A DNA stretch of 64,000 bases from the IMG/VR virus record IMGVR_UViG_3300040770_000334, positions 46,017 through 110,016 of that record. One strand, 5' to 3'. This document shows positions 1 to 64,000 of the stretch, piece after piece. The position numbers were made by a program, and so were the translations under genes. This DNA is from a virus. Every line of letters begins with the position of its first letter. The stretch's first letter is position 1. A model generated the notes under the pieces. That model was not told the origin of the DNA. It ran no database searches and saw only the letters and a program-made list of their open reading frames with translations.

Positions 1-357
1 GTTGGTCAACCAACTATTATGCATAATGGTGGTGAAGGGTTTAAATATGGAGTTAGGTTAATTTTCCATTTAGGTGGTAAATCAACATCGTCAGCAAAAA
101 AATTAACAGCGGTTAATGGTGGTAGGTCATATCAATTTGGTGTTACTACAGATATTGAGGTTGTTAAAAATCACGTAAATGGAACTACGTTGTCTGGTTC
201 TATATGTTCAACACCACATGGGTTTCTTGACCCACTTGAAAAGAATGCTTACGTTAAGGAAAACAATAAATATATTAACGAAAAGTTAGGTACTGATTAT
301 TCTGATTTTGAAATAAAAGAGGAAGCTTTAGCTAAAGATGCTTACTCAAACCAATAA
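1..357 (+). CDS. uvsX: RecA/UvsX-like recombinase, C-terminal part (runs in from the window edge)
   Basis: Frame is open from base 1; GGEGFKYGVRLIF and TDIEVVKNH resemble RecA GGNALKFYASVRL and VKVVKNK. Confidence 0.7.
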   Translation, partial: VGQPTIMHNGGEGFKYGVRLIFHLGGKSTSSAKKLTAVNGGRSYQFGVTTDIEVVKNHVNGTTLSGSICSTPHGFLDPLEKNAYVKENNKYINEKLGTDYSDFEIKEEALAKDAYSNQ

Positions 358-359
358 CG

Positions 360-524
360 ATGGAGTTCTTAATACATTGGGTTGGATGGATTATAATATT
401 TCATGCGGCAGATTATAATAGATTTAAAAATGGTGATAGTATAATAAAACCATTTAGTAAAGACCATTGGTACCAAATAGTTTTAATACTAATTGCTGCC
501 ATATTATTAAAAGTAGAATATTAA
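360..524 (+). CDS. Small putative membrane protein (54 aa, not in ORF track)
   Basis: ATG360..TAA524, MEFLIHWVGWIIIF...YQIVLILIAAILLKVEY; fills the gap between two genes. Confidence 0.5.
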   Translation: MEFLIHWVGWIIIFHAADYNRFKNGDSIIKPFSKDHWYQIVLILIAAILLKVEY

Positions 525-541
525 TCTATAAAGATAGAACT

Positions 542-1582
542 TTGAGTCAAAGACCACCACGTAACGGTGAAAAAAGAGAGAAAATACAGAATACGTTATT
601 GGTAGATGGAAATGCCCTGTTTAAAACAGGGTTTTTCGGAGCCAAAACAATGTACAACCGAGATGGTGTGCATATCGGTGGAGTTTACCAATTTTTTACG
701 ACATTACGTAAAATGTTAACTGATGAACTATACCATAGAGTATATGTTTTTTGGGATGGTAATTATAGCGGTTTACTCAGATATGAGTTATACGAACCCT
801 ATAAAAGTGGGCGAGGTAAAGACTACAAAAACGGTACCCAACCGATTGATGAGTCAGAGCTAAGTCAGAGAAGAATTGTGTGGGAATACCTAAACGAAAT
901 GTATATTAGGCAGTTAAAACATGAGGTAATTGAGGGTGATGATTATATCGCAGCATACTGTTTACAGAGAAAATCTAATGAAAAAATAACTATTGTTAGT
1001 AATGATAGAGATATGTGTCAGTTAGTTAGCGAAAATGTGAAAATATATTTCGTTGATTTAAAGAAATATATTGACTCAACCAACTTTTCTTCGTATTTTT
1101 GTCACCACCAAGAAAACTCAGTTTTAATGAAAACAATGCTTGGGGATGCTAGTGATTCAATAAAAGGAATCAAAGGATTGGGTGAAAAAGGATTGTTAAA
1201 TATGTTCCCAGAATTAAATGATAGGAAAGTAACTTTAAATGAAATAATAGACAGTGCGAAACAACAACAATTAGCTAGGCTTGAAGCCAAAAAAAAACCT
1301 CTTAAGGTGTTAACAAACATAGTTGATGTTATAACAGATGGTGTGCAAGGGTCGAAACTTTACGAGATAAACGAAAAGTTAGTTGACCTAAGTAAACCGC
1401 TACTAACTGAAGATGGTTTAAGAGAGTTAGAACAATTAATTGATGGTACGCTTGATTCAAGTGGTCGAGAATTAAAAAATGTTCTTATGATGATGAAAAG
1501 AGATGGATTAGATAAAGCAATCGGTGACTATAGATATCCCGAATTTCTAATGCCTTTCAAACAATTGATAACGAGAGAATAA
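542..1582 (+). CDS. 5'-3' exonuclease / flap endonuclease (T4 RNase H, PolA 5'-nuclease family)
   Basis: LLVDGNAL, VFWDG, EGDD, SNDRD, GDASDSIKGIKGLGEK (H3TH) motifs; start placed at TTG542 after the small ORF. Confidence 0.85.
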   Translation: MSQRPPRNGEKREKIQNTLLVDGNALFKTGFFGAKTMYNRDGVHIGGVYQFFTTLRKMLTDELYHRVYVFWDGNYSGLLRYELYEPYKSGRGKDYKNGTQPIDESELSQRRIVWEYLNEMYIRQLKHEVIEGDDYIAAYCLQRKSNEKITIVSNDRDMCQLVSENVKIYFVDLKKYIDSTNFSSYFCHHQENSVLMKTMLGDASDSIKGIKGLGEKGLLNMFPELNDRKVTLNEIIDSAKQQQLARLEAKKKPLKVLTNIVDVITDGVQGSKLYEINEKLVDLSKPLLTEDGLRELEQLIDGTLDSSGRELKNVLMMMKRDGLDKAIGDYRYPEFLMPFKQLITRE

Positions 1583-1593
1583 ATAAAAAAAAT

Positions 1594-2079
1594 ATGAGTA
1601 CAAATAATACAACTTACTTAGGTAAAAAAATGGAAGATAAAAGGTTCGAGTTTGTTTTATACATAAACAATCACATTATCTGTCAAAGATATTTTAATAT
1701 CCGTGATTATAACGAGAATTCGGTAAATTCATTAGATATGAAGGAATTAATGAATAGTATAACTGGTATGCACAATGGTGCTTTTGGTGAAATGGGTCTT
1801 ATACCAAACCACTTGAAAAATAAAACAATTGATTACTTGTGGGGTAATTATAACCCTTTCTATTTACAAGGTGATGAAGGTAGTAAAAATAACTACGATA
1901 AAATTGATAATTTTCAATTTGAGATTAAAGTGGATAAAGTTTCTGTTGGTAAAAGTGAATTTTCTGGTAACGTATTCCCACCTAAAGTTAGATACGCTGT
2001 GGATATCAAAGAAATTATCCCTTCAATTATTAATGAAATTTGTTACTTTCTAAGTCAAGAAAGTTACGTTACTGCATAA
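1594..2079 (+). CDS. Hypothetical protein
   Basis: 161-aa ORF, A-rich leader, followed by hairpin CATAACC/GGTTATG. Confidence 0.7.
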   Translation: MSTNNTTYLGKKMEDKRFEFVLYINNHIICQRYFNIRDYNENSVNSLDMKELMNSITGMHNGAFGEMGLIPNHLKNKTIDYLWGNYNPFYLQGDEGSKNNYDKIDNFQFEIKVDKVSVGKSEFSGNVFPPKVRYAVDIKEIIPSIINEICYFLSQESYVTA

Positions 2080-2140
2080 CCTTAACGGTTATGTAATGGC
2101 GTATTAAAATAACAAATTTGATAAATGGTAGAGTTTAATT

Positions 2141-3532
2141 ATGGTTAAGATTAATAAAGATAAATTTGGGTATTTAGGGTTTGATTACCAATTAAGGTTG
2201 ATGGCTCAAATACTAACCGACACCAAATTTGCAAATGCTATAATAGATATTGTTGACCCAAATTACTTTGATGATGAATATCTTAAAATAATAGCGGCTG
2301 TGATAAAAGATGCTAAGGTTGCATATGATATCATTCCAGATATTGGAAGTATAGAGTTTAGGCTTTTAGAGGATGTGACTAATGATATGCAGCGTAGAGC
2401 AGTTCTTATTCAATTGGGTAAGATTAAAGAGGCTAATCTTAATGATACTTTAAAAGTTCAAGACATCGCAATGAAGTTTTGTAAACAACAAGAGTTAAAG
2501 AAGTCGATTAAGGAGATAAATAAAATTATTGAAAAAGGTAATTTAGACGATTATCAACAATGTGAAGTTATTTTAAGAAAAGCTTTGGAATACGGTGACA
2601 TGAAAGATGATGGTATGCTTATCTTTGATAAAATTGATTCTGTTTTAACAGAAGATTTTAGGAGCCCAATTCGTACTGGTATTAAAGGCTTGGACGAAGT
2701 AATGTCTGGTGGTTTAGCAAAAGGTGAGTTAGCAGTTATTTTGGCACCATTTGGTGTTGGTAAGACAACTATGATGACAAAGATAGGTAACACAGCGGTA
2801 AGTGATGGTAAAAAAGTGTTACAAATATTTTTCGAGGATAACCCAAAAGTTATACAAAGAAAACATTTAGCGTGTTGGTCTGGTTACGATTTAAATAGTT
2901 TATCGCTACACGGTGGTGAATTGATGGAAATGTGTGATAAAATGGAGACTGATTTTAGTAAAAATGGTAGTTATTTGATGCTTAAAAAATTCTCAAGTGA
3001 TGGTACGACAATACCAAAAATTAGAACATATGTTAGAAAACTAATAGCACAAGGTAATAAACCAGACATAATATTACTTGATTACATTGATTGTGTTGAA
3101 CCATCAAAAACTTTTACTGATGTGAACGCTGGTGAAGGAAGTGTTATGAGACAATTCGAATCAATGTTAGCTGAGTTAGATATCGCTGGATGGACAGCTG
3201 TACAAGGAAATAGAAGCTCTATTGGTGCCGAACTTGTTCAAGCTGACCAAATGGGTGGTTCGATTAAAAAAGGGCAAATTGGTCACTTTATTGTGTCTAT
3301 AGCCAAAACACTTGACCAAAAAGAAAATGGAACCGCTACAATGGCGATATTAAAATCTAGGTTTGGTAAAGATGGTATTATATTTAGCGATATAGTATTT
3401 AATAATGCAACGATTCAAATCGAAATGAGTAGTGATAACCAAGTGGGTACAAGTAATGGTGACCATAAAAAAAATGTCGAGAAGAACAACGTTAATAGAG
3501 TAAGAGAAATAATGGAAGCTAGAAAAAAATAA
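2141..3532 (+). CDS. dnaB: Replicative DnaB-like (SF4) helicase
   Basis: Walker A APFGVGKT, DYID, QGNR, LKSRFG motifs. Confidence 0.9.
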   Translation: MVKINKDKFGYLGFDYQLRLMAQILTDTKFANAIIDIVDPNYFDDEYLKIIAAVIKDAKVAYDIIPDIGSIEFRLLEDVTNDMQRRAVLIQLGKIKEANLNDTLKVQDIAMKFCKQQELKKSIKEINKIIEKGNLDDYQQCEVILRKALEYGDMKDDGMLIFDKIDSVLTEDFRSPIRTGIKGLDEVMSGGLAKGELAVILAPFGVGKTTMMTKIGNTAVSDGKKVLQIFFEDNPKVIQRKHLACWSGYDLNSLSLHGGELMEMCDKMETDFSKNGSYLMLKKFSSDGTTIPKIRTYVRKLIAQGNKPDIILLDYIDCVEPSKTFTDVNAGEGSVMRQFESMLAELDIAGWTAVQGNRSSIGAELVQADQMGGSIKKGQIGHFIVSIAKTLDQKENGTATMAILKSRFGKDGIIFSDIVFNNATIQIEMSSDNQVGTSNGDHKKNVEKNNVNRVREIMEARKK

Positions 3533-3557
3533 TATAAAAAAATAAAAACTAAAAAAA

Positions 3558-4511
3558 ATGATTGAACCAATATTAATAAGTAATGATAATAGATTTGTTT
3601 TATTTCCGATAGAGCATAACGATATATGGGATTATTACTTAGAACAAAAATCGGCAATGTGGACCGCAGAAGAATTAGATTTATCAAAAGATATCGACCA
3701 CTGGGATAATAAGCTTAACGATAACGAAAGACACTTTATTAAAAACGTATTAGCTTTTTTTGCTGCTTCTGATGGTATTGTAAACGAAAATCTTGCGATA
3801 AATTTTCTAAATGAAGTCCAGTATACTGAGGCAAAGTTTTTCTATGGTTTCCAAATTATGATGGAAAATATACATAGCCAAGTCTATTCTTTATTGATAG
3901 ATACTTACATTAAAGATACTGCTGAAAGAAATAAATGTTTTAAGGCGGTTGAATATATGCCACCAGTTAAGAAGAAAGCTGACTGGGCGTTACAATGGAT
4001 TGAATCAGATTCATTTGTTGATAGATTAATAGCATTCGTTGCTGTTGAGGGCGTGTTTTTCAGTGGTTCATTCTGTAGTATTTTCTACCTTAAATCTAGA
4101 GGTTTAATGCCAGGTTTATGCGATAGTAATGCTTTTATTTCAAGGGATGAGGCAATGCATTGTGATTTTGCGATTCATTTGTTGAATAACCATATTGTAA
4201 ACAAACCAACAGAGGAAAGAATTAGAAAAATTTTATTATCAGCATTAGATATTGAGAAAGAGTTTATCACCGAATCACTACCAGTTTCATTAATTGGTAT
4301 GAACAGTGAATTAATGAGACAATATTTAGAGTTTGTTGTTGATGGATTATTAGTTCAATTAAACTGTAAAAAAGAGTTTAATAGTAAAAACCCATTTGAG
4401 TTTATGAACCAAATAGCGTTAAAAACAAAACAGAATTTCTTTGAGGGTCGTTCTAGTGAATACAAAGCGGCTGATTTAAGTGGACCAATAGCTTTTGACG
4501 AAGAAATTTAA
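3558..4511 (+). CDS. nrdB: Ribonucleotide reductase class Ia beta subunit
   Basis: [37 protein letters not shown] di-iron motifs. Confidence 0.95.
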
Positions 4512-4523
4512 AAAAAAATATAT

Positions 4524-6830
4524 ATGAAAATTACTAAAAGGAATGGGTCTCAAATAGATTTTAACCCTAATAAAATCTTATTAAGAATAAAAAAACAATC
4601 AGTCGGGTTGTTAGTTAATGCAGATGAATTGTTTATTAAAGTTACGCAAGGTATTGCCGACAATATGACAACAAGTGAACTTGATGATTTGATATCAATT
4701 GTTGCTGAATCATTAGCAATGAACCATCCAGATTATTCAAAAGTTGCTGCTAATATAGCTATAACTAAATTACATAAAGAAACTGATGATTCTTTCATGA
4801 AATCAGTTAAGCGACAATATAATGCTGGTTTATTAAATGAAGCATACTTTGCCAAGGTAAAAGAAAAAATTGAACTTATTGAGTCAGTAATTGACTATTC
4901 AAGGGATTTCCAATTTGATTATTTTGGTTGGTGTTCTTTAAAGGATATCTACCTTTTAAAGATAGGTGATGTTATCGCTGAAAGACCACAACAAATGTAT
5001 GTTAGAATCGCTTTATCTGTTACGGATACTGATGAGGATTTTATCGAGAAGTATCTAGATTTAAGTTCACAAAAAGAAAGTCCAGCAACACCTTTAAAAA
5101 TAAATATCGGTACTAAAATTGGCCAAATTGCATCATGTAACTTATCAATTGTTTCTGACGACTCTACCGATGGGTTATTGGATATGTTGAATAGAATATC
5201 AGTATCGTCATCTAAAGCTGAAGGTATTGGGTTAGCTGTATCAAATATTAGGTCAAGACAAAGTAATGTCGGTAAATCTAATGGTAAAGCTGGTGGTATT
5301 TTGAAATATTTAAAAGTTGTGAATGAAGCACTTAGATTTTGGAACCAAAGAGGTAAAAGACCAGGTTCTTGTGCCGTTTATATCGAACCATGGCATAAAG
5401 ACATTTTTGACGTTTTAGATATTAGAAAGAAAACTGGTGATGAAACGTTAAGGGCTCGTGACTTATTTTCAGCGTTATGGATTCCAGACAATTTTATGCG
5501 AGCAGTTGAAACAAATTCAGATTGGTACTTATTTTGTCCTAATGACATTAAAATAGCTGGTTTAAAGCCTTTTTATGAAATTTATGGTACTGAGTATGAG
5601 GAAGAGTATAATAAAGCCGTAGAACTAGGCATTGGTACTAAGATTAAAGCACATGACCTTTGGTTAAAGATAATCGAGTCACAAATTGAAACTGGTATGC
5701 CATATATGTGTTTTAAAGACCATGCTAATAATAAATCAAATCAAAAAAACTTTGGTGTGATACATTCTAGTAATCTTTGTGCCGAGATTATGGAAGTGAC
5801 TGATAAAGATACGACAGCTATCTGTACCCTTACATCAATTCCGTTACAGAAATTTATTGTTGATGGTGTATATGATTTTGATGAGTTAGGTAGAGTTACC
5901 CGTTCAATAACAAAATCTCTTAATATAGCTATTGAAATTAACGACTACTCAACAAAAGAGGGTAGAAAAGGTGGTTTAGAACAAAGAGCTTTAGGTATAG
6001 GTTCTCAAGGGTTAGCTGATGTCTTTGCTATTCTTAAACTACCATTTACATCAGAGAAAGCTAGAGCGTTAAATAAAGAAATTTACGAGACAATTTATTT
6101 TAATGCGCTGCGACAATCATGCGATTTAGCTAAAGCTACTGGTTTAACTTACCATCACTATGAAGGGTCACCAATATCGAAAGGTATTTTCCAATTTGAT
6201 ATGTGGGGTTTTAAAGCTAGTGAGTTAAGCGGTAGACACGATTGGGTTAAACTAAAACGAGATATCATTAAGCATGGTGTTAGAAATTCATTGGTGACTT
6301 GTGAACCACCTACGGCTAGTTCTGCTAGGGTTATTTCATCTAATGAGGCATTTGAACCATTTACATCTAACCTTTATGTTAGAAAAGTTACTGGTGGTGA
6401 GTTTGCAATTGTAAATAAACATCTAGTTAAAGAATTAGAGGCTGAGGGTTTATGGAATAGAACGATGCTTAATGAATTGATTAAAAATAATGGTAGTATT
6501 CAAAATATACCTACTATTAGTCAAGAACTAAAGGATATTTATAAAACAGTTTGGGAATTATCTCAAAAATCGTTGATTGAAATGTCAGCTGAAAGAGGAC
6601 CATTTGTTGACCAATCACAAAGTCTTAATATATTCTTTTCAACACCAACTGTTGGTAAATTAACGACAGCACATACATTGGCTTGGAAACTAGGACTTAA
6701 AACTGGACAGTACTACTTACGAAGTGAGTCGGTTGATGTTAAATCTAAACATTTAGCGATTGATTTATCTGAAGTTAAACCAGAGAAACCAACTGATAGT
6801 CAGTTTGAGTGTTTTGGTTGTGGTACTTAG
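4524..6830 (+). CDS. nrdA: Ribonucleotide reductase class Ia alpha subunit with ATP cone
   Basis: N-terminal ITKRNG ATP cone, SCNL, SNLCAE, AICTL, PPTASS, YYLRS, C-terminal CFGCG. Confidence 0.95.
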   Translation: MKITKRNGSQIDFNPNKILLRIKKQSVGLLVNADELFIKVTQGIADNMTTSELDDLISIVAESLAMNHPDYSKVAANIAITKLHKETDDSFMKSVKRQYNAGLLNEAYFAKVKEKIELIESVIDYSRDFQFDYFGWCSLKDIYLLKIGDVIAERPQQMYVRIALSVTDTDEDFIEKYLDLSSQKESPATPLKINIGTKIGQIASCNLSIVSDDSTDGLLDMLNRISVSSSKAEGIGLAVSNIRSRQSNVGKSNGKAGGILKYLKVVNEALRFWNQRGKRPGSCAVYIEPWHKDIFDVLDIRKKTGDETLRARDLFSALWIPDNFMRAVETNSDWYLFCPNDIKIAGLKPFYEIYGTEYEEEYNKAVELGIGTKIKAHDLWLKIIESQIETGMPYMCFKDHANNKSNQKNFGVIHSSNLCAEIMEVTDKDTTAICTLTSIPLQKFIVDGVYDFDELGRVTRSITKSLNIAIEINDYSTKEGRKGGLEQRALGIGSQGLADVFAILKLPFTSEKARALNKEIYETIYFNALRQSCDLAKATGLTYHHYEGSPISKGIFQFDMWGFKASELSGRHDWVKLKRDIIKHGVRNSLVTCEPPTASSARVISSNEAFEPFTSNLYVRKVTGGEFAIVNKHLVKELEAEGLWNRTMLNELIKNNGSIQNIPTISQELKDIYKTVWELSQKSLIEMSAERGPFVDQSQSLNIFFSTPTVGKLTTAHTLAWKLGLKTGQYYLRSESVDVKSKHLAIDLSEVKPEKPTDSQFECFGCGT

Positions 6831-6851
6831 TAGTATAACAGATTAAATTTT

Positions 6852-6884
6852 AAAAAGGCCCACTATAAGTAGTGGGCCTTTTTT
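6852..6884 (+). terminator. Rho-independent terminator
   Basis: AAAAAGGCCCACTA-TAAG-TAGTGGGCCTTTTTT. Confidence 0.85.
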
Positions 6885-6943
6885 ATTTTACACATTTACT
6901 TATAAAAAAAAATTACTATTATATTTATTTATAAACAAATAAT

Positions 6944-7330
6944 ATGAGTAATGGTCGTTTTATCAATATAAACTATCCCTTCAAGGATAGTGCTAAAGGT
7001 TTCTTCTTAGATTTAAATTCAGACAATGCTTCAGCTATTAAGGCTGATTTAATGCATTTAATATTAACTAGAAAAGGTCAAAGGTTATATAACCCAGATT
7101 TTGGGACAGATTTATTAAGGTATATCTTCGAACCAGAAGATGATGTCAGTTTAATGCAAGTTAAAGAAGAAATAAACAATGTTGTTAAGAAATATTTACC
7201 TAAACTACAGATAAATGAGATAATGGTCGACCAATCAACTGAAAGTGAATATGCTGCTGTTGTAAGGATTGACTATACTATAACAGATGACGTATTCGAT
7301 ACAAAAGATTTCGTTGTGATTAATTTATAA
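6944..7330 (+). CDS. Baseplate gp25/GPW-like protein
   Basis: ILTRKGQRLYNPDFGTDL..YIFEP signature, 128 aa. Confidence 0.85.
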   Translation: MSNGRFININYPFKDSAKGFFLDLNSDNASAIKADLMHLILTRKGQRLYNPDFGTDLLRYIFEPEDDVSLMQVKEEINNVVKKYLPKLQINEIMVDQSTESEYAAVVRIDYTITDDVFDTKDFVVINL

Positions 7331-7354
7331 TAAACAAATACAAAAAATAGAATT

Positions 7355-9178
7355 ATGGCAAATAAGGGGATAGGATACAATAGTAGGAATTTCGCTGATA
7401 TAAGAACCGATTTGGTTAATATGGTAAGACAGTATTACCCAGACATATTTAACGATTTTAACGATGCTTCAGTAGGTATGATGTTACTTGAACTAAATGC
7501 GGCTGTTGGTGATATGTTATCATTAAATACCGATAGAATGTTCCAAGAAACACAAATAGATTACGCTAAAGAACGTAAATCTGTTTTATCTATGGCAAGA
7601 ACTTTTGGTCTTAAAATACCAGGAAAACGTCCAAGTATAACAATTGTTGATTTTACAGTAACTCTACCAGTGTTGGGTGACACATTTGATGTGTCTTACG
7701 CACCGTTAATTAGGGTTGGTTCACAAGTGAGTGGTGCTGGTAAATTATTTGAAACAACTAATGATATTGATTTCTCTAGTCCATTTACAATTGGTGGTAT
7801 CCCAAATAGATTAATATTACCTAATTTTGACAGTAACGGTTCTTTAATTAACTATACTTTAGTTAAACGAGAATTAGTCACTAATGGATATAGTAAAGTG
7901 TTTAAAAGAGTGATTGACTCATCAGACGTTAAACCATTTTTAGAGGTAATATTACCAGATGACAATGTGTTGTCAATTGAATCGGTAATAACTATAGCTG
8001 GTACTAACTCAAATAAGGAGCCAAACCTAGACCAATTTTTAAATTTAAACAATAAATGGTTTGAACTAGATTCATTAGCGGAAGATAAAGTGTTTATTGA
8101 AGATAACACAAGAATTAGTGATAATTCTGGTATAAAACCAGGAAAATGGATGTCTATAACTAGAAAATTTATACATGAATATACTGATTTAGGTTTTTCT
8201 AAATTAATTTTTGGTGGTGGAACACAAGATACCAGCAGTTTAAACAATTTTGATACCAATAAAGCATTGGTTAATCAGATTGGTAATTTTATTAATAATA
8301 TGTCTTTAGGTGTTACACCTACAGCTAACACAACTATGTTTATCAAATATCGAGTAGGTGGTGGTGGGGATACAAACCTAGGACCAAATGTTTTAACTGG
8401 TCTGGGGATAATCAATATGTCTATTGATGGTGAAAACGCTACTATTAATAATGCAGTTAAGTCTTCGTTAAAGGTAAATAATACTTTCCCAGCTTTAGGT
8501 GGTAGGGATATTCCTAGTGTTGCAGAAATAAAGAATTTGGTTAAATATAATTTTTCGGCTCAAAATAGAGCTGTTACAATTAAAGATTACCAATCTAGAA
8601 TTAGTTTAATGCCTGGTAGATTTGGAGTTCCATTTAGAAGTGGCGTTTTTGAAGAGCAAAATAAGGTTAAGGTATACATTCTAGGGTTAAATAATGAAAG
8701 TAAGCTAACAAACTCATCAACTACTGCTTTAAAGGAAAACATATCAAATTATTTATCTGATTATAGAATGTTAAATGATTATGTTGAGATTAATAATGGT
8801 AGAATAATAAATATAGGTTTCCAGATAGATTTATTTATCGATAAAAAAGCTCCACAGTCACAAATAATATCCCAAGTTATTAATAATGTTCAAGAATATA
8901 TGAATATTAACAATTTCAGTATGGGTGATAATATTTATTTATCGGCATTAATTGAACTGATAAATAATGTTGGTGGTGTTATGAACGTTATTGACCTTAG
9001 AGTTTATAATAAGGTAGGTAATGGATTGTATAGTATAAATGAGATATCACAACAATACGCTGATAATGAAACTAGACAAATTGATTTATCTAGTGATTAT
9101 ACATTATTTGGTGAACCAACAAGTATGTTTGAAGTACTAATTCCAGCGAAGGATATCATTGTTAGAGTAAAATCGTAA
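7355..9178 (+). CDS. Baseplate wedge protein (T4 gp6 / baseplate-J like)
   Basis: FNDASVGMMLLEL, KYRVGGG, GGRD, FSAQNRAVTIKDY motifs; follows gp25-like gene. Confidence 0.8.
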   Translation: MANKGIGYNSRNFADIRTDLVNMVRQYYPDIFNDFNDASVGMMLLELNAAVGDMLSLNTDRMFQETQIDYAKERKSVLSMARTFGLKIPGKRPSITIVDFTVTLPVLGDTFDVSYAPLIRVGSQVSGAGKLFETTNDIDFSSPFTIGGIPNRLILPNFDSNGSLINYTLVKRELVTNGYSKVFKRVIDSSDVKPFLEVILPDDNVLSIESVITIAGTNSNKEPNLDQFLNLNNKWFELDSLAEDKVFIEDNTRISDNSGIKPGKWMSITRKFIHEYTDLGFSKLIFGGGTQDTSSLNNFDTNKALVNQIGNFINNMSLGVTPTANTTMFIKYRVGGGGDTNLGPNVLTGLGIINMSIDGENATINNAVKSSLKVNNTFPALGGRDIPSVAEIKNLVKYNFSAQNRAVTIKDYQSRISLMPGRFGVPFRSGVFEEQNKVKVYILGLNNESKLTNSSTTALKENISNYLSDYRMLNDYVEINNGRIINIGFQIDLFIDKKAPQSQIISQVINNVQEYMNINNFSMGDNIYLSALIELINNVGGVMNVIDLRVYNKVGNGLYSINEISQQYADNETRQIDLSSDYTLFGEPTSMFEVLIPAKDIIVRVKS

Positions 9179-9230
9179 CTATTTCCTTATTCGTATAAAA
9201 TAGTATATTTGTTTAAATAAATAAAAAAAA

Positions 9231-9572
9231 ATGAGTTGTAATTGTAAAACAGAATTAAGCGACAGCTATGATATAGAGGAAGTTGAGGTTGAAAAAATTA
9301 GTTTAGTTAATCTAGTTATTAGTTATGTGGTAAAAATGTTTGGGTTTCTAATATTATTATTAGGCTTACCAATAATAAATTTAGTTTTAGTTTGGTTCAT
9401 GTTCAATACTTTAGTGTTAACTAAAAGTGTTGATATTGCACCATTATTAACTAAAATTGGTCGAAAATTTTCAAATAATGAAGATGACGATGAAGAATAT
9501 GAAGATGAAGATTTAACTGAGGATGATGTTACAGTTATGAATGTTGAAGATATAACAGAAAAAGGTAAATAA
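9231..9572 (+). CDS. Putative membrane protein with acidic tail
   Basis: Long hydrophobic stretch VVKMFGFLILLLGLPIINLVLVWFMF; D/E-rich C-terminus. Confidence 0.7.
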   Translation: MSCNCKTELSDSYDIEEVEVEKISLVNLVISYVVKMFGFLILLLGLPIINLVLVWFMFNTLVLTKSVDIAPLLTKIGRKFSNNEDDDEEYEDEDLTEDDVTVMNVEDITEKGK

Positions 9573-9577
9573 AAAGT

Positions 9578-12500
9578 ATGTCAGATACTATAAGAATAAA
9601 TACAACACCAAATGGAAGCGATAAATATGTTAAGGTAAAATTAGACCAAGAATTTGATTTTATTGAGATTCTTTCATTAAAATTATCACAAGAAGACACC
9701 TACCGACAATTTTGCTCGGACTATGGGGTAATTGTCGGTAGGGTTTCCGTTAATAATGGTTTTGGTGTACCTAACGCTATGGTTAGTGTGTTCATACCTC
9801 TAGATGATGTTGATAAAAATGATTCAGAAATTAGAGGGTTATACCCATACACGTTACTAAGTGATAAAGATGAAAACGGTGTAAGATATAACTTATTACC
9901 AAAAGAAGGTGGTTCAGACATATGTACTACTAAAATTGGTACTTTCCCAACAAAAAGGGAAGTTTTAGATAATGACCAGCTAGGTTATGTCTATGAAAAA
10001 TATTATAAGTTTACTACTACAACTAACCATGCTGGTGATTTCATGATATTTGGTGTACCACTAGGAACCCATACAGTGCATGTTGATGCAGATATATCTG
10101 ATATTGGTATCTTATCCCAAAGACCTTATGATTTAATCAGTCAAGGTACACCAAAAGAATTTTTTGATAGCTCTACTAAATTCAAGAAAGACAAAAATTT
10201 AGATAGGTTGGTACAAGTTAAAACATTAAATTCAGCTGTGAATGTCCAACCTTTTTGGGGTGATGTTGATAATTGTGAAATTGGTATATCAAGATTAGAT
10301 TTTGACTTAAATTATTCAGTTAGACCAACGGCCATCTTTATGGGTAGTATTTTTGGTGATAACGAAAAAAATAGTATTAGTAAAAGATGTAGGCCCAGAA
10401 AATTAGTTGGTGCGATGTGTGAGCAAACAACATCTACTGGTACAATACAAATGATTAGAAAATCGTTTGATGATACAATCGAACAGTTTGATGTTGATGG
10501 TGGAAACCTAATAGATGATGATGGTACTTGGTCATACCAAATACCTATGAATTTAGATTACGTGGTAACAAACGAATATGGTGATTTAATCCCATCACAA
10601 GACCCAAATGTAGGTGTTCCGACTAGAGCTAGTGTTAGGTTTAATATTGGTATGGATGATACTGGTGGTGATGGTAGATTGCGCACTAGAGCTAGATATC
10701 TAGTACCAAATAACCCAGTAGGTTTAGACCAAATCGATTATGAGTTTGGTCCGAATACAAAGGATACTAGTTTTCGGGAAATGTATTGGAATAAGATATA
10801 TACTGTCTCTAATTTCATATCAAGATTTCAGACTAGTAATACTGCTAATAATAGAGCGTATACTGGTGTGAAAGATGTTGATGGGTGTGTTGGTACAAAA
10901 ACACCGTTCCCATACAATAGAGTAGATACTCAAGGTAATCCTATTTTTTTTATTTTATGTCTAATAATAACGGTGCTTATTTTTATAATTACAATAATAA
11001 ATAGCGCAGTCATACCTGTTATTAACACGCTGATTAGTGCTGTAAGGATATTTACTAAAAAAGTAAAATACATTGACTGTGTAAACTTCAACTGTAATGG
11101 CATTTATTATGCTGAAGGTTGTGGTAAGAGTACTAGGGGTTGGGATGGTATTAGTAATTCACCAAAAGAAAATAGTGGACTTGGTAATTGCATTAAATAT
11201 CAATTAGCTGAATCGTTAAATTTATTTAAATTAGATTTCTATAATGATTGGGTTCATGGTAGTTTATTTAGTTTTTTAGTTAAGTATAAGAAAAAAACTA
11301 AAAGAAAAAATAAGAATGGTGAAGAAAAATTTTGTGAGTACGAGTGTTATGATGGTAATTTCACACCGATAGATGGTGTTGATGCTAATGGTAATAATTT
11401 TCCAGATAATAAATGTCATGTAAATTATCTTAAAGATTCTTGTTATGGCACTGGTAACGATTCACAAAACGGTGAGGTAGGGTTAACCTTAAACGAGGGT
11501 TTAATTAAAAAAGTTGATGGTGAATTATATTATGCCGCAACAACACATAATAACGATGTTAAGATGTTCGCTACTGATATAGTTAATTTAGGTTCAGTAC
11601 TTGATTGCGACTGGCAAGGTATACCTAAAATTAACGAAAACCTTTTACCTACAACATACAAACTAGCACCAGATAGTGAGGAAAAAAATGATGCTGGTAT
11701 TGTAGAAGTTTGTGGTAACGTTTCATTAGTGAATGAAGGGTCATTATTTTTTAAAATAGACTGCGGTGGGTTACATGTTAACCAACAAGGTTGTTTAAAT
11801 GTTAGACATTTGTGTGAGTTTGGTGTTAATATCGATGAAGCTACGTTTGATTCAGATGGGAATCTTTTGACACCAAGTAATTGCGTAATAGGTTCTTCAG
11901 AAGTTGACGATGATAATGGTAAATTTTTTAGAGACGTATTCTATGGTCTAAATAGTTCAGCAACGCCTTGGATTGGGACGACAGAATTAATTGGTATCGG
12001 GACAGGTTATTCAACTAATTTTAATATAAATAACGTAAGTACTTATAGTTTTACAAACGCTGTGGCTAACGGTGCTGATTATTTAAAATTTAGGGGTTAC
12101 AAGGAAAATACACAAAATCAATTCGCACAAACAAAGAATTCATATTTCTTTTATTTTGGTTTAACACCAGGAAAAACTGCTCTAGATAAAATGAATAGTA
12201 AATTTTTCACTAAATGTCCGATAACTACCGATTCAAATATTCTTATATTAACATCAACAGTCAATGATGTGCAAGAAACCAATAACGGTTCTTTAAGTTT
12301 CTCATTTATTGGTGGGGTACCAGAATATACTTATAGCGTTACTAGTGATGCGTATAGTGTTACTGGTATTACTGTAAATAATGGGACTGTTAGTTTACCT
12401 AATATTGCTAAAGGTGATTACCTTATTACTGGTGTTGATGCATTAGGTGTTAGTGTGTCTAAATTAGTTACTATAACTGGGAAATCGACACCAATTGGTT

Positions 12501-13255
12501 TTGCTACTGCAACCAAGAATACCTCAACTACTACTAGTTCTGATGGCCAAATTACTATTTCAAGTGTTTCTGGTGGCGTACCACCATATACGTATACGGT
12601 ACTTAAATATGGTGCCCCATTGAGTAGTGGTCAAGTATTAGTTGGTCCATTGACCTTTACTGCGCCAACAATCATTAGTGGTTTACCATACGATATAACC
12701 AATGGACATACATTAAAAATAACAGATAGTGCTAATTCAGAATTTTTCATTTCTAGTTTGAAAATAGACAGTAACCCTATTTTCACTTTAAGTGTTTTAG
12801 ATAAGGAAAATCCTTGTTTTAATGACAGTGAGAGTGGGTATATTTCTTATGGTATTTCTGGTGGTCAACCACCTTATAGCATATCAACAACTGGACCTAA
12901 TGGTTTCCTATCTACTAGCACCGTATTAAGTTTCTTAGGTATTGGTAGTTATACAACGACAGTGACAGATGGTTTAGGTGCGATAACTAATAATGTTGTT
13001 AGTTTAGTCCCATCACCAGAAATAACACTTACATTAAATTCAAGTTTAAATGGTGTTGTTAGTGTTATGGTTGGGTATAGTTTTAATGCGCCAACAAATG
13101 TTGAGATATTTTATTATGATGCTAATGGTACTGAAGTGATTCTATCAAGCGCACCATACGTTAATTCATCAACTGAAATAATCTTTAATTCAATAGCTGG
13201 TCGTGAAATTACTGTTAGATTGGATAACTGTTATAGTAACACAATCACTACTTAA
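9578..13255 (+). CDS. Large tail/baseplate-associated protein with internal hydrophobic segment and C-terminal SprB-like repeats
   Basis: 1225 aa in structural cluster; GGVPEYTY, GGVPPYTY and GGQPPYS repeats. Confidence 0.65.
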   Translation: MSDTIRINTTPNGSDKYVKVKLDQEFDFIEILSLKLSQEDTYRQFCSDYGVIVGRVSVNNGFGVPNAMVSVFIPLDDVDKNDSEIRGLYPYTLLSDKDENGVRYNLLPKEGGSDICTTKIGTFPTKREVLDNDQLGYVYEKYYKFTTTTNHAGDFMIFGVPLGTHTVHVDADISDIGILSQRPYDLISQGTPKEFFDSSTKFKKDKNLDRLVQVKTLNSAVNVQPFWGDVDNCEIGISRLDFDLNYSVRPTAIFMGSIFGDNEKNSISKRCRPRKLVGAMCEQTTSTGTIQMIRKSFDDTIEQFDVDGGNLIDDDGTWSYQIPMNLDYVVTNEYGDLIPSQDPNVGVPTRASVRFNIGMDDTGGDGRLRTRARYLVPNNPVGLDQIDYEFGPNTKDTSFREMYWNKIYTVSNFISRFQTSNTANNRAYTGVKDVDGCVGTKTPFPYNRVDTQGNPIFFILCLIITVLIFIITIINSAVIPVINTLISAVRIFTKKVKYIDCVNFNCNGIYYAEGCGKSTRGWDGISNSPKENSGLGNCIKYQLAESLNLFKLDFYNDWVHGSLFSFLVKYKKKTKRKNKNGEEKFCEYECYDGNFTPIDGVDANGNNFPDNKCHVNYLKDSCYGTGNDSQNGEVGLTLNEGLIKKVDGELYYAATTHNNDVKMFATDIVNLGSVLDCDWQGIPKINENLLPTTYKLAPDSEEKNDAGIVEVCGNVSLVNEGSLFFKIDCGGLHVNQQGCLNVRHLCEFGVNIDEATFDSDGNLLTPSNCVIGSSEVDDDNGKFFRDVFYGLNSSATPWIGTTELIGIGTGYSTNFNINNVSTYSFTNAVANGADYLKFRGYKENTQNQFAQTKNSYFFYFGLTPGKTALDKMNSKFFTKCPITTDSNILILTSTVNDVQETNNGSLSFSFIGGVPEYTYSVTSDAYSVTGITVNNGTVSLPNIAKGDYLITGVDALGVSVSKLVTITGKSTPIGFATATKNTSTTTSSDGQITISSVSGGVPPYTYTVLKYGAPLSSGQVLVGPLTFTAPTIISGLPYDITNGHTLKITDSANSEFFISSLKIDSNPIFTLSVLDKENPCFNDSESGYISYGISGGQPPYSISTTGPNGFLSTSTVLSFLGIGSYTTTVTDGLGAITNNVVSLVPSPEITLTLNSSLNGVVSVMVGYSFNAPTNVEIFYYDANGTEVILSSAPYVNSSTEIIFNSIAGREITVRLDNCYSNTITT

Positions 13256-13265
13256 ATAATTTAAA

Positions 13266-15035
13266 ATGAATATAAATAGAATAAAGCAAAAACTGGGTTT
13301 TGAGTTATCAAAGAAATCGGTTAACACCGATTCTTTTTTAAAAATTAAAATTGAGAGTAAGGGAAAACAATTACCGTCTAGTGATATAAATAAAGTAGTT
13401 AATCTAGGTGATAGGTTTGATACTGAAAGAAACCGTAGCAAATTTTATCGTATTATTGGTACGATAAACCCAACAATATCTAATAGTTTATTTAACCTAA
13501 ATAATGGTTCATTAGGTGATGCGCAAACACTAAGTTATTTTAATAGTTTTGATTTTCTAGATACGTCATACCCAAAAGATAACGATGTTGCTGATTCAAC
13601 TGATAATACTTTTGTAAACTCACTAAAGAATTTAAAAGAGTATAATGGTTGGTTTGGTTATTTCAACCCAGATAAAACACAAAAAGGTTTATGTGGGTTT
13701 ATTGATATGGAGCCAACTAGAGCTAGATTTTCGTTTGTTCCAGATATTAAACCATATATGAATGCTGTGTTGCCAGTTAAGAATTGGGAATTAACTATAA
13801 CATACCCTAAATCTGTTGATAGGGAGCATACCATGGTTAAAGGTGGTTTATTAATTATTGACATAAAATCAGTTTCTGTCTCGACTAGAACTATGGTTGC
13901 ATTAGGTATGGCTTGTAAACATAATTTAAATATTGGTGATACGGTAAGGTTATCTGGTACGAATGGTTATAATGGTGACCATACAATTATTAGAACTGGA
14001 TTAGATAATGGTGATTTAAAAGATAATTACTTCGTGATTGATTTACAACCTACGGGTTCAATCGGTAGTAATTCTAGAATGAAAAGGATGTTTGGTAAAC
14101 AAGAGTCTGAATATTATTTTAGAAAATTTAAAAAGATAAAAACAAGAAGTAATAATGTAATCGAGCAAGACGATTACGAGACGTATAAGCTTGCGTTTAG
14201 TGAAAACGTATATAGTGACCCTATAACTCAGTTTGCATTCAATGAGGATATTAATATCGATAAATTAACTGATAACTTAGGTAGACCATTGACAGAAATA
14301 TACCTATCAATTATAAAAACAGATAGTGATTCATTATTCACTAGTGTTTCATCTGGAATCGAATCACCTTACATTAATAAATTAACAACTGGTAGTTTAA
14401 ATAATTATATAAAAAGTGTTCCAGTGATAAACCGAATACATAATGGTGGTACATTACCTTTTGAATCGCATATACCTTTGGAAACCGATATAATAATAAA
14501 TGATAATAATTTTTATGGTGATTTGGTTGAGTTTAACAAATATGAGGTAAAAGAAACGATATTGGGTGAGGTAATGCATAGATTTAACACAAAAAATAGA
14601 GAAACGCCAAGTAATATTGATTACGTTGATTCATTAGGGGTTACACCAATACTAACAAATGTTGATTTAGGTCCAAGACATGAAGGGTATTTTTATAAAC
14701 CACACAACCTAATTAGGTTAAAAGAAGTATCTAAATATGTTGAACAAGGGGAAATAAATATTGATGAAATACCAGATTATGCAATTAATTTAGGTGATGG
14801 TAGATACTTATGGAGAGACATTATTGATGTAGGAGTATCTAGTGGTGTTGGTAAGGCTTTAGATTACCCATTTTTAAATGGTTGTCACTATATTTACCAA
14901 AATAATATTTTTAATGTAAAGCGACAGGACCCATTTAATGATTGGGGGTTGTTTTATACTAAATTTCCATCAGATAATGTGGGTGGGAAAATAACAGAAA
15001 AATTCATAATTAAATCAGAAGACGATGTTTGTTAA
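13266..15035 (+). CDS. Putative virion structural protein
   Basis: 589-aa ORF, tightly packed in baseplate cluster. Confidence 0.6.
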   Translation: MNINRIKQKLGFELSKKSVNTDSFLKIKIESKGKQLPSSDINKVVNLGDRFDTERNRSKFYRIIGTINPTISNSLFNLNNGSLGDAQTLSYFNSFDFLDTSYPKDNDVADSTDNTFVNSLKNLKEYNGWFGYFNPDKTQKGLCGFIDMEPTRARFSFVPDIKPYMNAVLPVKNWELTITYPKSVDREHTMVKGGLLIIDIKSVSVSTRTMVALGMACKHNLNIGDTVRLSGTNGYNGDHTIIRTGLDNGDLKDNYFVIDLQPTGSIGSNSRMKRMFGKQESEYYFRKFKKIKTRSNNVIEQDDYETYKLAFSENVYSDPITQFAFNEDINIDKLTDNLGRPLTEIYLSIIKTDSDSLFTSVSSGIESPYINKLTTGSLNNYIKSVPVINRIHNGGTLPFESHIPLETDIIINDNNFYGDLVEFNKYEVKETILGEVMHRFNTKNRETPSNIDYVDSLGVTPILTNVDLGPRHEGYFYKPHNLIRLKEVSKYVEQGEINIDEIPDYAINLGDGRYLWRDIIDVGVSSGVGKALDYPFLNGCHYIYQNNIFNVKRQDPFNDWGLFYTKFPSDNVGGKITEKFIIKSEDDVC

Positions 15036-15819
15036 CAAAATGATAATTAATTTATCGACACTACCAATTGGAGCTACAGCTACGACTATTAATTTTTCGT
15101 TAACTACTGATTCTGAATTGGCTGGTCAAAGTGAATTAATAGAAACTGAGTTTGTTGATAAAGAAGTTGAAAAAGCAATAAATCCAATCCTTGATTATGA
15201 AAAAACAAGATTTTTACCAGTAGGTGTAAGTAATTTACCTATTGATAAAATAACCTACGTATTAGATTTAAATGGCGTTACAAATTATTCTGGTATTGGA
15301 TTCACAAATGAAGATATAAAGTTTGAAAAAAGTAATTTTAAGAATACTTTTTTAAATCTATCATTCTATGACACTGACAACTCTTTAGACCAAAGACTAG
15401 TTATGAATACTACACTTTTTTCAGCTTTAAAGACTGAAGATTTAACTAGTTCTGGCAAGGTTAAGGTGGCAAGTGAAATATTATTAACTTTTAGTGTTGA
15501 AAACCCAATTTTAAATCCAAGAGGTTTTGCTGAGGGATATCATTTGTATGACTACAAGGATGGTCTAAAACTAGGTGAAACTAAGTATCTGTACATGAGG
15601 GGTAGTTTTAAAAATGCTAAAACTGGTAAAAACATTAACCTTATGGTTAAACAAACATCAGATACAATTGATAATCTAGTAAACAATCTTTATACTAGAT
15701 ATGTGCTAACTAGGACTAGTAATGGTTATTATTACAATATCGACCCAACATACTCAACTAATATAAGTTACGTTGGGAGTGATTGCGTTGTTAAAATATA
15801 TCAAATAAAAGTATTATAA
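15025..15819 (+). CDS. Putative virion structural protein
   Basis: 264-aa ORF overlapping both neighbours. Confidence 0.6.
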   Translation: MFVNKMIINLSTLPIGATATTINFSLTTDSELAGQSELIETEFVDKEVEKAINPILDYEKTRFLPVGVSNLPIDKITYVLDLNGVTNYSGIGFTNEDIKFEKSNFKNTFLNLSFYDTDNSLDQRLVMNTTLFSALKTEDLTSSGKVKVASEILLTFSVENPILNPRGFAEGYHLYDYKDGLKLGETKYLYMRGSFKNAKTGKNINLMVKQTSDTIDNLVNNLYTRYVLTRTSNGYYYNIDPTYSTNISYVGSDCVVKIYQIKVL

Positions 15820-16691
15820 TGGAAGTAATAAAACGAAAAATTTACCTAGAAGATGGTATTGACAGAAAAGATAATAGCTCAACTTGGGGTAAGTTAACTG
15901 CGACTAATTTTTATATTAAAGTTCTGTTAGTACAAAATTATGATGATATGGGTATTTTTACTGATATGGGTTATATTTCTAAAGAAAAGGGTTATACTAG
16001 TCCTAATTATGGGGTTTTAATTAATAAATTAACACTTAGCGGTCTCAGTTTTCCTTTCATGGAAGGTATACGACCTAAAGATTTAGCGAACTTAACTGAA
16101 ACTGATAAACTTTCATTAAGATTACCATCTAAATTAGAATCCGAATACCATAACTTCAAAAATGTAAATATAAGTGGTTCAACTGATAGTAAAATTGAGG
16201 ATGTTAGGTCTTATAATATATTAGACCCATTTAGAGTTGGTTTTAATACTAATGAAGAAACATACATCAATTACAAGAGTGTTGTGGTTGATGGTGTTGA
16301 TAGAGTAAAAATGATTGGTAATCCTAGTATTTATGTTTTTAATGCTAAGAATGATGCTTATTTGGGTACCGTTAATCAAATGAGTGGTCTAAAATATCTA
16401 GACTATATTGATAAAAATAGGGATGTCTTAATAGATGGTGAGACAACCACTATACCGCTAACAACATTCCATTATGTTGGTGAGGGTTTTAATGAAACGA
16501 ACACATCTTTATCTGCTATAAGTAAAGAAGAATATTTATTTGGTATTATTTCTCCACCAGAAGTAGAAAGTGATGTATTTATAGATAGAGGGGTAATTAG
16601 TGTAATGGATATGCATTTAAGATTATCTGAGATAAAAGATATTAAACAGTTAGAAAGATACGGTAATGGTTTTTATAAACTAAACAAGTAA
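15819..16691 (+). CDS. Putative virion structural protein
   Basis: 290-aa ORF, TAATG coupling. Confidence 0.6.
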   Translation: MEVIKRKIYLEDGIDRKDNSSTWGKLTATNFYIKVLLVQNYDDMGIFTDMGYISKEKGYTSPNYGVLINKLTLSGLSFPFMEGIRPKDLANLTETDKLSLRLPSKLESEYHNFKNVNISGSTDSKIEDVRSYNILDPFRVGFNTNEETYINYKSVVVDGVDRVKMIGNPSIYVFNAKNDAYLGTVNQMSGLKYLDYIDKNRDVLIDGETTTIPLTTFHYVGEGFNETNTSLSAISKEEYLFGIISPPEVESDVFIDRGVISVMDMHLRLSEIKDIKQLERYGNGFYKLNK

Positions 16692-16719
16692 TGTATACTT
16701 TAATTAAAAATAAATTATA

Positions 16720-16851
16720 ATGGTAGAGGGATATGATAATATTAATTTGGTGTGTAAATTTTTAAACTTATCATTCAATGAGGTAATGGCGATGCCAATA
16801 CATGAGTTTAATCAAATAATAAAAGAAATAAAAAGAAAAAAAGATGAGTAA
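16720..16851 (+). CDS. Small protein (43 aa, not in ORF track)
   Basis: MVEGYDNINLVCKFLNLSFNEVMAMPIHEFNQIIKEIKRKKDE; overlaps next start by 8 nt. Confidence 0.5.
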   Translation: MVEGYDNINLVCKFLNLSFNEVMAMPIHEFNQIIKEIKRKKDE

Positions 16852-17767
16852 TGGAACATATGGTATAGTAAGGCCAGCAGATATAACGCCAGAGGATGTA
16901 GAGATATTTTATCACTTTACTCCATCTAGAGATAAAATTGGTAATGCCTCGTTGATAAAATTAAATTCTGAAGAAGTTTTAATTAAAATGGAAAACCCAA
17001 ATAAAAATAGCTCAAACGCTGCAAATTTTGAGTTGTTTGGTGGTATGTACACGTTAAAATTACCAGTTGCAACTTTCGGTATCAAAGGTTTCTATACTAT
17101 TATGATTAAACCAATTGAAATCAGAACTAAAATCGTTGATTGCGGTACTTTATCTACTTTTCAAAACATAAAAGGGCTTGTTTTCGATTTAGCGACAATA
17201 CCAAGCAATTTCGCTAGTAAATTTGAGAACAATGGATTAGTTGGTTATAGAATTGAGTATTTGACAACTAACACTGCATCGACAGATATTAAAGTTAAAA
17301 ATTTCTTTAAAATAATTACATCTAATAACAGAGCCGAACCAGTTAATCAAAATTTAACAAATGTAAACCAAAAAGCGATACGTTATAGGTTTAATGATAA
17401 CTCAACGCTTAGTTTTTGTACAGTATCACCTAGTTCGTCATCTAACGTTAAACCTAATTCAGTTCCATTTATTGGTCAACCAAATCAAGACGTTATTATA
17501 ACAAATACCTTTTTTAATCCAATAATGATTGAGGTTGAGATGGTCCAACATGATGTTGAGTCATTAGCAGTTGCCTTATTGGGTAATCAAACCAAATCAA
17601 TTGATGATGGTATCTACACATACTATAATTTCAAAAATGAAATATATAAACAATACAACTTATACGAGATTAAAGATAGATTTACTGGTAAACCATTATT
17701 TGAAGTTAGAGAGGAAAGAACTAGTATCGATTTCGATAAAATATTTACTAACATAACTACAATATAA
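16844..17767 (+). CDS. Putative virion structural protein
   Basis: 307-aa ORF in structural cluster. Confidence 0.6.
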   Translation: MSNGTYGIVRPADITPEDVEIFYHFTPSRDKIGNASLIKLNSEEVLIKMENPNKNSSNAANFELFGGMYTLKLPVATFGIKGFYTIMIKPIEIRTKIVDCGTLSTFQNIKGLVFDLATIPSNFASKFENNGLVGYRIEYLTTNTASTDIKVKNFFKIITSNNRAEPVNQNLTNVNQKAIRYRFNDNSTLSFCTVSPSSSSNVKPNSVPFIGQPNQDVIITNTFFNPIMIEVEMVQHDVESLAVALLGNQTKSIDDGIYTYYNFKNEIYKQYNLYEIKDRFTGKPLFEVREERTSIDFDKIFTNITTI

Positions 17768-17773
17768 TAAAAT

Positions 17774-20700
17774 ATGAGCAATAATAAGGTAAAAGTAGTT
17801 GGATACGCTAAAAAAGAATTCTTTAATGGTGGTATAGAGTATCGAAATTTTACACCAGATTTAGTTGGTCAACAATCAACGAGTGGTGCAAACACCCCAT
17901 TATTTACAATGGGGAATTTTGCTATTACAACAAATATGGACCCTAAAACGAGTAAAGACTTTATATCTAATGGTTTCTCAGACTTTATGTCGCTAAACGA
18001 TTTAAACCTTACCTTAGAAAAAACACAAGAGTTATTGGCTAATAATGCAAAAATAACTCTTAATCTAGATAAAACTAACTTAAAAAATTATGCCTTATTT
18101 GGTTCTTTAAGTGAATTTGTTAGAGTTTCGTTAGAAAACATAATAACTAGATGGCCAGCTTCATTATACCTTGTACCAATTGGCGTATTACCAGATGGTA
18201 ATATGGTTAATGGATTTACATTTGAAAACTATACTTATGATGAGTTAACTGAAATCGCTAAGTTTAAGGTTAATACTACTTTCATAAATAATAAATTTGA
18301 TATTAATTATTTAACGAATGGAAGTATTGTTGACACTTATAACTCAAGTAATGATTTACGTAATATAACCGTTAACTATGAGTCATACGTTATATCACAT
18401 AACGGTGAGGATTTCCCAGTTATTGATTTTATTGGTTCATCAAATCTACTTAATGATTACGTACACTTTACGGTTAAAGGTAATGTATTTTCAGACCAAC
18501 CAACCAATTCTAAAGTAAATTACCATATAATGCCAAATAAGGTGCACCAAAACACTTTCTTCAATCAGTTAAAAGATTTTGAGGGGTATTTATTATCTAG
18601 AAGGGTATCGCCAAAATATACCGCAGAATTTAAATTCCCAGTAAAAAGTGACTCTGGTGTTATACTATATGTTTCAAAATCAGTTACATGGCCAGTTTCT
18701 GATGGTTATAATATTGATTTCTCAACATCTGAGTATGTTGACTATGTTTCTGATTTGATTGAGATTGCATCAGATAATGATTTATATTCATCTGATTTAA
18801 TGAACCGATTTTTAGTTACCGAATCAATATCAGATTTTGATACTACACCAGTTCATTTAGATGAACGTCATAGAGATACGTCTGGTCAAAAAATGAATAA
18901 AACACTCCATATTTATGGTCGACAATTTGATGAAATTAATAACTTTATCACTGGTATTGCGTTTGCAAATACCGTTACCTACGATAAACAAAATAATACC
19001 CCAGATGCTTATTTAAAAAATTTGGCTAGTGTTATGGGTTGGGATTTAATATCTTCAGTTATTGAGAACGACCTATTATCTAATTACGTTAAAACAGCTG
19101 AATCAGATTACTCTGGTGAAAGTACTGGGTTAACACCAGTTCAAGCAGATATTGAATTATGGAGAAGGATAATTCTTAACACACCTTGGATATGGAAATC
19201 TAAAGGTGCTCGTAAATCAATAGAATTTTTATTGAGATTTATTGGTGCTCCACAGGGTTTAATTCAATTTAATGAATATATCTATAAGGCTGATGGTCCT
19301 ATAGATATTGATTTTTTTAAAGAAGTGTTATTATTAAATGGTTTAGATGAAACTATATCTGATTACCCTATCGATGCTGATGGTTTTCCAAGGCCATTAG
19401 CTGATACTGAAGATATGTATTTTCAGAATAAAGGACTTTGGTATAGAGAAACTGGTGGTGCTAATTCAACTATTGATATACTTACTGGTAATAACCCACA
19501 CGTTGGGTCATATGATGGTGGGTTCAAATATATTAATCAGTTTAAAGAATTGATACCTAATTTTGTACCAGTAACTGTTAGTTCTGATACAAAAACTACT
19601 AAGACTTTGGGGTTATTTATTAATAACGATTTAGGGACCTATAACGAAACATTAACTGGTACTCAAATAAGTACTGTTTATATAAATGGTGTCGGTGGTA
19701 ATGGTGAAAATTTAGCTGAATGTTACACCTTAACACCAATAGTTATCGCTGACCCGAATCCATATAAATTAACAAATAATTGTGGTTGCCCAGTTGATAG
19801 TACTGATAATATAATTAGTCTTTGTATTGATAAAAAAATACAAGTAATCGACAATAGTGTTTGTAGTTCTAAATTAATTTCTAGTTCAGCAAATACTCAA
19901 AATGGTCGTTATGTATTTAGTTACTACCAATATAATTCAGATGGTTCTGTTTTTATGGTTAATGGTCAACCAAAGCCATACATCTCTGATTATTCAACAA
20001 CACAATGTTGTGAATATATAGGTGGAACGCCAAGATTAAATGAGATATCAGAAAACGGTGTTGTTATTGAATCTGGGTATTATTGTGATTTAGTAACAAC
20101 AGTAGTTGTAGTAACAGCTATGAATGATATTGGTAATGAAAATATTACAACAAGTGGTGGTACCTCAGTGTCAAATGTTCTTGTTAACGATAGGATAGCT
20201 GGTGCTCAAGCAACTACTAGTAACATCATTTTAACACAAATAAGCAGCACAAATGCTAATATAACACTTAACACATCTACTGGTGCGGTTAACGTTGCCT
20301 CTGGTATTGCTGCTGGTAATTACAGTTTAGTGTATCAAATATGTGAAATCGCTAACCCTACAAATTGTAGTACTGCAACCGTTAGTGTTCCAGTTAAACA
20401 ATTAGTTAAAACTATCGTTGCAACTAATGACACTGGAACACCTATGTCAGCTAATACTGCTGGTATATCAGTTGCTAGTGTATTAGCTAATGATACTCTT
20501 GATGGCGTTCAAGCTAATGTATATACTGTAATTTTAACACAAATAAGTAGTACAAGCCCTAAAGTAACACTTAACACAAATAACGGGTCGGTTAATGTGG
20601 CATCTGGTCTTGCGGCTGGTAATTACACATTGGTTTATAAGATATGTGAAATCGGTAACCCAACAAATTGTGCAACAGCATCAGTTACGGTACCAATTAC

Positions 20701-21103
20701 GGTTTTAGCAACAACATGTTTCGAATATAATGGTTTCTATGAATACCCAGACCCTATACACCCTAATGGTGGTTCATTAACGTATGTTAACGCTAATGGT
20801 TCTCAGACAACGATAAATGGGATATATATGACCGAAAACAATGTACAGATTCAAGCGGTTAGTGTTAATACACCACATCCTGGTGTTTCTGTTGAAGCTT
20901 GCGGCACTGTAGCCCCAGTTGTTTGTAATCGATATCAAATTGCACCATACGATGATGCATATTCTGTTACTTACGTTGATTGCTCTGGTGTAACAAGAAC
21001 AAAAACTGGTACTTGTTATAGTGTCATTTGTCGTGCTGATACATTCTGTGCTAGAAGTATTATAAGATGCTCTGAGAATTATTCAATAATTGACGTTTGT
21101 TAA
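17774..21103 (+). CDS. Baseplate/tail protein with two tandem flavobacterial-adhesin-like Ig repeats
   Basis: WKSKGARKSIEFLL (P2 gpI/tail-like); two 101-aa repeats ending YQICE.ANPTNC.TATV. Confidence 0.65.
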   Translation: MSNNKVKVVGYAKKEFFNGGIEYRNFTPDLVGQQSTSGANTPLFTMGNFAITTNMDPKTSKDFISNGFSDFMSLNDLNLTLEKTQELLANNAKITLNLDKTNLKNYALFGSLSEFVRVSLENIITRWPASLYLVPIGVLPDGNMVNGFTFENYTYDELTEIAKFKVNTTFINNKFDINYLTNGSIVDTYNSSNDLRNITVNYESYVISHNGEDFPVIDFIGSSNLLNDYVHFTVKGNVFSDQPTNSKVNYHIMPNKVHQNTFFNQLKDFEGYLLSRRVSPKYTAEFKFPVKSDSGVILYVSKSVTWPVSDGYNIDFSTSEYVDYVSDLIEIASDNDLYSSDLMNRFLVTESISDFDTTPVHLDERHRDTSGQKMNKTLHIYGRQFDEINNFITGIAFANTVTYDKQNNTPDAYLKNLASVMGWDLISSVIENDLLSNYVKTAESDYSGESTGLTPVQADIELWRRIILNTPWIWKSKGARKSIEFLLRFIGAPQGLIQFNEYIYKADGPIDIDFFKEVLLLNGLDETISDYPIDADGFPRPLADTEDMYFQNKGLWYRETGGANSTIDILTGNNPHVGSYDGGFKYINQFKELIPNFVPVTVSSDTKTTKTLGLFINNDLGTYNETLTGTQISTVYINGVGGNGENLAECYTLTPIVIADPNPYKLTNNCGCPVDSTDNIISLCIDKKIQVIDNSVCSSKLISSSANTQNGRYVFSYYQYNSDGSVFMVNGQPKPYISDYSTTQCCEYIGGTPRLNEISENGVVIESGYYCDLVTTVVVVTAMNDIGNENITTSGGTSVSNVLVNDRIAGAQATTSNIILTQISSTNANITLNTSTGAVNVASGIAAGNYSLVYQICEIANPTNCSTATVSVPVKQLVKTIVATNDTGTPMSANTAGISVASVLANDTLDGVQANVYTVILTQISSTSPKVTLNTNNGSVNVASGLAAGNYTLVYKICEIGNPTNCATASVTVPITVLATTCFEYNGFYEYPDPIHPNGGSLTYVNANGSQTTINGIYMTENNVQIQAVSVNTPHPGVSVEACGTVAPVVCNRYQIAPYDDAYSVTYVDCSGVTRTKTGTCYSVICRADTFCARSIIRCSENYSIIDVC

Positions 21104-21144
21104 AATAAAATAAAATAAGATAATATTTATATAAAAATAAAATA

Positions 21145-23673
21145 ATGAGTTGTTTAAATTACAATACAATAATAAATGATGGTGGTTTAGTTACAAAACA
21201 TGTTGATGGAACGGTATCTGTTTTCGTAAATTATGCTGGTGTTTTAACACCACATATCCTTACAAAAGCTTGTTGTGAAAATCTAGGTTCTGGTTACACA
21301 TTTAATATTAACACTCAAACATGTAGCTGGGGTACTAATTCATTCGATACTTGTAATCTAGACCCATTCAACATAACGTTAAATACTAACGGTAATGATG
21401 GTTCATTGTTTTTTATTGATAATGACCAAGACTGTGGTTTAAACATAAGTTTTGATTATTTATTTAATTTAAAATATGGGACTCTTTCAGATATTTTAAA
21501 TAGCGTAACGACTAACCCAGTTAAAAATAAGTTAATAATTGATGTTGCCGCTAAAACGGAAGAATTAAATATTGAAATAGCTAATTTTGACTCAATTTAT
21601 AATAGGGTTATTGAGTTACAAACTAATTTTGATTCAACAAGATACTCTATTGCTTGTGATGGTACACCATCGACAATATATTGTCTAAGTGAACCTCAAG
21701 GTGTTGAAAAATGGTTTGATAGACTAGGGAATAAATTTGATAGGTTTATTGATGGTGATGTTTCATCGTATACGTGTTCTGATGTAAATTATATTACATC
21801 ACTTGAAGAATATGATGAATATGGTGACTTAATAACATTTTTTACGTCATGTCAAACACCTTTAGGTACAAAAACTAACTTAACCACTAGCATAACACAA
21901 GAATTAGTTAGTCAATCAAGCTCAGAAGCTAAATTAAGCATTTTAAGAGAAAGTTTAGCTTTATTGGAAGCAAAGCTTGATATAGAAAATTCGGAGAATC
22001 CTACGACACTTATAAACGTTTTTGAAACATTAGATGTTTCAGTTTCGTTAGATGTTGTTACTAGTGGAAATACGTTACAAACAGTTTACACTGAAAACAT
22101 ATTCCCAGCTATTGGTGTTGGTAATTTATATAATTATGTTACGGGTATTGAAAATACTGGTTTTTATCTTAGTGGTGGTATTTCTGGAACGGAATCCGTT
22201 GACGAAAGAATACTTAGCGATTTATTTATTGAAACTGGGTTATCAGCTACTACTGAAAATTATAAAATTTTCACGGATACAGTAAAATTAGAGTCATTTA
22301 AATCAGATTGGTTAAAATATAATATTTTAATTGATGATGTTGACGTTATTGATTTGATAAAAGATAAAAAAATAAAAATAACTTTAAATATAAATGATTC
22401 CTCATCAAATTTTTGTATTTATTTAGACAACATTGTATTAGACAGGGTTTGTACAATATTCACTGGTAGTGATATTTATTTATCAAAATCACCTGGTTTT
22501 AAGCTAGATAGAATTCATGATAATAAAAAATCTTGGGTTAGTGATTCGAAAAAAGATAGAAATTTCTCGATTGGTTCAAATAATGGTTTAAATGCTATAA
22601 GGCACACAAATTACAATGTTTCTGATGAGCGATTGATTATTAACACAAAAGAGATTGATTTAGATATCAACTTAGCATCAGCTATTGAAACTGATGTTTG
22701 GTCATATATTAAAGATAATCAGTGTATTTTAACTGGTACTGAGAATTGTGATAATTGTATTGAAAAATGTTGTGGTGATAACAAAATAGATTTCATCAAA
22801 CTAATGGCCGAAGCCTTATCAGATATAACAACGGTTGATGGGTTTAACCATTTGATGTTAACTGAGTTAATTGATGTTAAATCTAGACAGACATTATCTG
22901 GTTACCCAACGCTTAAAGCATTATACGATAGATACTTAAATAGTGAGAACTATTGTCTAACAACTAGTTCTAAATTTGATTATTTAACGGTAAATGAGTT
23001 TGCTGGTTTGATTGGTGATTATTGGGTTGATATAGTTGAACAAGTGATGCCAGCGACAACAATTTGGGGTAGTGTTAGGGTTTATACAAATACAATTTTT
23101 GACCAACAAAAGTTTAAGTATAGAGCTTATTCATCAATTTTTTGCGCTAACCAATTCCAATGTGAGAATGTACCTAGCCCAATTAACGGTAAATCTGGGA
23201 TGTATTCTGAGGTTGGTGTTACAACAACGGTAATTAATAAAGGTGTTACTGTAAATAATGTTGCAACCGAATGTGATAGGGTATATATTTCACAAATGAA
23301 TAGTGGTTCTGAATTTATTGGTGCAGTAAAAGTTGTTAATGCAAATAATGAAATTATCAGTGAAATGCCAACATATGATAGATTTACTGTTGTGTTGGTA
23401 AAACCGACTGAATGTGATGTGTTGTTAGGGTCAATGACAGCTAAAGCAACAGGTGGATTAGCACCATATACATATGAATGGTCAAATGGTGAAACAACCG
23501 AAACGGCTGAAGCCTTGACAGATGGTTCATATTACGTAATTGTTTCAGATTCACATTGTGAATCAATTAGGCTTGAATTTGACTATATGATTAATTTATG
23601 TAGTCAGAAAAATTACCAAGATGGACCTAAATTTAGTTTCCAAGATGGTGATAACCACGAATTTATGGTTTAA
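21145..23673 (+). CDS. Putative tail protein with C-terminal SprB-like repeat
   Basis: 842 aa; KATGGLAPYTYEWSNGETTE..EALTDGSYYVIVSD. Confidence 0.6.
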   Translation: MSCLNYNTIINDGGLVTKHVDGTVSVFVNYAGVLTPHILTKACCENLGSGYTFNINTQTCSWGTNSFDTCNLDPFNITLNTNGNDGSLFFIDNDQDCGLNISFDYLFNLKYGTLSDILNSVTTNPVKNKLIIDVAAKTEELNIEIANFDSIYNRVIELQTNFDSTRYSIACDGTPSTIYCLSEPQGVEKWFDRLGNKFDRFIDGDVSSYTCSDVNYITSLEEYDEYGDLITFFTSCQTPLGTKTNLTTSITQELVSQSSSEAKLSILRESLALLEAKLDIENSENPTTLINVFETLDVSVSLDVVTSGNTLQTVYTENIFPAIGVGNLYNYVTGIENTGFYLSGGISGTESVDERILSDLFIETGLSATTENYKIFTDTVKLESFKSDWLKYNILIDDVDVIDLIKDKKIKITLNINDSSSNFCIYLDNIVLDRVCTIFTGSDIYLSKSPGFKLDRIHDNKKSWVSDSKKDRNFSIGSNNGLNAIRHTNYNVSDERLIINTKEIDLDINLASAIETDVWSYIKDNQCILTGTENCDNCIEKCCGDNKIDFIKLMAEALSDITTVDGFNHLMLTELIDVKSRQTLSGYPTLKALYDRYLNSENYCLTTSSKFDYLTVNEFAGLIGDYWVDIVEQVMPATTIWGSVRVYTNTIFDQQKFKYRAYSSIFCANQFQCENVPSPINGKSGMYSEVGVTTTVINKGVTVNNVATECDRVYISQMNSGSEFIGAVKVVNANNEIISEMPTYDRFTVVLVKPTECDVLLGSMTAKATGGLAPYTYEWSNGETTETAEALTDGSYYVIVSDSHCESIRLEFDYMINLCSQKNYQDGPKFSFQDGDNHEFMV

Positions 23674-23699
23674 ATAATATATAAAAAAATAAAGATAAA

Positions 23700-25886
23700 A
23701 TGCCAAATTTAACATCAAGAACGCTTGCATCTGGAGCATCAAAAACAGATTTAATACATATCGTTATACCAAGTGATACTGTCCAAAACTTAGCTGGGAG
23801 TTCATATAAGATACCAATTGGTGATTATATTGATAAGTTTTCACTATGGACTGGAAGCACTGGTGCTGGGTCTATTGTACCTAAAGGTAGTGGCTCAGTT
23901 GCGACTGGGGCTAATTCATTTATTTTAGGGTATGGGATTAACGGTAGTTCAAACAATACAACATATGTTGATAGTTTTAACGTAAAAACGATTGGTAACG
24001 GTACTAGTGTTTTAACACTTGGTGTTGATGGTTCTGGTAATGTAGTGAGAGCACTTGATGTTCTTGTAACTGGTGGAACTTATAATAACGGTATTGCTAC
24101 TTTTACAAATAACTCTGGTGGAACCTTTAATGTAACTGGATTTAAGACATCTGATTTGGTTGTAACTGGTGGTACTTACTCAAATGGTACAACTGTATTT
24201 ACAAACAATACTGGTGGAACTTTTAACGTTACTGGGTTCAAAACATTTGATTTGGTTGTAACTGGTGGTACTTACTCAAATGGTACAACTGTATTTACAA
24301 ACAATACTGGTGGAACTTTTAACGTTACGGGGTTCAAAACATCTGATATTTTTGTTAGTGCGGCAACCTTTAATAATGGGACATATGATTTAAATCTAAC
24401 TAGAAATGATGGTGTTATTTTAACGGCTAATTTAGGTCTTTTATCTAGTGATATTAAAGTTACTGGTGGTACCTATAATATAAATAGCGGTGTTGTTACA
24501 TTCACTAATAACTCTGGTGGTACATTTAATGTGAATGGATTCACCTCTGGAATGACTGATACCGATAGGTATGTAACTGGTGGAACCTATTCAAATGGAA
24601 CCGCTACTTTCACTAATAATTCTGGTGGGACTTTTAATGTAAATGGATTTAAAACATCTGAAATTTTTGTTAATAGCGGTACGTACACAAATGGTACTGC
24701 AACGTTTACCAATACCACAGGTGGAACGTTTAACGTAAGTGGATTTAATACTGCTAGTGGTTTCGATATACGAGTTACTGGTGGAACCTATTCAAATGGA
24801 ACCGCTACATTCACTAATAATTCTGGTGAAACATTTAATGTAAATGGATTTTCTTCTGGAATGACTGATACCGATAGGTATGTAACTGGTGGAACCTATT
24901 CAAATGGTATAGCTACTTTCACTAATAATTCTGGTGGGACATTTAATGTAAATGGTTTTAGCACTGGCGGTGCAACTGTATTAACATATTGGTCAGCTGG
25001 TACTGGTACCAATTCACTTGTAACTAAAAATGCTGGAAATACTTCTAGTGCTGACTATGCACTAGCTGAGGGTTACGTTACGATAGCTAGTGGTTTTGCA
25101 GCACATGCCGAGGGTCAAACAACTACCGCTAGTGGTAATATATCACATGCAGAGGGTTATAACGGAATAGCTAGTGGTGTTGCATCACATGCAGAGGGTT
25201 CTAACACTAGAGCTAGTAATATTAATTCACATGCTGAGGGTGAGTCATCACATGCTAGTGGTCCATCATCACATGCAGAGGGTAATAATACATTAGCTAG
25301 TGGGATTAATTCACATGCCGAGGGTACTACAACAACTGCTTTTGGTTCATCATCACGTGCTGGTGGTACTTCTACAGTAGCAAATGGTATTAATTCATTT
25401 GTTCATGGTAGTTTTTCAACGGCTAATGCTGATAACACAATTGTATTAGGTGCTAATATAGTTGGAAATCAAGATAATACTACATATACTGATAGGTTAA
25501 ATATTAAAAGGTTTAATAATGGTGTTAGTGTTAATAACATAGGTGTTGATGCCAATGGTTTTGTTGTTATTGGTACCACTGGTGGTAGCGTATTGTTACA
25601 AAAAATAATATTAAGTAATTATATACTTACCTCAACTGACAACGATTATTCAATAATAATTAATAATGGGGGGGATAATGTGACTATTACCGTACCAACT
25701 GGTTTAGTTGAGAAATTTAATGTTGGGTTTATTCAACAGGGTACTGGTGTTGTCACATTTGTTACTTCTGGCACCGTAATAAACACACCAATTGGATATA
25801 AAATAAAAGGTCAAAATTTTAATGCTTATCTTGAAAAAGTGGGCGCAAGTGAAGTATTCCAATTATTAGGTAATTTAACGTTATAA
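23700..25886 (+). CDS. Tail fibre protein with ~32-aa repeats and YadA-head-like SHAEG repeats
   Basis: Nine (V)TGGTYSNG.ATFTNN.GGTFNV.GF-type units; six HAEG motifs at 14-aa period. Confidence 0.75.
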   Translation: MPNLTSRTLASGASKTDLIHIVIPSDTVQNLAGSSYKIPIGDYIDKFSLWTGSTGAGSIVPKGSGSVATGANSFILGYGINGSSNNTTYVDSFNVKTIGNGTSVLTLGVDGSGNVVRALDVLVTGGTYNNGIATFTNNSGGTFNVTGFKTSDLVVTGGTYSNGTTVFTNNTGGTFNVTGFKTFDLVVTGGTYSNGTTVFTNNTGGTFNVTGFKTSDIFVSAATFNNGTYDLNLTRNDGVILTANLGLLSSDIKVTGGTYNINSGVVTFTNNSGGTFNVNGFTSGMTDTDRYVTGGTYSNGTATFTNNSGGTFNVNGFKTSEIFVNSGTYTNGTATFTNTTGGTFNVSGFNTASGFDIRVTGGTYSNGTATFTNNSGETFNVNGFSSGMTDTDRYVTGGTYSNGIATFTNNSGGTFNVNGFSTGGATVLTYWSAGTGTNSLVTKNAGNTSSADYALAEGYVTIASGFAAHAEGQTTTASGNISHAEGYNGIASGVASHAEGSNTRASNINSHAEGESSHASGPSSHAEGNNTLASGINSHAEGTTTTAFGSSSRAGGTSTVANGINSFVHGSFSTANADNTIVLGANIVGNQDNTTYTDRLNIKRFNNGVSVNNIGVDANGFVVIGTTGGSVLLQKIILSNYILTSTDNDYSIIINNGGDNVTITVPTGLVEKFNVGFIQQGTGVVTFVTSGTVINTPIGYKIKGQNFNAYLEKVGASEVFQLLGNLTL
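24057..24958 (+). repeat. Coding tandem repeats in tail fibre
   Basis: Near-identical 96-nt units at 24147-24242 and 24243-24338; ~100-nt duplicates near 24547 and 24856. Confidence 0.9.
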
Positions 25887-25887
25887 T

Positions 25888-26751
25888 ATGAGAAATTTTA
25901 GAAGAGAAATATATAGAACTTTAAATACTACTAGAGTTGGATGTAATGCTGTTGCAACATCTGGGGGTTATGGTGTTACAGAATTAATCCTTAATTTGGA
26001 TAAACCATTAGGTGGTATAGTTGTAGTTGATTTTGATGCACAAAGTGTTCCAGATAAACTAGAAATGTTACATAATGGAGTTAAAAAAGGTACCTCTGGT
26101 ATGAGTGTTGCTAATGCTGGGCCATTTGATGATATATATGGGTCTCCAACTATTCCAGATAGCGCACAAGCTTCTACGACTGACCAATTTATTGGTCTTA
26201 ACAAAGGGACCATTCCTAATAGGTATAGTACATTTGTTAATGAAACAGGTGTAACTGATTTAAATATGACAAAACAACAATTAATTTGGTGGGTTTACAC
26301 TGAGGCTGACTATAACGCTAACAACACTGTTACAGTTAGAGTAACTGGGATTAATGGTACTCAATGGAGTTTACAAAGGTTATGTACTGATATGCCAGCT
26401 TCGGCACCAGTAATCAACTCAACTTGTTATACGGCATATGATTCGCCTAGTGGTAGTTTTGCTGATAATTGTCTAGGCCAACAATTTACCCGTCAAGAAA
26501 GCACAGTAACTGTATATCTTAGCCAACCAGCAACTAAAGTAGAGACCTTTACTGTTAGTTTTGATAGTATTGATTGTCAGAATGCTTCATCAGTAAATAA
26601 TATTGGTATAACTATAAATATAGGTCAAAGCCAAGGTGGTTTTTCATATGTTTCAGATAATTATGTTGACTGTGGACAAGGTAGTTGTAATAGAGAGTAT
26701 AATACGTATTTAGGTACTGTTTCTGATAGTGGTCTTGCAACGTGTCCATAA
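25888..26751 (+). CDS. Putative tail fibre-associated protein
   Basis: 287 aa, Cys-rich beta-type C-terminus, directly after tail fibre gene. Confidence 0.55.
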   Translation: MRNFRREIYRTLNTTRVGCNAVATSGGYGVTELILNLDKPLGGIVVVDFDAQSVPDKLEMLHNGVKKGTSGMSVANAGPFDDIYGSPTIPDSAQASTTDQFIGLNKGTIPNRYSTFVNETGVTDLNMTKQQLIWWVYTEADYNANNTVTVRVTGINGTQWSLQRLCTDMPASAPVINSTCYTAYDSPSGSFADNCLGQQFTRQESTVTVYLSQPATKVETFTVSFDSIDCQNASSVNNIGITINIGQSQGGFSYVSDNYVDCGQGSCNREYNTYLGTVSDSGLATCP

Positions 26752-26776
26752 TAAAATAAATAACACATAATAAACT

Positions 26777-27013
26777 ATGCCAATATTAGTTAAAAAAATA
26801 GAAGGGGAAATATTAGATAACATCGAGTGTGGTGTTATCTACATTAAAAGTATTCATTGTGATGCTAAAAAATCAGATTATATAAATATACCTGGATTTA
26901 TTGGGTATTTACAAGATTTTATTAATGTTGAATCAATAACGCCTCTTGATAAACCAATAAAATTTGGTTTATCAAATAATAGTGAAATAATTACTTTAGA
27001 AATAAATTATTAA
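26777..27013 (+). CDS. Hypothetical protein
   Basis: 78-aa ORF coupled to next gene. Confidence 0.55.
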   Translation: MPILVKKIEGEILDNIECGVIYIKSIHCDAKKSDYINIPGFIGYLQDFINVESITPLDKPIKFGLSNNSEIITLEINY

Positions 27014-28443
27014 TGAGAAATCAAGATAAAATATATTGTCAAGATACGAGTATTGTTAGAAATAAAACAGTGTTAAACGTTAACACTAGCTCTGACATGT
27101 GTATATTTGAAACACCATCATTTAAGGTTATAGGTGCATCAAAAATAGATTGCACCAATTCAACTGGAACATCATATATTATATCGACAGCAACGACAAT
27201 ACCATTACTTTTTGAGTTTGCTAACCCAGAGTCTGTATCTGAAGACACTAAATTTAAATATGAAATCTATAAATACAAGGAACAAATAAACGCATTCACA
27301 CTACCAGCAATCTACCAATCTGAGGTTTTTGCGATTACTAATTTTTTAGATACTGACGTTTCGGTAACTGCTTTAAAATTAGATGGTGAATATCTTATAA
27401 AGGGCTATTTTGAATCTAACGTTAAAACTGATTTTTTTAAAAAATTAGGTAAAACTTTAGATACATTAACGTATAGAAATGGCTCTGAGTTTAACCTATA
27501 TGATTCAAAATTTGATTATCATTTTATTGCGTTAAAAGCTGCTGAAACGCCAACATTCAATCGTATCCAAAGTAATGTCCCAAATACTGGTACTTTATAT
27601 CAACAGGTGATATTACCGACAATATTTGATGTTGATGAAGGTGAAAAACAACCAACACAAAATACTTTAGTTGTTCCAAATAGTTATGCTGGTAATATGA
27701 TTTTAACACTTAACGGTATGGTTTTGGCCAAAGACCTAGATTATACGTTATCGACAAACATAGTTACGTTAAATGGAGAAGTTCTTTCAGATGACGTATT
27801 CACAGCAATTTATGCACCAACTGGTGGGAACAATTTAATTGGTGAAAACATATTAGTTAAAGCTGAAACACCTAGAGGTGTCGAGGGTGGGGAAGGTAAT
27901 AATAAATTTTATTTTAACACCACAAGTAATAAATATGAGATTTACACTACTATAATACCAGCCGATGGTGAAACAGTTATAGTTATGTTGAATGGAATTA
28001 CTTTAGCTAACGGTTTAGACCACTATGGGTCAACATCAAACCAAAAAAGAATAATATTAGAAGGTGATTTACGAATAAATGACATATTAACGCTAGTTTA
28101 CTTCGGTAGAACGAATGTGGTTAATGGTTTGAAAATACCAAACCCAACAATAAGTTGGTCAGTTAAAAATGCACCAGAAATGGTGAATGGCTATTTTTCA
28201 GTAGAGGTTTGTGATGATGATGATTTTATTAATTTGACACATAGTGGTGTAACTAATTATGTTGTTGGTCAAGCTAGTTATCTAGATACTTTTGATGTAA
28301 AAGGAGTTTTTGGTAGTAAATTATATTACAGAGTTAAAAATGTTAAAAATTATAAAACTTTTTGTGGTGATGTAATTACAAGCGTTGGATACAGTGAGGT
28401 TATACCGCTAGTGGTTGAGACAAATAGCATAAATGCCTATTAA
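27013..28443 (+). CDS. Putative baseplate/tail structural protein
   Basis: Two LNG..LA..LD[YH] beta repeats typical of phage baseplate/fibre proteins. Confidence 0.6.
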   Translation: MRNQDKIYCQDTSIVRNKTVLNVNTSSDMCIFETPSFKVIGASKIDCTNSTGTSYIISTATTIPLLFEFANPESVSEDTKFKYEIYKYKEQINAFTLPAIYQSEVFAITNFLDTDVSVTALKLDGEYLIKGYFESNVKTDFFKKLGKTLDTLTYRNGSEFNLYDSKFDYHFIALKAAETPTFNRIQSNVPNTGTLYQQVILPTIFDVDEGEKQPTQNTLVVPNSYAGNMILTLNGMVLAKDLDYTLSTNIVTLNGEVLSDDVFTAIYAPTGGNNLIGENILVKAETPRGVEGGEGNNKFYFNTTSNKYEIYTTIIPADGETVIVMLNGITLANGLDHYGSTSNQKRIILEGDLRINDILTLVYFGRTNVVNGLKIPNPTISWSVKNAPEMVNGYFSVEVCDDDDFINLTHSGVTNYVVGQASYLDTFDVKGVFGSKLYYRVKNVKNYKTFCGDVITSVGYSEVIPLVVETNSINAY

Positions 28444-28534
28444 TAGCGTTTACTATTATAGATTTAAGCGTAAAATAGAGTTAAATAAAAAAATAAAACA
28501 AAGTATCTAATATTTATAAATAAATAAATAACAT

Positions 28535-30673
28535 ATGTCATATATAATAAACAATACTAACCCATTCGTATCGATTAAGATGACGGAAAAAGGTCGTGAA
28601 CAACTTAGCATGGGTCAACTTAATTTCTCTTTCTGGGGAATTGGTGACTCTGAAATAAACTATAGTCGAGAAGCAATTGTTGATGGTAACCCAGCAGCTT
28701 TTCCTTCTACTAGTAAAATAATGAGACCTTTTGATAGACAACCAAATATTAAAAGTTTTATAACACCATCTGGGTCACAAACACCTTACCAATTATTAGA
28801 TAATGGTAATGTAAATGTAGTTAAGGCTATTGTTAACAACTCAGCAAAAGAAAGAGGATTTTTCACTAATGTTGATGGTGTTTATACTGCAATAGAAGGT
28901 GGTGTGTATTCACCTTATTCAGTTATTGTATCAAATATTAATTTAGTTGGTACTAATAAAATAGCTGGTTTTAGTTCAACAACTAGCTTTACGGTTGGTG
29001 ATATGATATTACTTACTTTAGCTAATAACAGATTGAGTATCGCACTAGATGATTCTAGTACCAAACCTTTACCTAAGCTTTGGTTCAAGATTATTTCGTT
29101 GGATTCTACATCAATTACATTAGATAGAAAAACACCAAATTATTCATTAGAAACAACTTATAGTTCTAAGATAGTTGTCTATAAAAGTGGTGAAGTACAT
29201 GAAACAATTGCAACTGAAAATACAACAGCATATTGGGATAGTGGAACACTTTCATTTGATTCCGCATCAAATGTTACGTGTCATGATGTACCAGTTTGGA
29301 ACATGAATAATGTGTGGTGTGAAAATATTGCTGGTATTACTGGTTTGTCGTCTACTAGGTTATACGAGGATTATACTAAATTTGGTTCATTCGACTATTT
29401 GGGAGCTAAAAACCCATATTTAGGATATGTTTGTGGTGTAAATACCGAAGATATACAAAAAGATTCACCTTGTTCTGATGGTACTGGCGTGAGTTATGAT
29501 GATGATATAAGTAAATCTGTTTCCATATTACATTATACTAATAACACAATTTCTAACCTTTATGGAGAGTTTTTGTATATTGATACGACTAAGGGTAAAA
29601 CTGTTAAAATTACTATACCAAATTTAATGTACCATAGAAGAAATTATAGTACTGGTGATGGTCTTGAAATGGGTATGACATTTGTTGCCAGCGGCCAGAT
29701 TAAATTTGTTGGTACTAGTGATATTGAATATGTTGAGCTACTTGAAGATGCTACAATGGTTAATAAAACACCGTTAGTTATCGGTAGAGTTTACCCACAA
29801 TTAAAAACTATAGTTATACATGACGATGAAATTGTTGCTGCTATATCTTATAAGTCCAATAGAAACTGGACATTACCAAAATTAGCTGCAAATCTTACAG
29901 CACCAAGTTCTGATGTTGAAAACGGTATATTACCAGTTGATGCGACAATGTATTTGAGTTATTCGTTAGAAAATACTAATAATGGGTTAATAACTAGTTT
30001 ACCAAACCAGAATTATGTTAAAATTAGTAACGCTACTAATACATCAAAAGATGTTTCATTCAGACTGATTGAAACGGATTTATTACCATATATGCGTAAG
30101 AAAGAGTTGGTTAACGATGGTTTTGGTTTTTATGCTGATAAATTTAAATTGATTTATCAAATAGTGTTAAATTCAGATACACGTCCAGACCCAGGAGCTT
30201 GGAAAACATGTGATTTCACATCAAATTTTATAACGTATGGTCAAGGTCAAACAATTGACCCTAAAAATTTAGAGAATCAAAACCCAATATTAACTGGTTT
30301 TAATTTAACTTCAGAAAAAGATAATTCAGCAACAATTTTCTCAATTATTGAGACATTAAACATGGCACCAAACAACTCACCATCAAATTTACAATTTGGT
30401 GACGAGAAATTCTTTTACGGTAACTTAAAGACCTATATTGGTGCAACAATTTATAAAACAATTTTTGATATTAGAGTTAATTCAAGTCAGTTCAACTCAA
30501 CATCAAATCCAACTAGAAGTAAGGATTTAGCAACTAATCCACCAGTGATTAAAGTTAGTGAAGTAGGTATATATGATGAGAACAAAAACCTAGTTTGTAT
30601 TGGGAAATTAAATACACCAATACCATTATCAGCTGGTAACACTATAATGTTAGAATTAAGTATGGATTTTTAA
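28535..30673 (+). CDS. Putative virion structural protein (tail-collar-like termini)
   Basis: N-terminal MTEKGREQL, C-terminal VSEVGIYDENKNLVCIGKL. Confidence 0.6.
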   Translation: MSYIINNTNPFVSIKMTEKGREQLSMGQLNFSFWGIGDSEINYSREAIVDGNPAAFPSTSKIMRPFDRQPNIKSFITPSGSQTPYQLLDNGNVNVVKAIVNNSAKERGFFTNVDGVYTAIEGGVYSPYSVIVSNINLVGTNKIAGFSSTTSFTVGDMILLTLANNRLSIALDDSSTKPLPKLWFKIISLDSTSITLDRKTPNYSLETTYSSKIVVYKSGEVHETIATENTTAYWDSGTLSFDSASNVTCHDVPVWNMNNVWCENIAGITGLSSTRLYEDYTKFGSFDYLGAKNPYLGYVCGVNTEDIQKDSPCSDGTGVSYDDDISKSVSILHYTNNTISNLYGEFLYIDTTKGKTVKITIPNLMYHRRNYSTGDGLEMGMTFVASGQIKFVGTSDIEYVELLEDATMVNKTPLVIGRVYPQLKTIVIHDDEIVAAISYKSNRNWTLPKLAANLTAPSSDVENGILPVDATMYLSYSLENTNNGLITSLPNQNYVKISNATNTSKDVSFRLIETDLLPYMRKKELVNDGFGFYADKFKLIYQIVLNSDTRPDPGAWKTCDFTSNFITYGQGQTIDPKNLENQNPILTGFNLTSEKDNSATIFSIIETLNMAPNNSPSNLQFGDEKFFYGNLKTYIGATIYKTIFDIRVNSSQFNSTSNPTRSKDLATNPPVIKVSEVGIYDENKNLVCIGKLNTPIPLSAGNTIMLELSMDF

Positions 30674-30705
30674 TCTGAATAATAAAAAAAAGAAAAAATA
30701 AAAAT

Positions 30706-31902
30706 ATGGGATTTAATAAAAAAGCTGAAAAGCTTACACTAACAGCTAAATTAACACCACTAGGACGTAGAAAATTGGTATCGACTAATAACTCACTAAT
30801 AACTAGTTTCGGGTTAGGTGATTCAGATGCTAATTATAACGCTGTAAAACCATTGAGTAGCGGAGAGGTTCCAACAGAGGGCGGTGATATTGGTGTTGGT
30901 AAAACAGCGAGTAATAGCACCAGTTCTAACGTTATCATTAAAAGCTCACTAATTGTTAACGGTAATGGTATTGTTAGAAAACTAGTGGACCCACAATCAT
31001 CAACAATTACCACTGAGAACATATCCAATGGTTACGTTACTGTAGGTGGTGATAACCTTAAATCATTTTTAATTAATAGGGATGATTTCGCAACAGATAG
31101 TTTGGTCAATTTATTTTATTCGTTCGGCCTATCGTTAGATAAAACTGGTGATAATAAATTCACTAATGTGCTTTCTAGCAATGGTGGTTATGCTGATACT
31201 GCAATGAATAATCTAGCGCAAAGTAAGATATTAGTGTTAGCTATTAATAACACTGAATTTGGTGAAACTATTGATGGTAAGAGTGTTAAAATTACAATAC
31301 CAACTACTGCTGGTGATTACACCCTATATAGTACATACCAAAAAAATGGTACTGCTTTGATAAACCAAGATGCAAATGTTAGAGATACAGCGTTAGCTAC
31401 TAACGAGTTTGGTGATAATATTGCTTTCCTATTTTCTGATGATATCCAAACACCTAATGGTGCTGGGTTAAGCTGGGGAACTGGATACGGTAGTGAAAAG
31501 CCATTTAGTCTAAATAACAAACAATTGTTTAACATACAATCAAATGACAATATTGGTGTTACGGCAGATAAAATTGTTGGTATTGTTTATTTAGATAAAG
31601 GTATGGTTGTTATCACAGACCCATTAATTGTTAATGACCGAACTGAAAAACCAATATCTCAAATAACCGTTGGTTTCAATAGTATATCAACTGCAATTTA
31701 TCAAAACATAACATGTATAGCCTCTAGAGGTGAATTTGGTACGTCAACAAATAGTACGTTCAGAAGTACTGATACACCAAGGATTAGTGAGGTTTGTTTA
31801 TATGATAATACAGGTAATATTATTGCAATAGCTAAAACTGATAGACACATAACTAAAAACGTTAATGAGTTTCTTGCTTTAGGTATTAAAATATCATTAT
31901 AA
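30706..31902 (+). CDS. Putative virion structural protein, paralogue of 28535-30673
   Basis: LTPLGRRKL..GLGDSDANY and ISEVCLYDNTGNIIAIAK parallel the upstream gene's termini. Confidence 0.6.
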   Translation: MGFNKKAEKLTLTAKLTPLGRRKLVSTNNSLITSFGLGDSDANYNAVKPLSSGEVPTEGGDIGVGKTASNSTSSNVIIKSSLIVNGNGIVRKLVDPQSSTITTENISNGYVTVGGDNLKSFLINRDDFATDSLVNLFYSFGLSLDKTGDNKFTNVLSSNGGYADTAMNNLAQSKILVLAINNTEFGETIDGKSVKITIPTTAGDYTLYSTYQKNGTALINQDANVRDTALATNEFGDNIAFLFSDDIQTPNGAGLSWGTGYGSEKPFSLNNKQLFNIQSNDNIGVTADKIVGIVYLDKGMVVITDPLIVNDRTEKPISQITVGFNSISTAIYQNITCIASRGEFGTSTNSTFRSTDTPRISEVCLYDNTGNIIAIAKTDRHITKNVNEFLALGIKISL

Positions 31903-31947
31903 CATTTACATTAGGTAATAGTTTGCTAACTTAAATAAAAAAACTTT

Positions 31948-32595
31948 ATGGAAAAAGAACCAGAATTTATCCTTGCATTAGATGTTAGTACATCTACTAT
32001 AGGTATTGCATTATTTGAGGATTTAGGTGATAAAGGGTCTCTTAAACTATTACATCATGTGAGTCCAACTGTTAAACCAAAACCAGTTAGTAAGACTGAA
32101 GAATTATTCCGTAAGGTTGATATATTTGAGCAAGAATTTTTAAGGCATTATAGTAACTTCGGGATAACTAAAGTTATAATCGAAGAACCATTAATCCAAT
32201 CAAATAACATCTATACAGTGGCTATGTTATTAAGGTTTAATGGTATGATTTCAAAATCGGTTTATGACACTCTTGGGGTGATACCAGAGTTCATCTCATC
32301 GTATGATGCTAGAAAATATGCTTTTCCAGAGTTAATGGCGATAAGAAAGTTTAAAAAAGATGGTACTCCATTACTTGAAAAACAAATCGCTAAAAATTTA
32401 CCAGTTTTATTTGGTCAGTATGCATTTGATGTTGATAAGAAATATGTACTTTGGGAAAAAGTTGCTGAATTAGAACCACAAGTAACTTGGTTTTACGATA
32501 AGAAAAATAAACTTAAAAAAGAAACTTTTGATACAAGTGATGCGTATGTTACGGGGCTTGGGTATATGAATAAAATAGGTCTTTGGCCTAGATAG
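31948..32595 (+). CDS. ruvC: RuvC-like Holliday junction resolvase
   Basis: ILALDVSTSTIGIA, IIEEP, DTSDA RNase H-fold acidic residues. Confidence 0.75.
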   Translation: MEKEPEFILALDVSTSTIGIALFEDLGDKGSLKLLHHVSPTVKPKPVSKTEELFRKVDIFEQEFLRHYSNFGITKVIIEEPLIQSNNIYTVAMLLRFNGMISKSVYDTLGVIPEFISSYDARKYAFPELMAIRKFKKDGTPLLEKQIAKNLPVLFGQYAFDVDKKYVLWEKVAELEPQVTWFYDKKNKLKKETFDTSDAYVTGLGYMNKIGLWPR

Positions 32596-32611
32596 TTGTT
32601 CACAAATAATT

Positions 32612-32660
32612 AAAAATTCCACTAAATTGAATTAATATTCTGATTTAGTGGAATTTTTTT
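32612..32660 (+). terminator. Rho-independent terminator
   Basis: AAAAATTCCACTAAAT...ATTTAGTGGAATTTTTTT. Confidence 0.75.
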
Positions 32661-32714
32661 GTTATTATACGTAAATTAGTGGAAAATAATTTGTATTTTT
32701 GTAAAAAAAGTAGA

Positions 32715-33668
32715 ATGTCGTTTTTATTAGTCAATATATTAAGTGGGTTTTTAGGTGAGTGTAGAGGTCACAATGAAGATACTGGACAAATCCGTTTTGA
32801 TTGTCCAGCATGTTCGGCTGAAAATGGTTTAATTGATGGTGATGGTAAGGGTAATTTAGAGATAAACTACGATAGAAGCGTTTTTAAGTGCTGGTCTTGT
32901 AAAGATAGGAACTATATGAGTGGTTCTGTACTTAAATTATTAAACAACTACGCTACACCAAAAAACATAAGGGATTATTTACTGGTAAGACCAGATGCTG
33001 ATGTTATTACAGAAAAAGAACGTGTTGAGATTGTTGTTACGTTACCGAAAGGTTATAAAAAATTAACTGACTGCACATATAAAGATTTCAAGTATAATAT
33101 AGCGATGGGTTATTTACGTAGTCGTGGTATTACTGATGATATAATAAAAGAGTTTGAAATAGGGTATACTACTGAGGGAGATTTTTTTAATCGAATCATA
33201 ATACCATCCTATGATAGTGAGGGTAAACTTAATTACTTTATCGCTAGATGGTTTGCTAAAGAATATACTAAATTAAAATATATAAACCCTATCGCTGAGA
33301 AACAAGAAATTGTTTTTGGTGAGTCAAAAGTCAATTGGGATGCAACGATTTATTTAGTTGAGGGTGCTACTGACTTTATAGTTACACCAAACTCGATTCC
33401 ATTATTGGGAAAATTCATCTCAGAGATATTATTTGAGTTATTATACACCAAAGCTAGTGGAAACATAGTTATTGTCTTAGATGGCGAGGATGAGGCTTAT
33501 GCTGATGCGTTAAACATATATCACCAGCTAAATTTTGGTGATTTAAGAGGTAGAATTAGAATTGTTAGACCACCAGAGAATGAGGACCCATCAACGATAT
33601 TCCAAAAATATGGTTTTAAGGGCATTATTTCTTTATTACGCACTGCAATTAAATTGCCAGAATATTAG
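32715..33668 (+). CDS. dnaG: DNA primase (Zn finger + TOPRIM)
   Basis: CPAC..CWSC, YL.SRGI, LVEGATD, LDGED; start placed at ATG32715. Confidence 0.85.
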   Translation: MSFLLVNILSGFLGECRGHNEDTGQIRFDCPACSAENGLIDGDGKGNLEINYDRSVFKCWSCKDRNYMSGSVLKLLNNYATPKNIRDYLLVRPDADVITEKERVEIVVTLPKGYKKLTDCTYKDFKYNIAMGYLRSRGITDDIIKEFEIGYTTEGDFFNRIIIPSYDSEGKLNYFIARWFAKEYTKLKYINPIAEKQEIVFGESKVNWDATIYLVEGATDFIVTPNSIPLLGKFISEILFELLYTKASGNIVIVLDGEDEAYADALNIYHQLNFGDLRGRIRIVRPPENEDPSTIFQKYGFKGIISLLRTAIKLPEY

Positions 33669-33669
33669 T

Positions 33670-34071
33670 TTATAGCGTAGAATTATACCCGAATTCATTT
33701 TTCTCAGCTGCACCAATGCTAATTAAACTATTCCATACGTTTTGGGCATCTTGTGATTGGTTTTTATCTGAATAAAGTATTTTACCCATTTTTTTTAGTG
33801 ATTTTATTATGTATAAATACATTCGTTTACCTATACCTTTTTTTCTAAATTCTTCTAAAAGTGTAACGCTATCAATTCTATAATTATCAGCATAATTGAC
33901 TAATCTGAAACTACCAATTTTAACGCCATCGTATAATGGTATAAAAACAGTTTTTCCATTAACAAATACTTGTTTAATAGATATTTTACTAAAATCAAAT
34001 GGTTTTTCGATTGTTTTAGTTTCTGGTTGGTTTAAATTTTCTTTTAACTTATTTTTAATAAACTCCCTCAT
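33670..34071 (-). CDS. GNAT-family N-acetyltransferase
   Basis: Acetyl-CoA motif A EEFRKKGIGKRMY; SQDAQNVWNSL; ATG at 34071. Confidence 0.7.
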   Translation of the reverse strand: MREFIKNKLKENLNQPETKTIEKPFDFSKISIKQVFVNGKTVFIPLYDGVKIGSFRLVNYADNYRIDSVTLLEEFRKKGIGKRMYLYIIKSLKKMGKILYSDKNQSQDAQNVWNSLISIGAAEKNEFGYNSTL

Positions 34072-34092
34072 ATTAATCTTTAATATAAATAG

Positions 34093-34123
34093 TTGATTAT
34101 TTGATAAAATCTTAGTAGGTTTG
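34093..34123 (+). promoter_or_regulatory. Bacteroidota-type -33/-7 promoter
   Basis: TTG-N20-TAGGTTTG. Confidence 0.65.
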
Positions 34124-34142
34124 CATAAATTACAAAAAACGT

Positions 34143-34925
34143 ATGAGTCAAGCAAAATTATGGGAAGGGCCAGTTTATTTAGAGCCAATAGCGCATAAAT
34201 ACATTCACAGAATTACTGGTAAGAAATATTCATCAGTTACAACAACATTAACCTCTATCGAACCACATTTTGATGTCCAAGGTGTTTCAGCGGCTATAGC
34301 GAACCAACAAGATTCATCTAAACAAGAGCGATATATAGGTTTAACACAACAAGAAATTATCGATTTCTGGCAAAATTTAAACGATGAGGCCAATGTGTAT
34401 GGTACTATGGTCCATGATATCGTTGAGCGTTATTTATTGGCCAATAAATTTTATTTCCCAAAAGATACACCAGAAGGTGAATTTGAACAAAAAGTTATTG
34501 ATGGGTATAATGCTCTTGATATTGATGAGGGTGAGGCCGTTTGGCCAGAAAGAATTTTATTTTCTGAGGAACACGAATTAGCTGGAATGTCCGATTTAAT
34601 AATTGATATTGATGATGTATATTTCGATGTTTTGGACCACAAAACCAATAGAGTGTTTAATTTCCATAATCCATATGGTAATGAGACATTATATAAACCA
34701 TTCGACCACTTACAAGCCTGTCAATGGTCGATATATACTTTGCAGTTGAGTGTTTATGCTTACATGTACGAATTAGAATTTCCAAAGCGTAAATGCCGTA
34801 AAATTGTTGTTCTATATTGGGACAAGGTAAAAGAGAGTTTCGAGAAAATACATATTATGTATTTAAAGCATGAGGCAAAAAAATTGATTGAATTACATTA
34901 CTATAACTTAATGAAAAACGCATAA
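34143..34925 (+). CDS. PD-(D/E)XK exonuclease
   Basis: GTMVH, ERILFS, LAGMSDL, DHKT, YTLQLSVY. Confidence 0.8.
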   Translation: MSQAKLWEGPVYLEPIAHKYIHRITGKKYSSVTTTLTSIEPHFDVQGVSAAIANQQDSSKQERYIGLTQQEIIDFWQNLNDEANVYGTMVHDIVERYLLANKFYFPKDTPEGEFEQKVIDGYNALDIDEGEAVWPERILFSEEHELAGMSDLIIDIDDVYFDVLDHKTNRVFNFHNPYGNETLYKPFDHLQACQWSIYTLQLSVYAYMYELEFPKRKCRKIVVLYWDKVKESFEKIHIMYLKHEAKKLIELHYYNLMKNA

Positions 34926-34927
34926 CT

Positions 34928-36313
34928 ATGAATAATATAGATACTAATCTTCTAGTCTTACCTAAAATAACACAAAAAATGGTTACTGAAAAACTAAAAG
35001 TAATTACCTCACCAAATATTGAGACACTTAACGAATTACAGTTAGAGATATATAATAAAATAACCAATATAAATGCATATAGTTTTTCACAGACCTTATT
35101 AACTGGGTATTCTGGTACTGGAAAAAGTTTTTTAGTGACTAAAATAATTGAAGGTCTGATTGCTAATGATAGAAACTTGGTAGTTGGGATAACAGCACCA
35201 ACAAATAAAGCTGTTAGGGTTCTAAAAAACCTTTCATCAATTGATGAAAACCATAGACAAGTTGGTTTCAATACATTACACTCTTTATTAGGGTTAAAAA
35301 GAGTTATAACTAATGAAGGTAAGGAAGAGTATAAAGCTGATTTTAATAGTAGTGACATATCTGAATACAACATAATAATTGTTGATGAAGTTTCTATGTT
35401 AGACAATGAGATTTATAATACCTTAATCTTAAGTGCGAAAAGGAATAAGATAATGTTATTATTTATTGGTGATAGAGGCCAAATACCGCCAGTTAACGGT
35501 GGTGAATCCGTTTTATTCTCTATTGATTTGGAGAATAATTTTAATTTGAGTGATATAATTAGACAAGCTAAGGGTAACCCGATTGTTGACCTAGCGCAAA
35601 AAATTAGGTCTAACGAATCTTATGTGTTAGAAACAACGGTTGATGAAAAGAACAACGGGATTATTGTTGTTAAACTAAATACTGAGATGCCATTACTTGA
35701 ACATTACTTTAAGTCTGATAATTTTAATTCGGACCCAAATTTTATTAAAGTGTTAGCTTGGACAAATAGTGCTGTTAATTACTACAATGGTAAGATTAGG
35801 GCGATGATTTATGGTGAGGGTGCTGGTAAAATATGTGTTGGTGAAAAAATGATTTGTAATAAACCAATTATTGACAGTAAAAAACGTGTGCTTTTGAATA
35901 ATAACGATGAGTTTGAAGTCATTTCTTTTTCAATGAAAGAAGAAAATAGGAAATATACTTTTAGTTATTATTCGATAGCCGTAATGTCAAATGGTGTCAG
36001 ACATGTTATCAAAGTGCTTGCGGAGAAGTCTGAGGCCAGTTTCCAAAAAGAGTTATTAAAGTTAAAAACAAAAGCAAACAACTCTAGTGCTATGTCAAAA
36101 AGAAATGCATGGTCAGCTTATTTTAAATTGTTGGACAGATATGCTGATATCAAATACAATTACGCTTTAACTGTTCATAAATCACAAGGTAGTACCTTTG
36201 ATAATGTTATTGTGATTAATTGTGATATTAAAAGAGTAAGAAACAACACTGAAAGAGGTCAATTACTTTATACAGCAGTAACTAGAGCAAAAGATAAATT
36301 ATTTATAATATGA
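34928..36313 (+). CDS. dda: Dda/RecD-like SF1B helicase
   Basis: GYSGTGKS, APTNKA, DEVSM, GDRGQIPP, YALTVHKSQGST, LYTAVTRA. Confidence 0.88.
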   Translation: MNNIDTNLLVLPKITQKMVTEKLKVITSPNIETLNELQLEIYNKITNINAYSFSQTLLTGYSGTGKSFLVTKIIEGLIANDRNLVVGITAPTNKAVRVLKNLSSIDENHRQVGFNTLHSLLGLKRVITNEGKEEYKADFNSSDISEYNIIIVDEVSMLDNEIYNTLILSAKRNKIMLLFIGDRGQIPPVNGGESVLFSIDLENNFNLSDIIRQAKGNPIVDLAQKIRSNESYVLETTVDEKNNGIIVVKLNTEMPLLEHYFKSDNFNSDPNFIKVLAWTNSAVNYYNGKIRAMIYGEGAGKICVGEKMICNKPIIDSKKRVLLNNNDEFEVISFSMKEENRKYTFSYYSIAVMSNGVRHVIKVLAEKSEASFQKELLKLKTKANNSSAMSKRNAWSAYFKLLDRYADIKYNYALTVHKSQGSTFDNVIVINCDIKRVRNNTERGQLLYTAVTRAKDKLFII

Positions 36314-37122
36314 TAAAAAAAGTAATACACATTGGTGATATTCACATAAGAACTTTTAGGTTACATGATGAATATAAGGAAGTATTCAAATCTTTAATGT
36401 CCGATGTTAAGGGGTTAATTAAAGGTTATGAACGAGAAGAAGTTAGAATTGTTGTTGCTGGTGACTTAGTGCATCAAAAAATAGTTATATCAAACGAACA
36501 ATTGATGCTTTGTACTTGGTTTTTTAAAGCTCTAGAGGAAATTGCCCCATTAATTGTCATTGCTGGGAATCATGATTTACTTGAGAACAATAAGGACCGT
36601 TTAGATAGTATTACACCAGTGGTGCAGTTCCTACCAGATTTGAATATTAATTATTTTAAGGAATCTAAGTGTTATTTAGATGATAACATTGTTTGGTCCA
36701 CATATTCTATTTTTGAAGAAAATGCGACCCCAGACATAGCATCAGCTAGGTTACAGTTTGGTGATGATAAAACCTATATTGGGTTGTACCATGCTGCATT
36801 GGTAAACGCTAAAACTGATATTGGTTTTGAGATTGACCATGGTGCTGGGTTAGAGATTTTTGAGGGTTGTGATATCGTGATGATGGGTGATATACATAAA
36901 AGACAATCATTCAATCACAAAGGAACGGTTGTTGCATATTGCGGTTCGCTTGTCCAACAAAATTTTGGTGAAAAAGTTGGTGGGCATGGATTTTTATTTT
37001 GGGATATTGAGTCAAAGACCTATACTGAACACGATGTTGATAATAGACATCCTTATTACCAATTTAAGCTTAAATCACTTGACGATTTAGATAACGGAAC
37101 CGAGAAACTAACAAATAAGTAA
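36310..37122 (+). CDS. sbcD: Mre11/SbcD-like nuclease (gp47-like)
   Basis: HIGDIH, AGDLVH, GNHD, GDIH metallophosphoesterase motifs. Confidence 0.88.
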   Translation: MIKKVIHIGDIHIRTFRLHDEYKEVFKSLMSDVKGLIKGYEREEVRIVVAGDLVHQKIVISNEQLMLCTWFFKALEEIAPLIVIAGNHDLLENNKDRLDSITPVVQFLPDLNINYFKESKCYLDDNIVWSTYSIFEENATPDIASARLQFGDDKTYIGLYHAALVNAKTDIGFEIDHGAGLEIFEGCDIVMMGDIHKRQSFNHKGTVVAYCGSLVQQNFGEKVGGHGFLFWDIESKTYTEHDVDNRHPYYQFKLKSLDDLDNGTEKLTNK

Positions 37123-37125
37123 ATT

Positions 37126-37347
37126 ATGAAATTAAAAGAATTAAAAGATTATATTAACAGCCTACCAAGTAGGTTAGATGATTTCACTGTTGTAAATGGT
37201 GAAATGGTTAATGTTGAAGATGGTAAGAATTTAATGTTGGTTAATAACACTGTTGTTACGGTATATGTTGATGAAGAAACTAGTGAGATACAAATTTTAC
37301 ACCAGTCGGAAGACGATATCAAGGATATGGTAATAAACGGGGTGTAA
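37126..37347 (+). CDS. Hypothetical protein
   Basis: 73-aa ORF, coupled. Confidence 0.6.
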   Translation: MKLKELKDYINSLPSRLDDFTVVNGEMVNVEDGKNLMLVNNTVVTVYVDEETSEIQILHQSEDDIKDMVINGV

Positions 37348-37670
37348 TGGATATCACTGAAAAAATACAAAAAGAGATAGCTATTTACTGTAAAGCTAAT
37401 GGGATTGATGACGTTAATGGGTTTTTAAATGGTTTAGTAGTAAAAGCCTTTAATATAGAAAAATATGGCGCAACCCCAAACTACCCATCTGATAAATTAA
37501 TCAAAGCAGTAAAAGAACCAAAACCAAAAGTAGTTAAAGTCAAACCAATTTCACTAACGGTATCGTACCCACTTGAGGATTTGATTGAAGCGCACGCAAA
37601 AGAGGCTGAGGCGTTAAAAGATGCCCTTAAAATAGATAAAAAAAAATTAGATTTATATGACGAAAATTAA
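37347..37670 (+). CDS. Hypothetical protein
   Basis: 107-aa ORF, coupled. Confidence 0.6.
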   Translation: MDITEKIQKEIAIYCKANGIDDVNGFLNGLVVKAFNIEKYGATPNYPSDKLIKAVKEPKPKVVKVKPISLTVSYPLEDLIEAHAKEAEALKDALKIDKKKLDLYDEN

Positions 37671-40029
37671 TACTGAACCACCATTGGAGATACCAGCATA
37701 TGCTAAGGTAAAGGTGTATTGGGACGATACCCCAGTTAATTATAGTAAAGAAGGTAAAGTTAAGGTTAGGAATTATTTTGCCAACAAATATGGTCTAAAT
37801 AAGAATAACGTTAACGTTGTTTATCGACCAGTAAAGTATAGTGAAAATGGTGATGTTATTGAAATCACGGGTGCTGGTATTGATAACATCATGGATGTTA
37901 ATTACCAAAGAGCCCTAATGAAAGAAATTATTGCTAGGGATGGTAAAACGGTTGATTTTAATAGAATAATTGCTTTAGATGATAAAGTTAATGGGGAGTT
38001 AAATGTTGATTTAAGTGCTACACAACATAGAACATGGGCGATAAAATGGTTAATGGTTGATAATTTTTTATCTTTTGGCGAAAACAATTTTGTCCCATTT
38101 AGTAAGATTAGGGGTCTTACGGTTGTTAATTCGGTACCCCCAAATCAAGGTGGTAAAACAACTTTGACTATTGATGCAATAAAATTTTTGTTACACGGTA
38201 GTACCACTAAAACTGATAAGAATGAACAGATTTTTAACCTATATAGTGGTAAGGATGCGTTAATTGTTAGAGGGATGATATCAATTGAGGATGATGAACT
38301 AATTATTGAGAGAAAATTGAAACGTTCACTTAAAAAAAGTGGTGGTGGTTGGACTGTGAATAATACTGTTAATTATTATAAGGTGTTGCCAGATGGAAGT
38401 GAAGAATTACAGAATGAGGAAGATGCAAAACAAACAACTAAAAGTCTAAGAGAGGCTATTGGTAGCGAGAAAGATTTTGAGTTACTAGTGTTAGCTACTG
38501 AGAAAAATTTAGATGATTTAATTGGTCTTACGACTACTGAATCTGGTAAGGTATTAACAAGGTTGATTGGGTTGGAAATACTTGAATTAAAAGAGGATGC
38601 TGCTAGAAAAATGCATAATGAATTCTCAAAAAAGAAAAAATCAAACCAGTATGATGTAATCACGCTTACTGACGATATAATTACACATAATGAAAAAATA
38701 GTTACTAATACTGAGTTAGAAGGTATTTTAGTTGAAAAATTAGCAACTACTAAAAACGAAATAACGGCACATAGTGTCGAGAATGACCGATTATTAAATT
38801 CTAAACAAAAAATAGATATTAATATTGTCTCGTTGGACCCATCAAAACTAGAAAGTGAGATACTTATTATAAAAGAAAAAGGTGTCGACTTAAAAAGTAA
38901 AATATCTGATTTTACTGATAAAATAAATGGTATTGGTGTAATCAAGTTTGATGAAGATAGACATTTGGAGTTATCGAAGGAAATTGCTGTTAATAATACA
39001 GAAATTGCGCTTAAGGTAAATGATATCTACCGACTGGAAGCAACTATCAATGATTTAATTGCTGGTGGTGTCTGTAAATCATGTAACCGTAAATTGGACA
39101 CTGTTGATAACACTGAACATATTAAAACACATCGTAAAGAGGTTGATAAAAAGGTAGCTGAAAAGTTATTATTAATCTCCGATAGGGATAATGTATTATC
39201 AGTTGAATGGGCAACGTTAGCAAATGTTAAGTCTTTAGTTGATGAGAAGAATCGTTTAGAACTAGCTAAAGATAGAACTGAAGTTGAGATTGGGTCACTA
39301 AGGAATAAATTAGTATCTAAAATGAACGATATTAAACAGTATAACCTAAATGTAGGTGCTATTGAGTTAAATCAGAAAATAGATTCTGAGGTTAGTATGG
39401 TTAAAACTAATTTGGCTGTTTGTGAGTATGCTAAAGATGACACATTAATCCGTATCCAGAGAGTTCAGAATGAGCTTAAGGACCACAAGTTAAATATCGA
39501 GACTAAAACTTTATTAATTGAAACGATTAAAAAAGAAGAAGAAATTGATAAAATATTTAAGGTTTATGTTGAGTTGGTAGGTAAAAAGGGTATTAGTAAG
39601 TTAGTTCTTCGTTCAGTGTTACCAATTATTAACTCTGAGTTACAACGGTTGTTAGATGACACCTGTGACTTTGAGGTTGAAATATTTATTGATGATAAGA
39701 ATGACGTTCAATTTTTGATTAATGATGATGGTGTTAGTAGACCGTTAAAATCAGCTAGTGGTTTAGAAAAAACAGCTGCTAGTTTAGCGTTAAGAGGTGT
39801 GTTAGGTAAAATATCAACATTACCTATGCCTAATTTCATTACTTTTGATGAGGTTTTAGGTAAAATTGCGCCAGAGAATATTGATAAGTTGAAATCTTTG
39901 TTTGATAAAATAAAAGACATGTATGATATTGTCTTCCTTATAACGCATAATGATTTGGTTAAAGATTGGGGTGACAACGTGTTAACTGTTGTTAAAGAAG
40001 GTCACATATCAAAAGTAACTGTTAAATAA
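37657..40029 (+). CDS. sbcC: Rad50/SbcC-like ATPase (gp46-like)
   Basis: NQGGKTT Walker A, coiled coil, CKSC Zn hook, ASGLEK signature, FDE Walker B, ITH. Confidence 0.88.
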   Translation: MTKINTEPPLEIPAYAKVKVYWDDTPVNYSKEGKVKVRNYFANKYGLNKNNVNVVYRPVKYSENGDVIEITGAGIDNIMDVNYQRALMKEIIARDGKTVDFNRIIALDDKVNGELNVDLSATQHRTWAIKWLMVDNFLSFGENNFVPFSKIRGLTVVNSVPPNQGGKTTLTIDAIKFLLHGSTTKTDKNEQIFNLYSGKDALIVRGMISIEDDELIIERKLKRSLKKSGGGWTVNNTVNYYKVLPDGSEELQNEEDAKQTTKSLREAIGSEKDFELLVLATEKNLDDLIGLTTTESGKVLTRLIGLEILELKEDAARKMHNEFSKKKKSNQYDVITLTDDIITHNEKIVTNTELEGILVEKLATTKNEITAHSVENDRLLNSKQKIDINIVSLDPSKLESEILIIKEKGVDLKSKISDFTDKINGIGVIKFDEDRHLELSKEIAVNNTEIALKVNDIYRLEATINDLIAGGVCKSCNRKLDTVDNTEHIKTHRKEVDKKVAEKLLLISDRDNVLSVEWATLANVKSLVDEKNRLELAKDRTEVEIGSLRNKLVSKMNDIKQYNLNVGAIELNQKIDSEVSMVKTNLAVCEYAKDDTLIRIQRVQNELKDHKLNIETKTLLIETIKKEEEIDKIFKVYVELVGKKGISKLVLRSVLPIINSELQRLLDDTCDFEVEIFIDDKNDVQFLINDDGVSRPLKSASGLEKTAASLALRGVLGKISTLPMPNFITFDEVLGKIAPENIDKLKSLFDKIKDMYDIVFLITHNDLVKDWGDNVLTVVKEGHISKVTVK

Positions 40030-40037
40030 AAAAATAT

Positions 40038-40574
40038 ATGAGGTTTAGAAAATATTGTGTTATAATACTTAAAAACACGGAGAAAGCAATTGAGGAAATT
40101 GATAAAATATGTGAGGGTGTACCTAATATTTTAAATGGTGGTGGTATGATTATCGCCACCTTCATTTCGGCACTGGAACCAAAGGAAATTAATGACTGGT
40201 TTATATCTAATGAGCGTAATTTTTTATTTTTTGAGTTAAACCCAGATAGTTCTGGTTATAACATCATAAATGAAAAATTAAACACAGCACTATTCGGTTT
40301 TTTAAAAAATGATGATTTGGATTTAAAACGTGATAATTTTTTACGTGAAATTAATCTATCGTCAGCAACAACTAATAATGTTGTTAGGGCTGTTAATGTG
40401 AAGAAGATTACCAAACCTAAAGTTGAGGTTAAGATAACAGCAACTGATATCGCTGATATGGGTGAGGTTGAGAAACGTAAGTTATTCGATAAAATACTTG
40501 ATAATGCTAACCAAAATGGTGTTATTAAATTAAGTAACTACGATAAAAAATTGTTACAGCTACTTGCGAAATAA
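40038..40574 (+). CDS. Hypothetical protein
   Basis: 178-aa ORF. Confidence 0.65.
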   Translation: MRFRKYCVIILKNTEKAIEEIDKICEGVPNILNGGGMIIATFISALEPKEINDWFISNERNFLFFELNPDSSGYNIINEKLNTALFGFLKNDDLDLKRDNFLREINLSSATTNNVVRAVNVKKITKPKVEVKITATDIADMGEVEKRKLFDKILDNANQNGVIKLSNYDKKLLQLLAK

Positions 40575-40598
40575 TTAAAAAAAAAACCAGGTTAAAAC

Positions 40599-40629
40599 TT
40601 GACTTTTGTTACTTTATGCAGTATATTTG
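40599..40629 (+). promoter_or_regulatory. Bacteroidota-type -33/-7 promoter (sigma gene)
   Basis: TTG-N20-TATATTTG. Confidence 0.8.
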
Positions 40630-40663
40630 TACACAATAACAAAGATAAGTAAACAGGTTTTTA

Positions 40664-41494
40664 ATGAGTAAAAAGTATGTAAATTTTGATGCCGAGGAAA
40701 GCATTTCGAAATATTTTAAAGAAGTAAGAAAAACAAAAATGATAACTAGTGATGAAGAAGTTATGTTAGCTAATAGAATTGGTGACGGTGACCAGAAAGC
40801 AATCGGTGAATTAGTAACTGCAAACCTTAAGTTTGTTGTGTCTATAGCTAAAGATTACCAAGGACAAGGATTGGCTTTATCTGATTTAATTAGTGACGGT
40901 AACCTAGGTCTAATGAAAGCGGCAACTAAGTTTGACCATACAAGAGGTTTTAAGTTTATATCATATGCTGTATGGTGGGTTCGACAATCGATTATTCAAG
41001 GGTTAAATGATAATGCTAGGATTGTAAGGTTACCAACAAACGTTATTCATAAATTAAGTTACCTTAAAAAAGAAATATCTAAATTTGAGTATGCTAATGA
41101 GCGTGAACCAGTTTTTGGTGAAATATTTGATAAGGAAAATCATCCGATGCCATTATTGTCATTTCCAAAATGTGGTTCATTAAATGATGTTATAAATGAA
41201 GATGGTGATGAGTTAGCTACATTAATTGCTGATGAAGATGACGATGATGGAACTATTATTATTGATGACAGGCTAAAAACAGAACTAGATAAAACGTTAT
41301 CAATTCTTAGTGAGAGAGAAAGAGATATTATTGAACATTATTATGGTGTTAATACTGAATGTGAACCTATGACTCTTGAGGCTATTGGTGAGAGATATGG
41401 GTTAACAAAAGAAAGGATAAGACAAATAAAAGAGAAAAGTTTAAGAAAACTTAGGTATAATGCCACAAACTTGCATAGCTTAATAAACGAATAA
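40664..41494 (+). CDS. rpoD: Sigma-70 family factor, RpoD/SigA-like, lacking region 1.1
   Basis: ANLKFVVSIAK, DLISDGNLGLMKAA, GFKFISYAVWWVRQ, TLEAIGERYGLTKERIRQI. Confidence 0.9.
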   Translation: MSKKYVNFDAEESISKYFKEVRKTKMITSDEEVMLANRIGDGDQKAIGELVTANLKFVVSIAKDYQGQGLALSDLISDGNLGLMKAATKFDHTRGFKFISYAVWWVRQSIIQGLNDNARIVRLPTNVIHKLSYLKKEISKFEYANEREPVFGEIFDKENHPMPLLSFPKCGSLNDVINEDGDELATLIADEDDDDGTIIIDDRLKTELDKTLSILSERERDIIEHYYGVNTECEPMTLEAIGERYGLTKERIRQIKEKSLRKLRYNATNLHSLINE

Positions 41495-41515
41495 AAGGGT
41501 ATATCCCTTTTTTTT
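41493..41515 (+). terminator. Probable terminator
   Basis: AAAAGGG-TATAT-CCCTTTTTTTT. Confidence 0.65.
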
Positions 41516-41536
41516 GTGTTAAAAAAAAAGAAAAAA

Positions 41537-42583
41537 ATGAAATTAAAATTTAGTTATTTAATACTAATAATAGCTTTAGCTGTATCGTCTTGTGCTGCCT
41601 ACTTTTCAGTTTGGGGGCTTAGTCAGTTATTTGCTGGCGCAAGTTTATCAGTAATCATAATGGCATCAATTTTAGAGGTTAGTAAAATAGTAACGACAAC
41701 AGCTTTACATAAGTATTGGAGTCAATTAAGTAAAACATTAAAAATTTATTTAACTATAAGTGTTGGTGTTTTAATGTTAATAACCTCAGCTGGTATTTAT
41801 GGGTTCTTATCTAATGCGTACCAAAAAACAGCAAACCAATTAGAAATACACGAAGGTGAGGTTGGATTGTTAGATGGTAAAAAGGGTATCTTTGAAAAAA
41901 GTATGTTGGCTAATGAAAAGATAATCGAATCAAAAACTAAACGTTTAGATATTTTATCAAATCTAAGGTCATCACAAGAGGTAAGATTAACAGATGCTAA
42001 ATCTTACTATAATAAACGTAATGTTAGAGGCGATATTACTAATGCCGATACTGAGATTCAAAAATTGACCGCTGACATAGATTTATTAAATAATAACAAT
42101 GTGATATTATCAGATTCAATTGCTAAATATAGTGTTAAAACTTTAACGTTAAAATCTAATAGTGATGTTGCTGGTGAAATAGGCCCATTGAAGTATATCT
42201 CAGAATTAACAGGCATACCAATGGCGAAGGTTGTCAACTATTTAATTCTTTTATTAATATTTGTATTTGACCCATTAGCTATTGCGTTAATTTTAATGAC
42301 AAATAGAGTTTTTGAGTTAGAAAGCTCGAACTCTACGCCAAATATAGCGATTGATGATACTACTGATGATATTACTGATACTACTGATGATACTACTGAT
42401 GAGGCTGTAATTGATGCTGTAACTGATGCTGTAAATGAGGTACCTATTGAAGGTAATAGAGGTTATTCGGTTAATATACCGAAAGCAAAGGTCAGTAACA
42501 CAATTGAAAGAATTGGTTCAAATAAACTTGTTGAAAATGGTAATAACGATAAAATTATTTTTAGAAGGGAAGGTGATTTATGA
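41537..42583 (+). CDS. Multi-pass membrane protein with coiled coil and D/T-rich low-complexity tail
   Basis: Three N-terminal and one later hydrophobic helix; DDTTDD repeats at ~42353-42430. Confidence 0.7.
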   Translation: MKLKFSYLILIIALAVSSCAAYFSVWGLSQLFAGASLSVIIMASILEVSKIVTTTALHKYWSQLSKTLKIYLTISVGVLMLITSAGIYGFLSNAYQKTANQLEIHEGEVGLLDGKKGIFEKSMLANEKIIESKTKRLDILSNLRSSQEVRLTDAKSYYNKRNVRGDITNADTEIQKLTADIDLLNNNNVILSDSIAKYSVKTLTLKSNSDVAGEIGPLKYISELTGIPMAKVVNYLILLLIFVFDPLAIALILMTNRVFELESSNSTPNIAIDDTTDDITDTTDDTTDEAVIDAVTDAVNEVPIEGNRGYSVNIPKAKVSNTIERIGSNKLVENGNNDKIIFRREGDL

Positions 42584-43197
42584 TAATAGATGATAAAAGA
42601 TATAAATTAACCACAAACAATTACTTTCTTTTTGAGAATGTGAAAACACAAATTGTTTTAGGCCATACATCTAACCACGATATGAATCATTTTGTTGGTT
42701 GGGTTAATAGGTTAAATGGTTATTATAATAAAACAGCTGCATTCACAATAGATGCGGCTGGTTTTATTTATAAACATTTCGACCCAAAATATCAGTCAAA
42801 CTATTTTGTTGATAAATCATTGAATGATAAAAGTATTGTTATTTTATTGGAAAATGATGGCTGGGTAGAAAATAATGTAAATAATGAGTTGATTTCTTGG
42901 AATGGTGATATTTATAAGGGTATTAATTCTTTTATAGATATTAAATGGAGAGGACATGAAAAATGGTGTACGTATTCTGAAGAACAACTTAACTCAGTTA
43001 GTGAGTTAATTAAAGAGCTTGGGGATAATTTCAATATACCGTTAAAACCAATATCCCATAACACTAAACTAGAAGGGGTTAATTATGATGAGAATGTTCT
43101 ATATCAGAGCAATTTAGATAAAAATTGTACATCATTAAGCCCAGCTTGGGATTGTATTAAATTAAAAAAAATAATAAAAAACAAAGACTTAAAATGA
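42580..43197 (+). CDS. N-acetylmuramoyl-L-alanine amidase-like protein (Amidase_2)
   Basis: IVLGHT, FTIDAAG.IY, SIVILLEN, ISHN, SPAWD. Confidence 0.65.
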   Translation: MIIDDKRYKLTTNNYFLFENVKTQIVLGHTSNHDMNHFVGWVNRLNGYYNKTAAFTIDAAGFIYKHFDPKYQSNYFVDKSLNDKSIVILLENDGWVENNVNNELISWNGDIYKGINSFIDIKWRGHEKWCTYSEEQLNSVSELIKELGDNFNIPLKPISHNTKLEGVNYDENVLYQSNLDKNCTSLSPAWDCIKLKKIIKNKDLK

Positions 43198-43637
43198 AAG
43201 AAATTATCAACGAACACGACATGACAAAAAAAATGATGGAAATCATGAGAGGTGGGTTCAAAACTAGATTAATGACTGAAAATACTGAAGAAAAAACAGA
43301 GATATCACCAGTTGCTGGGGATGCAGTTTTTAATGATGAATTAACAAAATTACAAGACATAATACATCCAAGTGCTATGATAACTAATTTTAAAATTTAC
43401 CCTAATGATAGAAATGTAATTATTGATGGTACTTTGCAAAGACATGAGTCTGAGGATTCGGGTATTGATTTTAAGATGGCTTTATCAGCTGGTGAGGTGG
43501 TAACAAGTATGAAAAATCTTGATTTAACTGATGAAATTAGTGAGTTATTAAAGAAACTTAAAGGTTATTATAGTGATTTCGCAATACAGTGGTACGTTAA
43601 GGTGGATGAATATAAAAATAATAATAATGCAATTTAA
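43194..43637 (+). CDS. Hypothetical protein
   Basis: 147-aa ORF, ATGA overlap. Confidence 0.65.
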   Translation: MKEIINEHDMTKKMMEIMRGGFKTRLMTENTEEKTEISPVAGDAVFNDELTKLQDIIHPSAMITNFKIYPNDRNVIIDGTLQRHESEDSGIDFKMALSAGEVVTSMKNLDLTDEISELLKKLKGYYSDFAIQWYVKVDEYKNNNNAI

Positions 43638-44040
43638 TAAATTTAGTTTTAAGACAATAGACCTTAAAACATTATTGATACTTGTTTTAGGTGTTGCCCT
43701 AATTATTAGTTTTTTCTTTGGCCAAAAAAGTGCTGTTGATAAACATGCTACTGAAATAAAAGCGTTACATGAAGAAAATTCACTTTTACTGGGTAGAAAT
43801 GATTCGTTAAGGACTGAAATCGCTAAAAACGATGTGTTTATCGATAACGCTAATAAGGTTATAAGTAATAATAGCATTGCAACAAATAAGACTCAATTAG
43901 AGTTAAACAAGTTAAAAAATAAGAGAAATGAAATACCTAATTATGTTAACGCTTTGTCTGCTAATGGCACAGCAAATGCATTCACAAAATACCTTAACAA
44001 AAGAACCGAGGGTAACAACGATAGTAAACTCAAAAGGTGA
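43627..44040 (+). CDS. i-spanin-like protein (N-terminal TM + coiled coil)
   Basis: LLILVLGVALIISFFF then coiled coil; ATG43627. Confidence 0.55.
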   Translation: MQFNKFSFKTIDLKTLLILVLGVALIISFFFGQKSAVDKHATEIKALHEENSLLLGRNDSLRTEIAKNDVFIDNANKVISNNSIATNKTQLELNKLKNKRNEIPNYVNALSANGTANAFTKYLNKRTEGNNDSKLKR

Positions 44041-44392
44041 TACGTTAATACAATTAAAATTATCTGATGCTAAGATAATACTTAAAGATGTTCTTGATAG
44101 AAGGGTTTTAGATAGTATGGTAAATGCTTATAGTGTGAGTGATAGTCTAAAGACATCGACTATTATGTTACAAGTTAGTGTTATTAAAGTATTACAGGAA
44201 AAAAGTGGTAACCAACAAAAATTAATGGCTAATTTAGATAAGATTATCACCAATAAAGATAATGAAATCGGTTTATTAAATAATGTTGTTAAAACCCAAA
44301 AAAAAGAAATAAGACACCAAAAATTTTTAAAGATTGTTGGTTTCATAACCGCTGTGGTCATACCGATAGCAATATTAATATTTATTAAATAA
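43928..44392 (+). CDS. Spanin-partner-like protein (signal peptide + C-terminal TM)
   Basis: MKYLIMLTLCLLMAQ.. and IVGFITAVVIPIAILIF; overlaps previous gene by 113 nt. Confidence 0.55.
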   Translation: MKYLIMLTLCLLMAQQMHSQNTLTKEPRVTTIVNSKGDTLIQLKLSDAKIILKDVLDRRVLDSMVNAYSVSDSLKTSTIMLQVSVIKVLQEKSGNQQKLMANLDKIITNKDNEIGLLNNVVKTQKKEIRHQKFLKIVGFITAVVIPIAILIFIK

Positions 44393-44934
44393 TGAAAAGA
44401 GATAAAATAACTCAAACAAATATACCTTTGTATGACCAATATACTGGTGAACCTAATGCTGATTATGAGAGATTAACTGGTACCCCAAATCCATTGTTAA
44501 ATACCTATACTGATTTTTCTGAACCTAAAAGGCCGAACCGATTTATTTTTAGACTACCAGAGGAATTCAATATACATCCAATGCAAATACAATATATTGA
44601 ATTACCACAAACTAAGTTTAAAAAAACAAAATTGTTGGGTTTAATACCAATAGTATCTTTAGATTTTAGTGATTTAATTGTTGGTATCGTTGAGACAACA
44701 AAAACTTCTGTGAGTAGGGATATATTCAAAATATTTAATTCATCACCTAGTCATAGGTTTAATTGTACTCTTGAGTTACTTGGACCTACTGGAGACATAT
44801 TGGAAGAATGGTTAATCAGAGATTGTGTTATTAAAGAAATTGGGTTCACTACGTTAGATTACTCAATAGATGACGTATTTACCTCTAAGCTGGTAATATC
44901 CCCAAGTATAATAGATATCAATAAATTTAAATAA
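44392..44934 (+). CDS. T4 gp19-like tail tube paralogue
   Basis: EPKRPNRFI..LELLGPTGDILEEWLI.DC....FTTLDYS. Confidence 0.55.
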   Translation: MKRDKITQTNIPLYDQYTGEPNADYERLTGTPNPLLNTYTDFSEPKRPNRFIFRLPEEFNIHPMQIQYIELPQTKFKKTKLLGLIPIVSLDFSDLIVGIVETTKTSVSRDIFKIFNSSPSHRFNCTLELLGPTGDILEEWLIRDCVIKEIGFTTLDYSIDDVFTSKLVISPSIIDINKFK

Positions 44935-44940
44935 CAATTT

Positions 44941-44962
44941 AAGCCCCTAAAGGGCTTTTTTT
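44941..44962 (+). terminator. Terminator
   Basis: AAGCCC-CTAAA-GGGCTTTTTTT. Confidence 0.7.
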
Positions 44963-44994
44963 GTTATTTATTTATATTTATTAATAAAAAGAAT

Positions 44995-45249
44995 ATGGAC
45001 TCACAAAATAAAAAGAAATTAGCTGAAGAAGTTACTAAAACTAGTGTAGATGGTCAAATTAAGACATATATTAGTTCTAGTGAATTTAAGACTAAAATTG
45101 AGAAAATCGTTCAAGACAGGTTAAAAAATAATAAAGAACTTGAAGATAAAGTTGTTGAGATTACCAAAAATGTTCTGACTCAATTATATAAAACGTTGTG
45201 GACTAAAAGAGGTCTTTGGCAAAATAACTTAACAAATAAAAATAGTTAA
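44995..45249 (+). CDS. Hypothetical protein
   Basis: 84-aa ORF after TATTTATA motif. Confidence 0.65.
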   Translation: MDSQNKKKLAEEVTKTSVDGQIKTYISSSEFKTKIEKIVQDRLKNNKELEDKVVEITKNVLTQLYKTLWTKRGLWQNNLTNKNS

Positions 45250-45250
45250 C

Positions 45251-46825
45251 ATGGCAAAAATAAAAATAACGCAAAAACAATATGATTTATTACTTAATGA
45301 AAGTAAAAAAACGGTTAGTAGTGTGAAAAGCGTAAAAATTACAAAAGAACAGTATAATAGATTATTTAAATCTGGTAATCTTAATGAAAACAACCAAAAT
45401 ATTAAATTAATAATTGAAGGTTCTGAGGGTTTTGAGAACGAACTAAAAAAAGAGGTAACGGAGTTAATCAGATATATGTATCGTGAATCAAAAGAACTTT
45501 CAGAGTACTGGGAAGCTAATGGTTTGAGTTATGATGATATTTGTGATAATTTACTTAAAAAGGGTTTAATCGTTAAAAAAAGTGATAAATATAAATTATC
45601 AAGAACTTCTGGTAACGCACAAGGTGCTTCTAAAGCTATATTAGCTGAGTTAACTGAAATGTTGAATGGTATTGACTCTGAAGAAGAAACAGAGCCAGAA
45701 ACACCCTTAGATGAAGAAGGTGGTTACCCTAGTGGTGCACAGGATGCCCCTACCGCACCATACAACCAACCAGATGGTGATGTTACTGTGCAAAATACCT
45801 CTAACGAACATAAATTAACTATTATTGGTAGTAATTCTGAGATAGCAATTTTAGAAGGTCCAGACCAATCACAATATGCATTTTATTTTGGTGATGCCGA
45901 CTTAGAAAAATTTAAACAATATGCCTCAGTTACTAGAAATTTTGATGGTAATGATGAAGATGGTAATCCAGAGTATAATTATGATGACGATTTTGATATC
46001 GATGAGGATGTATTATCTCATTTTATTAATGACAATTTAAATTCGTTAACAATAGGTGAGGGATTAGCTGGTTGGAATGAAGAAAAAGATTTAGTAAAAC
46101 TTGATGACGAATTGAAACAAGAACTATATGATGTCTATGATAAAGACCAAAATATATCATCAATACTAAGACCTAACTTGGAAGAAGAAGAAGGTCCAGC
46201 TAATGGTGTTTCAAGAGTTAAATGGGCTGATGATTATAAGGAGATTGAGCCAAAAAGGAGAACTGATAAAGAAAATTCTGCAATATTAGACAAATTGGCT
46301 TATTTATATGACCGTGAAAGACAAAGTAACCCACCAACAAAATCACAACACCCATTACCAGAAACAACAGTTGCTGGTGGTGCTGGGGATGGCGGTTCAT
46401 CTGGACCTTTCGTTGGAGTTGCTGATTTTGGAGAACAAGAATCTATAATTAAAAGAGATATACCAGTAGTTGGTGAAACTACTACCGTTGCTAGTGTTGG
46501 TGGTCAATACGACACACCAGGATTAGCTAACATAGGTAGAAACGGTGAATTTAAAAAAGGGCCGAAAACACAAGCACAAAGTAAAACGCAATATTCTGGC
46601 GGTGGCTTTGTTGAAACTAACGATTGTACCAAATTAAACAACAATAAAGTTGCTCAAAATGGTGGTTGTAGTCAAGGTGCTGTCGATAATGTTGTATCGG
46701 TTAAAAAGAGTAAAGGTTCAGTTATTTCACCTTCATTGGGTGAGAATAAAATATATGAGGCTATTGCGAAAAAAACTGGTAAAACAATAGAGGAAGTAAA
46801 GAAAATAATTGATTCAAAGAAATAA
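45251..46825 (+). CDS. Acidic putative head/internal virion protein
   Basis: 524 aa, D/E-rich, G-rich C-terminal part. Confidence 0.55.
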   Translation: MAKIKITQKQYDLLLNESKKTVSSVKSVKITKEQYNRLFKSGNLNENNQNIKLIIEGSEGFENELKKEVTELIRYMYRESKELSEYWEANGLSYDDICDNLLKKGLIVKKSDKYKLSRTSGNAQGASKAILAELTEMLNGIDSEEETEPETPLDEEGGYPSGAQDAPTAPYNQPDGDVTVQNTSNEHKLTIIGSNSEIAILEGPDQSQYAFYFGDADLEKFKQYASVTRNFDGNDEDGNPEYNYDDDFDIDEDVLSHFINDNLNSLTIGEGLAGWNEEKDLVKLDDELKQELYDVYDKDQNISSILRPNLEEEEGPANGVSRVKWADDYKEIEPKRRTDKENSAILDKLAYLYDRERQSNPPTKSQHPLPETTVAGGAGDGGSSGPFVGVADFGEQESIIKRDIPVVGETTTVASVGGQYDTPGLANIGRNGEFKKGPKTQAQSKTQYSGGGFVETNDCTKLNNNKVAQNGGCSQGAVDNVVSVKKSKGSVISPSLGENKIYEAIAKKTGKTIEEVKKIIDSKK

Positions 46826-46875
46826 CGTAACGACTTTACTTAAAAGTTAGATATTTATATTAAACCTAAAGAAAT

Positions 46876-48399
46876 ATGGACAAAAATAAAATTAAAGCTC
46901 TGTTATCAAGCAGATTCGTAAATGAGGACAAAACACCAGGAATTAGTGTTACTGACTCAGCTAAAAAAGAATCTGACAAGATAAATAAAGCCGCTATCAA
47001 AGCTGTCGCTAAAGATGTTGACAACTATGATAAGGGGATGAAAAAAGAAGCTGGTAAAACCAAAATGGCACCAAACAAGTTTAACTACAACGGTGATAAG
47101 GAAAAAGAATACCATGACCAAATGGAAATCATGAATGGTCAAGAAATGATACAATATGATAGAGAACCAGATGCTGACTTCAAAGCGAGAGCGAGAGAAG
47201 CGATTGCTGGAAGTTCTAGAATGGGTAATGAAGGTGGTATTGGAAACGCTGAGGCTACTTGGGGTGCATCATCAGATACATTTGGTGAAGACCTAGTTAA
47301 AGGTATTGAGGCTTCTCAAAAGAAAAGAGCTGATGCTGATAGAGCTTATCTTTCACTTGGGGATGATATTGAATTATTACCACCTAGTGAAAAAGGTAAG
47401 GGTAAAAATTATGCTTTAAAAGAAGGTGACGAACAAGATAGTAAAAGTGTTGAAACTGGTTATGGTTCTGAAGAAGAAAATGAATTTAATAACCAACAAA
47501 GAACTGCTAAACCACAAAAAAGCGAGGACCCTTTTATGTTTGGTGCAAGCGATAGATATAAGAAAGACATGGAAGGTCGTCAATACGGTACTGGTAGTAA
47601 AAGAAACCCTAACCCAGATGGTGATGGTATTTCTGGTGCTGATTTTCAAAGAGAAAATAAACAAAATAATAATAAACCAAAAATAAAAGAAGGAATGAAA
47701 AGACTTAAGTTTAAAAAGGAATTCAACGGAGTAGGAAATGCGTTGAAATTAATACCAGAAGCATACAGAGTTGCAAATAAAGAATTTGAAATGACTGATG
47801 GTAATGAATCGTATAAAATTCGTTGGGAAGGTACTTTATCTGAGGGTAGAGCAGTTGTTCTAACAGCTACCGATAAAAACATGGTAACTGAAGATATCAC
47901 TAACATGAAAAGATTGTTTAATTACAAATCACAAGATACTCTTGGGTTGGTAAGAGGAAACGCTAGACTTAACGAAAATGCTGCATTCTCTGATGTATTA
48001 GCTAAAACAAAAAAATTACTTGGTGAATCTGAGGATATCGAAGATGAAACTGCCGCTGAAGGTGAGTGGGATGGTATTGAGAAATCTGCACCAGAAGCTA
48101 AAAAACATATCGAAGGTTCTGTATCAACTGATAAAGGAACTCAAGCACCAGCACCTAAAAAAGGTGAGTGGGATGGTATTGAGAAATCTGCACCAGAAGC
48201 GACTAAACATGTTGATGGAAGCGTTGATGCTAAAATTGGTATGGGATTAGGTGTTAAGGCTAAAGAAGGTGCGTGGGATAAAATTAGTGTACCACAAGCT
48301 GCTGATGCTAAAAAACACGTAACTATGGGTGAAGGTCTTACTCTTAACGGTATCACATTTAAACCAATGGTTGAAACTGTAAAAAAAAAAGTAAAATAA
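46876..48399 (+). CDS. Charged putative head/internal virion protein with 34-aa repeats
   Basis: 507 aa; GEWDGIEKSAPEA twice; may fuse to next ORF via the A10 run. Confidence 0.6.
   Translation: MDKNKIKALLSSRFVNEDKTPGISVTDSAKKESDKINKAAIKAVAKDVDNYDKGMKKEAGKTKMAPNKFNYNGDKEKEYHDQMEIMNGQEMIQYDREPDADFKARAREAIAGSSRMGNEGGIGNAEATWGASSDTFGEDLVKGIEASQKKRADADRAYLSLGDDIELLPPSEKGKGKNYALKEGDEQDSKSVETGYGSEEENEFNNQQRTAKPQKSEDPFMFGASDRYKKDMEGRQYGTGSKRNPNPDGDGISGADFQRENKQNNNKPKIKEGMKRLKFKKEFNGVGNALKLIPEAYRVANKEFEMTDGNESYKIRWEGTLSEGRAVVLTATDKNMVTEDITNMKRLFNYKSQDTLGLVRGNARLNENAAFSDVLAKTKKLLGESEDIEDETAAEGEWDGIEKSAPEAKKHIEGSVSTDKGTQAPAPKKGEWDGIEKSAPEATKHVDGSVDAKIGMGLGVKAKEGAWDKISVPQAADAKKHVTMGEGLTLNGITFKPMVETVKKKVK
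48061..48200 (+). repeat. Perfect 38-nt direct repeat, 102-nt period, coding
   Basis: GGTGAGTGGGATGGTATTGAGAAATCTGCACCAGAAGC at 48061 and 48163. Confidence 0.9.
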
Positions 48400-48533
48400 G
48401 TTCACAATTAACGGAAAATTATTTTAATGAAGAGATAAGTAATCCAGACTGGGCTGCTAGTTATGGTGAGCACTCTGATTATATTCTAAATTTATTAAAT
48501 GTTGGTTTTAGTCGTGAGAAAATAACAACAAAA

Positions 48534-48980
48534 ATGTCAGCTCAAGGTGTTTACCCAGATTCAAATGAATTTAATGGTGAAGATATGCAACCAGAGTTAG
48601 GTGATTCTCATTATGATGCTTATAAGGGTGATATGTCGGATTTTCAGAATAACGATGAATTAGATGAGGAAACGACAGGTTACGGTAATGATAACGCATT
48701 AAAGGGTAGGTCTGAAGAAGAAAGAGCTGAAATGTTACGTCAACAACCAGTTTATTCTGAAGAAGCTGAAATGGGTGATGATACTGAATCTTTTGCTAAT
48801 GAAGTTAGTGATTTTTACGATATAGGTAAACAATATTATGAAAAAGGTAATTTTGAAAAAGCTGAACGATATCGACAATCAGCAATAAGAAAGGGTGCTT
48901 TTATAGGTATGTATGAGGTAGATTTCCAACCTTATGGCCCAGACGAAGATGATACCGCTGAATATGATGAATTCTATTAA
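48534..48980 (+). CDS. Very acidic hypothetical protein (frame open upstream to 48375)
   Basis: 148 aa from ATG; upstream in-frame region has no stop and no ATG. Confidence 0.55.
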   Translation: MSAQGVYPDSNEFNGEDMQPELGDSHYDAYKGDMSDFQNNDELDEETTGYGNDNALKGRSEEERAEMLRQQPVYSEEAEMGDDTESFANEVSDFYDIGKQYYEKGNFEKAERYRQSAIRKGAFIGMYEVDFQPYGPDEDDTAEYDEFY

Positions 48981-48993
48981 CATATAAATTAAT

Positions 48994-49023
48994 AAAAAAC
49001 CACTCAAATGAGTGGTTTTTTTT
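48994..49023 (+). terminator. Terminator
   Basis: AAAAAACCACTC-AAAT-GAGTGGTTTTTTTT. Confidence 0.85.
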
Positions 49024-49055
49024 ATTTGGTACATATTTATTATTAAACAATAATT

Positions 49056-49883
49056 ATGATACTAAGAATAGGAAGTACAGAAATTGAAGCGATTAAAGCG
49101 GTACAAGCAAAGTTAGGTATAGACCAAGATGGTGATTTTGGTGGGCTTACAGATGCAGCGGTAAAAAAATTTCAAAAACGTAATGGGTTAACCGAGGATG
49201 GTGAAGTAGGTACATCAACTGCTGCTAAAATGGGAATTGATTTAGCCTCTTTTGAGGATTCACCAAAACAATTAACCATGGAAATCATGAAAACCATTAC
49301 GGGGATAAAAGACCTTGGTCAGTTAGCTGAGGTGACTAGAAGCATTAATACAGCTTTAATTAAATACGAGATAAATACTAAATTAAGGATAGCACATTTT
49401 ATGTCTCAATTATTACATGAAAGTTTAAATTTAAAAGTAACCAAAGAAAATTTAAACTACTCAACTAATGGTCTTTTAACTACATTTAAAAAGTATTTCC
49501 CTAGTGAAACTTTTGCCAGTGGTTTCGCTAGACAACCAGATAAGATTGCCAATAGAGTTTATGCTAATAGAATGGGTAATGGTTCTTTTGAAAGCCAAGA
49601 TGGTAGTTTTTTCAAGGGAAGAGGGTATATCCAACTTACGGGTCGTAATAATTATACTAACCTATCTAAAGAACTTGGGATAGATTTTGTTGCGCAACCT
49701 AAACTACTTGAGACACCAAAATATGCCTCATTATCAGCTGGTTGGTTTTGGGATACTAACAATTTAAACAGACTTGCAGACAATGATGATGTTGTTGGGG
49801 TTACAAGAAGAATTAATGGTGGTACTAATGGGTTAGATGATAGAAAACATAACCTAGAAATGATGAAAAAATTATTATCATAA
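49056..49883 (+). CDS. Endolysin: peptidoglycan-binding domain + GH19 catalytic domain
   Basis: DGDFG..T..AVKKFQ; HFMSQLLHES, ENLNYS, GRGYIQLTGRNNY, INGGTNG. Confidence 0.9.
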   Translation: MILRIGSTEIEAIKAVQAKLGIDQDGDFGGLTDAAVKKFQKRNGLTEDGEVGTSTAAKMGIDLASFEDSPKQLTMEIMKTITGIKDLGQLAEVTRSINTALIKYEINTKLRIAHFMSQLLHESLNLKVTKENLNYSTNGLLTTFKKYFPSETFASGFARQPDKIANRVYANRMGNGSFESQDGSFFKGRGYIQLTGRNNYTNLSKELGIDFVAQPKLLETPKYASLSAGWFWDTNNLNRLADNDDVVGVTRRINGGTNGLDDRKHNLEMMKKLLS

Positions 49884-49928
49884 GATTTATTTGTTGGTGA
49901 AAGTAAGTATATTTAATAAAACTAGAAT

Positions 49929-50399
49929 ATGGATAACATTAAACGAAATGAATTCTTGAGTTATATTAATAACCCTATCAGCCGAGAGGCAACTAATTTT
50001 TTATATTTGACAAATAATATAAAACCAGAAAAATGTGAACTATATAGCGATTTTATACAGTCGCTATTGGCCATCGCATTTGATACTTATTTAGGTGATG
50101 ATATCACTGAATTACACGACCAAATAGCCCATTTTAAATGGTGTTGGAATAAAAACTACAATAATTTCATAAAAGAAGGGTTATTTTTTGAAAACCCAAG
50201 ACTATATGACTATTTCTTGGAATTTATGTTAGAAGTTTATTATACCTCTAACGATAAATTCGATAATGTATACTCTGAATTAAACATACTAAGACTATGG
50301 GGTAACATATTCAACTACAATAAAATTAAAACAAAATCAGATGTTGATACACTTATTGAAATCTATAAAATAATGGATGTTTCAGTAAAATTCGCATAA
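49929..50399 (+). CDS. Hypothetical protein
   Basis: 156-aa ORF. Confidence 0.65.
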   Translation: MDNIKRNEFLSYINNPISREATNFLYLTNNIKPEKCELYSDFIQSLLAIAFDTYLGDDITELHDQIAHFKWCWNKNYNNFIKEGLFFENPRLYDYFLEFMLEVYYTSNDKFDNVYSELNILRLWGNIFNYNKIKTKSDVDTLIEIYKIMDVSVKFA

Positions 50400-50405
50400 A
50401 AACTA

Positions 50406-50435
50406 TTGATTTAAATATTTTCCATACTATATTTG
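50406..50435 (+). promoter_or_regulatory. Bacteroidota-type -33/-7 promoter
   Basis: TTG-N19-TATATTTG. Confidence 0.75.
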
Positions 50436-50439
50436 TAGC

Positions 50440-50673
50440 ATGGAAAACGAAAGAATATTTAAATCAGTTATTATGCAGTTGAATTTTGATTATGTCAATT
50501 TAGAAGACAAATTAGAGCTGATTATAAATTCTGATGCTACTATAAAGGTTAAAACAAAAAAAATGGTTAAAACATTGGCCAAATTAGTTATCGTGGAACA
50601 AAGTATTAATACTTTTGCCAATATGATGACTAACACAACCGAGGGTAATACAACCGATGATAACAAAAAATAA
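50440..50673 (+). CDS. Hypothetical protein
   Basis: 77-aa ORF after Bacteroidota-type promoter. Confidence 0.6.
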   Translation: MENERIFKSVIMQLNFDYVNLEDKLELIINSDATIKVKTKKMVKTLAKLVIVEQSINTFANMMTNTTEGNTTDDNKK

Positions 50674-50687
50674 ATAAAAAAAACAAA

Positions 50688-50861
50688 ATGGAAAAATTTA
50701 ATGAATTAAAAGAATTAATTAACAGTATCGAAGAAGATGCAGTTAAATTTTATGAAAAAGATAACAAAGCGGCTGGTGTTAGATTAAGAAAAGGGTTACA
50801 AGCGGTTAGAGTTATGTCACAAGATTTAAGATTAGGTGTGTCATCTAAAAATAAAGAATAA
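50688..50861 (+). CDS. Histone H1-like Hc1-family nucleoid protein (57 aa, not in ORF track)
   Basis: MEKFNELKELINSIEEDAVKFYEKDNKAAGVRLRKGLQ matches the KF..KGN.AAG.R.RK.MQ pattern as I recall it. Confidence 0.8.
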   Translation: MEKFNELKELINSIEEDAVKFYEKDNKAAGVRLRKGLQAVRVMSQDLRLGVSSKNKE

Positions 50862-50862
50862 T

Positions 50863-51075
50863 ATGCTAGTTCTATTGATAGATAAAGTATTATTAATGTT
50901 AATGTTCGCAGCAGTGTTAGTCACTGCTCGACATGCATATTACTTCATTCGAGCATATGTCTCTTCAACGGAAGAAGACCCTGTTAACTATAGGTTAACA
51001 GAAAGGTCGTTGGGTTTATTGTGTTTATCTATTTCATACATACTGTCCGTAATATTTACGGGTTTTGCGTTATAA
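50863..51075 (+). CDS. Small two-TM membrane protein
   Basis: ATG50863; two hydrophobic helices. Confidence 0.6.
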   Translation: MLVLLIDKVLLMLMFAAVLVTARHAYYFIRAYVSSTEEDPVNYRLTERSLGLLCLSISYILSVIFTGFAL

Positions 51076-51103
51076 ATAATATAAGATAAAAACGAAAAAA
51101 AAA

Positions 51104-51835
51104 ATGAATATACAAGACACATTAGATAAATTACAACCATACGTTATTGGTATCCGATATTTAGACGGTACGCCATTAGTTGATGCTGTGTTTAAAGAAG
51201 GTTGGACTGTTATTGAAGATGCTAATATCAAAAAAGTTAAAGGTGATGATGGTTTAAATTATTACATGATTTTTAGTGAAATCAAAGGTATCGGGTTAGA
51301 TGAATTGTTAAATTACGTAGGTAAAGTTATTAAGGCTAACCTAGAGCGTGAAAAAAAACATGAGCTATTACGATTAAAGGTTGATGAGTTAAAACAAATT
51401 TTTAAAAATAATTCACTTAGTAAACTTAGTGAATTAAAATTTGTGTTTCAAGAAAAAGATTTAGTACCTACACTTGATGAGTTTGATATTGATGTTAACA
51501 TTGACTATGTAGAGGAAACATCAACCCCAGAGATTGTCTATCATGAGTCAATTAATGAAACAGTTCCAGAACAAAAAGTTATTAGTTATCTAGATGAGAA
51601 CAAACAACCAATTGAGTTGACTGATGATGAAAAAGAAGAACTTGAGGAAGAGGCTAGAGGTGAAAGGAACCGAAAAATGTTGGAAGATAAGAAACGAAAT
51701 AAATCTAATAAACCAGTTATACCTAAAAATGTTGAACTACCGCCAAAACAAAAACAAATGGCTTACGCTAATAGTGACTGTGATTGTAGTGAAAATGAAG
51801 CATGTGGAAAATGCATGGATTCTAAAGATTATTAA
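51104..51835 (+). CDS. Hypothetical protein
   Basis: 243-aa ORF, C-terminal CDC..C.KC. Confidence 0.65.
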   Translation: MNIQDTLDKLQPYVIGIRYLDGTPLVDAVFKEGWTVIEDANIKKVKGDDGLNYYMIFSEIKGIGLDELLNYVGKVIKANLEREKKHELLRLKVDELKQIFKNNSLSKLSELKFVFQEKDLVPTLDEFDIDVNIDYVEETSTPEIVYHESINETVPEQKVISYLDENKQPIELTDDEKEELEEEARGERNRKMLEDKKRNKSNKPVIPKNVELPPKQKQMAYANSDCDCSENEACGKCMDSKDY

Positions 51836-51840
51836 ACATA

Positions 51841-51867
51841 AAAAAAAGCCCTATTAGGGCTTTTTTT
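51841..51867. terminator. Bidirectional terminator
   Basis: AAAAAAAGCCCT-ATT-AGGGCTTTTTTT between convergent genes. Confidence 0.85.
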
Positions 51868-51890
51868 ATATTCATCGATACATTGTATCG

Positions 51891-52229
51891 TTATTTAACA
51901 AATGCACGTTCTAAAGCCTCCTGTGCAGTGTGGATGAACCATACACCACCAGCAGTTAATAAACCATTAAAGAAAACTAATAAGTACGGGTTAGTTAAAC
52001 CATAATGCCCCATTGGTGTAAGGTCAGCGAAACCGAAATAGGTTAATATTGCGGTAAAGACAAATCCCATCCAAGTACCCAGACACATAAAACAACTAAA
52101 TAATTTATGGATACTATACCCACCAGTACCAAGTTTAGCTAATAGGTTTCTAAAGCCTTGGAAAATTGAACCATAAATCATATTGTTACAAGCTCCGTAA
52201 CAAATCAAAATAAACATAAGTGTAACCAT
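51891..52229 (-). CDS. DUF1360-like membrane protein
   Basis: LFSCFMCLGTW CxxC..W motif, three hydrophobic segments. Confidence 0.55.
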   Translation of the reverse strand: MVTLMFILICYGACNNMIYGSIFQGFRNLLAKLGTGGYSIHKLFSCFMCLGTWMGFVFTAILTYFGFADLTPMGHYGLTNPYLLVFFNGLLTAGGVWFIHTAQEALERAFVK

Positions 52230-52311
52230 AATTTTTTTATTAAATGTAATTAAAAATTATTAGATAGTAAATAATTGTTATTATTTATTTGAAGTCAAAA
52301 ATAAATTATGT

Positions 52312-52545
52312 ATGTTTGTAAAAAAAATGAGTGATAGTATGTTAGATAGAGAAGCAAGTCAAGCTGAAAAAGATAAACTTGCAGACAACCATAGAACTGA
52401 AAGGTCTAAAAGCGTTTTTATTACTGAACTAAAGACTGGTCTTGGTAATTCTATCAAAAGAAACCCAGGAAAATGGAGAAAAATAAAAAAACCATTTGTT
52501 ACTAGAGTAATTGATTTTATAAAAAAAATATTCACAAATAAATAA
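52312..52545 (+). CDS. Hypothetical protein
   Basis: 77-aa ORF; start could be ATG52328. Confidence 0.55.
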   Translation: MFVKKMSDSMLDREASQAEKDKLADNHRTERSKSVFITELKTGLGNSIKRNPGKWRKIKKPFVTRVIDFIKKIFTNK

Positions 52546-52550
52546 TTAAT

Positions 52551-52793
52551 ATGGACTACGAAAAATTGATAGAAACTGTATCTCTAATAATTGAGAACGA
52601 TAAAATTGAAAAAGAAGGGTTAACCCTTGTTTACGAGCTTGAAAGTGGGTTACATAAGAAAATGAATGAGCAATTATTTTATAAAATGAATGAAGCTAGT
52701 GCTAAGTTTATACCAACTGAGGATTTTGCAGTTATTTTTGCTGATTTGACAGTTAAATTTATTAAAAAAGAGGTTAAGGATGAAACTGAATAA
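52551..52793 (+). CDS. Hypothetical protein
   Basis: 80-aa ORF. Confidence 0.6.
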   Translation: MDYEKLIETVSLIIENDKIEKEGLTLVYELESGLHKKMNEQLFYKMNEASAKFIPTEDFAVIFADLTVKFIKKEVKDETE

Positions 52794-53388
52794 AACTTTA
52801 GATTATGCGCCAACACATCTTCTTGACCTAGATTTAATATGTGGTATTGATGAGGTCGGTAGAGGTTGTGGTGCTGGACCAGTGGTCGCAGCAGCTGTAA
52901 TACTACCAAAATCTTTTTCATCACCATTACTTCGTGATTCTAAAAAATTATCAGAAAAACAAAGGTATGAAGCGTATGAGTTAATCTTAGCAAATGCTTT
53001 AACTATCTCTTGTCATGCTGGGTCAGTGACAGAGGTCAATGTTTTAGGTATTAATAACGCAACTTTTAAATGCATGCATAAATGTTTGGATGATTTGACG
53101 ATAAAACCAAATTATATCTTATTGGATGGTACCGTTTGGGATAATGTTGGTGATTACAAAGTTGAGTTAGTACCGAAAGGAGATGATACCTACCTTTCAA
53201 TTGCCGCAGCAGCTATTGTTGCTAAAGTTAGGCGAGACGAGTATATGATTAAACTAAATCTTGAGTATGAGGGTTACCATTGGGATAGGAATAAAGGTTA
53301 TTTAACGCCAGACCATATCAAAGCGATAGGTGAGTTAGGTGTTAATAAGTACCACAGAAATCAATATGTTAAAAATTTTATAAAATAA
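52780..53388 (+). CDS. rnhB: Ribonuclease HII
   Basis: GIDEVGRGCGAGPVVAAA, DSKKL, LLDG, KGDD..LSIAAAAIVAKV.RD. Confidence 0.92.
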   Translation: MKLNKTLDYAPTHLLDLDLICGIDEVGRGCGAGPVVAAAVILPKSFSSPLLRDSKKLSEKQRYEAYELILANALTISCHAGSVTEVNVLGINNATFKCMHKCLDDLTIKPNYILLDGTVWDNVGDYKVELVPKGDDTYLSIAAAAIVAKVRRDEYMIKLNLEYEGYHWDRNKGYLTPDHIKAIGELGVNKYHRNQYVKNFIK

Positions 53389-53396
53389 AAATTATT

Positions 53397-53894
53397 ATGA
53401 GAAAAAAAATCTTGGGGTTATTAGCCATTACATTATTATTTGGTTTGGTGGGTTGTGAAGATGTAGAATACGTAAACTCTGGTACTTTAACCGAAAAAGC
53501 TGTTGTTGTAACGCTTATTCATTCACCATCTGAACATAACACAGAATTAACCGAGACAGCTTACGACAACAACGTTAATGGTCTTAGTGGTCTTAGTGGC
53601 ACCGATTATAACGGTAATCGTGGAATTAAAGTTGGTAAAAATTTACAAGTAACAACAACAACAATTCCAGAAAGGTTTGGGGTGGCGTTTCAATGCAGCC
53701 ATGGAACATTCACTGTTGAGGGTTCGGAGATAAAACATCGAGTTTTATATGATAAAATGTATGGGTCTGTGGATGACACGGTAACTATCTTATACGTTGA
53801 GCAATACCGAAAGACTTATGAGACAATTGATGGTGTTAGAAAGTTAATTAGTAATACATTGTATGATTTAGATTTCATAGATGCGCAAAAATAG
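53397..53894 (+). CDS. Putative lipoprotein
   Basis: MRKKILGLLAITLLFGLVG-C lipobox. Confidence 0.65.
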   Translation: MRKKILGLLAITLLFGLVGCEDVEYVNSGTLTEKAVVVTLIHSPSEHNTELTETAYDNNVNGLSGLSGTDYNGNRGIKVGKNLQVTTTTIPERFGVAFQCSHGTFTVEGSEIKHRVLYDKMYGSVDDTVTILYVEQYRKTYETIDGVRKLISNTLYDLDFIDAQK

Positions 53895-53900
53895 CCAATA

Positions 53901-54221
53901 ATGGAAAAAAGAATAGTGGTGGTGACAAAACATAACACAAGAAGGAATGGTTTGAGAACAGCACTATATTGGTCAATATCTGAACAATTAGATGATATTG
54001 AAGTTGTAGATGCTTTTGGGTATTTGAGAGACGATGTTATTAATTTACATTGGGAACACTCAAAATTACCTAAATGGTTAAAAGATGTCCTTGAAACAAG
54101 TGCTGTTGACGAAACTGGTTTTAGTTTGAAACAAAGTAAGTTTAACATTTATTTTGAAGCTATTGGTGAAGATGGTGACTTTCAAGTAGGTGATATTATG
54201 AAAATAACAAAGTTTTTATAA
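53901..54221 (+). CDS. Hypothetical protein
   Basis: 106-aa ORF. Confidence 0.6.
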   Translation: MEKRIVVVTKHNTRRNGLRTALYWSISEQLDDIEVVDAFGYLRDDVINLHWEHSKLPKWLKDVLETSAVDETGFSLKQSKFNIYFEAIGEDGDFQVGDIMKITKFL

Positions 54222-54238
54222 AAAAATTAAAAAAAAAC

Positions 54239-54269
54239 TTGACAAGAGTGTTTTAATGTCGTATGTTTG
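54239..54269 (+). promoter_or_regulatory. Bacteroidota-type -33/-7 promoter (DUF2828 unit)
   Basis: TTG-N20-TATGTTTG. Confidence 0.8.
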
Positions 54270-54293
54270 CCAAACAAAATAAAAAAAGATACT

Positions 54294-55745
54294 ATGGACT
54301 TACTTTCAGCGATTCAGACTAAAGATTCTTACACCGAAAATGGAATGTCAACTAATTCAACTTCATTAAATAGTTGTGTTGATTTATTTTTCCAAATAGG
54401 TGCCATGAGAGGTAAAGATAAGCAAGCTCTAACCAATGCGTTTACTAAGGCGTTTGGCGAGGACCAATTAACCGCTATGCGTTTATTGTTCTGGGCACGT
54501 GATATTCGTGGTGGTGCTGGTGAGCGACAAATCTTCAAAGACTTGATTGTTTACCTTTCGGTTAACCGAACACAAGTTTTGGGTAAAAACCTACATTTGA
54601 TTACTGAATTTGGTAGATGGGATGATTTATTAGTTCTATTAAACACACCATTAAAAAGACAAGCTTTAGAGTTAATAGCTAAAGGATTGTCTGATAAGAA
54701 CCAATTATGCGCTAAATGGATGCCAAGAGGTAATAATCGTCAAACAAAGGGATTGGTTAATATCATAAGACATCACTTAAAATTATCACCTAAAGAATAT
54801 CGTAATTTAATCGTAAGTAATTCTAGTACTGTTGAGCAATTGATGTGTGCTAAGGAATTTGATAAGATAGAATACTCTAAATTGCCATCAAAGGCTATGA
54901 GTGACCTTATGAAAGCTTTTTCAGCTAATGACCTAGTAAGATTCCAAGAATACTTGGGTTCTGTTGCTAAAGGTGAAGTTAAGATTAATGCTGGTGCTGT
55001 CTACCCTTATGATATCGTTAAAAACCTTAATAATGGTTCAGTACAAGGGGCAAACGTTCAATGGGATGCGTTACCGAATTATATGGTTGGTAACACTGAG
55101 CGTGTGATTCCATTAGTTGATGTTTCTGGGTCAATGGTTACAGCAGCTGGTGGTAGTACAAGTATTACTTGTATGGATGTTGCTATTTCATTAGGTCTAT
55201 ATATATCGGAGAGAAACGTTGGAGCCTTTAAGGATGCGTTTATAACATTCCATTCAAAACCAGAGTTAATCATAACTAAAGGTTCATTAAGTGAAAGATA
55301 TGAACAAATGAAAAGGTCAGCATGGGGTATGAATACTAATTTACAAGCTGCTTTTAAATTAATCTTACAAAACGCTGTGAATCATTCAGTACCTGCTGAT
55401 AGTATGCCAACTATGTTGATAATATTTTCAGATATGGAATTTGATGATGCTAATACACCTCATTTTAGAGATACCACATTGAGTGAATGGAATCCAACAG
55501 CTCAAGAAATGATTTCTGATATGTACTCAGATGCTGGATATGTCGTTCCAAAAATAGTGTATTGGAATTTAAATGCCAGAAATCAAAAAAATTCACCAGT
55601 TAAATATGATGAGAGTGGTACTGCTTTAGTTAGTGGTTTTTCACCAGCATTGTTAACTAGTTTATTAGCTGGTGACGATTTATCGCCAGTTACTATGATG
55701 AATAGAGTGGTAAACTCAGAACGTTACGAATCGATTACAATATAA
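54294..55745 (+). CDS. DUF2828-type TROVE/Ro60-like protein with vWA domain
   Basis: TENG..T..TS...VDLF, ARDIRGGAGER, GRWDD, AKWMPR, YPYDIV, DVSGSM MIDAS, IFSDMEFD, WNL; ATG54294. Confidence 0.85.
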   Translation: MDLLSAIQTKDSYTENGMSTNSTSLNSCVDLFFQIGAMRGKDKQALTNAFTKAFGEDQLTAMRLLFWARDIRGGAGERQIFKDLIVYLSVNRTQVLGKNLHLITEFGRWDDLLVLLNTPLKRQALELIAKGLSDKNQLCAKWMPRGNNRQTKGLVNIIRHHLKLSPKEYRNLIVSNSSTVEQLMCAKEFDKIEYSKLPSKAMSDLMKAFSANDLVRFQEYLGSVAKGEVKINAGAVYPYDIVKNLNNGSVQGANVQWDALPNYMVGNTERVIPLVDVSGSMVTAAGGSTSITCMDVAISLGLYISERNVGAFKDAFITFHSKPELIITKGSLSERYEQMKRSAWGMNTNLQAAFKLILQNAVNHSVPADSMPTMLIIFSDMEFDDANTPHFRDTTLSEWNPTAQEMISDMYSDAGYVVPKIVYWNLNARNQKNSPVKYDESGTALVSGFSPALLTSLLAGDDLSPVTMMNRVVNSERYESITI

Positions 55746-55766
55746 TAAACATTTCTTTTTTCGTTA

Positions 55767-55908
55767 AAGATAACTTCAGCAAACAAAAAAAAAAACCTTA
55801 AAAACAAAGATAAACAAAGAACAGGTTCAACATCCTTTGATTCATAAAATAAAATGTTAAACCTTCATAACTGGGTAATTTTAGTGAAGTAAATGCCCCA
55901 ATATCTTG
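55767..55908 (+). ncRNA. Candidate small structured RNA A (TTCAGCAA family)
   Basis: AAGATA/TATCTT closing stem, TTCAGCAA at 55775, two internal hairpins; lies between DUF2828 stop and terminator. Confidence 0.5.
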
Positions 55909-55927
55909 TGTAAAAAAGAAATAATGT

Positions 55928-55956
55928 AAAAAAACTCCTTTATTGGGGTTTTTTTT
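55928..55956 (+). terminator. Terminator
   Basis: AAAAAAACTCC-TTTATT-GGGGTTTTTTTT. Confidence 0.7.
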
Positions 55957-56031
55957 GTTTATACTATTTACAGTTAATTTTAAAATGAGTAACTTTAAAT
56001 ATAAATAAGACGTAAAGTTATTTAAATATAA

Positions 56032-56268
56032 ATGAAGATAGTAATAAAAGAAACTGACATGTGTTTTAACAATGGTGAAATTGAGGTAACGTACCTAATA
56101 TATCTAATTGAAAACAATAATAATCTTGCTGCGTATATTGTAGTTGGTGAGGTAGAAAAAGATATTAGGGTTGCTGCGATAAAAGCATCACTGATTGAAT
56201 ACAAGAATAAAGATATTTTAGTTGAGACAATGTTACTTGGCGAATATCTAACACAAAAACATAATTAA
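56032..56268 (+). CDS. Hypothetical protein
   Basis: 78-aa ORF. Confidence 0.55.
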   Translation: MKIVIKETDMCFNNGEIEVTYLIYLIENNNNLAAYIVVGEVEKDIRVAAIKASLIEYKNKDILVETMLLGEYLTQKHN

Positions 56269-56269
56269 A

Positions 56270-56626
56270 ATGGAAAAAAATTTAGTAGTTAAAGTTTCTC
56301 GTTTCATCGAATTAGCAAGCAAGTTCAGTAAATCAGAAGACGATTTGTTTTCGGATAAGAGCATTAATAGCGTTAATATTGGTAATAGTAATGGCTATGT
56401 TACGATGGGCGGTTCAAATAATAAGCTTGTGTTAAACAACAAAGAGATTTATGTTAACACAGCTGGAATTGTTTGTGCTAAAGACGATAAACCTAAAACG
56501 AGGTCAGAAAAAATGATTGAGAAGACTAAGGCCGTTGCTGAACTGTCAGATGAATATGATGAATACCAAAAACTAACGATTGAGCTTAATGAATACTTTG
56601 AAGCACTTAAAAAAATTAATGAATAA
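56270..56626 (+). CDS. Hypothetical protein
   Basis: 118-aa ORF. Confidence 0.6.
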   Translation: MEKNLVVKVSRFIELASKFSKSEDDLFSDKSINSVNIGNSNGYVTMGGSNNKLVLNNKEIYVNTAGIVCAKDDKPKTRSEKMIEKTKAVAELSDEYDEYQKLTIELNEYFEALKKINE

Positions 56627-56627
56627 T

Positions 56628-56975
56628 ATGGAAAACCCAACAATAATCGTCTTCTATTTAGATAGAGATATGTTAACTGAACCAGAAATAATCAACCCAT
56701 TCGTTGAATCAATTAATCAAATGATTGAACATAAAAAAGCTAATATGATTGCACTATTCCTTCCTTGTGGTGAAGGTGATAGCGAAAGAGTGGAATGCAT
56801 CAACCCAGTGGTTGTTAAAGAGGCTGATATGAATAAAATAACTAAAATCGTTGATGATATTAAGGCACACTTTTTAATTGGTGAAGATATCGAAATTAAA
56901 GAAAGTGTTGAAACACCAAACGCTGATAAGTTATGTGAGTGTGGTGATAATCCAAAAGGTAATTGTGACTGTTAA
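56628..56975 (+). CDS. Hypothetical protein
   Basis: ATG56628, C-terminal CEC..CDC. Confidence 0.6.
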   Translation: MENPTIIVFYLDRDMLTEPEIINPFVESINQMIEHKKANMIALFLPCGEGDSERVECINPVVVKEADMNKITKIVDDIKAHFLIGEDIEIKESVETPNADKLCECGDNPKGNCDC

Positions 56976-57150
56976 GAAACCATTGGTAAACCCAATGACT
57001 GGTGAGATGGATTTAAGGTACGATGTGAATGATATTAGCCAAGATTATTATTTATACCAAAGGCGTGAAACGTTACCGCAAAGAATTATAGGGTTTTTTA
57101 AAACTCTAATAAGTAAAATTAAAAAATATGAATTTAAGTCAAGCAGATAA
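56965..57150 (+). CDS. Hypothetical small protein (start uncertain)
   Basis: GTG56965 or ATG56995 start; fills gap. Confidence 0.4.
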   Translation: MTVKKPLVNPMTGEMDLRYDVNDISQDYYLYQRRETLPQRIIGFFKTLISKIKKYEFKSSR

Positions 57151-57319
57151 AGCAATTATATATGATAATTGTATTAGAGAATCGGACCAATTACAAAGAA
57201 GAAATTCAAAGATAAAGTCTGAATATGTTGGTAATATACCACATGCATTACAGGAAGAAATAAAAGCTAACGATAATAAAATTAATCAATTGGTTAAGAA
57301 ATTGGAAAGTTTATTCTAA
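57128..57319 (+). CDS. Hypothetical coiled-coil protein
   Basis: 63-aa ORF before terminator. Confidence 0.6.
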   Translation: MNLSQADKAIIYDNCIRESDQLQRRNSKIKSEYVGNIPHALQEEIKANDNKINQLVKKLESLF

Positions 57320-57320
57320 C

Positions 57321-57352
57321 AAAAAAACCCACTAGTGATAGTGGGTTTTTTT
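57321..57352. terminator. Bidirectional terminator
   Basis: AAAAAAACCCACTA-GTGA-TAGTGGGTTTTTTT. Confidence 0.85.
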
Positions 57353-58010
57353 ATGGTCTGGTAGATGTACGTCTAATTTTAGTGATTGGCCAACCAGTTT
57401 GGTCTTTTATTATTTCATAAAACATACTGACACTAGCTTTTGATGCAGTACCCATAAATAATAGTGTTTTTATTTTTTGTTTCCTAGCTATCTTATCTAA
57501 AGTATGGTGTAATCGTTGAGCATCTAAAAGGTTTTTACATATCACCATTTCAAATTGGCTTTCATGGTATATTATTAATTTATTGTGTACCACAATTACT
57601 TGCTTGACCATTTTCTTAGCATGCGCCCCAACCATTAAACGTTTAACAATTTCAGCGATTGTGTGTCTATCATTTTTTGAGTCGGAACCATACAACCAAA
57701 AAGTTTCCTCTATCTCATAGTTATCAGAACCAAGTATCGTCCAATCACCCAGTGGTTTTTCAACATATAGTTTTCCGTAGTTATTCCTTAACACTCTAAA
57801 TACGTCAGAGCTTTCAGTTATTTTAGTGACACATATTTTATACTCAACTGGTTCAATACCATTAGTAGAGTTTATAAATTTTTTAGGGTAAAAAACATTA
57901 TTCGTTTCTTTTATTTTAAGAAAATTGGTGTAAGCGGTAAGTTTAGTCTTACACCTATGTAAGGTTTTGAAGTATTTGCCGTTAATTGTTAATATTACTC
58001 TGTAAGTCAT
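57351..58010 (-). CDS. Hypothetical basic protein
   Basis: 219-aa ORF, no competing + strand gene. Confidence 0.7.
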   Translation of the reverse strand: MTYRVILTINGKYFKTLHRCKTKLTAYTNFLKIKETNNVFYPKKFINSTNGIEPVEYKICVTKITESSDVFRVLRNNYGKLYVEKPLGDWTILGSDNYEIEETFWLYGSDSKNDRHTIAEIVKRLMVGAHAKKMVKQVIVVHNKLIIYHESQFEMVICKNLLDAQRLHHTLDKIARKQKIKTLLFMGTASKASVSMFYEIIKDQTGWPITKIRRTSTRP

Positions 58011-58018
58011 CTAAAAGG

Positions 58019-58049
58019 TTGTTATTTGATTTAAATATAAGTATTTTTG
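58019..58049 (+). promoter_or_regulatory. Bacteroidota-type -33/-7 promoter (dnaJ)
   Basis: TTG-N20-TATTTTTG. Confidence 0.7.
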
Positions 58050-58069
58050 CGTAAATATAAACAATTGTT

Positions 58070-59056
58070 ATGAGTAAAAAAAATTATTATGATATATTAG
58101 GGGTGAGTAAAGATGCCAGTGGCGATGAAATTAAGAAATCGTATCGTAAACTAGCAAAAAAATACCATCCAGATATAAACCCAGATGATAAAACAGCTGA
58201 AGAGAATTTTAAAGCCTGTTCAGAGGCATACGAAACATTATCAAACGTTGATAAGAAAAGTGAGTATGATAATGTGGGGTCTAATGACTTTATGTCTAGG
58301 TTTCGTAGAACACCAGAACCAAGAGTTAGAATGGGACAGATAATGAGTCTTTTCGTTAAGTTAACACTAGAAGAAATATATACTGGTGTTACTAAAAAAT
58401 ACAAATATACCCGAAACGCAAAATGTATCGGTTGTGATGGTAATGGTGGTAGCGGAATGCATGATTGTACCAATTGTAGTGGTAGCGGAATGGTTATTGG
58501 TGTGATAAATACACCATTTGGTGCTTTTCAACAAGGGGTTGAATGTCACGTATGTGAAGGGATTGGGTCAAACTATTCATCACAATGTACGAGTTGTCAT
58601 GGTCATGGTGTATCACCTATCGAGGAAACTGTTGATGTTACTATTCCTTCTGGTGTTTTTGATAATATGACATTTGTCATGGGTGGTAAAGGTCATGGTA
58701 TTAAAGGTGGGGAATATGGTAATCTTAATATAACCATAGGTGAATTAAAACACGCTAAGTATGTTAGAAACGGTAATGATTTAAGGCTAACACTTAAGCT
58801 AGACTACACGCAGTTGGTTTTAGGTGATAAAATTGATATAGAGACAATCGATGGTGGTAAAATTAGAGTTAATATACCAGAATCTAGTGATGTTGGTATG
58901 AATTTAAAAGTTAAGAACAAAGGGCTTAAACAATATGGTAGGGACCATCGTGGTGATATTGTTATAACTTTAAATGTTGAAATACCTAAAGGTATATCTA
59001 GTGAAACAAGGGAGTTATTATTAAAATTAAAAGAGTTAGAAAAAGAAGTAAAATAG
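58070..59056 (+). CDS. dnaJ: DnaJ chaperone (J-domain, Zn finger, C-terminal domain)
   Basis: NYYDILGV, HPD, four CxxCxGxG repeats. Confidence 0.95.
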   Translation: MSKKNYYDILGVSKDASGDEIKKSYRKLAKKYHPDINPDDKTAEENFKACSEAYETLSNVDKKSEYDNVGSNDFMSRFRRTPEPRVRMGQIMSLFVKLTLEEIYTGVTKKYKYTRNAKCIGCDGNGGSGMHDCTNCSGSGMVIGVINTPFGAFQQGVECHVCEGIGSNYSSQCTSCHGHGVSPIEETVDVTIPSGVFDNMTFVMGGKGHGIKGGEYGNLNITIGELKHAKYVRNGNDLRLTLKLDYTQLVLGDKIDIETIDGGKIRVNIPESSDVGMNLKVKNKGLKQYGRDHRGDIVITLNVEIPKGISSETRELLLKLKELEKEVK

Positions 59057-59087
59057 TTGCAACTACATTAAAATAGAAGTATGTTTG
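59057..59087 (+). promoter_or_regulatory. Bacteroidota-type -33/-7 promoter (clpP unit)
   Basis: TTG-N20-TATGTTTG. Confidence 0.8.
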
Positions 59088-59119
59088 TACAATAACATTA
59101 AAAAAAAAACAAGAAAATT

Positions 59120-59584
59120 ATGGCAAAGTACATGGAACCTTTTGAAAGCACGACAGACTTATTCAATCAAGCAATTTTAGTCGCTGATTTGGAAAGACAT
59201 TTAAATATCACTGTGATTGCAGACAATAAGGCAAAAGATTTGTTTAAAGTAACAAAAGCAAATCCTATATTAGAATATAGAACTGGTGATAATGTCATCA
59301 TTTACCTAAATGAGGGTATTTTTGATAAATTAACCGAACCACAAAGATTAATTGTTATTGATGAGGCGTTATCATATATTGTTTACGATGTAGAACATGA
59401 TAAATTGACCATCAAGAAACCAGACGTAATCACTTTTAGTGAGATACTAACTAAGCACACATTTGAGACTTGGAATGTATTAAGAGAGTCTGTTAAGACA
59501 CTTTATGCTGCTGAGAAACAAGAAGGTGACCAAGAAGATGATGAAGTCGCTAACGCAAGAACTTCTACACAGAAACAGTACTAA
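59120..59584 (+). CDS. Hypothetical protein, possibly degenerate phage metallopeptidase fold
   Basis: LIVIDEALSYI..KLTIKKPDV; no HExxH. Confidence 0.5.
   Translation: MAKYMEPFESTTDLFNQAILVADLERHLNITVIADNKAKDLFKVTKANPILEYRTGDNVIIYLNEGIFDKLTEPQRLIVIDEALSYIVYDVEHDKLTIKKPDVITFSEILTKHTFETWNVLRESVKTLYAAEKQEGDQEDDEVANARTSTQKQY

Positions 59585-64000: not shown

What the first reader, a model, noticed from the sequence alone, without database searches (positions are those of the whole stretch)
54239..55956. Ro60-like (DUF2828) gene co-transcribed with a candidate Y-RNA-like partner
Seen: promoter 54239-54269, then the TROVE/vWA gene, RNA A starting 22 nt after the stop, then terminator 55928-55956, forming one compact unit. 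Established: bacterial Ro60 (Rsr) genes lie next to their Y RNAs, some of which mimic tRNA, and often near RtcB-type RNA repair genes. Inference: the TTCAGCAA RNAs are non-canonical Y-RNA equivalents for this DUF2828 protein, forming a phage RNP for RNA repair, decay or anti-defence. I do not see the canonical Y RNA bulged-C GGUCCGA helix.
Basis: inference. Interest (0 to 1): 0.75.

Follow-up and report, generated by a model that had tools for sequence, protein, structure and literature searches.

The report
Phage Ro60-like protein and partner RNAs
A large phage from an ice metagenome encodes a ring-shaped, Ro60-like RNA-binding protein followed by a small folded RNA carrying a conserved "handle" (a short stem plus UUCAGCAA). 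The same handle accompanies this protein family in dozens of unrelated phages, so it is most likely the protein's partner RNA, an undescribed cousin of the Ro60/Y-RNA particle.

Summary
A promoter-like site (54239-54269), a 483-aa DUF2828/DUF7788 gene (54294-55745), a structured RNA (55751-55922) and a terminator (55928-55955) form one compact unit.

The protein has no significant sequence match to TROVE, but its model matches Ro60 over its full length (Z 18.7 to Xenopus Ro) and keeps an intact MIDAS motif.

RNAs A, B and C share only a handle: a 6-8 bp stem of variable sequence, 0-2 nt, UUCAGCAA at the start of the loop, then the 3' arm followed by G.

A covariance model of this handle found 73 matches in 59 DUF2828 loci. 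72 are on the gene's strand, mostly within about 150 nt of the gene. All 7 stem pairs covary.

Contigs picked by the RNA pattern alone encode DUF2828 in 21 of 47 cases, against about 1.4% of phage records. Five large DUF2828-free phages had no match.

In two relatives the handle closes YrlA-like tRNA mimics. Hairpin C also aligns below threshold to Dictyostelium Class I RNA.

Best reading: a Y-RNA-like partner and operator of a Ro60-like protein. Binding and function are untested.

This scan has reported the same pairing before on other DNA (233 notes).

The parts
54239..54269 (+). Promoter-like site TTGACA-N17-TATGTTTG (a -33/-7 type, as in Bacteroidota)
   Evidence: One of only two matches to TTGACA-N{16,19}-TAnnTTTG in the window; the other is at 62243, ahead of RNA B.
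54294..55745 (+). Gene for a 483-aa Ro60-fold protein (DUF2828 + DUF7788/vWA, phrog_850), with MIDAS residues D276-x-S278-x-S280, T348 and D380
55751..55922 (+). RNA A, long form. Outer stem P0 55751-55761 / 55912-55922; handle stem P1 55767-55772 / 55902-55907; then G 55908
   Evidence: Orthologous long forms lie after the gene in L009-L014 and L017, with different P0 and P1 sequences.
55775..55782 (+). Handle motif TTCAGCAA of RNA A, 2 nt after the 5' arm of P1
55863..55900 (+). 3' domain of RNA A. Hairpin P3 55863-55867 / 55885-55889; its loop TGGG (55872-55875) can pair with CCCA (55897-55900) as a candidate pseudoknot
   Evidence: Read from the sequence. The loop/downstream pairing changes to GGTAAT/ATTACC in L013 and AGCTA/TAGCT in L014. 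Covariation is limited, so this is an inference.
55928..55955 (+). Intrinsic-terminator-like hairpin plus T-run that closes the unit
   Evidence: 11 pairs, 3 of them G-C, loop of 6, T-run.
62243..62273 (+). Second promoter of the same type, ahead of RNA B, the tRNA-like element, tRNA-Met and RNA C
62298..62444 (+). RNA B, long form. P0 62298-62304 / 62438-62444; P1 62308-62314 / 62430-62436; TTCAGCAA 62316-62323
   Evidence: R2 gives 18.5 bits.
62471..62540 (+). Degenerate tRNA-like element with a CAT anticodon loop, between RNA B and tRNA-Met
   Evidence: Rfam tRNA 18.1 bits, below the gathering score of 29. ARAGORN does not call it.
62548..62621 (+). tRNA-Met (CAT)
62626..62681 (+). RNA C, short form. 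Stem 62626-62633 / 62673-62680, TTCAGCAA 62634-62641, G 62681. It starts 4 nt after the tRNA-Met 3' end
   Evidence: R1 45.4 and R2 44.3 bits, E about 2e-7. Rfam RF01414 29.6 bits over the full model.
62689..62710 (+). Terminator-like hairpin that closes the RNA B / tRNA / RNA C unit

Best explanation
The gene encodes a phage member of a Ro60-like family: a HEAT-repeat ring plus a vWA domain with a MIDAS site, filed in Pfam as DUF2828/DUF7788. RNAs A, B and C are its partner RNAs. Each presents the same handle: a 6-8 bp stem joining the ends of the module, the single-stranded sequence UUCAGCAA (family consensus WWCAGCAA) at the 5' start of the loop, and a G after the 3' arm. By analogy with Y RNAs, the protein docks on this handle, while the variable body (a pseudoknotted hairpin in A, hairpins in B, an A-rich loop in C) is free to recruit or block other factors. 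RNA A is made with the protein from one promoter-to-terminator unit. B and C sit in a tRNA operon driven by the same promoter type and would be released by tRNA processing. In phages where the handle lies in the 5' leader beside the ribosome-binding site, the same contact probably also gives feedback control of translation. The particle most likely acts on tRNA or rRNA quality control, repair or decay during infection. Shown here by computation: the fold, the RNA family and its covariation, and the linkage to the gene. Inferred: binding, particle formation and biological role.
For: Protein. Pfam DUF7788 and DUF2828 and phrog_850 'RNA-binding protein'. The model has pLDDT 82.6 and pTM 0.81. The top 13 Foldseek PDB hits are all Ro60/TROVE. 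VIA gives Z 18.7, rmsd 4.2 A, 411 residues to Xenopus Ro; all ten top rows are Ro60/TROVE, clear of the vWA-only rows at Z 11.1 or less. The MIDAS residues are invariant in 24 homologues.

RNA. The stem covaries: 7 of 7 pairs show compensatory changes, 91.6% of cells are paired against 68% in shuffles and 43.5% or less when slid, and 0 of 500 shuffles reach the covariation score.

Linkage. 73 R2 matches (E <= 0.1) in 59 DUF2828 loci, 72 on the gene's strand, in 42 loci. Six further loci carry long forms seen by eye. Matches lie just downstream of the gene in this phage's clade, in L018, L020 and L054 and in a mycobacteriophage. They lie just upstream in the Felix-O1-like metagenomic loci, Campylobacter phages, KVP40 and Listeria phage cka15. 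18 of 20 DUF2828-encoding genomes have 1-6 matches each. 0 of 5 large phages without the gene (T4, T5, Bxz1, SPO1, phiKZ; 860 kb) have any.

Pattern-first test. 21 of 47 contigs chosen by the RNA pattern alone encode DUF2828, including 3 of 3 that are at least 90% complete. The background is 711 of 50,697 phage records.

Position in Y-like RNAs. In L070 and L067 the handle closes RNAs that match Rfam YrlA below threshold (39.8 and 38.6 bits, full model).

Precedent. The TROVE-type Ro60 of Thermus phage phiLo binds two hairpin RNAs encoded upstream of its gene and engages host PNPase (PMC12135203).
Against: No experiment shows binding, and no RNA-seq run holds this locus. Sequence methods do not place the protein in TROVE (Pfam; profile against PDB E 0.06, and only at the MIDAS region). 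RNA A alone is weak: folding z -1.5, 8.8 bits with R2, and an A/T-rich outer stem that 10% of shuffles reproduce. The canonical Ro-binding motifs (GGUCCGA, GNCGAA) are absent. Some handle copies lie 6-70 kb from the gene, so adjacency is not absolute. In orthologues L011, L012 and L014 a terminator-like hairpin separates the gene from the RNA, so co-transcription is not conserved. In Dictyostelium the only look-alike RNA shown to bind a protein directly binds an RRM protein, Rnp1A (PMC7919456). Many of the loci come from related phage lineages, so the counts overstate the number of independent events.
Confidence: 0.72

Rival explanations
1. The handle is only a cis-acting operator. The protein, or another factor, binds its own mRNA leader or trailer to control translation or stability, and no free partner RNA exists.
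For: In most Proteobacteria-type loci the hairpin ends 15-25 nt before the start codon, right beside the ribosome-binding site. In KVP40 the 3' arm of the stem covers the ATG and the loop holds the Shine-Dalgarno sequence. Here RNA A lies within the gene's own transcription unit.
Against: B and C lie 6.5 kb away in a tRNA operon. Felix-O1-like phages carry the copies between tRNA genes. Extra copies lie 6-70 kb from the gene in several genomes. Tandem arrays of 2-4 are common. The handle closes tRNA-like YrlA-type RNAs. An operator and a free partner RNA are not mutually exclusive.
Confidence: 0.12
2. The hairpins are processing or stability elements of phage tRNA operons, recognised by host RNases or by another phage factor. 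They sit near DUF2828 only because that gene also lies beside tRNA clusters.
For: C starts 4 nt after tRNA-Met. In L054 and L071 the hairpins alternate with tRNAs. DUF2828 genes often adjoin tRNA arrays.
Against: The tRNA-rich phages T4, T5 and Bxz1, which lack DUF2828, have no match. RNA A, L018, L020 and the three cka15 copies lie directly beside the gene with no tRNA between them. The same motif is kept in phages of at least four bacterial phyla, which argues for a phage-encoded reader rather than a host one.
Confidence: 0.08
3. RNA A is an ordinary 3' untranslated region plus terminator, and the shared 8-mer is chance.
For: RNA A alone is not significantly structured and is very A/T-rich. 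A simple test for a 6-bp stem is unspecific in this genome.
Against: The 8-mer is enriched. Orthologous RNAs keep P1, P0 and the 3' hairpin while their sequences change. The family-wide statistics point the same way.
Confidence: 0.02

Closest known systems
Ro60 (Rsr) with Y RNAs: metazoan Y RNAs, D. radiodurans Yrn1, Salmonella YrlA/YrlB (Chen et al. 2014, PMC4201824; Rfam RF00019, RF02553)
   Same: A ring-plus-vWA protein fold with MIDAS. Small RNAs are encoded beside the gene. A stem formed by the RNA's two ends carries a short conserved motif on or next to its 5' strand. The body is variable and in relatives tRNA-like. The genes sit among tRNA and RNA-repair genes.
   Different: There is no significant sequence match to TROVE. 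The handle is WWCAGCAA in the loop, not GGUCCGA or GNCGAA in a bulged helix. No Rfam Y_RNA or YrlA match occurs in this window. Many copies are minimal 50-60-nt hairpins. The element often lies in the 5' leader.
Thermus phage phiLo phiRo60 with Yrl1/Yrl2 (PMC12135203; PDB 9kop, 9l5y)
   Same: A phage-encoded Ro60-fold protein; these two entries are the top Foldseek hits of the model. Hairpin RNAs are encoded next to the gene. Binding was shown by EMSA and cryo-EM, and the complex engages host PNPase.
   Different: phiRo60 is a TROVE-family protein and its RNAs carry the CGAA motif. Nothing comparable has been tested for the DUF2828 family.
Class I RNAs of dictyostelid amoebae (Rfam RF01414; PMC7919456; search pattern GTTGRCCTTACAGCAA...GTCAACTG in PMC5054030)
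   Same: A short stem joins the 5' and 3' ends, the conserved motif ...UUACAGCAA follows the 5' arm directly, the rest is variable and A/U-rich, and UG follows the 3' arm. Hairpin C aligns to the whole RF01414 model (29.6 bits, E 0.0012).
   Different: The score is below Rfam's gathering score of 41.5, and two L018 hairpins do not match at all. Class I RNAs are eukaryotic, use the DUSE promoter, were reported as unique to Dictyostelia, and their known direct binder is the RRM protein Rnp1A. Common descent is not shown.
Listeria phage CKA15 gene CKA15_055 and its proposed Y RNAs (PMC12282133)
   Same: CKA15_055 is a homologue of this protein (35.7% identity). The authors noted an HHpred match to Rsr and suggested nearby abundant non-coding RNAs as Y RNAs.
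   Different: They defined no RNA motif. Here, three handle hairpins are found directly upstream of CKA15_055 (L068 3132-3398). Their most abundant RNA matches ROOL instead.

Membership tests
DUF2828 / DUF7788 (Pfam PF11443, PF25043; phrog_850) | Profile match above the curated cut-off | tested here: met
   DUF7788 173.8 bits (cut-off 27.1) and DUF2828 112.5 bits (cut-off 29). phrog_850 E 5.2e-144.
Ro60 / TROVE proteins | Sequence match to the TROVE domain or to solved Ro60 proteins | tested here: not met
   No TROVE hit in Pfam at E <= 0.01. phmmer against PDB found none. The profile of 24 homologues gave E 0.06, confined to the MIDAS strand.
Ro60 / TROVE proteins | Helical-repeat ring followed by a vWA domain, over the full length | tested here: met
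   Foldseek E 4.5e-8 to 9e-6, TM 0.39-0.59. VIA Z 18.7, 411 aligned residues, rmsd 4.2 A. Swiss-Prot Ro60 from frog, mouse, human, worm and Deinococcus. This compares a predicted model with solved structures.
Ro60 / TROVE proteins | MIDAS motif DxSxS...T...D in the vWA domain | tested here: met
   D276, S278, S280, T348 and D380 are invariant in 24 sequences.
Ro60 / TROVE proteins | Binds Y RNA on the outer surface and RNA ends in the central cavity | not testable with these tools
   This needs EMSA, RIP or a structure.
Y RNA / YrlA (Rfam RF00019, RF02553) | Covariance-model match at the gathering score | tested here: not met
   No match in the window. Relatives L070 and L067 reach 39.8 and 38.6 bits against a gathering score of 69.
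Y RNA / YrlA (Rfam RF00019, RF02553) | Conserved Ro-binding motif (GGUCCGA with a bulged C, or GNCGAA) | tested here: not met
   The motif here is UUCAGCAA, sited in the loop next to the 5' arm.
Y RNA / YrlA (Rfam RF00019, RF02553) | Terminal stem formed by the 5' and 3' ends, enclosing a large loop | tested here: met
   P1 is present in all copies and P0 in the long forms. P1 covaries.
Y RNA / YrlA (Rfam RF00019, RF02553) | Encoded next to the Ro60-type gene | tested here: met
   RNA A starts 22 nt after the stop codon. Family-wide, 72 of 73 matches are on the gene's strand.
Y RNA / YrlA (Rfam RF00019, RF02553) | tRNA-like T and D arms inside the RNA | tested here: inconclusive
   None was recognised in A, B or C. 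They are present in L067, L070, L040 and L054. A degenerate tRNA-like element follows RNA B.
Dictyostelium Class I RNA (Rfam RF01414) | Covariance-model match at the gathering score (41.5 bits) | tested here: not met
   Hairpin C reaches 29.6 bits, E 0.0012, over the full model. The L018 hairpins give no match at E <= 10.
Dictyostelium Class I RNA (Rfam RF01414) | Short end-joining stem, an 11-nt motif ending in ACAGCAA next to the 5' arm, and UG after the 3' arm | tested here: met
   The alignment and the published pattern in PMC5054030. The CAGCAA core, the stem and the terminal UG agree; the first bases of the 11-mer differ.
Dictyostelium Class I RNA (Rfam RF01414) | DUSE promoter about 60 nt upstream, in a dictyostelid genome | tested here: not met
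   This is a phage contig with bacterial-type promoters.

The most novel reading that the evidence does not exclude
DUF2828 proteins and CAGCAA-handle RNAs form an ancient ribonucleoprotein, a sister to Ro60/Y RNA, that is spread across phages of many bacterial phyla and is related to the Class I RNAs thought unique to social amoebae. In this phage it would belong to a translation-rescue island (tmRNA, tRNAs, a minimal release factor). One RNA would be made from the protein's own 3' trailer and two would be cut out of a tRNA operon. The particle would protect or repair tRNA or rRNA against host attack.
Probability: 0.45. Interest if true: 0.88.

Novelty: new variant of a known kind. Interest (0 to 1): 0.78.

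Why it matters
Ro60/Y-RNA particles are a classic but still poorly understood RNA-surveillance system. DUF2828 is an uncharacterised family present in at least 711 sequenced phages, among them Felix O1-like phages, KVP40, Listeria P100-like phages and mycobacteriophages. A defined RNA handle gives this family a testable ligand, because mutations in the stem and in CAGCAA can be designed directly. It also explains unannotated gaps beside these genes and between phage tRNAs. It offers a possible protein partner and origin for the Dictyostelium Class I RNAs. And it points to a phage strategy acting on tRNA or rRNA integrity during infection.

Tried and rejected
- Rfam at gathering score on the window gave only tmRNA and tRNA. 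Permissive Rfam on 55700-56000 gave only noise around the terminator.
- RNA A, B and C are not homologous over their length, so "three copies of one RNA" is rejected in favour of "three RNAs sharing a handle".
- A naive scan for the 8-mer plus a stem of 6 bp or more is unspecific in this A/T-rich genome and was replaced by covariance models.
- Model R2 does not detect RNA A convincingly (8.8 bits) because of its 119-nt body.
- Sequence searches against PDB gave no significant Ro60 hit.
- No RtcB gene in the contig. The contig is 34% complete, so this says little.
- Enlarging the long-form family with a 3'-domain pattern returned mostly chance hits and only one clear new orthologue, L232. The pseudoknot therefore stays an inference.
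- Dictyostelium DDB_G0281243, a Class I RNA pull-down protein of unknown function, could not be checked as a DUF2828 protein. The term occurs in only one paper. Avesson et al. 2011 is not held. No Dictyostelium entry appears among the Swiss-Prot fold matches. These blanks are not evidence either way.
- The DUF2828 literature search found only incidental plant and tardigrade mentions.
Full report
**Context.** The window is bases 46017-110016 of a 119,658-bp IMG/VR viral contig with a CheckV completeness of 34%, so it is probably a jumbo phage. The only near-complete DNA holder is an ice metagenome, which may be the source sample. Promoter-like sites have the TTG...TAnnTTTG form. From my own knowledge this form is typical of Bacteroidota.

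**The observation.** The stretch 54239-55956 holds four elements.
- A promoter-like site, TTGACA-N17-TATGTTTG, at 54239-54269.
- An ORF from ATG 54294 to TAA 55745, 483 aa.
- A 180-nt non-coding stretch.
- A terminator-like hairpin with a T-run at 55928-55955.

The stricter pattern TTGACA-N{16,19}-TAnnTTTG matches only twice in 64 kb, here and at 62243 ahead of RNA B. The expected number is 0.21, and 2 of 100 shuffles reach 2. No terminator-like site separates the stop codon from RNA A.

TTCAGCAA occurs 9 times against 2.5 expected. With its A-rich tail it occurs three times in the whole contig, at 55775 (A), 62316 (B) and 62634 (C). The coordinates and the "compact unit" are confirmed.

**The protein.**
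- Pfam gives DUF7788 (4.2e-51) and DUF2828 (2.9e-32), and no TROVE.
- PHROGs gives phrog_850, "RNA-binding protein".
- An alignment of 24 homologues (36-67% identity to this protein) keeps D276-x-S278-x-S280, T348 and D380, a full MIDAS site.
- The AlphaFold2 model has pLDDT 82.6 and pTM 0.81.
- Its 13 best Foldseek hits in PDB are all Ro60/TROVE chains over the whole length: Thermus phage phiLo Ro60, Xenopus and human Ro60, and Deinococcus Rsr.
- VIA-align gives Z 18.7 (411 residues, rmsd 4.2 A) to Xenopus Ro. Ten Ro60/TROVE entries (Z 13.4-18.7) stand above the vWA-only matches (Z 11.1 or less).
- In Swiss-Prot the top hits are Ro60 from five species and the TROVE protein telomerase p80.
- Sequence searches do not reach Ro60.

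The protein therefore has the Ro60 architecture, but by sequence it is not a TROVE-family member.

**The RNAs in the window.** A, B and C align only over about 25 nt. What they share is an arrangement, not a sequence.
- A 5' arm of 6-8 nt.
- A spacer of 0-2 nt.
- TTCAGCAA.
- An A-rich loop of 31-119 nt.
- The complementary 3' arm.
- A G after the 3' arm.

The arms differ between copies:

| RNA | 5' arm | 3' arm |
|---|---|---|
| A | AAGATA | TATCTT |
| B | AAAATGC | GTATTTT |
| C | AGAATAGT | GCTATTCT |

The long forms A and B have a second, outer stem (P0).

RNA A (55751-55922) also has a 3' hairpin (55863-55867 / 55885-55889). Its loop, TGGG, can pair with CCCA at 55897-55900.

RNA A alone is not convincing. 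Its folding z-score is -1.5, and its A/T-rich P0 is matched by 10% of shuffles.

B and C belong to one unit: promoter 62243, RNA B, a degenerate tRNA-like element (62471-62540), tRNA-Met (62548-62621), hairpin C, then a terminator at 62689-62710.

**Orthologous RNAs.** Fifty-nine viral contigs encode relatives of the protein.

All close relatives (58-69% identity; L009-L015) have, just after the gene, an RNA with the same layout as A.
- The motif is TTCTGCAA or TACAGCAA.
- P1 changes from AAGATGT/ACATCTT to AAGATGC/GTATCTT, AGAATGT/ACATTCT and AGAATAC/GTATTCT.
- P0 changes as well: 13 bp in L010, 10 bp in L012 and 10 bp in L017, each with a different sequence.
- The 3' hairpin is kept, and its loop/downstream pairing changes from GGG/CCC to GGTAAT/ATTACC (L013) and AGCTA/TAGCT (L014).

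Minimum-free-energy folds recover P1 independently in L010-L014 and L017.

In L011, L012 and L014 a terminator-like hairpin lies between the gene and the RNA. Co-transcription is therefore plausible here but not conserved.

**The family.** I built a covariance model from eight short hairpins (R1) and then a second from 30 matches (R2).

On the 30-sequence alignment:
- all 7 stem pairs show changes on both sides;
- 91.6% of cells pair, against 68% in shuffles and 43.5% or less when the partner is slid;
- 0 of 500 shuffles reach the covariation score.

That alignment was fitted to the model, which favours pairing. The size of the effect and the slid controls still argue for a real helix.

Over all 59 loci (375 kb, both strands), R2 finds 73 matches at E <= 0.1.
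- 72 are on the gene's strand.
- They fall in 42 loci.
- Most end 10-100 nt before the start codon or begin within 150 nt of the stop.
- Six further loci carry the long forms seen by eye.
- Several of the remaining loci are truncated at the relevant end.

**Named phages show the same thing**.
- Listeria phage cka15 has three tandem hairpins after a sigma-A-type promoter, directly upstream of CKA15_055. The stems are AGGAATC, AGAGAGC and AGGAAGC.
- A Felix-O1-like Salmonella phage has three copies between the tRNAs downstream of its "vWFA protein".
- Mycobacterium phage Appletree2 has copies after its "Ro-like RNA binding protein".
- In KVP40 the hairpin's 3' arm covers the ATG.

**Independence test.**
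- Whole-genome scans: 18 of 20 DUF2828-encoding phage genomes have 1-6 matches at E <= 0.05. Some of these lie 6-70 kb from the gene.
- Controls: T4, T5, Bxz1 (which has a TROVE-type Ro60), SPO1 and phiKZ have no match and no DUF2828. By my own arithmetic the exact test for 18/20 against 0/5 gives about 4e-4.
- Pattern-first search: starting from the RNA alone (AGGAT-N3-TWCAGCAA-N{20,50}-ATCCTG), 21 of 47 searchable contigs encode DUF2828.
  - All 3 contigs that are at least 90% complete encode it.
  - 8 of the 9 that are at least 40% complete encode it, one of them weakly.
  - Most contigs without it are fragments under 20% complete.
- Background: 711 of 50,697 phage records, or 1.4%.

The motif is not distributed independently of the gene. 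Many of these phages are related, so the numbers overstate the count of independent events. Even so, the hosts span Bacteroidota-like, proteobacterial, firmicute and actinobacterial phages.

**Relation to Y RNAs.** In Appletree2 (L070 4496-4604) and in L067 (2688-2813) the handle stem and motif enclose T-arm-like and D-arm-like hairpins. These RNAs match Rfam YrlA over the whole model at 39.8 and 38.6 bits, against a gathering score of 69.

In L040 and L054, tRNA-like RNAs of about 115 nt carry a hairpin plus the motif in place of the anticodon loop.

So the handle sits where the Ro-binding end of a YrlA sits. Its motif is different: canonical YrlA has GNCGAA (PMC4201824), and the phiLo Yrl RNAs, whose binding has been shown, have CGAA (PMC12135203).

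**Relation to Class I RNAs.** Earlier notes of this scan pointed to the dictyostelid Class I RNAs, and I tested that lead here.
- The papers describe a short end-joining stem with an 11-nt motif next to its 5' arm (PMC7919456).
- A published search pattern is GTTGRCCTTACAGCAA ... GTCAACTG (PMC5054030).
- Hairpin C aligns to the whole Rfam RF01414 model at 29.6 bits (gathering score 41.5), E 0.0012 in a 451-nt search.
- The L018 hairpins do not match.

The resemblance is real, but membership is not established.

**Mechanism.** The most economical reading is that the handle is the specific RNA site of DUF2828 proteins.
- Free RNAs carrying it (A from the gene's trailer; B and C from a tRNA operon, released by tRNA processing) would act like Y RNAs.
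- Leader copies in other phages would add translational feedback.

The proposed role in tRNA or rRNA surveillance, repair or decay is inferred from context only.
- tRNA arrays lie beside the gene in many phages.
- tmRNA lies nearby, here at 61078-61434 and in L067.
- An RtcB-type ligase lies 1.3 kb downstream in cka15.
- Some of the RNAs have tRNA-like bodies.
- phiLo Ro60 attenuates host PNPase.

CKA15_055 was detected in purified virions (PMC12282133), which hints that the protein may be delivered with the genome.

**Verdict.** Binding and function remain to be shown. This scan has already reported the same protein-RNA pairing in many other genomes. I found no description of the RNA family in Rfam 15 or in the papers searched.

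Noticed in passing
window 62734-63412 (+): A release-factor-like gene (Pfam RF-1 5e-22 and the PCRF tail; GGQ present) is interrupted by an in-frame TAG at 62893-62895 in the context CTT TAG C. This has the same shape as the RF2 +1 frameshift site CUU UGA C. The +1 frame continues from 62894 to 63412. It could be a programmed frameshift or TAG recoding.
   Followed up: partly
window 61078-61434 (+): A phage-encoded tmRNA (Rfam 64.5 bits) lies 5 kb downstream of the Ro60-like gene. L067 also has a tmRNA (permuted type) 2 kb upstream of its DUF2828 gene.
   Followed up: no
window 62471-62540 (+): A degenerate tRNA-like element with a CAT anticodon loop lies directly before the true tRNA-Met. Rfam tRNA scores 18.1 bits, below threshold, and ARAGORN does not call it.
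   Followed up: partly
L068 1940-2491 (Listeria phage cka15, OR088597 about 26,195-26,746): The hugely abundant 'CKA15_059-061' transcript, reported as up to 67% of phage reads (PMC12282133), matches Rfam ROOL RNA over the full model (90.1 bits, gathering score 99.1, E 7e-17). The paper does not name it.
   Followed up: partly
L069 2960-3000 (Vibrio phage KVP40, upstream of KVP40.0300): Here the 3' arm of the handle stem overlaps the start codon and the loop holds the Shine-Dalgarno sequence. This is a likely translational operator.
   Followed up: no
window 52780-53388 and 58070-59056 (+): The neighbouring genes include an RNase HII (4.5e-34) and a full DnaJ (J domain, zinc-finger region and C-terminal domain).
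   Followed up: no
window 63598-64000 (+): An ORF starts with a GIY-YIG-like sequence and may be a homing endonuclease. This was read by eye only.
   Followed up: no
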